From: Octopus bimaculoides
Taxonomy: Eukaryota
DNA: 37,399 bases
Direction: 5' to 3'
Assembly: GCF_001194135.2 (NCBI RefSeq)
Contig: NC_068990.1
Coordinates: 23,598,976 to 23,636,374 of the forward strand
Positions within the stretch are counted from its first letter, which is position 1, and every line of letters starts with the position of its first letter. The position numbers and the translations under genes are program-made. This document shows, one piece after another, positions 1-37,399 of the stretch. The notes under the pieces are model-generated. The model was not told where the DNA came from. It was given only the letters and a program-made list of their open reading frames with translations, and did not search any database.

Positions 1-330
1 ATTTGGCAGAGTTTCTACAGCTGGATGCCCTTCCTAACGCCAACCACTCAGAGAGTGTAGTGGGTGCTTTTATGTGTCACCCGCACGAAGGCCAGTCAGG
101 TGGTACTGGCAACGGCCACGCTCGAAATGGTGTCTTTTATGTGCCACCCGCACAAAAGCCAGTCCAAGGGCACTGGCAACGATCTCGCTCGAAAACCCTA
201 CGAAGGCCAGTCAGGCGGCACTGGCAACGGTCACGCTCAAAATGGTGCATCTTATGTGCCACCCGCACAAGAGCCAGTCCAGGGGCACTGGCAACAATCT
301 CACTTGGCTTGCCGGGTCTTCTCACGCACA
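1..330 (-). mobile_element. Family D SINE-like element (hairpin-monomer array plus GGAAGGGCATCC...(GAT)n tail), cut by window edge
   Basis: Reverse complement of the copies at 20257-20640, 25400-25815 and 28340-28795. GCCAGT-N8-ACTGGC monomers at 91, 158, 206, 273. Confidence 0.8.
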
Positions 331-418
331 GCACATATATATATATTTATATTTGTAGGAGTGGCTGTTAGCGTTCCACTGGCATGGGTGCCAGTCATCA
401 AATTTGGTTCAGTAAAAT

Positions 419-583
419 TATAATTTGGGTATCTAAAAGATACTCTCATGCTAGATATAGCAGTCAAAACCTGACTCTAAATCCACATCAAATATTCATA
501 TATATGAATATTTGATGTGCTTTTAGAGTCAAGTTTGACTGCTATATCTAGCATGATGGTATCTTTTAGATACCCTAATTATA
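419..583. repeat. ~165-bp near-perfect palindrome (fold-back / MITE-like)
   Basis: Arm 419-501 is the reverse complement of 502-583 with a few mismatches and one indel. Centre CATATATATG, TA at both ends. Confidence 0.88.
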
Positions 584-632
584 ATTTTAATATTTAAAAC
601 ACTATATATATACATATATATTTATTTTATTT

Positions 633-940
633 ATGCACCCCTTTTAAAGCCTAGCCAGGCTCATGGGCCCGGTTTCCCGGTTTCTATGGCGTATGTGTCC
701 TCGCGCCCAGCTGGACGGGACGCCACTCCATCGCAGCGTTACTCAAGAAACAGGAAGAAATAGTGAGAGAAAGTTGGGGGCAAAAGAGTACAACAGGGGT
801 CGCCAACACTCCCTGCCGAAGCCTCGTGGAGCTTTAGGTGTTTTCGCTCAATAAACACTCACAATGCCCAGTCTGGGAATCGAAACCGCGATCCTCCGAC
901 CGCGATTCCGTTGCCCTAACCACTGGGCCATTGCGCCTCC
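633..940 (-). mobile_element. tRNA-derived SINE (head H1 + tail T1), CpG-intact copy
   Basis: Minus strand has an A-box-like TGGCCCAGTGG and a B-box-like GTTTCGATTCCC. The head is homologous to 4418-4600 and 23785-23980. Confidence 0.85.
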
Positions 941-969
941 ACACACACATATATATATATCATTGTATA

Positions 970-1175
970 TTTGTGCTTGTGCTGGTCCCTTAACACTGCT
1001 CCTCAACTTGTGTTGGTGTGTTTACAACCCTATCATCCAGCAGTTTGGCAAAAGAGACTGATAGAATATGTACTAGACTTAGAAATAAATACTGTAATTC
1101 ATGAGCTTGACTGAAAATCTTCAAGGTGGTGCCCCAGCATGGCCATAGCCATATCAGTGATACAAGCAAAAAAAA
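970..1175 (+). mobile_element. Family C SINE 3' half, decayed
   Basis: ggtgtgtttac...ttggcaaaagagactgatagaat...aaggtggtgccccagcatggcc matches the 3' half of 36323-36716. Confidence 0.55.
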
Positions 1176-1795
1176 TATAAATAAAAATACAAACAATATG
1201 TAATTGTTGAAATTTTATTTTTTATTTCCAATAATTCATACACCACAGATACCATTTCAAAGAACAAACAAAACCAGTTAGAATTTTTCCTTGAGATCAT
1301 TGACAATGATGTAAAGATAGATAATTTGATAAAAATATATTAATTATTTTTTTTCTTGTTATATAATAATTTATATTGTATATTCTCTGAGACATTTGTG
1401 GAACAATATAAAGAAGAATAGCTATGGAATGCAAAACCAAGAGAGTATGTGTGTGTGTGTGTGTGCATATATATATATGTGCATGTATATATATATATAT
1501 AAATATATATTTTGTTTGGAATTTGTGTGAATGTGAATAGAATAGTATATCAGTTGAATAAAGTTAAAATGTAGTCTGGTTTTAAGTTTGTTTTTTTAGG
1601 TATTTTAACAAAATTAGCGCTTTCATATGTTATCTAAAGTTGTCAAGGACTCAAATGTCAGTTAAACACATTTGAAATCTGTCAAGTATGTATGAAAGTG
1701 ATAATTTTGTTAAAATACCATACCCCCCCCCCTTAAAACCAGACAGTGTTTTAACTTTATTCAACTGACACGCACACACACACACATATATGTAC

Positions 1796-1845
<50 letters not shown>

Positions 1846-2336
1846 NNNNNNNNNNNNNNNNNNNNNNNNNNNNNNNNNNNNNNNNNNNNNNNNNNNNNNN
1901 NNNNNNNNNNNNNNNNNNNNNNNNNNNNNNNNNNNNNNNNNNNNNNNNNNNNNNNNNNNNNNNNNNNNNNNNNNNNNNNNNNNNNNNNNNNNNNNNNNNN
2001 NNNNNNNNNNNNNNNNNNNNNNNNNNNNNNNNNNNNNNNNNNNNNNNNNNNNNNNNNNNNNNNNNNNNNNNNNNNNNNTGTATATATATATATATATGTG
2101 TATATATATATATATGTATGTATATATATATGTATGTATATATATATATATATGTAAAAACAAAAGTAAATGAGTATATGCATATATACGTACAGGTATG
2201 TGCATACCGACATCCACCTGTATGTATAGGTGCATATCTGGGTACAGGACATTGCAAACAAACGTAGACGAGAACACACGAGCCACATAGCGAACATTCT
2301 ACTTCATCAGCTACCCACGTTTTAACACCGGCGTTG

Positions 2337-2371
<35 letters not shown>

Positions 2372-2878
2372 GTATATATATATACTCTCCCATACTAGTG
2401 TGGGTAGGATGATGATGCAAATTCAGACATTTGTAAGCTGTTAAAGCAAAATATTTTATACCTGGCTAGCTGCCCTTTTTATTACAAACAGTCCAACCAT
2501 GAAGCTTTCTGTTAGTGATTTTAGTAAACAATGTAGGTCAAAGGACAAAAAAAAACCCACAAAAAAAAAACCATGCTGTATGTTTTATTTATTTGTTTGT
2601 AGCCTCACCCTTGTTATTGTTGAGCTGCAGCTAGCTACTCATAGAAATCAGAGCAGTGGTTAGCAATAGGACATGATATGTTGTTTTTCCCCACTAGTCT
2701 TTGTTGTAGTGTGACTGGCTTTTGTGTCTCAGAGACACTGAGAGCTATGCTAGGAAAGTAAAACCTCCTGTTAGGGCCTCCCCTGTGGAATAGGTCAAAG
2801 GATAGAGGTCAGTCTAATACAGACCATCTCTTCCCAAAGGTAAAAATGGTTTTGTATAAGGCCATAACCTCCTCTAGT

Positions 2879-3102
2879 GTAGGCGCGTGGTCTAGTGATT
2901 AGGGTGTTGACCCAATGTCATAAGATTGTGGTTTCAATTCCTGGGCTGGGTGACACGTGTATTTGAGTAAAACATTCCATTTCATGTTGCTCTAGTCCAT
3001 TCAGCTGGAAAAAAAATGGGTAACCCAGTGACGGACCAGCATCCCATCCAGATGGGGAATGCATATGTCATGGAAACTTGGAAACTGGTCCTTATGAGTT
3101 GG
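2879..3102 (+). mobile_element. tRNA-derived SINE (head H2 + tail T1), interrupted by a TIR element; tail resumes at 3768
   Basis: tggtctagtgattagg / ggtttcaattcc boxes. The tail gtaacc..gacggac..catcccatccag..gaaact is homologous to the T1 tail of 633-940. Confidence 0.7.
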
Positions 3103-3767
3103 GGATCTATTTTAAAACGGGGGCGCCAGTTTTCATTTATGTTTTATGTAGTGTTTTTGGTACAGAAAGACTTTCAAACTTCGTATACTTATCTATTTTG
3201 TGTTATAGAACAGAAAAATATTTTTGTATTCGAATTTATTTCATGTAAAAAATTGTCTTATTTCGATAATTTCTACTAATCAGACGTCTATTCAGTTGAA
3301 AACAGTTAGCGCTGTAACGGTGTATATCGTATTAATCCCCTAACCCTAACACTAACCCTAACTAGACTGTTAACCGTAACCGTAACCCTAACCCTAACTC
3401 GAGAATCCGAACTCTAAAATTGTTACACACATAGATACGCACAGCATAATTTATTATATAAACAATATATGCGTATAAATTACGATTAAACCGGATGAAA
3501 TATGTCACAGGGAATAACATTTTTATGACCGCCCAGCAGTAACTCTATTGAGCTGAATAGACGTCAGTGATTGGTTGAAATTACAGAAACACGACAACTT
3601 TAACATGGAATAACTTGCAAATTCCTTTTTTTTTGTTAAGAAGACTAAGAGTAAAAGATGTTTTATATGACACGTTCTACCAGTGTCCCAAGTTTCAAAG
3701 TGTTTCGTTAGTGTTTCGTTAGTGTTTCGTTAAGAAAATACTGACGCTCCCATTTTAAAATAGATTC
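3103..3767. mobile_element. Non-autonomous TIR DNA transposon with 8-bp TSD and internal telomere-like repeat
   Basis: Perfect TSD TGAGTTGG at 3095-3102 and 3768-3775. Imperfect TIR GGATCTATTTTAAAACGGGGGCGCCAGT vs GAATCTATTTTAAAATGGGAGCGTCAGT. Subterminal IR GACGTCTATTCAG. (CCCTAA)-like units at 3338-3398. Confidence 0.85.
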
Positions 3768-3859
3768 TGAGTTGGCATGAGTCAAGAAGAAAACTTTAGC
3801 TAACTTTTAAGATACCACCTACCCACAAACAAAAAAAAGACACATTACAGAAGGTTTGA

Positions 3860-3915
3860 TGGCAATTTAAAACCTCCATGGCAATTTAAAACCTCCATGG
3901 CAATTTAAAACCATG
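3860..3915. repeat. 19-bp tandem repeat GGCAATTTAAAACCTCCAT, ~2.7 copies
   Basis: Directly visible tandem copies. Confidence 0.85.
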
Positions 3916-3974
3916 GAGGAGGAAGGTTTTCCTTCAAGGAAATGCATAATGAAGTGTAGCGAAATCTGAAAGGA

Positions 3975-4145
3975 TAAATAGGCTACACATTAAGGAAACC
4001 AGCATCCTACATTAAACATGAAGCCCTGACCTGGATCTCACAAGGGAGGTAGAAGAGAGGATGCCCTAAAAATAGCTGGAGGCAGGACACCGAAGAAGAG
4101 CTGAAAAAGCAGGGATGCAATTGGGAAGAAGCAGGAAAGACAGCC
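3975..4145 (+). pseudogene. RTE-clade LINE ORF C-terminal remnant
   Basis: Translates to *IGYTLRKPASYIKHEALTWISQGR*KRGCPKNSWRQDTEEELKKQGCNWEEAGKTA, matching the RTE pattern WIGHTLRK...ALTWNPQGKRKRGRPKNTWRR. In-frame stops are present. Confidence 0.85.
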
Positions 4146-4186
4146 CCGTTGATGGTCAATGCCATCAAGGGGAGCAAAATGGTTAA

Positions 4187-4405
4187 CCCTTGAACATTCA
4201 AGTTACTCTCTGTTAAATGGAATACTTATTTTTACATATTGTTTTGAATTAATCATGCATTATCTTGCAGCTTGGAGACTTAGATGTGATTGTTTATTTT
4301 TAGAATGACATTGTCAGGTAGGTTTGAGAGGTTAGATCTGGCTAGTTTGAACATAAAACAAGTAGAATATTTTGGTCAGATATGGCTGGTTTAAATGCTT
4401 CAGGG
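4187..4405. mobile_element. piggyBac-type MITE
   Basis: TTAA at 4183-4186 and 4406-4409. Termini CCCTTGAACATT...AATGCTTCAGGG. Confidence 0.75.
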
Positions 4406-4417
4406 TTAATTGAGTGA

Positions 4418-4797
4418 GTGGTGGCGCAATGGCCCAGTGGTTAGGGCAGCGGACTCGCGGTCATAGGATCGCGGTTTCGATTCCCAGACCGGGCGTTGTG
4501 AGTGTTTATTGAGTGAAAACACCTAAAGCTCTACGAGGCTCCGGCAGGGGATAGTGGCGAACCCTGCTGTACTCTTCCACCACAACTTTCTCTCACTCTT
4601 ACTTTCTGTTGTGCCTGTAATTGAAAGGGTCAGCCTTGTCACACTGTGTCACGCTGAATATCCCCGAGAACTACGTTAAGGGTACACGTGTCTGTGGAGT
4701 GCTCAGCCACTTGCACGTTAATTTCACGAGCAGGCTGTTCCGTTGATCGGATCAAATGGAACCCTCGTTGTCGTAAGCGACTGAGTGTCAACAACAA
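4418..4797 (+). mobile_element. tRNA-derived SINE (head H1 + tail T2), full length
   Basis: A/B-box-like head. 11-bp TSD TAATTGAGTGA at 4407-4417 and 4798-4808. Confidence 0.88.
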
Positions 4798-6524
4798 TAA
4801 TTGAGTGAAGTGAGTGAGTCAGTTTTGCAGGTTCTTGGATGTTGTCTTTCTTCTTGATATAAAATAATAAAAAGTGAATGGTAGCAACAAAGAACCAGGA
4901 ATTAGTGGTTCAATAGCACTTCAAGCAAAACATCATTACTTCATATAATGCCACTAGTACAGTGGTGTGTTAATAATTAAAACACTTGACGAACACTGTT
5001 TCAAGTCAACTCACTGTAAGAGGCTACCACAAAGTATAATGGCTCACACTATAAGCATATAAATCTCAGAATGATTTTATAAGATCTGCTAAAAGGGATC
5101 CTCCTGTAGGCTTGGATGATAGTATAAATACTGACAACAAGGCCCTATTTTCAGTTGCTCCATCAATGTTATTCTTTGAAAGTGAATTATATATATGACA
5201 AAAAAGAAAAAAAAAAGATTGCAGCACATCACAGTAGATATAGCAAGATTTGATCTCTGATGAGTTAGTTATTAGCAATCGAGTATCTTATCATAACAAC
5301 AGCTTGTAATACAAATTGTATTTGTCTTGGTATTTTAGCTCAAGATGGCTCACCAAGCAAGATTAAACACACAGAGAAATGAGTCAATGATGCAAGCATT
5401 TCATTTTGAGGTCAACCTTACTTCCTTTTTATCTGACTCATCATTCACCAAGTAGATAACAATTTTTTCATTAATAACTGTTTTTACCTCTCTTCCACAG
5501 AAATATCAGCCTAGATTTTAAGGATTTCCTTTATATGTCAAAGGGTCTTTGATATCAAAAAATAAATATATAAATAAATTTAAAATGTGTTCATGTCAAG
5601 GACTAGTTGTTTTTTTGGGGATTAAAAAAAAAAAAAATTCTCAGTGTTAATTTTGTTGCATGAGATAGAGAAAAATTATGCTATTAAATTACTAGCTGGA
5701 AGTAGCTAAAAATAAAATAAACACTATACATGTATTTAATTCACTGAACATTAAACAGCTAACTCGAAATCATTATAAGGCAAGGAAAAGTTTAACAAAA
5801 AAAAGTCGATGACCAAAATTATTTACATTTTCCCAGCAAGTACAAAAGACAACTCTGGTCATGTTTCACCTTCNNNNNNNNNNNNNNNNNNNNNNNNNNN
5901 NNNNNNNNNNNNNNNNNNNNNNNNNNNNNNNNNNNNNNNNNNNNNNNNNNNNNNNNNNNNNNNNNNNNNNNNNNNNNNNNNNNNNNNNNNNNNNNNNNNN
6001 NNNNNNNNNNNNNNNNNNNNNNNNNNNNNNNNNNNNNNNNNNNNNNNNNNNNNNNNNNNNNNNNNNNNNNNNNNNNNNNNNNNNNNNNNNNNNNNNNNNN
6101 NNNNNNNNNNNNNNNNNNNNNNNNNNNNNNNNNNNNNNNNNNNNNNNNNNNNNNNNNNNNNNNNNNNNNNNNNNNNNNNNNNNNNNNNNNNNNNNNNNNN
6201 NNNNNNNNNNNNNNNNNNNNNNNNNNNNNNNNNNNNNNNNNNNNNNNNNNNNNNNNNNNNNNNNNNNNNNNNNNNNNNNNNNNNNNNNNNNNNNNNNNNN
6301 NNNNNNNNNNNNNNNNNNNNNNNNNNNNNNNNNNNNNNNNNNNNNNNNNNNNNNNNNNNNNNNNNNNNNNNNNNNNNNNNNNNNNNNNNNNNNNNCTAAA
6401 ACTATATATATGTATGTATAATAATATTAGGGACAAAATCCAAAATTACAGGTAAAAACTCAATTAAAATCAATTTATAAAAAATTAAAATTAAATTGAG
6501 CTTTACAGATTAAAAAATATATAA

Positions 6525-6759
6525 ATATATAGTTTTAGGGAAAAGAACCAAGTTTCATGAACTCATCGATGAAAATCCACTATCACATATAGAAAAATTA
6601 ATAATTACATTAATTAATATTATCTTTATCTTATGATATTTACTTTGTATTATATTATACTCATTTATTGTGCTTTTAATTATTAATTTTTCTAAATGTA
6701 ATAGTGGATTTTCATCGATGAGTTCATGAAACTTAGTTCTTTTCCCTAAAACTATATAT
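6525..6759. mobile_element. Fold-back MITE with ~83-bp inverted arms
   Basis: 6525-6607 is the reverse complement of 6677-6759 (about 3 mismatches), with a ~69-bp AT-rich spacer. The element sits in TA-rich flanks. Confidence 0.85.
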
Positions 6760-7391
6760 ATGTATGTATATATATATGTAGGTTATGAGTGATAGTGGTG
6801 TCGATTAGACCCATTTAGGAACAGGGAAATATAAATGTGATACGCACAAATAAACATACATACCATATATATGATACATACAAGCATGTGTGAGTATGTG
6901 TGTGTGTGTGTGTGTGTGTATGCAAGTGTGTGAATGTTGACATTCCCTGCTTGTCATTTATGAGAGCAAAAACAGCGAGATGTTTACATTCCTTGTTGGC
7001 ATTATAGTTGGTTGTCCTGCATTGATTGCTTGTACAGGAAAAGGATAAAACGGTTGACAACAGGAAAAGCATCCAGCTGTAATATCCTTCCTCAAATATC
7101 TCAAAAAAAAAAAAAAAAAAAATCCGACCCATGCTGACATTGCAAAAGTGAACATTAAACAAAATGAATAAATACAATTAAGATTCCAATCTAGGAATTA
7201 TGTTACATCACAATTATGAAAGAAGCCAATGTTGGACATAGAATATTATAATCTGAGTGGAATTATTCTTATTCTAAGGATGTAGCTCTTACTATTCTAG
7301 TTAAGTGGATACTCACTAATCACCAAAGGATATTCTCTTCCATCTCTCTCTCTCTCTCACCTTACCTCCTCTTCCTACTGATCCTCATCAT

Positions 7392-7720
7392 TGTGAAGGC
7401 ACGTGTCTTAGTGGTTAGGGCATTCGGCTCACGATCGTAAGGTCGTGAGTTCAATTCCCGGCGACGCGTTGTGTCCTTGAGCAAGACACTTTATTTCACG
7501 TTGATCCAGTTCACTCAGCTGGCAAAAATGAGTTGTACCTGTATTTCAAAGGGTCGGCCTTGTTACACTCTGTGTCACGCTGAATCTCCCTGAGAACTAC
7601 GTTAAGGGTACACGTGTCTGTGGAGTGCTCAGTCACTTGCACGTTAATTTCACGAGCAAGCTGTTTCATTGATCTTATCAGCTGGGACCCTCGTCGTCGT
7701 AACCGACGGAGTGCTCCTTA
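7392..7720 (+). mobile_element. tRNA-derived SINE (head H2 + tail T2), full length
   Basis: 15-bp TSD ACTGATCCTCATCAT at 7377-7391 and 7721-7735. Contains TGTGTCCTTGAGCAAGACACT, a V/Meta-SINE-like central motif. Confidence 0.9.
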
Positions 7721-7876
7721 ACTGATCCTCATCATCAGCTGGTCGAGCTTGCTCAGACATTTTTCACCTGTACATGCCATCTACCTAGGCTCTGCATTAG
7801 TAGATTTAGGTCTTCAGGAAGGCATTCAGTGTCTCTGGTGAGTTGATTTACACATGTTGATGTTCAGATGACCTGC

Positions 7877-8420
7877 TTAGATCGACCCCAGTATGCAACT
7901 GGTATTAAATTTATCAACCCTGAAATGATGAAAGGCAAAGTCGACCTCGGCAGAATTTGAACTCAGAACGTAAAGACAGACGAAATACCACTAAGCATTT
8001 TGCCTGGCACGCTAATGTTTTGTGAGAAGCTATATTCTTTTCTACTCTAGGCACTAGGCTTGAAACTTTTGGGGAGGTGCCAGTCGATTAGATCGACCCC
8101 AGTATGCAACTGGTACTTAATTTATCAACCCCGAAAGGATGAAAGGCAAAGTCGACCTTGGCGGAATTTGAACTCAGAACATAAGGATGGATGAAATACT
8201 ACTAAGCACTTTGCTCAGTATGCTAATGTTTGTGAGAAGCTATATTCCTTTCTAATCAAGCCACAAGGCCTGAAATTTTTGGGGAGTGGAGCGGCAGTCA
8301 ATTAGATCGACCCCAGTATGCAGCTGGTACTTAATTTATCAACCTTGAAAGGATGAAAGGCAAAGTCTACTTAGGTAGAATTTGAACTCAGAACGTAAAG
8401 ACAGACGAAATATGCTTCAC
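7877..8420 (-). mobile_element. Tandem trimer of family B (Deu/Nin-like) SINE
   Basis: Three ~200-bp units. The junction TGTGAGAAGCTATATTC is repeated at ~8023 and ~8232. Confidence 0.85.
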
Positions 8421-8551
8421 ATATATAACAGACAATGTGGCAGTGTGGCCCCCATATAATTTCATTACACTGTGATGGTGTAACGCTATAATTAGATGTT
8501 ATCGTATGTGGTATGTAGTGAGATAGATATTGCTGTAACTGTCAAACATAA

Positions 8552-8712
8552 CAGGCACAGGTGTGGCTGTGTGATAAGTTTGATTCCAAACCACATGGCT
8601 TTAGATTCATTCCCTCTGCATGGAATCTCGCATCTTAGGCAAATGTCTCCTACTATAGCCCTGGATCAGCCAAAGTTTTGGTAGACAGAAATTGAAAGAA
8701 GCTTGGCATGTG
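8552..8712 (+). mobile_element. Family C SINE 5' half
   Basis: ggtgtggctgtgtg...ttaggcaaatgtctcctactatagc...ggtagacagaaattgaaagaagc, followed by microsatellite. Confidence 0.7.
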
Positions 8713-9031
8713 TGTGTGTGTATATATACATATATATATATATATGTGTGTGTGTTTTTTATGGCAGTCTGACCTTAGAGTCCCTCATGGCGTGAGGTAT
8801 TATTGTATAGTAATGCCCTTATATAAATAAATATATATTTTGGGAATAAATGATGGATTTTTTCCCTTATGAGGTTTTTTTCACGCTAGCTACTTGATAA
8901 ATTCTTGTAAAAGAATTCATCCTATTATTGAATTTATATATATATATATATATACACATACACACAGAGGCATAGATATAACACACAGAGGTGTAGGGCT
9001 GTACACACACACACACATGTATAATATATAA

Positions 9032-9185
9032 AGGTGCAGGCATGGCTGTGTAATAAGAAATTTGCTTCTCATCCATGTGTTCAGGGTTCAGTCCTAGTGC
9101 ATGACACCTTGAGCAAGTGTTTTCTGCTAGAGCCCCAGGCCAACCAAAACCTTTGTAGATGGTAACTGAAAGAAGCCTGCCTTAT
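9032..9185 (+). mobile_element. Family C SINE 5' half
   Basis: ggcatggctgtg...ggttcagtcc...caccttgagcaagtgtt...actgaaagaagcc. Confidence 0.7.
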
Positions 9186-9641
9186 ATATATTGCTATACA
9201 TATAGATATATGTGTGCGTGTGTGTATATGTGAGTGTGTAGTAGTCTTGCTTTGAAATTGTATAATAGTGGTAAACGAATGTCACCATCATGCAAGCAGT
9301 GCCCTTCCTTTCCAGTGTTCCATAAAAATATGTCCGGTCATGGGTAAATATTGCCTTGCTTGGAAACAGATGAGTGTTGGTGACAGGAAGGGATTCCTGC
9401 CGTAGAAAACTGGACACTGAATGTTGATGATTAAAGTTTTAGGAATCGCTTCATTTCTTTTTGTTATTTTACTTTATGCAAGCTTTTTCTGATATGATTA
9501 ATCAAAGTTATTGAAATACCCTACTTCAGATGAGTGAATCAATGGAAACCAAGGAAACTAATGGAAGTTTTTCTAAGAAAAAGAAATGTGCTATTTTCTC
9601 AATATGAGGAGAAAGAAAAGACAGAATTCTGTTATCTTACA

Positions 9642-10135
9642 TTAATAGTTTGAGTCCATGGTTAGAGAATGTTAGACATTTCAAGTTAAGAGGCAAACAT
9701 GTATGATCATGTATATTTATACATATAAGCATGCATAGCAAAAAACATACATACACACACACACAGACAGACACATACACACTTATATTAATAGTTTGGG
9801 TCTATGATTAGATAAAGTTAAACATTTTAAGATAAGTGGCAAACCCATACACATGTATGATCATGTATATTAGCATATATAAACATACATAACAAAAGCA
9901 TACATACATATATGCACATGCATGCACACACACACAAATATACACACTTATATTAAATATACACACTTATATTAAATAGTTTGAGTCTATGATTAGATAA
10001 ACGTTTTAAGTTAAGAGGCAAATTCATATATATGTATGATTCTGAATATTAGTATATATAAACATACATGACAAAAACATACATACATACATATATGCAC
10101 ACATACACACACACACAAATACACACAGACTCATA
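9642..10135. repeat. Three diverged ~145-185-bp tandem units
   Basis: Units start TTAA(A)TAGTTTG(A/G)GTC(C/T)ATG at 9642, 9788 and 9972. Each ends in a CA/TA microsatellite. Confidence 0.85.
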
Positions 10136-10472
10136 TAGAATAGTGCTATGCTAATTTGCGCCAAGTACACTTCGTAAAGTGGTTGGTGAGTGAGTGAACA
10201 CAAAATACTGTTGAGAAGGCCTTTCAGCAGGTCAAGGACAAGACAACATCTCTCATGTTGGAGCCATGATTGAATGTATGCAGTACACTCTATACTAAAG
10301 TTGGTGATAGGAATATTATGCAGCCATTAAAACCAAGCTAAAATGATATGATTGAGTGAGTTGTGCCTTTTCTGTTCACCTGGGAGGGTAGCAACCCCAG
10401 AATAGGAACTGGCTTGGAATATGAACGCTTGAAATGAATGTGATGACATGCCCAGTCCATGCTGAGAAGAGG

Positions 10473-10800
10473 TTATACACATATATATATGTGTGTGTTT
10501 ATTACATACATATAAATATATATATATATATATATATACACATACATATATATATATATATATGTGTATGTATATATATGAGTGTGTGTTTGTATATATG
10601 CATTAAATGTATATACAATTACACAAACATATATATATATATAAATATCTATGTGTATGTATATATGTGTGTGTGTTTGTATATATACATTAAATATATA
10701 TATATACATATACACATACATATATATAAATATATATGTGTGCATGTATATATGTGTGTGTGTTTGTATATATATACATGCACACACACACATACATCTA
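10473..10800. repeat. Compound (TA)n/(TG)n/(CA)n microsatellite field
   Basis: Low-complexity dinucleotide sequence. Confidence 0.9.
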
Positions 10801-11004
10801 ATTATTTGTTTATATCTTTGTTTTCATAGCATGTATATTTCTATCTATATATGTTTGGTTTTATTTTGATCTCATGTATGTTTTACGTTTTGAAGTTTTT
10901 TTTTATTTTTCTAAATTTTCTTATCAGTGCAGCAGTTCCTTAAATATCGATTGTCATAAGGCTAAGCGAAATAGAGAAGAGAAAGAGTGAGGTACTTGTT
11001 TAAA

Positions 11005-11142
11005 AAGTCACCTGAGGAAATGCAATCTGTACTTGTAATGCAAGACAGTTGATTGTTATAGGTGACTTAAAACAATTGTAGTGGATTTGAATAAAGAATG
11101 TCGTGAATTCCATTCTCTTTGCTCACCTTAAGTTGCACATGT
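11005..11142 (+). ncRNA. Candidate H/ACA-like two-hairpin RNA (paralogous partial copy at 11428-11568)
   Basis: Hairpin AAGTCACCT...AGGTGACTT (11005-11068), hinge AAAACA (ANANNA) at 11069-11074, a second hairpin, and ACA at 11137-11139; 138 nt in total. Folding was done by hand only. Confidence 0.25.
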
Positions 11143-13475
11143 TCATGCAATCTGCAGTTGTTATTCTGCACATAAACATGCAAAATTTTAATTTTATGAA
11201 ACTTCAACCTCTTTGCAAGTTGTATAAGATGCATAATTCTGGTAAACTAGAATTTCTCTAATATACTTGTCAGTGATGAAGATTCTTGCTGCATCTGTAC
11301 AGATGCAAACAATTACTCAGAAACACAATCTGTGTTTTGGTGAAATATATATTTTACCTCAATAAGTTGGCTGTGAATGAAACATCAGTCTAGATATGCA
11401 TTATCAAATTCAGTGAAATTTAAATAATCACCTGAGGAAGTGAATTCTACACCTTAGATGTAAAATAATGATTGCACAATATGTAACCTCTGTATTATAG
11501 GTGTAAGAATGTGTTGAAACACTTGTAGTGATTTGAAATAAGGAACGCAGTTAATTCCATTTTTCTTTCATTTGTCTATTTTACTTTAATATTTATATGC
11601 TTCATATATTTTCGTTTTTGTTTGTTCTAACACTTAAGGCACCTTGACTCTGAGTTATCTTAACCATTGAGGACAGTTGCAATGTAGACAGTATCGCAGA
11701 ATTTGGCAGCAGAGGGGAATCCAGGAATCATGACCAGGATGTGGTCCAACCTCAAGAGTCAAAACGCATGAGGTATATGTGTATAAGGGGACTTCTCCTA
11801 AGGTCTTCCACAGTTCAGCTCTCCCTAGGGTTCCTTACTAGCTGTTACCCTGCCCTCAAACGTGGTGAGAGCTAAGCAGGGATTTGTAATGTATATGAAT
11901 ATTTCTTGTATATGAATGTATATGACTATTTCTTAGGTTATGGGGCTCTAAAAGTGGTCTCAAGGAGTAGCATCTCTGCCTTCTTGAGCTAGGTTTCCAC
12001 CATATTTCTTAAAAATCATGGTAGGGGCCTTGGTCTCAGGACCACTCATGTCTAGAAACTGAGGTTGGGGGTAAGCAAGGGCATGCTCCTCAGAAAATCC
12101 AGCTCCAAAAAAGCCTCATAATAGCAAAGGAGAATGGGCACCAGCCAACCAGCCCAAAGGTCGGGGTGGGATGCACCTGACTACCTTGGTTGCTATGGCA
12201 TTGGGGTAGACGGCTACCCCTGTTAATGGGGACAAAACCGAGATTTAAAACACTGGATGATGATGATGACAATGATGACAATTTCTTGGGGAAGTGAAAT
12301 GACATTGAAACAGAGGTGTGTGTGTGTGTGTGTAAAAAATATAAAACAAATTAAAGTTTCCAAATAAATTCTACCAGAACCTTCATTCTCGTTGTATGAA
12401 ACAGAGATGGTAATAACACACAAGGGCTAAGTATAATAATAATAATAAAAAGACAAAAAAAAAAACCGAAAAAGACCTCTAACCCTCGTTTCCACGCCAT
12501 TTTTCTTCCCCATGAGTTATTCTGAAACTCTGCCGAGTATTTGTTTTGATTGGCAGACACCTTAGGTCTATAAGAAAGGGTCTTAGTATTATNNNNNNNN
12601 NNNNNNNNNNNNNNNNNNNNNNNNNNNNNNNNNNNNNNNNNNNNNNNNNNNNNNNNNNNNNNNNNNNNNNNNNNNNNNNNNNNNNNNNNNNNNNNNNNNN
12701 NNNNNNNNNNNNNNNNNNNNNNNNNNNNNNNNNNNNNNNNNNNNNNNNNNNNNNNNNNNNNNNNNNNNNNNNNNNNNNNNNNNNNNNNNNNNNNNNNNNN
12801 NNNNNNNNNNNNNNNNNNNNNNNNNNNNNNNNNNNNNNNNNNNNNNNNNNNNNNNNNNNNNNNNNNNNNNNNNNNNNNNNNNNNNNNNNNNNNNNNNNNN
12901 NNNNNNNNNNNNNNNNNNNNNNNNNNNNNNNNNNNNNNNNNNNNNNNNNNNNNNNNNNNNNNNNNNNNNNNNNNNNNNNNNNNNNNNNNNNNNNNNNNNN
13001 NNNNNNNNNNNNNNNNNNNNNNNNNNNNNNNNNNNNNNNNNNNNNNNNNNNNNNNNNNNNNNNNNNNNNNNNNNNNNNNNNNNNNNNNNNNNNNNNNNNN
13101 NNNNNNNNNNNNNNNNNNNNNNNNNNNNNNNNNNNNNNNNNNNNNNNNNNNNNNNNNNNNNNNNNNNNNNNNNNNNNNNNNNNNNNNNNNNNNNNNNNNN
13201 NNNNNNNNNNNNNNNNNNNNNNNNNNNNNNNNNNNNNNNNNNNNNNNNNNNNNNNNNNNNNNNNNNNNNNNNNNNNNNNNNNNNNNNNNNNNNNNNNNNN
13301 NNNNNNNNNNNNNNNNNNNNNNNNNNNNNNNNNNNNNNNNNNNNNNNNNNNNNNNNNNNNNNNNNNNNNNNNNNNNNNNNNNNNNNNNNNNNNNNNNNNN
13401 NNNNNNNNNNNNNNNNNNNNNNNNNNNNNNNNNNNNNNNNNNNNNNNNNNNNNNNNNNNNNNNNNNNNNNNNNNN

Positions 13476-14248
13476 TAAGTATTTCCATCGGCGTGCTAAC
13501 GATTCTGCCAGCTCACCACCTCAACAACAACAACAACAACAATAATAATAATAATAATCATCATCATCATCCTTTCTACTAATGGCATAAGGCCGGAAAT
13601 TCTGAGGGTGGGAGCAAGTTGATTACATCGATCCCAGTGTTTCACTGGTACTTAATTTATCGAGCCCCAAAAAGGATGAAAAGCTAAGTCGACCTCGGCG
13701 GAATTCGAACTTGGAACGTAGCAACGGGCGAAATACCGTTAAGCATTTCGTCCAGCGCGCTAACAATTCGGCCAGCTCGCCGCCTTTTTAATAATAATAA
13801 TAATCTTTTCAAGGCGGCGAGCTGGCAGAATCGTTAGCACGCCGGGCGAAATGCTTAGGGGTATTTCGTTTGCCTTTAAATTCCGAGTTCAAATTCCGCC
13901 GAGGTCGACTTGCCTTTCATCCTATAGGGATCGATAAATTAAGCACCAGTTGCGTACTGGAGTCGATCTAATCGACATTCCCCCTCTTCCAAAATTTCGA
14001 GTCTTGTGCCTAAAGAGGAAAAGAATGAAAATAATCTTTTCTACTAAAGGCAGAAAACCTGATATTTGGTTATGGGATTAAGTCGATTACATCGTTCCCA
14101 GTGTTTCACTGGTACTTTATTTATCGACCCCGAAAGAATGAAAGGCAAAGTCGACCTCGGCGGCATTTGAACATAGAGCGTAGCAGCAGACGAAAAACCG
14201 CTAAAGTATTTTGCCTGTCGTGCTATCGATTCTGTTAGCTCGCTACCT
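13476..14248. mobile_element. Cluster of four family B SINEs in alternating orientation
   Basis: Partial head (-) 13476-13524; full (-) 13571-13786; full (+) 13811-14026; full (-) 14034-14248. All contain GCCGAGGTCGACTT..CCTTTCATCC or its complement. Confidence 0.9.
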
Positions 14249-14282
14249 TATAAAATAATAATAATAATAATAATAACAATGA

Positions 14283-15233
14283 TAACAAAATCCCAGCAAT
14301 GGCTGAGAAGCTCAGGACTCAAAGCAGAGACTGAGGGATTTTTAATTGCTGCACAAGACCAGAGCCTCCCCACCAGAAATTACCAAAAACACATAATGAA
14401 AAGAAATATAACAAGTAACTGTAGAATATGTGGAGATCGACAAGAAACAATAAATCATATTATCTCTGGCTGCCCAGTCCTGGCTAAGAAGGAATATATT
14501 CACAGACACGACAGAGCTGGGACCTATATACACTGGAAGCTATGCCAACACTATGGAATAACAACAGAAAAAAGATGGTATAAACACACGCCAGAAAAGG
14601 TCACAGAAAACGAGAAAGCAACCATACTCTGGGATATGCCAATACACACAGATAGAGAAATTAAGGCAAATAGACCAGATATAGTTGTCAAAGATCATGA
14701 AAAAAAAAATGCTTNNNNNNNNNNNNNNNNNNNNNNNNNNNNNNNNNNNNNNNNNNNNNNNNNNNNNNNNNNNNNNNNNNNNNNNNNNNNNNNNNNNNNN
14801 NNNNNNNNNNNNNNNNNNNNNNNNNNNNNNNNNNNNNNNNNNNNNNNNNNNNNNNNNNNNNNNNNNNNNNNNNNNNNNNNNNNNNNNNNNNNNNNNNNNN
14901 NNNNNNNNNNNNNNNNNNNNNNNNNNNNNNNNNNNNNNNNNNNNNNNNNNNNNNNNNNNNNNNNNNNNNNNNNNNNNNNNNNNNNNNNNNNNNNNNNNNN
15001 NNNNNNNNNNNNNNNNNNNNACATTCAGACAAATACATAACAAAAATACCAGGACTTACAAATATATATAACACAGAAAATTGCTCTACTGGGTACTGCA
15101 CACATTCTACGCAAAACACTTTCAATACAGTAAACATAAGAGCACCACAGCAAACCACAGCACATAACCAAGGCGCACAGAGCTGCGCTCGGTAGTGCAG
15201 TGAAAGCACGTTATAAAAATAAAACTACTGAAC
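14283..15233 (+). mobile_element. 5'-truncated R4/Dong-clade (RLE) non-LTR retrotransposon 3' end
   Basis: WLRSSGLKAETEGFLIAAQDQ, zinc knuckle CRICG..ETINHIISGC, RHD, restriction-like endonuclease RPDIVV, C-terminus QKIALLGTAHILRKTLSIQ* (stop 15131-15133), ~100-bp 3' UTR. (TAA)n lies on both sides. Contains a gap and a 2-bp frameshift near 15072. Confidence 0.9.
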
Positions 15234-15349
15234 AATAATAATAATAATAATAATAAGAAGAAGAAGAAGAACACCTAGGGTAAGCATTATTGTGCTAAAG
15301 GTTTTGCTGTGCTGCAGTCCGTCTCCGAATGCAGGTGTCGATGACTCAC

Positions 15350-15436
15350 CAGGCAGCGAAACAGCTCTGTAGGTGTTTCGTGACACCAGACATGCCCGAG
15401 GTCACCCACTGATGTAAGAAACAAAACATCTGTCAT
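15350..15436 (-). CDS. Candidate first coding exon of an unidentified gene (MTDVLFLTSVGDLGHVWCHETPTELFRCL)
   Basis: ACCATG start at 15436, 29 codons, phase-0 donor CTG|GTGAGT at 15349, CpG-rich setting. No homology recognised with certainty. Confidence 0.33.
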
Positions 15437-16424
15437 GGTGTTTCGTATTACAAAACAGTGCTGGCTATAATTTGTATAGAAAATCAGTACAGATGACCTT
15501 CGCACGTGATTTAAGTGCACTGTTAACACAATAGTACACATTATTGATGTTTAATATACTTAGTAGTATATCATAGTCGCATAACGAAATACCGTGTGCC
15601 TTCACGTCCTGAATCTAAAACTGTGCCTTTTGCATTAAGGATACATAACAGTTATAAGAATAAATGACACCAGAAGTTGCCCAGCGCTCGATTCGAAGTT
15701 GGAATATAAAAGGCCTTAGCTATATATATCGTTGACACCTTTGGTGTTTTAATTATAATTCCAGTTATATTCCTTTAGATTTTTCAATAAAAGATAGATC
15801 TGTTATAGGCTTTTTATACCTAGCTTTAAATAGCTGTTACATGGTTCAGATTTTTTTTTTGAGGTAACCAACATGTTAAGGATCGTAAAATCTTAATGCG
15901 CACATATTGAAGGCAATCAAATATTCTGCATTATTTATGCCAGGTGAGTGTATGTGTGGTGTGTGTATGAGTATGCATGTATGTATGCATACATACACAC
16001 ACAGGTGCGCATGTGTATGTATGTATGTGTGTGTATATATATATACATACACACATCAAATATTCAAATGTACAACACGACAGACAACAAAAACATACGC
16101 GTACACACGTCAGCAGACATTTAGATGATGTCAATATCAGAGATCATTGAAGAGTTATCTCCCATCAAGGAAATGAAAGTAGCATCAACTGCTCTATAAT
16201 AAACACAATAGAAAACATCCCTCCCACTTGCGCAGCCCGCCACCTTATGCAATGATTCTCATTCTTATATAATATTTCTGTAATAAAATACCAATAGAAT
16301 TCTGTTAATACTTTTTTTCCTTTTCGTTTCTTTTCCATGAAATTCAGTCGAAATTTAAAATTAATAGCCAGTAAAATAAATACATTATTAAAAACAAAAG
16401 AACACTTTCAATTTTGTTTTGGTT

Positions 16425-17519
16425 TCACTTTCCGCTATCGCATTTGCGCGAACTCTTAAAATTTTGAACTTCTTGTAAAACTAAACTTTTCCATTCGTTT
16501 AAATTTAAATCCATGTCTTCAAAGACGTTTTCGAACATTTCTGCACGAATTTGATCTTTTGGATCGTAATTTACTTTGAGAAATTCGTGTTTCAAAGCGT
16601 TTTCCACATTCAGGCGAACGTCGACATCAAGCTGTAACATTTTGTCCAACAGATCTATGGCTTGGGGGTCAACGTTTTTAAAATACTTGTTAAAGTCCTG
16701 CCTTTCGCACTTATCGAAACTTTTCAGACATTCAACAATATCACTGCACGTGAATTTTTTCAGAGTATTACTGTCTGGTGATCCAACTAGATTGAAGATC
16801 TTGAGAATTTGATCCGTAAAAGACTTACCCGCAATTAAAGGCTTTCCCGTTAACATTTCGCCCATGATACAGGCTATAGACCATACATCGGCTGTCTGGT
16901 TGTATTTCATCCAGTTAAGAATCACCTCTGGAGCGCGATACCAGCGTGTTTGTACATAACCCGTCATCTCGTTGCTAATAGATCGAGCCAGACCGAAATC
17001 CAAAATTTTTATACAGTCGTTTTCTGTAACTCCGATATTTCTTGGTTTCAAATCCCTGTGTATAACTCCGGCCGAATGAATGTACTGGACACCACACAAT
17101 ATTTGGTACACCATAGATCGAACTCGAGCTGTATCAAGGCCTTCGTTTAATATTACGTGTTTCAAATCTTTGGGATAATACGTCGATACGAAGTATAAAT
17201 CGGTAAAGTCTATTTTCGTTAAGTCTGGTGTAAAAACATCTACGAGGTCGACGACATTTTTATGCTTCATGTGTTTTAATAATCGAAGTTCCCTGTAAGT
17301 TCTCTTCGATTCATCCACTGCGAAGAAAGCACGAGTAAGTTTTTTGATGGCCACTTTGCCTTCGATTCCTTCACACGTTGCCGAGCAGACTTGGCTATAA
17401 GCTCCATTGCCGACGTAAGATAAACAATCATAATAATCTGGGCAGTACCATTTTGTATGATAGATCTCCGTGAGTTTGTAATTTGTTGGCAGTTCTCTCG
17501 GAACTGATGAGGCTGCCAT
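16425..17519 (-). CDS. p38: Intronless p38-family (TGY) mitogen-activated protein kinase, 364 aa
   Basis: Uninterrupted ORF from ATG 17519 (aagtATGG context) to TGA 16427-16425. Motifs VAIKK, KRTYRELRLLKHMKH, HRDLKPxN, KILDFGLAR, EMTGYVxTRWYRAPE, LNWM, EWKSL are colinear with p38alpha end to end. The ORF-track start at 17633 is a TTG, not an ATG. Confidence 0.96.
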   Translation of the reverse strand: MAASSVPRELPTNYKLTEIYHTKWYCPDYYDCLSYVGNGAYSQVCSATCEGIEGKVAIKKLTRAFFAVDESKRTYRELRLLKHMKHKNVVDLVDVFTPDLTKIDFTDLYFVSTYYPKDLKHVILNEGLDTARVRSMVYQILCGVQYIHSAGVIHRDLKPRNIGVTENDCIKILDFGLARSISNEMTGYVQTRWYRAPEVILNWMKYNQTADVWSIACIMGEMLTGKPLIAGKSFTDQILKIFNLVGSPDSNTLKKFTCSDIVECLKSFDKCERQDFNKYFKNVDPQAIDLLDKMLQLDVDVRLNVENALKHEFLKVNYDPKDQIRAEMFENVFEDMDLNLNEWKSLVLQEVQNFKSSRKCDSGK

Positions 17520-18254
17520 ACTTTTTCCTTGTTTTCCTCTTCCCGTTAGGTTCGTCAGAATCGTAAACAAAATAAAAATCGCGCAACTTGCTCTATAATT
17601 GCAGAAGATAAAGGGAGGTAATTCGTATACCAAAGCTTTACCTCAATTACAGAGGCATGCCGTTTTATTTTCTCTCTAACCTCATTATAAATCCTCTAAA
17701 CCACTTCATTTAAAAAAAAAATCTTATTTGCTGTGTAAAATTTTATTTCGTACACACACACACACAAACACACAGAAACCTTTAATCATTGTTATTGTTG
17801 TAACTGCGTTTTTCTCTTCATCTTTTATTGATTCGTGTTGAGATAACACTCGAGCAAGTTTCTCCTGGTTTATTTCAGACTTCTAAATGGTACTTCAACA
17901 CACCACTAAAAGCTAATAAATCACCTGTTAATTATTTTAATTACTCAGTACTACTGCTCGGACCAATGATGGTGCCTCTGCTAGAAATAACAACCGAATC
18001 TCCCTTAAATCATACTAAAATGCACTGAAATAAAACATGGAAAAAACAAAAACAAAACAACAACAACAAAAAACCCCCGAAACGGAGCATTGCATAGTGT
18101 TGTCCAAAGCATATAAAAAGGACAGGATGGTCACGGTTGACTGGAGATGAAGAAAACCGCTACGTAGTTGTTTGTTCTGAAAGAAATAACTGGTAAATCT
18201 CCCTCAAATTATACTGTTATCTTCACAAGGAAAGAGGGAGAGCACACATTACGT

Positions 18255-18529
18255 CAGGGGTTTTCAAACTTTTTGACTTGCGGACCCCTTTATATTTCAG
18301 GCTTTACCTTAGGGACCCCCTTATAAACGCTTATGAAATTTATACATAAATATTTGCTTAAAATAACATATATTTTTACATTTAGTTATTTAACTATTTA
18401 ACAAATAGGTTTATTGTCAATTAAAAGATTTCGATTAAAAAACATATGTAAAATCAAATTGCCCATAAAAAAGTATTTGCTGTCCACGGGACCCCCTGTG
18501 GTCCGCGGACCACAGTTTGAAAACCCCTG
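18255..18529. mobile_element. hAT-type (Charlie-like) MITE, 275 bp
   Basis: Perfect 16-bp TIR CAGGGGTTTTCAAACT. 8-bp TSD CATTACGT/CATCACGT. Confidence 0.92.
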
Positions 18530-18689
18530 CATCACGTATAGTCTAATGCCAAATTATACAATGTGTGAAATAAATGTGTGAATGATGGATTAAGTCTACT
18601 ACCAAAGAATGTTCATGCAGGATTTAAACTCAGAATGTCAAGAGCTAGAACAAATATCAAGGGAATTATGCTATACCCCATATTTAAAT

Positions 18690-18870
18690 TAAGGTGTTGC
18701 ACTCATCATTGTAAGATTGTGGTTTCAATTCCTGGACTGGGCGATGCATTGTGTTCACTCAGCTGGTAAACGTGAGTAATCCTATGATCGACTGGTGTCC
18801 CATCCAGTAAGGAAATATATCCACTGCAGAATCTGGAAAACCAGCCTTATGAGCTTATGGCTCGGGAAGG
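18690..18870 (+). mobile_element. Decayed SINE (head H2 + tail T1-like)
   Basis: gtaagattgtggtttcaattcctgg...ttcactcagctgg...gtcccatccag...ccttatgagc. Confidence 0.6.
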
Positions 18871-18909
18871 GGCTTTCATCCTTTTCTTTTTTGATGAATC
18901 AATCTTTTA

Positions 18910-19362
18910 CCCGTTTCAGTCACTGGGTTGCTGCCATGCTGGAGTACCACCCTGAAGGGTTTTCAATTGAACAAACCATCGCTCTCCAGAATACTTACTG
19001 TTAAAGCCTGGTACTTATTCTCTCAGTTTCTTTTGTCGAATTGCTAAGTTACAAGGATATAAACAAACCGACACTGGTCTTCAAGTAGTGAGGCAAGGAG
19101 ACAAACACAGACACTTACATACGTTAATATATATACTTTTTTTCTTTTATTCTTTTACTTATTTCAGTTATTTGACATGCTTGAGTATTGCTTTGATAAA
19201 TATATATGTATATGCACAACGGGCTTCCATACAGTTTCTATCTACCAAATTCATTCACAAGGCCTGTTGTAGAATACACTTGCTCAAAGTGCTGTGCTGT
19301 TGAACTGAACTCAAAACCACCTGGTTGCAATGCAAGCTTCTTAACTACATAGCCAAGCCTGG
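18910..19362 (-). mobile_element. Family C SINE, decayed full length
   Basis: Both halves (gccatgctggagtacc...; caacgggcttc...tttctatctaccaaatt...) in the order of the reverse complement of 36323-36716. Confidence 0.7.
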
Positions 19363-19378
19363 ATATAATTCATTAATA

Positions 19379-19838
19379 TTCTTTTCTACTCTAAGCACAA
19401 GGCCTAAAATTTTGGGGAGGGAGCCAGTCGATCAGACTGACCCCAGTACACAACTGGCACGTAATTTATCAACCCCGAAAGGATGAAAGGCAAAGTCGAC
19501 CTTGGCAGAATTTGAACTTGGGATGTAAAGACAGATGAAATACTGCTAAGCATTTTGCCTGGTGTGCTAACGTTTCTGCCATTGTGCCGCCTTATAATTC
19601 ACTAAGATTTATTGTACATGAAGGCAGCTTACTGGCAGAATTATTAGCATGCTGGGCAAAGTGTTTAGTTACATTTTGTCTGTCTTTATGTTTTAAGTTT
19701 AAATTCTGCTGAAGTCCACTTTGGCCTTCATCCTTTCTGGGTCAATGAAATAGGTACCAGTTGAGCACTGGGGTCAATGTAATCAATTTACCCCCCCCCC
19801 CCCAAATTTCTGGCCTTGTGCCAAAATTTCAAACCAAT
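19379..19838. mobile_element. Head-to-head pair of family B SINEs
   Basis: (-) 19379-19593 and (+) 19621-19838, ~27 bp apart. Confidence 0.85.
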
Positions 19839-20069
19839 ATTTATCATCACCGAGGAAATGACAAGGGACCATGACTTTGGCCATGCTGGAGCACCACATG
19901 TACTTGAACAAATCGACCCCATGACTTAATCTTTGTAAGCCTAGTGGTGATTTGTTGTACTTGAGCAGTTGTGAAAAGTCAAGTAAAATCGCTGTCATCC
20001 ATGTATACAGGCTTGTCCTTTCCAGGTACTCTTACCACATAAAATGCACTCAATGCAGTGCTGGTGCTG

Positions 20070-20640
20070 CGTAAACACACACGTGCTGATGGCATGTAAA
20101 AAACACCCAGTACACTCTGTAAAGTGGTTGGTGTTAGTAAGGACATCCAGCTGTAGAAACCATGCCAAAACAGACAATTAGAGTCTGGACAGCTTGCCAA
20201 CTTGGCCAGTTTTATGTCAAACCATCCAACCCATGCCAGCATGGAGAATGGATGAGCGTGGCTTACCAGTTTGAGCATGGCCGTTGCAAGTACCACCTGA
20301 CTGGCCTTCGTAGGATTTTCGAGCGAGATCGTTGCCAGTGCCCCTGGACTGGCTCTTGTGCGGGTGGCACATAAAATGCACCAATTTGAGTGTGGCCGTT
20401 GCCAGTACCTCCTGACTGGCCTTCGTGCGGGTGACACGTAAAAGCACCCACTACACTCTCTGAGTGGTTGGCGTTAGGAAGGGCATCCAGCTGTAGAAAC
20501 TCTGCCAAATCAGATTGGAGCCTGGTGTTGCCATCCGGTTTCACCAGTCCTCAGTCAAATTGTCCAACCCATGCTAACATGGAAAGCGGACGTTAAACGA
20601 TGATGACGATGATGATGATGATGATGAAGATAATGAAGAT
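20070..20640 (+). mobile_element. Two tandem family D elements (variant 20070-20250; hairpin-array copy 20257-20640) with (GAT)n tail
   Basis: Hairpin monomers at 20286, 20334, 20401, then ggaagggcatccagctgtagaaac...ggacgttaaacgatgatg. Confidence 0.85.
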
Positions 20641-20844
20641 GATGATTAAATAATTTCGCTACTGCATTGTTATTCATTATAGTGCATTCACATTGTCATT
20701 AATTAAAATAATCAGTTTGTTGAATTATTTAAATTAAAAAGTTTTATTAGGTTTTTGACTAAGTTATGAAATTAATTATTTTGAATTTAATTGAACTATG
20801 GTGCTCTTTAGGGAAATACACCACTATTCTGAATAGTGATTATT

Positions 20845-21000
20845 GGTGTAGCTATGGCTGTGTGCTTAAAAATTTTGCTTCCTAACCTTGTGGTTTTAGG
20901 TTCAATCTCACAACAAGGCACCTTAGGCAAGCATTTTCTACTATAACCCCAGAGAAACCAAAGCCTTATGAGCATATTTGGTAAACAGAAGGTGAAAGAT
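20845..21000 (+). mobile_element. Family C SINE 5' half
   Basis: atggctgtgtg...ggttcaatctc...caccttaggcaagca...ctataacc..caaagccttatgag. Confidence 0.6.
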
Positions 21001-21039
21001 GTTCTTTATATATATATGTGTGTGTTTGTGTGCATATCT

Positions 21040-21785
21040 GCTTTCTTTTATTCTTTTATTTGTTTCACTCATGTGACTTTGGCCATGTTGGAGCACCACC
21101 TTTAGTTGAACAAATCGACCCCAAGACTTATTCTTTGTAAGCCTAGTACTTATACTATCGGTCTCTTTTGCTGAACCATTAAGTTATGGGGATGTAAACA
21201 CACCAACATCAGTTGTCAAATGATGATGCAAGGACAAACACAGGCACACAAATACATACGTCGATGCTAGGTCTGCCTGACTGGCTCCTGTGATGGTGGC
21301 ACATAAAAGCACCATCCAAACATAGCTGATGCCAGTACCCCCGATTGCCCCCCCCCCTTCCTCATGCCAGTAGCACATAAAAAGCACTATCCAAATGGGA
21401 TTGATGTCAGGCCCGCCTGACTGGCCCCAGTGCCAGTGGCATGTAAAAAGCACCCACTACACTCTCATAGTGGTTGACATTAGGAAGGGCATCCAGCTGT
21501 AGAAACACTGCCAGATCAGCTTGGAGACTGATGCAGCCGCTCGCTCCCCAGACCTCAGCAAAACCGACTAACCCATGCCAGCATGGAAAACGGACGTTAA
21601 ACGATGATGATGATGATGGTGGTGATGATGAATGGGCTTCTTTCAGTTTCCATCTACCGAATCCACTCACAAAGCTTTGGTCAGCCCGAGGCTATAGTAG
21701 AAAACACTTGCCCAAATGCCATGCAGTGGGACTGAACTTGCAACCATGTGGTTGGGAAGCATACTCCTTACCTCACAGTCACACT
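21040..21785 (-). mobile_element. Family C SINE with a family D element (+, ~21260-21629) nested in its central microsatellite
   Basis: C 3' half at 21040-21259 and C 5' half at 21630-21785, separated by a D copy ending in (GAT)n. Confidence 0.8.
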
Positions 21786-22082
21786 TGCTGAAAATATAAT
21801 GTGGAACAATAAAACAGAAGATATATCTTTTGCTTAATTTCTGATATATAATATTAATTATACAAATTAGTGGCTCCATTTCCTGTAGCTACTGGATTTG
21901 GTGATTATGTAAACAAATTGGCTGCTTATTTTCTCTGGGATCGGTCAAATGATGTAAACACTTTGTATGAGAACCTGATAAAGTATGAAAATCAATTAAA
22001 GCTGTTCATTATTTCTCAAGTGAAGGAGGAAATAGTTAGATTTGTTATGTTTGCATGTCTTCTATGTAGGTTTGCATACATA

Positions 22083-22323
22083 CAGTAATCCCTTGCCGTA
22101 TCACGGTTGATCTATTGCCGTCTATTATTTAAGATTACCTCGATTCCTCCGTGGTGTTGTTTTGCATTTACAATAAACTAAATATATACAAATTATAAAA
22201 ATAATAAAAAGAAATATACAGTACAGTACCATTTCTACTTCGTAGATTTCATCTATCACGAGGGGGGTGGGGGTGGAAGTGGAGGTTTGGAACGTAACAC
22301 CTGTGGTAGTTGAGGGATTACTG
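22083..22323. mobile_element. Tc1/mariner (pogo/Tigger-like) MITE
   Basis: TIR CAGTAATCCCT with TA on both sides. Homologous, in opposite orientation, to 24613-24776. Confidence 0.88.
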
Positions 22324-23258
22324 TACATACATACAGACAGAGAATGTAAACAAATACATATATNNNNNNNNNNNNNNNNNNNNNNNNNNNNNNNNNNNNN
22401 NNNNNNNNNNNNNNNNNNNNNNNNNNNNNNNNNNNNNNNNNNNNNNNNNNNNNNNNNNNNNNNNNNNNNNNNNNNNNNNNNNNNNNNNNNNNNNNNNNNN
22501 NNNNNNNNNNNNNNNNNNNNNNNNNNNNNNNNNNNNNNNNNNNNNNNNNNNNNNNNNNNNNNNNNNNNNNNNNNNNNNNNNNNNNNNNNNNNNNNNNNNN
22601 NNNNNNNNNNNNNNNNNNNNNNNNNNNNNNNNNNNNNNNNNNNNNNNNNNNNNNNNNNNNNNNNNNNNNNNNNNNNNNNNNNNNNNNNNNNNNNNNNNNN
22701 NNNNNNNNNNNNNNNNNNNNNNNNNNNNNNNNNNNNNNNNNNNNNNNNNNNNNNNNNNNNNNNNNNNNNNNNNNNNNNNNNNNNNNNNNNNNNNNNNNNN
22801 NNNNNNNNNNNNNNNNNNNNNNNNNNNNNNNNNNNNNNNNNNNNNNNNNNNNNNNNNNNNNNNNNNNNNNNNNNNNNNNNNNNNNNNNNNNNNNNNNNNN
22901 NNNNNNNNNNNNNNNNNNNNNNNNNNNNNNNNNNNNNNNNNNNNNNNNNNNNNNNNNNNNNNNNNNNNNNNNNNNNNNNNNNNNNNNNNNNNNNNNNNNN
23001 NNNNNNNNNNNNNNNNNNNNNNNNNNNNNNNNNNNNNNNNNNNNNNNNNNNNNNNNNNNNNNNNNNNNNNNNNNNNNNNNNNNNNNNNNNNNNNNNNNNN
23101 NNNNNNNNNNNNNNNNNNNNNNNNNNNNNNNNNNNNNNNNNNNNNNNNNNNNNNNNNNNNNNNNNNNNNNNNNNNNNNNNNNNNNNNNNNNNNNNNNNNN
23201 NNNNNNNNNNNNNNNNNNNNNNNNNNNTAAAAGAAACAATTTGTGAACATTGAATCTT

Positions 23259-23441
23259 GGTGCATCCTCTGTCATGGTGCATCCTCTGTCATGGTGCATC
23301 CTCTGTCATGGTGCAGCCTCTGTCATGGTGCAGCCTCTGTCATGGTGCAGCCTCTGTCATGGTGCATCCACTGTCATGGTGCATCCTCTGTCATGGTGCA
23401 TCCTCTGTCATGGTGCATCCTCTGTCATGGTGCATCCACTG
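23259..23441. repeat. 17-bp minisatellite GGTGCATCCTCTGTCAT, ~10.8 copies
   Basis: Directly counted. Variant blocks: GCAGCC in copies 4-6, CCACTG in copies 7 and 11. Confidence 0.97.
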
Positions 23442-23784
23442 CTCTTGTGTGACAAAGACAGATACTTGATCTTTTGTTGTAAGAGTTATGCAGAAACAGG
23501 TGGATGAGTTCATTTGACCTTTTCGCAGTGACTTTTATGCCTGAGAGGTCATTTGAAGTGACCTACTTAAATGCAATATAGATGTTTACACCCATATCTA
23601 TTAAATTCACAATTCATAACTAGTTTGTTTAATTCATAATGTACAAGGTTACTATTTTTCTACATGAGAAGATGACAAAGGACTGGGCTGATTGGCAATT
23701 TTCTGTCCTTGTGAAGCTCCATCCATCACAACAATACAACATCCCAAAGGCATTCTCTTCTTGCTTGTAACCTATTCATCATCA

Positions 23785-24447
23785 GTGGAGGCGCAATTGG
23801 CCTAGTGGTTAGGGCAGCAGACTTGTGGTCGTAGGATAGCGGTTTCAATTCCCAGACCGGGCGCTGTGAGTGTTTATTGAGCGAAAACACCTAAAGCTTC
23901 ACCAGGCTCCGGCAGGGAATGGTGGCAAACCCTGCTGTACTCTTTCACTACAACTTTCTCTCACTCTTTCTTCCTGTTTCTGTTGTACTTGTATTTCAAA
24001 GGGCCAGCCTTGTCACACTGTGTCACGCTGAATCTCTTCGAGAACTACGTTAAGGGTACACGTGTCTGTGGAGTGCTCAGCCACTTGCACGTTAATTTCA
24101 CGAACAAGCTGTTCCGTTGATCGGATNNNNNNNNNNAGACCGGGCGCTGTGAGTGTTTATTGAGCGAAAACACCTAAAGCTTCACCAGGCTCCGGCAGGG
24201 AATGGTGGCAAACCCTGCTGTACTCTTTCACTACAACTTTCTCTCACTCTTTCTTCCTGTTTCTGTTGTACTTGTATTTCAAAGGGCCAGCCTTGTCACA
24301 CTGTGTCACGCTGAATCTCTTCGAGAACTACGTTAAGGGTACACGTGTCTGTGGAGTGCTCAGCCACTTGCACGTTAATTTCACGAACAAGCTGTTCCGT
24401 TGATCGGATCAACTGGAACCCTCGCTGTCATAACCGACGGAGTGCCA
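23785..24447 (+). mobile_element. tRNA-derived SINE (head H1 + tail T2); internal 273-bp duplication is an assembly overlap
   Basis: Imperfect TSD ACCTA(A)TTCATC(A/G)TCA on both sides. 23854-24126 is identical to 24137-24409 across a 10-N gap. Confidence 0.88.
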
Positions 24448-24504
24448 ACCTAATTCATCGTCATGCATTCCACACATCTCATTCCCCTAACACTTAACCC
24501 CTGA

Positions 24505-24965
24505 TGGCTAGCTGTTATTTAATAGAAACTTCTGGAATTGCTTGCAGTTCTTGGCTTTATTTGCTGCCTCACTGCACCTGTTTCATATCCAGGAGATTTC
24601 AGCTTGTATATACAGTAATCCCTCAGATATTCCAGGTGTTATGTTCGAAAACCTCCCACAGAAATCTGCTGAAACCTGTGATATAATGGGGAGTCTGTTG
24701 TATAAATTTACATGTATTAGCCAGAAAAATCCACAATGTACTGAGTGCGTGATAGGTGAACCACGAGGGATTACTGTAGATGGCTTTGGCTCCAGTGAGG
24801 GGGGCTGATTGATAGTGCACAAACTGATCCTTACTGGCTGCTTTCTTGTAGAAGTTTGTGTTGTAGCTGGATTCTTCTGTCATAACCTTGAGTTGGAAGT
24901 TGAGCTGAGAGAAGGAACTCATGTTGTTAGGGCGTTTGATCTTAGACTTAATATGGCCATCAATG
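24505..24965 (-). pseudogene. Penelope-like element RT C-terminal/linker remnant, interrupted by a MITE
   Basis: IDGHIKSKIKRPNNMSSFSQLNFQLKV...TNFYKKAASKDQFVHYQSAPLTGAKA|IYIQAEISWI*NRCSEAANKAKNCKQFQKFLLNNS*P resembles the Penelope pattern FYxKP..K..FVHY.SA.P..AK..YI..E..RI..RCS. Confidence 0.72.
24613..24776. mobile_element. Tc1/mariner (pogo/Tigger-like) MITE
   Basis: TIR CAGTAATCCCTC, TA TSD at 24611-24612 and 24777-24778. Confidence 0.9.
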
Positions 24966-25399
24966 TTGTTGGATTTGTGATATATATATGCATGTAGCCT
25001 CCATTCAAACGTTAGGATTAGGATGTCCACTGCATACTTGTGAAAGAAGGCTTAAATATCACTCAATACTTCTATCATACTCTGCTACATTCATATATAT
25101 GCGTATGTATGTATGTATGTATGTATGTATGTATGTGTGTATATATGTATATATGTCCTGAGTATGACATTAAACTGCATCCAGTGGTGAGGCTTCAGGT
25201 TGAGAATTCTGAAGTTGTAGGGAGTATGGAGTCATCTCTTAATTACTTTTACTCCCTGGTCCATTGTCAGGATACTGTCTGTGGGTTAAATAGATTTTCA
25301 AGGGATAGAGGGGGGCTCTCATTATTTTTGACAAAGTCATAGGGAGGGCAGCTCTTCTAGGACAAAGATACTCTGACATAAAACTTGCAGCCAAAACAG

Positions 25400-25815
25400 T
25401 TACCAGTCATCTTTCTATGCTTGGCTTCCGTGCCAGTGACATGTAAATAACACCACTTGAGCGTGACCGTTACCAGTGTCGCCTTACTGGCACTTGTGCT
25501 GGTGGCACGTGAAAAATCATTTGAGCGAGGTCGTTGCCAGTGCCGCTGGACTGGCTCCTGTGCAGGTGGCACGTAAAAACCACCACTTTGAGCGTGGCTG
25601 TTGCCAGTACCGCCTGACTGGCCCTTATGCCGGTGGCACATAAAAGCACCCACTACACTCTCGGAGTGGTTGGCATTAGGAAGGGCATCCAGCTGTAGAA
25701 ACTCTGCCAGTTCAGATTGGAGCCTGGTGCAGCCATCTGGTTCGCCAGTTCTCAGTCAAATCGTCCAACCCATGCCAGCATGGAAAGCAGACGTTAAATG
25801 ATGATGATGATCATG
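25400..25815 (+). mobile_element. Family D element
   Basis: Hairpin monomers at 25472, 25536, 25603, plus the tail and (GAT)n. Confidence 0.85.
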
Positions 25816-26130
25816 ATGATATAAATGTATGTATGTATGTATTCTATTGTATACTATATCATTGCAGCAAAACAATTTACACCCCAGTAGTTTGTTAATT
25901 GAATTACCTTCCTACAAAATACATTATACATGCAAACCTGTCTGTCTGGTATACACAAGCTCATAGCATTCATGGATTTATGAGCAATGTTACCATGAAC
26001 AACTAATGGTGGCTCTTGATCAGTGATAAAACCCCCAACACAGGATTTAAACTTGCTCACCTTATCACTCTCTTTTTTTCTTTTATCATAAAGACAGTGT
26101 ATAGAATATTGTATGAAGTATCTCTGTTTG

Positions 26131-26400
26131 GGTGCATGGTCTAGTGGTTAGGGTGCTGCACTTGCATTTGCAAGATTGTGGTGTCAATTCCTGGATCGGG
26201 TTGTGCATTGTGTTGTTGAGCAAAATACTTCATCTGATGTTGCTTTGTGATCACTTTGACACCTGGTGCGTGATACACCATGTACCTGTTGAGGCAATGT
26301 TGATTTGATGGAGGGACTGAGCTAATGTCTGGAACGAACATTTGATCGTTATAAACAAATCATTTGTGCTGGTCGTTCGGCAAGAGATTGCAGAACCATC
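26131..26400 (+). mobile_element. tRNA-derived SINE (head H2 + third body T3)
   Basis: tggtctagtggttaggg / gtgtcaattcctgg / tgtgttgttgagcaaaatact head. The body is unrelated to T1 and T2. Confidence 0.6.
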
Positions 26401-26424
26401 TTTCTTGAACCATAAGCCTGCCAT

Positions 26425-26511
26425 ATCAGATTGGAGCCTGGTGCAGCCATCTGGTTCGTCAGTCCTCAATCAAATCGACCAACCCATGCTAGCATGGAAA
26501 CTGGACGTTAA

Positions 26512-26545
<34 letters not shown>
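26425..26545 (+). mobile_element. Family D 3' tail fragment with (GAT)n
   Basis: tcagattggagcctggtgcagccatctggttcg...ggacgttaaatgatgatg. Confidence 0.8.
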
Positions 26546-26581
<36 letters not shown>

Positions 26582-26674
26582 TTTTGATATATTGACATTA
26601 GGAAGGGCATCAAACTGTGGAAACCCAGCTGAAGTAGACATTGTCCTCTGGCTCATTGCTTCCTCTTGGACAGT

Positions 26675-26889
26675 CTAACATGATGATGATGACGATGATG
26701 ATGATGATGAAGATAAGGATGATGATGATGATGATGACGATGATGGGGATGGCGACGATGGCGATGAACTTTTTACTGCACCAACACACAAGCAAGAGCT
26801 TTCTCTTCTCTCTCTCTCTCTCTCTGCTTCACCAGTTTTGCAGGTCTCACCAAAGTCATGGGTGCAGCTTTGTTTCTTTTGATTAGGCT

Positions 26890-26938
<49 letters not shown>

Positions 26939-26955
26939 TAATAATAATAATAGTA
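26675..26955. repeat. Imperfect (GAT)n, (CT)n and (AAT)n microsatellites
   Basis: Direct observation. Confidence 0.9.
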
Positions 26956-27251
26956 CAAATATCTCCATAACAGTGGTAGACTTCTGTTGATATGTTGCCA
27001 TAATATTGATTGAAATTACTATAACTACAGCTTTTCTGTTTTGTCTGTGGGGAAGGCGTATAACTTTGCTTTAACCTCTATGCATCAATTACTCTCAAGT
27101 ACCATTTACTACTTCATGGCTGAGTGATCTGCAGCAAGAAATGTATCAGCATTTGCTGCAACAGTATGCACATTTTTACAATTTTATGTTAAAAAGAAAA
27201 AAGAAAAGAAAAGATGATGCACATTGCTGATATATAGAAACAAATGGTTAT

Positions 27252-27254
<3 letters not shown>

Positions 27255-27283
<29 letters not shown>

Positions 27284-27349
27284 ACACATATGCATATATA
27301 TTTATAAATACAGACATGCACACAAACACACACACATACACACACATAG

Positions 27350-27413
<64 letters not shown>

Positions 27414-27660
27414 TGGAAGTCAACTCGTGACCAGTATAAGGCCATTATAAACCTGTTTTACTCTAAGAAACATTTCATGTTTAGTCTCCCCATTGCTATG
27501 TACACCCACACCCATCCAAACACACACACAGACACACACATGCACACATATACATACACATATACATACATGCACGCACACACATACACACACACACACG
27601 CACACAAACACATGGAAATACACAGACGCACACATACACACACACACAGACGCACATATT
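27255..27660. repeat. Compound (TG)n/(TA)n/(CA)n microsatellite field
   Basis: Direct observation. Confidence 0.9.
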
Positions 27661-27764
27661 TTTATCTTTTATTCTTTTACTTGTTTCAGTCTGCCCCATG
27701 CTGGGGCACAGCCTTGAAATTTTAGTTGAATAAATCATCACTAGTTTAGATGTTAAAGGGTTTG

Positions 27765-28010
27765 GATGGGCATCCAGCTGTAGAACACATACCAAATCAG
27801 ACTGGAGTCTGGTGCAGCTCTTCAGTTGGTCAAACTGTTCAGCCCATACCAGCATGGACATCATCATCATCATCATCATCGTTTAACGTCCGCTTTTCAT
27901 GCTAGCATGGGTTGGACGATTTGACTGAGGACTGGTGAAACCGGATGGCAACACCAGGCTCCAATCTGATTTGGCAGAGTTTCTACAGCTGGATGCTGTT
28001 CCTAATGCCA
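27765..28010. mobile_element. Tail-to-tail inverted pair of family D tails around (CAT)n
   Basis: (+) 27765-27858 and (-) 27860-28010. Confidence 0.8.
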
Positions 28011-28339
28011 AGATGCCCTTCCTAACGTCATTAAATGATGATGGTGAGGATTTTTTAACGAACTAAAATAATTTCAATTGTATGTTTACACCAGTATTTC
28101 TGAGATATATTAGAAAATATGCAGTAGTTTTGATTCTATGTATTGCTACTATTTAGGTAGCCCTACTCTCTAGGTATCACTCTGCTTTTTATGTACCCCT
28201 GTTATAATATGTAACCTCATTATCATATGTAATACTGTTAGTGATGTAGCCCTGTTATTTATATAGACCTTTTGTTTATTTAGCCCTATTGTTTATAGAA
28301 GCCCTGCTGTGTTTATAAGGCCAGCTATTTATGTAACAC

Positions 28340-28795
28340 TATCGGTGGAGCGCTAAGAGCACCGTCCGAGCGTGTTCATTGCCAGAGCAGCTGTCTAGCT
28401 TCCATGCCAGTGGCACGTAAATAGCACCATTTGAGTGTGATTGTTACCAGCCTCGCCTTACTGGTACTTGTGCCGGTGGCACGTGAAAAAACATTTGAGC
28501 GAGGTCGTTGCGAGTGCCACTGGACTGGCTCCTGTACAGGTGGCACATAAAATACTCCATTTTGAGCATGGCTGTTGCCAGTACCACCTGACTGGCCCTC
28601 ATGCTGGTGACACGTAAAAGCACCCACTACACTCTCGGAGTGGTTAGCATTAGGAAGGGCATCCAGCTGTAGAAACTCTGCCAGATCAGATTGGAGCCTG
28701 GTGCAGCCATCTGGTTCGCCAGTCCTCAGTCAAATCGTCCAACCCATGCTAGCATGGAAGGTGAACGTTAAACGACGATGATGATGATGATGATC
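28340..28795 (+). mobile_element. Family D element
   Basis: Monomers at 28446, 28510, 28577, plus the tail and (GAT)n. Confidence 0.85.
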
Positions 28796-28829
28796 TATAT
28801 AACCTTGCTATTTATATAATCCTAATTTA

Positions 28830-28975
28830 AGTTGGCAAGCTGGCAGAATCGTTAGCGTGCCGGGCGAAATGCTTAATGGTATTTCGCCCGTCACTACATT
28901 CTGAGTTCAAATTCTGCCGAGGTCGAGTTTGCCTTTTATCCTTTCGATGTTTATTAAATAATTACCGGTGAAACA
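28830..28975 (+). mobile_element. Family B SINE, 3'-truncated
   Basis: ggcaagctggcagaatcgttagc...gagttcaaattctgccgaggtcgag. Confidence 0.8.
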
Positions 28976-29924
28976 TTGGGGCCTTGTGCCTATTGTAGAA
29001 TGGATTTATTTAATCCCAATTATTTATATTGCCCCTGGTATTTATGTAACCCTGCTATTTATATGACACCTGATATTCATATTGCTTGGCTGTTAATGTA
29101 CCCTTGTTCTATATTTCCTTGTTATAAACATAGCCCTGCTATTTATACAGTGTTATTTTTCTTGCCCCAGATTTCCTCCATATTAGTCCTTGGCATGTTG
29201 GTAGAGTATGGAGGCCTGTTTTTTGTCGTCATATTGTCTCAAATGTTCATTTAGTCTTTCCGCAACGCTCCTAGATGTTTCTCCTATGCATGTCATGTTC
29301 ATGACTTTACAAGCATCTTCTATGCATCTTATGCTGTAGACTACATTTCTAGTTCTACAGTTAATACCAGGTTCTTACCCACTTTTATTAAATTGGAGCT
29401 ACATTGTGGGGCAACATAAAAATTTAAGCAGCAAGGTTGTTTATATTTCAAGGCTGTTTATGTATCATTGTTTTTCTTCCACTTCACTACTGATGTGGAG
29501 TGAATGAGACAACATCTATAACATATAAATGTAAATAACATACCTGTATTTCCATGGTGTTTATCTAACACCAATTTATCTCCAGCCTAGCTAATAATCC
29601 AGAGCCACATAGTAGGGCAACATAACACACACACACACACACACACACACTCATGAATAAGAAGCTGTTTGTATTTCTGTGATGTTTATATAACCCTATT
29701 TTATTTACAACCTCACAGTTAACCTGGAGCTGCACAATGGGGAAACATGTATAACGAATTTAAATAATAAGGTTATTTATATTTCCACCCTGTTTATCCA
29801 GCTTCATGTGTCTTCATGTGATGATTCAATGTATTGTGTCACCCAGGTTTGACAATTTTGTAATGACTTCATGTAAAATCAAAATGACTTGAAATTAATC
29901 ATGTTCATATTCTGTTATTCTGTT

Positions 29925-30151
29925 ATTCTGTTACTTGTTTCAGTCATTAGACTGCAGCCATGCTGGTGCATTGCTTTGAAGAATTTTAGTCAAATGAATT
30001 GACCCCAGTACTTCTTTTTTTTTATATTTCTAAGCCTGGTACTTATTCTGTTGGTCTCTTTTGCCAAACTGCTAAGTTACAGGGATGTAAACACACCAAC
30101 ACTGGTTGTCAAGAAGTGGTGGAGGATAAACACAGACAAACAGAAACACGC

Positions 30152-30183
<32 letters not shown>

Positions 30184-30335
30184 TCAATGAACTTCTTTCA
30201 GTTTCCGTCAACCAAGTCCACTTGCAATGATTTAGTCATCTCAAGGCCATAGTAGAAAATATTTGCCCAAGGTGTCGTCACACAGTGAGACTGAACCTGG
30301 AACCATGTAGTTGAGAATCAAACTTCTTACCACCC
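29925..30335 (-). mobile_element. Family C SINE, decayed full length
   Basis: Both halves flank a (CA)n core. Confidence 0.75.
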
Positions 30336-30847
30336 ATTTCCATCCTGTTTATTCTGTCTTGAGTGTACTATAAAAATTCCAGGACAGTCAAACCGTGTAT
30401 AACTTTAAAGTCATGATTTGATATATTGTCATGCAAGCTTGCCAATTTTGTAATGACCTGGTGTAAAACCGAAATAGCTTCATTCTTATGTAACAACCTG
30501 TAATTAGTTATATTGATATGAAAGTATTATAATTACGTTATGGAGTCTCAATGGTGTAACTATCAATTTGTGACCTTTTATAGAATTAAAGACACATACA
30601 GCTGAATAAATAAGATGTTGGAGAACTAAACTGGTCTTCTGATCTTTGTCAAGTCATGCAACTCGTGATAACTGTGTTGTGTGTTAAACCTTTAGTTATA
30701 GCATGTGTAGGGTAAATTGTTATTACAAGTAGTGGCACCACTGTAAAATCTGGCTTGTTTTTTCAGTACTTGTGTTCAGTTCCTTCAGTGGTGAAAATCC
30801 ACCGACCAGCATACTTCCAAGAGGAGATTAATTTTCTGTTATCTTAA

Positions 30848-31072
30848 CCCTTTCATTTTCGTATTAATTTTGAGATGATCTGTGTTTTTTTTTTCAATTA
30901 ATTTTAAATATAACAAAGAATTTAGTAAAATAACTTAGTTATCATTCAGCTAGTGTTAGGAATATAAATTGTGACTAAGGTTTGGTGGAAGATTGTAATT
31001 CAAATCTTATGAAAACAAGACATTTGTACTCAGAGCCAGAGCCGGTTTCGGGCCGGGTTGGTAATGAAAGGG
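30848..31072. mobile_element. piggyBac-type MITE, 225 bp
   Basis: TTAA at 30844-30847 and 31073-31076. Perfect TIR CCCTTTCATT/AATGAAAGGG. Confidence 0.9.
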
Positions 31073-31454
31073 TTAATAATTTACCTACCAAACCCATTTT
31101 GAGCTCATTTTGCTTTTGTACTAGCAGTCTAATTTTGTTATAAACTATGCAGGATTTAAAATTTTTAATGTGATAAATATTCTAATTTTCTCTTCATTAG
31201 CACTTTGCTTGCCAAGCCCATTTTGCATGTATTTTCTTATGCACCAGTAGTCTAATTTTGTTACAAATTATATGTTTACAATTGTTTGACCATATATATG
31301 TTCTAATTCACTGAATAAACAACCACATTGACTTAGAGCATGGATACCATCAGTGATTCCTGCTGTACAGAACAAATACAATATTCATTCTGTACTGTGG
31401 GAGACACCAGTGATGCATATGTTACAAAGCATTAAAATGTCTGTTATAATTCCA

Positions 31455-31641
31455 TATTCTTTTACTCTTTTACTTGTGTCAGTCATTTGACTGTGGCCAT
31501 GCTGGAGCACAGACTTTAATAAAGCAAATCGACCGCAGGACTTAATATTTGTAAGTCTAGTACTTATTCTATCAATCTCTTTTGCTGAACCGTTAGGTTA
31601 CGGGGACATAAACACACTAGCATCAATTGTCAAGTGATTTT
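31455..31641 (-). mobile_element. Family C SINE 3' half running into a gap
   Basis: tactcttttacttg...ggccatgctggagcac...gtacttattctatc. Confidence 0.8.
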
Positions 31642-32104
31642 NNNNNNNNNNNNNNNNNNNNNNNNNNNNNNNNNNNNNNNNNNNNNNNNNNNNNNNNNNN
31701 NNNNNNNNNNNNNNNNNNNNNNNNNNNNNNNNNNNNNNNNNNNNNNNNNNNNNNNNNNNNNNNNNNNNNNNNNNNNNNNNNNNNNNNNNNNNNNNNNNNN
31801 NNNNNNNNNNNNNNNNNNNNNNNNNNNNNNNNNNNNNNNNNNNNNNNNNNNNNNNNNNNNNNNNNNNNNNNNNNNNNNNNNNNNNNNNNNNNNNNNNNNN
31901 NNNNNNNNNNNNNNNNNNNNNNNNNNNNNNNNNNTGTCTGCTTTGGCAATATGTGTTTTTTTGTGGGGGTCTGATGGGAGGCAAATGGAAGGGTCGCCCC
32001 GGGCGGCACACACTCTAGCTACGCTAGTGCATGTGTGTATGAGTGTGCGTGTGTGTGTATGAGTGTGTGTGTGTGTGTGTGTGTGTGTATGAGTGTGTGT
32101 GTGT

Positions 32105-32290
32105 GTGTGTGTGCCTCCCACCCTCCACCGGTGTTGGCATGACTGTGTGTCTGTAACTTTGCGGTTCGGCAAAAGTAACCGAAGCTGAAGGAAATAAGTA
32201 GCGTGGCCGATTCATTCGGCTAAAAATTCTCGAAGGCGGTGCTCCAGTATGGCCGCAGTCTAATGACCGAAACAAGTGAAAGATAAAAGA
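32105..32290 (+). mobile_element. Family C SINE 3' half (variant subfamily)
   Basis: gcggttcggcaaaag...gaaggcggtgctccagtatggccgcagtc...gaaacaagtgaaagataaaaga. Confidence 0.75.
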
Positions 32291-32311
32291 CATATTTCTT
32301 TAGAGGATGCT

Positions 32312-33450
32312 ACTCACTGGGAAGCCTTAAGCTGTTGCGTGTTTAGCTTCTGTTTAGAGACATTACTAATACTAGTCTATCACAAGTACAAAAGCTCTGA
32401 TATCTATTGCGTCATTTAACAGATAAAGCGCGACAGGCCACAATTGTGGCCGTCAGGCACAGGTCAACACGCCACGATCGCGACCCAGATAGATGCATTT
32501 AATTTATGAGCTTTTGTTGGGGTCTAATGTCACTCAAACGCTGCGATACACTCCAGAATGCAAGAGGATTAATAGTTCAACTAATGACTTTTCAGATGAT
32601 GTAAAAATTGCCACCATTATTTACTAGGAAGATATTTTAACAATTTTTTTGTCTTTTATGTGTGCACGGTAGTCTCATTTTCATAAAACGTGCTCAACAG
32701 TCCATGCTATATAAAGGCAAATCCCAGCGCTTTGTCGGTTAAGCGTAGTAACAAACGATTCAAGGGAAACACCTCTATTTAGAGTTATCTCCCTTTAGTA
32801 AATATCCGTTTTGGCTTATCTTTCAATAAAATTCATTTTTTTCCGGATGCATATTTCCTGTAGTCACTTGAACTTAAAAGTTCAAGAGACTAGCTTGTTT
32901 TAATCAACAAAACACTTTAAAAATACTTTTAAAAGTATTCTAGTTTTTACTGTTATATTTGTTCAAACGATTATTTTTGTTTTTAATATTATGAAAACTT
33001 TTCGCCACATTCGAAACAAACAGTTTTATATTACTCATTGAATAAACTAGATCTGGATGCAGTTAAGTTTGGGTAGACGCTGAGAAAAGATGGGGAAGTT
33101 GTTAATGGATAGCTTTTGATCATAATTTTTCCTTAATCACGGGGTAAAAACAACTGTCGACAACAGAAACAACAATATCTCTGGTTTACTGTCTGGTATA
33201 GTCAATGGACTGAAACAAAGGGACAGCTGTACTACATGAAATAGTCAGTATGATCGACATAAGAGCGGAGATAGCCGAGTCGAGTGGATTGTCGAAAACT
33301 TGCCGCCCACCGCGCGCGCGCGCACATACATTTATACCGAGTCGTCTGGGACAAGGTGTGGTTGAACTCGGGATCTTAGGGAAAAAATGTAAATCAGTAA
33401 TTCATATGCTACAAATGATCACGATGTCTGGGACTATAGCAATCTGCAAG
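32312..33450 (-). promoter_or_regulatory. CpG-rich putative promoter / non-coding first exon with minus-strand donor
   Basis: Donor CCA|GTGAGT (complement of ACTCAC at 32312-32317). CpG-rich unique sequence, including (CG)n at ~33311-33322, borders a CpG-poor block to the left. Confidence 0.35.
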
Positions 33451-33573
33451 ACCCTCTTGGGATTAAAAAGATGATGGGGAAAATAAGATACTTTCCTTCA
33501 CAACCTTGCTACCAAGTTGGTGGCCGGTCAAAATTTTTTCTAAAATCAAAACAAGAATGAGAACATACATACA

Positions 33574-33774
33574 TACTCCTTTACTCTTTTACTTGTTTCA
33601 GTCATTTGACTGCGGCCATGCTGGAGCACCACCTTTAGTCGAGCAAATCGACTCCAGGACTTATTCTTTGGAAGCCTAGTACTTATTCTATCGGCTCTTA
33701 GGCCGAACCGCTAAGTTGCGGGGACGTAAACACACCAACATCGGTTGTCAAGCGATGGTGGGGGGACAAACACA

Positions 33775-33824
<50 letters not shown>

Positions 33825-33995
33825 CATATATACGACGGGCTTCTTTCAGTTTCCGTCTACCAAATCCACTCACAAGGCTTTGGTCGGACCGAGGCTATAG
33901 TAGAAGACACTTGCCCAAGGTGCCACGCAGTGGGACTGAACCCAGAACCATGTGGTTGGTAAGCAAGCTACTTACCACACAGCCACTCCTACACC
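33574..33995 (-). mobile_element. Family C tRNA-derived SINE, full length
   Basis: Reverse complement of 36323-36716. Central (CA)n(TA)n. Inserted in ATAC repeats. Confidence 0.92.
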
Positions 33996-34387
33996 TTACA
34001 TACATACATGCATATACATGCGCATATCTAGACTTACAACTATATGTATTAGAATACATTAGAATACTATATGCATTAGAATGCATACATAAAACAAAAC
34101 ACACACATCTGCGCATGCACTGGCCCCAAATACTGCACATATGCACACACACATGCACAACTACCCTGTTGATGTTGTTGAAATTTCAATGAAGAAGCCT
34201 AGGATCTAGGTTCGATACTGGCTCTTTCTCTATTGGCAAGAAGTCTTGAAATAAAACTAAATAATAACATACATGCATACTTTGTACACACACACACACA
34301 CACGTACTTACACACCTCTGCTAATTTGTACCATGTCACTGGTATTGTGTTATATCTGTAGTTAAAGCATACATGTAGCTTTTAAAG

Positions 34388-34740
34388 TAGGGCTTCTCAA
34401 CCATTGTTTTTTTTTTTTGTCTATAGACCCCTTTGATTACTATTTCATTCTGGTGGACCCCCATAGCCATTCGATGTTTAAAAAACTAGTTTTATGGAGA
34501 AGTCTTTCAAAATTCCTGTTTTGTTTTTCACATTAATTTTCTTAGGTTTAACTATGTAAAATGTTAGAGAAAGAAATCCAGCTGTTTCTTGCTATACCGA
34601 TGCATACATATAAAACAAAGTTTTTTCAGGATCCCTTAAAATACTACTATGGATCTCTGATTTACTATTTTGTTGTCTGGACCCTCAAAAATCTTATATG
34701 GACCCTCAGAGGCCATATGGACCACGGTTGAATACCATTG
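34388..34740. mobile_element. hAT-type MITE, older
   Basis: Termini TAGGGCTTCTCAACC / GGTTGAATACCATTG. TSD TTTTAAAG/TTTTAAAA. Subterminal GGACC(C) repeats. Confidence 0.7.
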
Positions 34741-34899
34741 TTTTAAAAGGACCAATCCTACTATGAGATCCTGGGTGGCATCTAAGGTGAGCACTTTTAT
34801 TACAGTTTTGAATCGACCCAGAATTTATGAGGGAATTTGGGAAGACGGGAATTGCAGAAACCAAACGGATGGATTATACCTGAAACTCAAAACAGTACA

Positions 34900-35157
34900 G
34901 ACTTGACACACACTACGCCACACTAATTCTACCCGGGAGTTACGTTAACGGCACACATGTATGCGAAACACTGAGCTACTTTGGTTATCCAGAGGGTCGA
35001 ACAACTGGTTTCTTGTACGTCGGAATCGATCGGATAATCCATCAGCTTATCTAACGAGTTTTTTTTTTTCTCTGGAATCCTTTGAACGCGGAAAGCGGAT
35101 ATATTCGCTCAAAATTTTATTACCGTTAACCGTGGAAGTCTGTTCTCTTGGGTGAGT
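34900..35157 (+). promoter_or_regulatory. CpG-rich putative first exon ending at a strong donor
   Basis: TGG|GTGAGT at 35152. The upstream ~250 bp is CpG-rich and non-repetitive. Confidence 0.35.
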
Positions 35158-35274
35158 TTCATCTTTGACCTTTGGGATAACTTTTTGCTCCTCCAAATTT
35201 TTTTAAGCTGGTTGAATGCAGCTGATGCGATGCCCGTATTGCGGCCCAACTCCTTATCCATGTTTCTATTCACT

Positions 35275-35373
35275 CAAGAGAAGTGTTTAGACGCCTTTGA
35301 TAGTAGATACATACGTAAAATTCTTGGCATGAAATGGAGTGATTTTGTCACCAACCAAGAAGGGCGACAAAAG
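35275..35373 (+). pseudogene. RTE-clade LINE fragment
   Basis: QEKCLDAFDSRYIRKILGMKWSDFVTNQEGRQK matches the RTE motif EKRLDAF..R.LRKILGI.W.D.VTN.EV. Confidence 0.8.
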
Positions 35374-35599
35374 CCAACCAACAAGTGTCTTCTATTACGG
35401 CCCCAGGTCGGCCCATTGACCCCACCTCCGCCGCAGCCCAGTTACACTTCTAACTACACCCCAGTGCATCATTGTCGCATCGCTGCTAGATATAAACAGC
35501 ACACAGCTAAAACCTACAAGGGTGTTATAAATGTTAGACCTCAACAAAACGGAAGATTTTTCCTGGAGAACATGAGTCTTCAACACAGCAAAAGATCGC

Positions 35600-35920
35600 G
35601 TCCCCCCCACAACTAACTTGGATCGATGTAATTGATCCCACTGCCCCCAAAATTGCTGGCATTGTACCAAAATTTGAAACCAATATATCTGGCCTATAAG
35701 ACGGCGGCGTACTGGTACAATCGTTAGTATGCCATGCAAAATGATTAGCGGCATTTCGTCCGTCTTTACATTCTGAGTTCAAATTCCGCCGAAGTCGACT
35801 TTGTCTTTCACTTTTTCGGGGTCGGTAAAATAAGTACCAGTTGAGCACGGGGGTTGATATAATCATCTTATCCACTTTCCACCAAAATTGCTGGCCTTGT
35901 GTCAAGATTTGAAACTAATA
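35600..35920 (+). mobile_element. Family B SINE (35698-35920) preceded by a B-tail fragment
   Basis: ggcggcg..tgg..aatcgttag...gagttcaaattccgccgaagtcgactttg...caaaattgctggccttgtg. Confidence 0.8.
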
Positions 35921-36322
35921 TTTATTACACATCGACGTACTTCCTTCTCTCTTTGCTTATTCTGTCGATACTACAATGAAATCTACTCTTCGGGCCTGGC
36001 TGGTCTCCACTCATGCACTTCGAATTCACTCACCTCTTCTTCCTTCGTTGATCATATATTTGGTCCGCTCCCGAAGATCCCTATGCTCAGTCCCTCTACC
36101 CCATAACGTCGGCCTTCTATAATTCCCTCCCCGCACAACTTTTTCATGCAGACCTGAAACTAATGAAGATCTTTAACCGTTCGAGCTCACCGGTCTAGAA
36201 GGGCCTCTGAAGCAGGCATATCAAACACGTGTCCTGCAGACCGCCTGCGCCCCTTTTCAAACAGAAGTGTCGTAGCTAGAGGTTTAAAAATAGAGAACCC
36301 CAAAAATTATCAATGATAAATG

Positions 36323-36716
36323 TAACGAGCGGTTGTGTGGTAAGTAGCTTGCTTACCAGCCACATGGTTCTGGGCTCAGTCCCACTGCATGGCACCTTGG
36401 GAAAGTGTCTTCTATTATAGCCTCGGGCCGAACAAAACCTTAGTGGATTTGGTAGACGGAAATTGAAAAGAAGCCCGTTATATATATATATATGCATGTG
36501 TATGTATATCTTTGCGTGTCTATGTTTGTCCCCCCCCCCCACCAACATCGCTTGACAACCGATGGTGGTGTGTTTATGTCCCCGTAACCTAGCGGTTCGG
36601 CAAAAGAGACCGATACAAACAATAAATTCTGGGGTCGATTTGCTCGACTAAAGGCGGTGCTCCAGCATGGCCGTAGTCAAATGACTGAAACGAGTAAAAG
36701 AGTAACGAGTAAAGAG
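36323..36716 (+). mobile_element. Family C tRNA-derived SINE, full length
   Basis: tRNA-like head, GCACCTTGGGAAAGTGTCTT motif, central microsatellite, (GAGTAAAA)n-like tail. Confidence 0.9.
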
Positions 36717-37269
36717 ATAGAATTGTTGGTTCGCATAAAACTGGTTTTAACAGATTTTTAGTTAATATAAAGAACTGATATGATGGAAATCTTTGTTGTA
36801 AATGTGTGTTTAAAAATGTGAGGTCCTCATGACAATGTGTATGTAAATAATGAGTGCCGTAAGCACTCTGCAGTTTTACATGCCTGCTGTAAAGGACATG
36901 GGCGCAGCCCCATCATTTTCTATACTTTACGTCCCAGCTCGTGGGACATCTATAAAGAAGACAGAGGTTTGTTTAGCCCCTGGTTCTAGGTCTGTACCCT
37001 AATGAAGCCGACTACGGTGAAAGATATCCCAGCCCTTGCCACGCATTACAACACCCTCGGGGTTACATGGTATAATGTGTTCTTTATATTTTTTCTTTGC
37101 GACGGCAGAGGATAATATCAGGGAGATTTAACTGCTATTTCTAGAACATCTCATTACCACGTAGAGGTTGCCTGAGCTATATTTTACAAATGATAGCAAT
37201 ATAATTTACAACTAGCCAGACAGTCTCGGCTAGTTGCTAAGCTTCCTCGGTTACCATGGATACAGTAAT

Positions 37270-37399
37270 GTGTGGTGCCAGTGACGAGACACGAAATGTC
37301 AGACGTTCGCTCTGAACTGTGCCACCCACGCTATCGACTCAGCCAATGAAGGAATTTTCATGAGGGTGGTTGCCAGCCGGGGTAGGGGGCGGATAGGGG
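37270..37399 (+). promoter_or_regulatory. Promoter-like motif cluster at window end
   Basis: TGACG ~37282, CACCC ~37323, AGCCAATGA 37341-37349 (NF-Y consensus), GGGGCGG 37386-37392; CpG-rich. Confidence 0.45.

Follow-up and report, generated by a model that had tools for sequence, protein, structure and literature searches.

An intact p38-class MAP kinase gene of Octopus bimaculoides and the intronless cephalopod p38 family to which it belongs

The window, by which we mean the whole 37,399-nucleotide stretch of Octopus bimaculoides DNA analysed here, carries a p38-class MAP kinase gene on its minus strand (Table 1), and no further kinase-like sequence was found within it. The listing of minus-strand ORFs shows one long ORF at 16425-17633, whose first ATG, at 17519, sits in a good context (A at -3, G at +4) and opens an N-terminus (MAASS...LPT) that is kept in Argonauta. 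An earlier note, made from the letters of the sequence, had described a 1095-bp single-exon ORF free of stops and frameshifts at this place, and translation of the coding sequence, which is 1095 bp long and lies in one exon, returned the same coordinates, with 364 codons and a stop. With a GC content of ~36% in the window, chance would not explain so long a stretch without stops. The window protein is encoded exactly on O. bimaculoides chromosome CM046610.1 (GCA_001194135.2) at ~23.6 Mb. This octopus chromosome is 94.6 Mb long, and the window locus is collinear with that of O. vulgaris across all 20 kb compared, which rules out that the window is contaminant DNA, a possibility the earlier note had raised.

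Table 1. Features of the window, numbered within the 37,399-nucleotide stretch, and single-exon p38 loci and coding sequences of related cephalopod-type genes.
Feature	Sequence	Position	Strand	Remarks
p38-class MAP kinase CDS	window	16425..17519	(-)	single exon; 364 codons + TGA at 16427-16425; uninterrupted in translation
Glycine-rich loop GNGAYS, residues 37-42	window	17394..17411	(-)	third Gly replaced by Ser (G36S, human p38alpha numbering)
HRD catalytic motif, His154-Arg155-Asp156	window	17052..17060	(-)	
Activation segment, DFG (16992-17000) to TGY (16956-16964)	window	16956..17000	(-)	length as in p38alpha
53 nt directly upstream of ATG	window	17520..17572	(-)	kept between Octopus and Argonauta
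Pyrimidine-rich element GAATTACCTCCCTTTA, then AG	window	17593..17624	(-)	from Argonauta alignment; ~75-105 nt upstream of ATG
Upstream non-coding block, 64 nt	window	17861..17924	(-)	78% vs Argonauta; ~340-405 nt upstream
Interrupted A-rich tract (coding strand)	window	16312..16336	(-)	89-113 nt past stop
First ATTAAA/AATAAA hexamer past stop	window	15748..15753	(-)	672 nt downstream; candidate polyadenylation signal
A type P0122 (window orthologue)	O. vulgaris OX597823.1	83,395,166-83,396,260	(+)	single-exon CDS, 1095 bp
C type P0009	O. vulgaris OX597823.1	83,448,411-83,449,487	(-)	single-exon CDS, 1077 bp
C type P0008	O. vulgaris OX597823.1	83,475,937-83,477,007	(+)	single-exon CDS, 1071 bp
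P0002	Argonauta			single-exon CDS, 1095 bp
P0012	Argonauta			single-exon CDS, 1080 bp
P0010	Argonauta			single-exon CDS, 1071 bp
P0130	second lineage, assembly ERZ21867824			single-exon CDS, 1098 bp
P0007	second lineage, assembly ERZ21867824			single-exon CDS, 1086 bp

The flanks of the gene are mostly unalignable between Octopus and Argonauta (dS about 1.9), save for three upstream blocks. The block that adjoins the ATG is probably 5'-UTR, the pyrimidine-rich element could be a 5'-UTR splice acceptor or a core promoter element, and the most distant block is a candidate promoter or first non-coding exon. On the other side of the gene, the first ATTAAA-type signal lies where the earlier note had placed it (~15753-15748) and is indeed the first AATAAA/ATTAAA hexamer after the stop. 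The T-rich tract that had been read as a decayed poly(A) also exists, with 18 T and 6 C among its 25 nucleotides, but it is indistinguishable from background: 34 kb of the window contain 18 tracts equal to it or richer, it has no alignment to the Argonauta flank, and among Octopus species it is retained at the level of the neutral flanks. We therefore rejected the poly(A) reading. The search for a target-site duplication around the gene was negative as well; the sole flanking direct-repeat candidate, a 30-nt pair at 73%, was set aside because 112 nt separate its downstream copy from the A-rich tract, which it would have to adjoin. Given the age of the gene, relics of either kind are not expected, since synonymous sites are near saturation between Octopus and Argonauta. 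At 1.7 kb downstream of the gene there is a fragment of a LINE-type reverse transcriptase (zf-RVT).

The locus encodes an intact, full-length p38-class MAPK. Pfam recognises Pkinase in the window protein (1.7e-57), and all 60 of the PDB sequence matches listed are p38 alpha, beta or gamma (MAPK14, MAPK11, MAPK12), with human MAPK14 the best of them (E 2e-104), aligning over residues 3-353 with residues 3-354 of the window protein and a single one-residue gap. The AF2 model, built on a 34-sequence alignment, reached a mean pLDDT of 88.3 and a pTM of 0.89, and its predicted fold matched p38alpha structures with TM values of 0.90-0.95 and an rmsd of 1.5 Å to dual-phosphorylated p38alpha; the 50 Foldseek matches listed are p38alpha, plus one p38gamma. 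By the PDB sequence and Foldseek matches listed, the protein stands nearer to p38 than to the remaining MAPK subfamilies. NCBI annotation already carries the gene models as 'HOG1-like', and the orthologues bear the database names 'mitogen-activated protein kinase HOG1-like' (XP_029640880.1, O. sinensis) and 'p38b-like isoform X2' (CAI9729297.1, O. vulgaris). Fungal Hog1 is, like the window protein, a TGY-type stress MAPK, but we take 'HOG1-like' to be a best-match label only, since every listed structure match (60/60) is an animal p38 and the clade to which the protein belongs falls among animal p38s.

Within the p38 class, the window protein stands far from its canonical relatives. Pairwise identities among the canonical sequences used for comparison (Patella, Aplysia, Biomphalaria, three bivalves, Lingula, Capitella and human) are 68-88%, and those that pair one of these invertebrates with human are 69-75%; taken across molluscs, brachiopod, annelid and human, canonical p38 is put at 69-77% identity. 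In contrast, the window protein is only 45-48% identical to canonical p38, in keeping with the heavy divergence noted earlier; cephalopod-type proteins as a group are 40-49% identical to canonical p38, and among the octopod paralogues it is the window protein that has diverged least. In a database search, only ten clusters were closer to the window protein than canonical p38 was, namely the window protein itself, its Argonauta orthologue, octopus P0008 and P0009 (named 'MAPK14' and 52-53% identical to the window protein), Argonauta P0010 and P0012, and the Logan/ENA clusters P0003 (66% identical), P0004, P0006 and P0007 (56-59%).

A neighbour-joining tree unites the cephalopod-type sequences in a single clade on a long stem (100% bootstrap), and in a tree of 267 p38s they are again monophyletic (27/27), so the proposal of a lineage-specific p38 branch is upheld. 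The nearest neighbours of the clade in the 267-sequence tree, a divergent Bulinus paralogue and nematodes, are read as long-branch attraction and not as ancestry. Inside the clade, where resolution is only moderate, neighbour-joining joins the A type, which includes the window gene, with P0003 and P0130 (73% bootstrap), and the octopod C type (P0008, P0009, P0010 and P0012) with the B type (P0004, P0006 and P0007; 84%), while signature sites of the A, B and C types are too few to decide relationships within the clade. The A type is 65% identical to A-like sequences of a second lineage and 59-60% identical to the B type. Judging from its position and divergence, this second lineage is probably decapodiform (squid or cuttlefish). 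Its A-like P0130 and B-like P0007 share the ENA assembly ERZ21867824, and if that assembly represents one organism, both A and B types are present in that organism. The sequences suggest, provisionally, that the split between A and B/C is older than the separation of octopods from the second lineage.

The members of this family have uninterrupted coding sequences. The single-exon check covered all cluster members with fetched loci, P0004 and P0006 being left out, and the coding sequences found are those in Table 1. In tblastn searches, each cephalopod-type locus gave one unbroken HSP, in contrast with the split HSPs obtained in the limpet Patella caerulea, whose canonical p38 is divided among at least 10 coding exons across 16.3 kb. 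The paralogues are also neighbours. Three p38 genes lie inside 82 kb in O. vulgaris, and in the more compact Argonauta genome the A type (+) and the C-type P0012 (-) are separated by 5 kb and oriented to each other as in O. vulgaris, with a PNP_UDP_1 gene and a sugar-transporter gene flanking the cluster. The neighbour of the O. vulgaris A type lies 53 kb downstream, and an equivalent would fall outside the window; partial P0009-like (C-type) models are present on the window's own O. bimaculoides chromosome. From these arrangements we infer that an A type has stood beside a C type since before the split of Octopus and Argonauta. Since retrocopies land at unrelated sites, this conserved neighbourhood of paralogues argues for DNA duplication of a gene that was already intronless.

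The earlier note had proposed that an intron-containing parent be located. The search used a profile built from 8 canonical lophotrochozoan p38s. Among its best 120 matches (at least 685 bits, with the lower end in a dense score range) there is no cephalopod, although 14 named mollusc species are represented, along with annelids, a brachiopod and many arthropods. At least 4 cephalopod genomes with annotated proteins are in the database searched. No intron-containing parent was found among these best 120 matches, which is suggestive. One candidate for a canonical cephalopod p38, P0013, which was placed beside the clade with 97.5% bootstrap, was rejected because its relatives are copepods and marine metatranscriptomes, and we attribute the placement to long-branch attraction. 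Canonical-type ENA/Logan sequences with no close named neighbour include P0262, P0263, P0268 and P0069. It is possible, though in our estimate somewhat less than probable, that coleoids lost the canonical intron-rich p38 and run the stress pathway wholly on a retrogene-derived, fast-evolved and locally amplified family.

The window gene encodes an intact p38-class MAPK and belongs to a cephalopod-specific family with intronless coding sequences, and we consider it probable that this family arose through one ancient RNA-mediated loss of introns, followed by DNA duplications and purifying selection. An ancestral, intron-rich p38 would have given rise once to a copy made from its mRNA, by retroposition or by cDNA-mediated conversion, before octopods split from the second, probably decapodiform, lineage. 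This copy would then have evolved fast, with remodelling of the ATP hinge (T106S, M109Y, G110P/S/T), the glycine-rich loop (G36S) and the docking surfaces, and the intronless copy would have been multiplied by ordinary DNA duplication. A single RNA-mediated event is favoured because ~10 coding introns are missing together in every member of a monophyletic family. It is only from this simultaneous absence of all coding introns that the RNA step would follow, and the evidence does not separate retroposition to a new locus from intron loss in place.

One alternative, which we regard as unlikely, holds that the ancestral p38 locus shed its introns where it stood, by cDNA recombination or stepwise, so that the present cluster is the original locus and no copy was inserted at a new site. 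The stability and conservation of the local cluster speak for it, as do the failure to see a second, canonical p38 locus in cephalopods among the best 120 matches and the lack of insertion hallmarks around the window gene. However, with ~10 introns gone and none left in any paralogue, a single cDNA event fits better than stepwise loss.

We judge quite improbable the origin put forward in the earlier note, namely that the gene is a primary retrocopy of a canonical, intron-containing p38 that survives elsewhere in the octopus genome. Such a retrocopy would match the contrast between an intronless coding sequence and the exons of Patella p38, and the zf-RVT fragment downstream shows retrotransposon activity in the region; the cephalopod parent was, moreover, sought among the best 120 matches only. 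Yet the sister paralogues are all intronless and belong to one clade with the window gene, a paralogue lies in a cluster with the gene in Octopus and in Argonauta alike, where retrocopies would have landed at unrelated sites, neither a poly(A) relic that stands out from background nor a target-site duplication is present in its flanks, and no cephalopod appears among the best 120 canonical matches in spite of the many mollusc species there. What stands of the proposal is that the gene is old and has no coding introns. Rather than being a fresh retrocopy, the window gene most likely stems from DNA duplication within an old intronless family.

Intact 364-codon orthologues of the window gene are present in four other taxa. 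The proteins of O. vulgaris and O. sinensis are 98% identical to the window protein, that of a third Octopus species, seen on genomic Logan contigs only, is 97.5% identical, and that of Argonauta hians is 86% identical. By the Nei-Gojobori method, comparison with O. vulgaris (dS 0.18) gives a dN/dS of 0.046 and comparison with Argonauta (dS 1.9, close to saturation) a dN/dS of 0.041. Between Octopus species, identity is 99.5-99.7% at second, 97.8% at first and 87-91% at third codon positions, compared with 81-94% in the flanks; this order, with third positions near the level of the flanks, fits a coding gene. By these evolutionary criteria, the window gene is functional and under strong purifying selection, as had been supposed for an old, retained gene.

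The Logan contigs that carry the window protein provided no octopus transcript evidence. These contigs (L017-L020) were rejected as transcripts and taken to be genomic unitigs, since they are collinear with the genome and all end in the same microsatellites, (GGT)n and (TA)n, at identical positions. In the second lineage, A-type and B-type proteins are found on >120 Logan contigs each, and A-type contigs from three runs begin 86-98 nt upstream of the ATG in an RNA-seq-like manner, indirectly pointing to expression of the A type in that lineage. A reading of the ORF as a relic without function, or as a pseudokinase open by chance, is extremely unlikely: the serine in the glycine-rich loop, several altered docking residues and the purely genomic nature of the Octopus Logan contigs would suit it, but the ORF is intact in five species across saturated synonymous divergence at a dN/dS of 0.04-0.05, second codon positions are conserved well above third positions, the catalytic and phospho-acceptor residues are all kept in 13/13 cephalopod-type sequences, and transcript-like A-type contigs of the second lineage start upstream of the ATG in three runs, with cluster members present on >130 contigs.

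The window protein has the catalytic motifs VAIK (Lys59), alphaC Glu77, HRD (154-156, within the catalytic loop HRDLKPRN), DFG (174-176), TGY (186-188) and APE, the phospho-threonine-binding arginines are present, and the segment from DFG to APE aligns without gaps to human and mollusc p38. TGY is invariant in the cephalopod-type sequences analysed (13/13), and so, in human numbering, are K53, E71, R70, R149, D150, K152, N155 and D168, together with R173, T180, Y182, R186, R189 and E192. The earlier statement that all catalytic motifs and TGY are intact thus holds for the catalytic residues and TGY but has to be corrected for the glycine-rich loop, whose third glycine is serine in every cephalopod-type p38.

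Across 11 canonical p38 sequences 160 positions never vary; the window protein alters 49 of these, and its differences are concentrated in the ATP site (G36S, the gatekeeper T106S and the hinge changes H107T/L108Y/M109Y/G110P), the P+1 region (A184Q) and the docking surfaces (I116V, Q120E, H126R, D161N, D315K and E317Q). Fourteen derived residues are common to the entire cephalopod-type clade, and the hinge position G110 is P, S or T across the family. The CD/ED docking acids D313, D316 and E160 are kept, whereas D315 is Lys and D161 is Asn; D315 is already Ser in canonical mollusc p38s.

p38 is an MKK3/6-activated, proline-directed stress kinase. Because all residues for catalysis and dual phosphorylation are retained in 13/13 sequences, the default expectation is that the window protein would likewise be an active, MKK3/6-activated, proline-directed stress kinase. 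In this scheme, a catalytically competent kinase would be activated when an MKK3/6-type kinase phosphorylates Thr186 and Tyr188 of TGY, and would then phosphorylate Ser/Thr-Pro substrates in stress and immune signalling. Thr106, Met109 and Gly110 shape the binding of classical inhibitors in p38alpha pharmacology; since these positions are changed in the window protein, its inhibitor sensitivity may differ from that of canonical p38, and its partner docking may differ as well.

Compared with canonical metazoan p38 (MAPK14; Aplysia, Biomphalaria, Patella), the window gene is alike in collinearity, TGY, activation-loop length, catalytic residues and fold, and differs in its uninterrupted coding sequence, where Patella has at least 10 coding exons, and in its low protein identity. 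Tandem p38 clusters that come from local DNA duplication include the vertebrate MAPK14-MAPK13 and MAPK11-MAPK12 pairs and C. elegans pmk-1/2/3; these clusters keep their introns, and their vertebrate members are highly conserved. In the octopod cluster, p38 paralogues likewise adjoin one another on one chromosome, but they are intronless throughout. Amphioxus SYCP1 is a retrogene replacement, or 'orphaned retrogene', a case defined by its relocated position (PMC5803294). Like SYCP1, the octopod gene has a single coding exon where other animals have several, and no multi-exon copy was detected in the lineage, here among the best 120 matches; unlike SYCP1, it has given rise to a local family and has changed very rapidly in sequence, and loss of the parent is here only a possibility. 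We found nothing relevant in the literature on cephalopod p38 gene structure or on p38 retrogenes.

The window gene itself is ordinary, a conserved and already annotated kinase paralogue, and the interest lies at the level of the family, where cephalopod p38 genes appear to lack introns throughout, to be clustered and to evolve fast. p38 ranks with the most conserved animal signalling kinases, and all detectable cephalopod p38s being intronless, monophyletic and so divergent from canonical p38 (40-49%) would make them a clean natural case of a core kinase that was reset via an RNA intermediate and diversified afterwards. Loss of the canonical p38, if true, would mean that a retrogene replaced it and that a core signalling kinase was then rewired. 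For studies of cephalopod stress and immunity, phospho-TGY antibodies should still work on cephalopod-type p38, judging from its motif, while p38 inhibitors, which were designed for the Thr106/Met109/Gly110 hinge, may not transfer.

The assembly of the window is interrupted by seven runs of N, which together amount to ~3.1 kb, and read-through of these gaps alone accounts for many of the long "ORFs" listed in it. The two perfectly matching 273-bp copies that flank the 10-N scaffold gap are probably an assembly artefact, namely an unmerged overlap, rather than a biological duplication.

Coordinates of gaps, copies and repeats in the window
Feature	Window position	Strand	Remarks
N gap	1846-2078
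N gap	5874-6395
N gap	12593-13475
N gap	14715-15020
N gap	22364-23227
N gap	24127-24136		10 N, scaffold gap
N gap	31642-31934
273-bp copy pair	23854-24126 and 24137-24409		100% identity; either side of the 10-N gap
zf-RVT ORF fragment	14279-14713	+	PF13966, E 2.6e-6
(TG/TA)n microsatellite block	15948-16063		~360-480 nt 3' of the kinase stop
Interspersed repeat copy	~20318-20634
Interspersed repeat copy	~21370-21632
Interspersed repeat copy	~25520-25820
Interspersed repeat copy	~26418-26549
Interspersed repeat copy	~28398-28800

The N gap at 14715-15020 truncates the zf-RVT fragment, which corresponds to the C-terminal portion of a reverse transcriptase from a non-LTR retrotransposon. This fragment is encoded on the strand opposite to the kinase gene, 1.7 kb beyond that gene's 3' end. 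Closer to the stop codon is the (TG/TA)n block; for a third Octopus species, the genomic contigs stop at the matching position with a (TA)n run. In the second lineage carrying A-type genes, the 3' ends of two transcript-like contigs (L009 and L010) fall ~2.2 kb downstream of the stop, at ~3390-3530 of locus L008, a position that appears to lie inside a transposase ORF (MAAPLSVCTKEEQRVVI...). Upstream of the kinase gene, several copies of a SINE-like interspersed repeat were found, each ~130-400 bp long and 74-90% identical to one another; copies are also carried by the O. vulgaris and Argonauta loci.

A gastropod lineage likewise has a strongly divergent p38-like protein, represented by P0045 (Bulinus truncatus "MAPK14") and P0035, which are 88% identical to each other. 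P0035 shares only ~63% identity with canonical p38, and in neighbour-joining trees the divergent gastropod protein was drawn toward the cephalopod clade.

In Argonauta, the complete region containing PNP_UDP_1, the A-type p38 and the C-type p38 was found twice with identical gene order (L001 and L002, on scaffolds BAAFZT010000028.1 and BAAFZT010000007.1). The second copy is either a haplotig that was retained or the product of a recent segmental duplication.

The C-type paralogues paired within species, P0008 with P0009 in O. vulgaris (L004 and L006) and P0010 with P0012 in Argonauta (L007 and L001), the Argonauta genes being located on different scaffolds. The pairs have dS values of 0.29 and 0.21 and dN/dS values of 0.27-0.29. 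Within the pairs, similarity ends ~40 nt beyond the coding sequence in Octopus and ~200 nt beyond it in Argonauta, a pattern that fits either small duplications of recent origin or gene conversion limited to the coding region.
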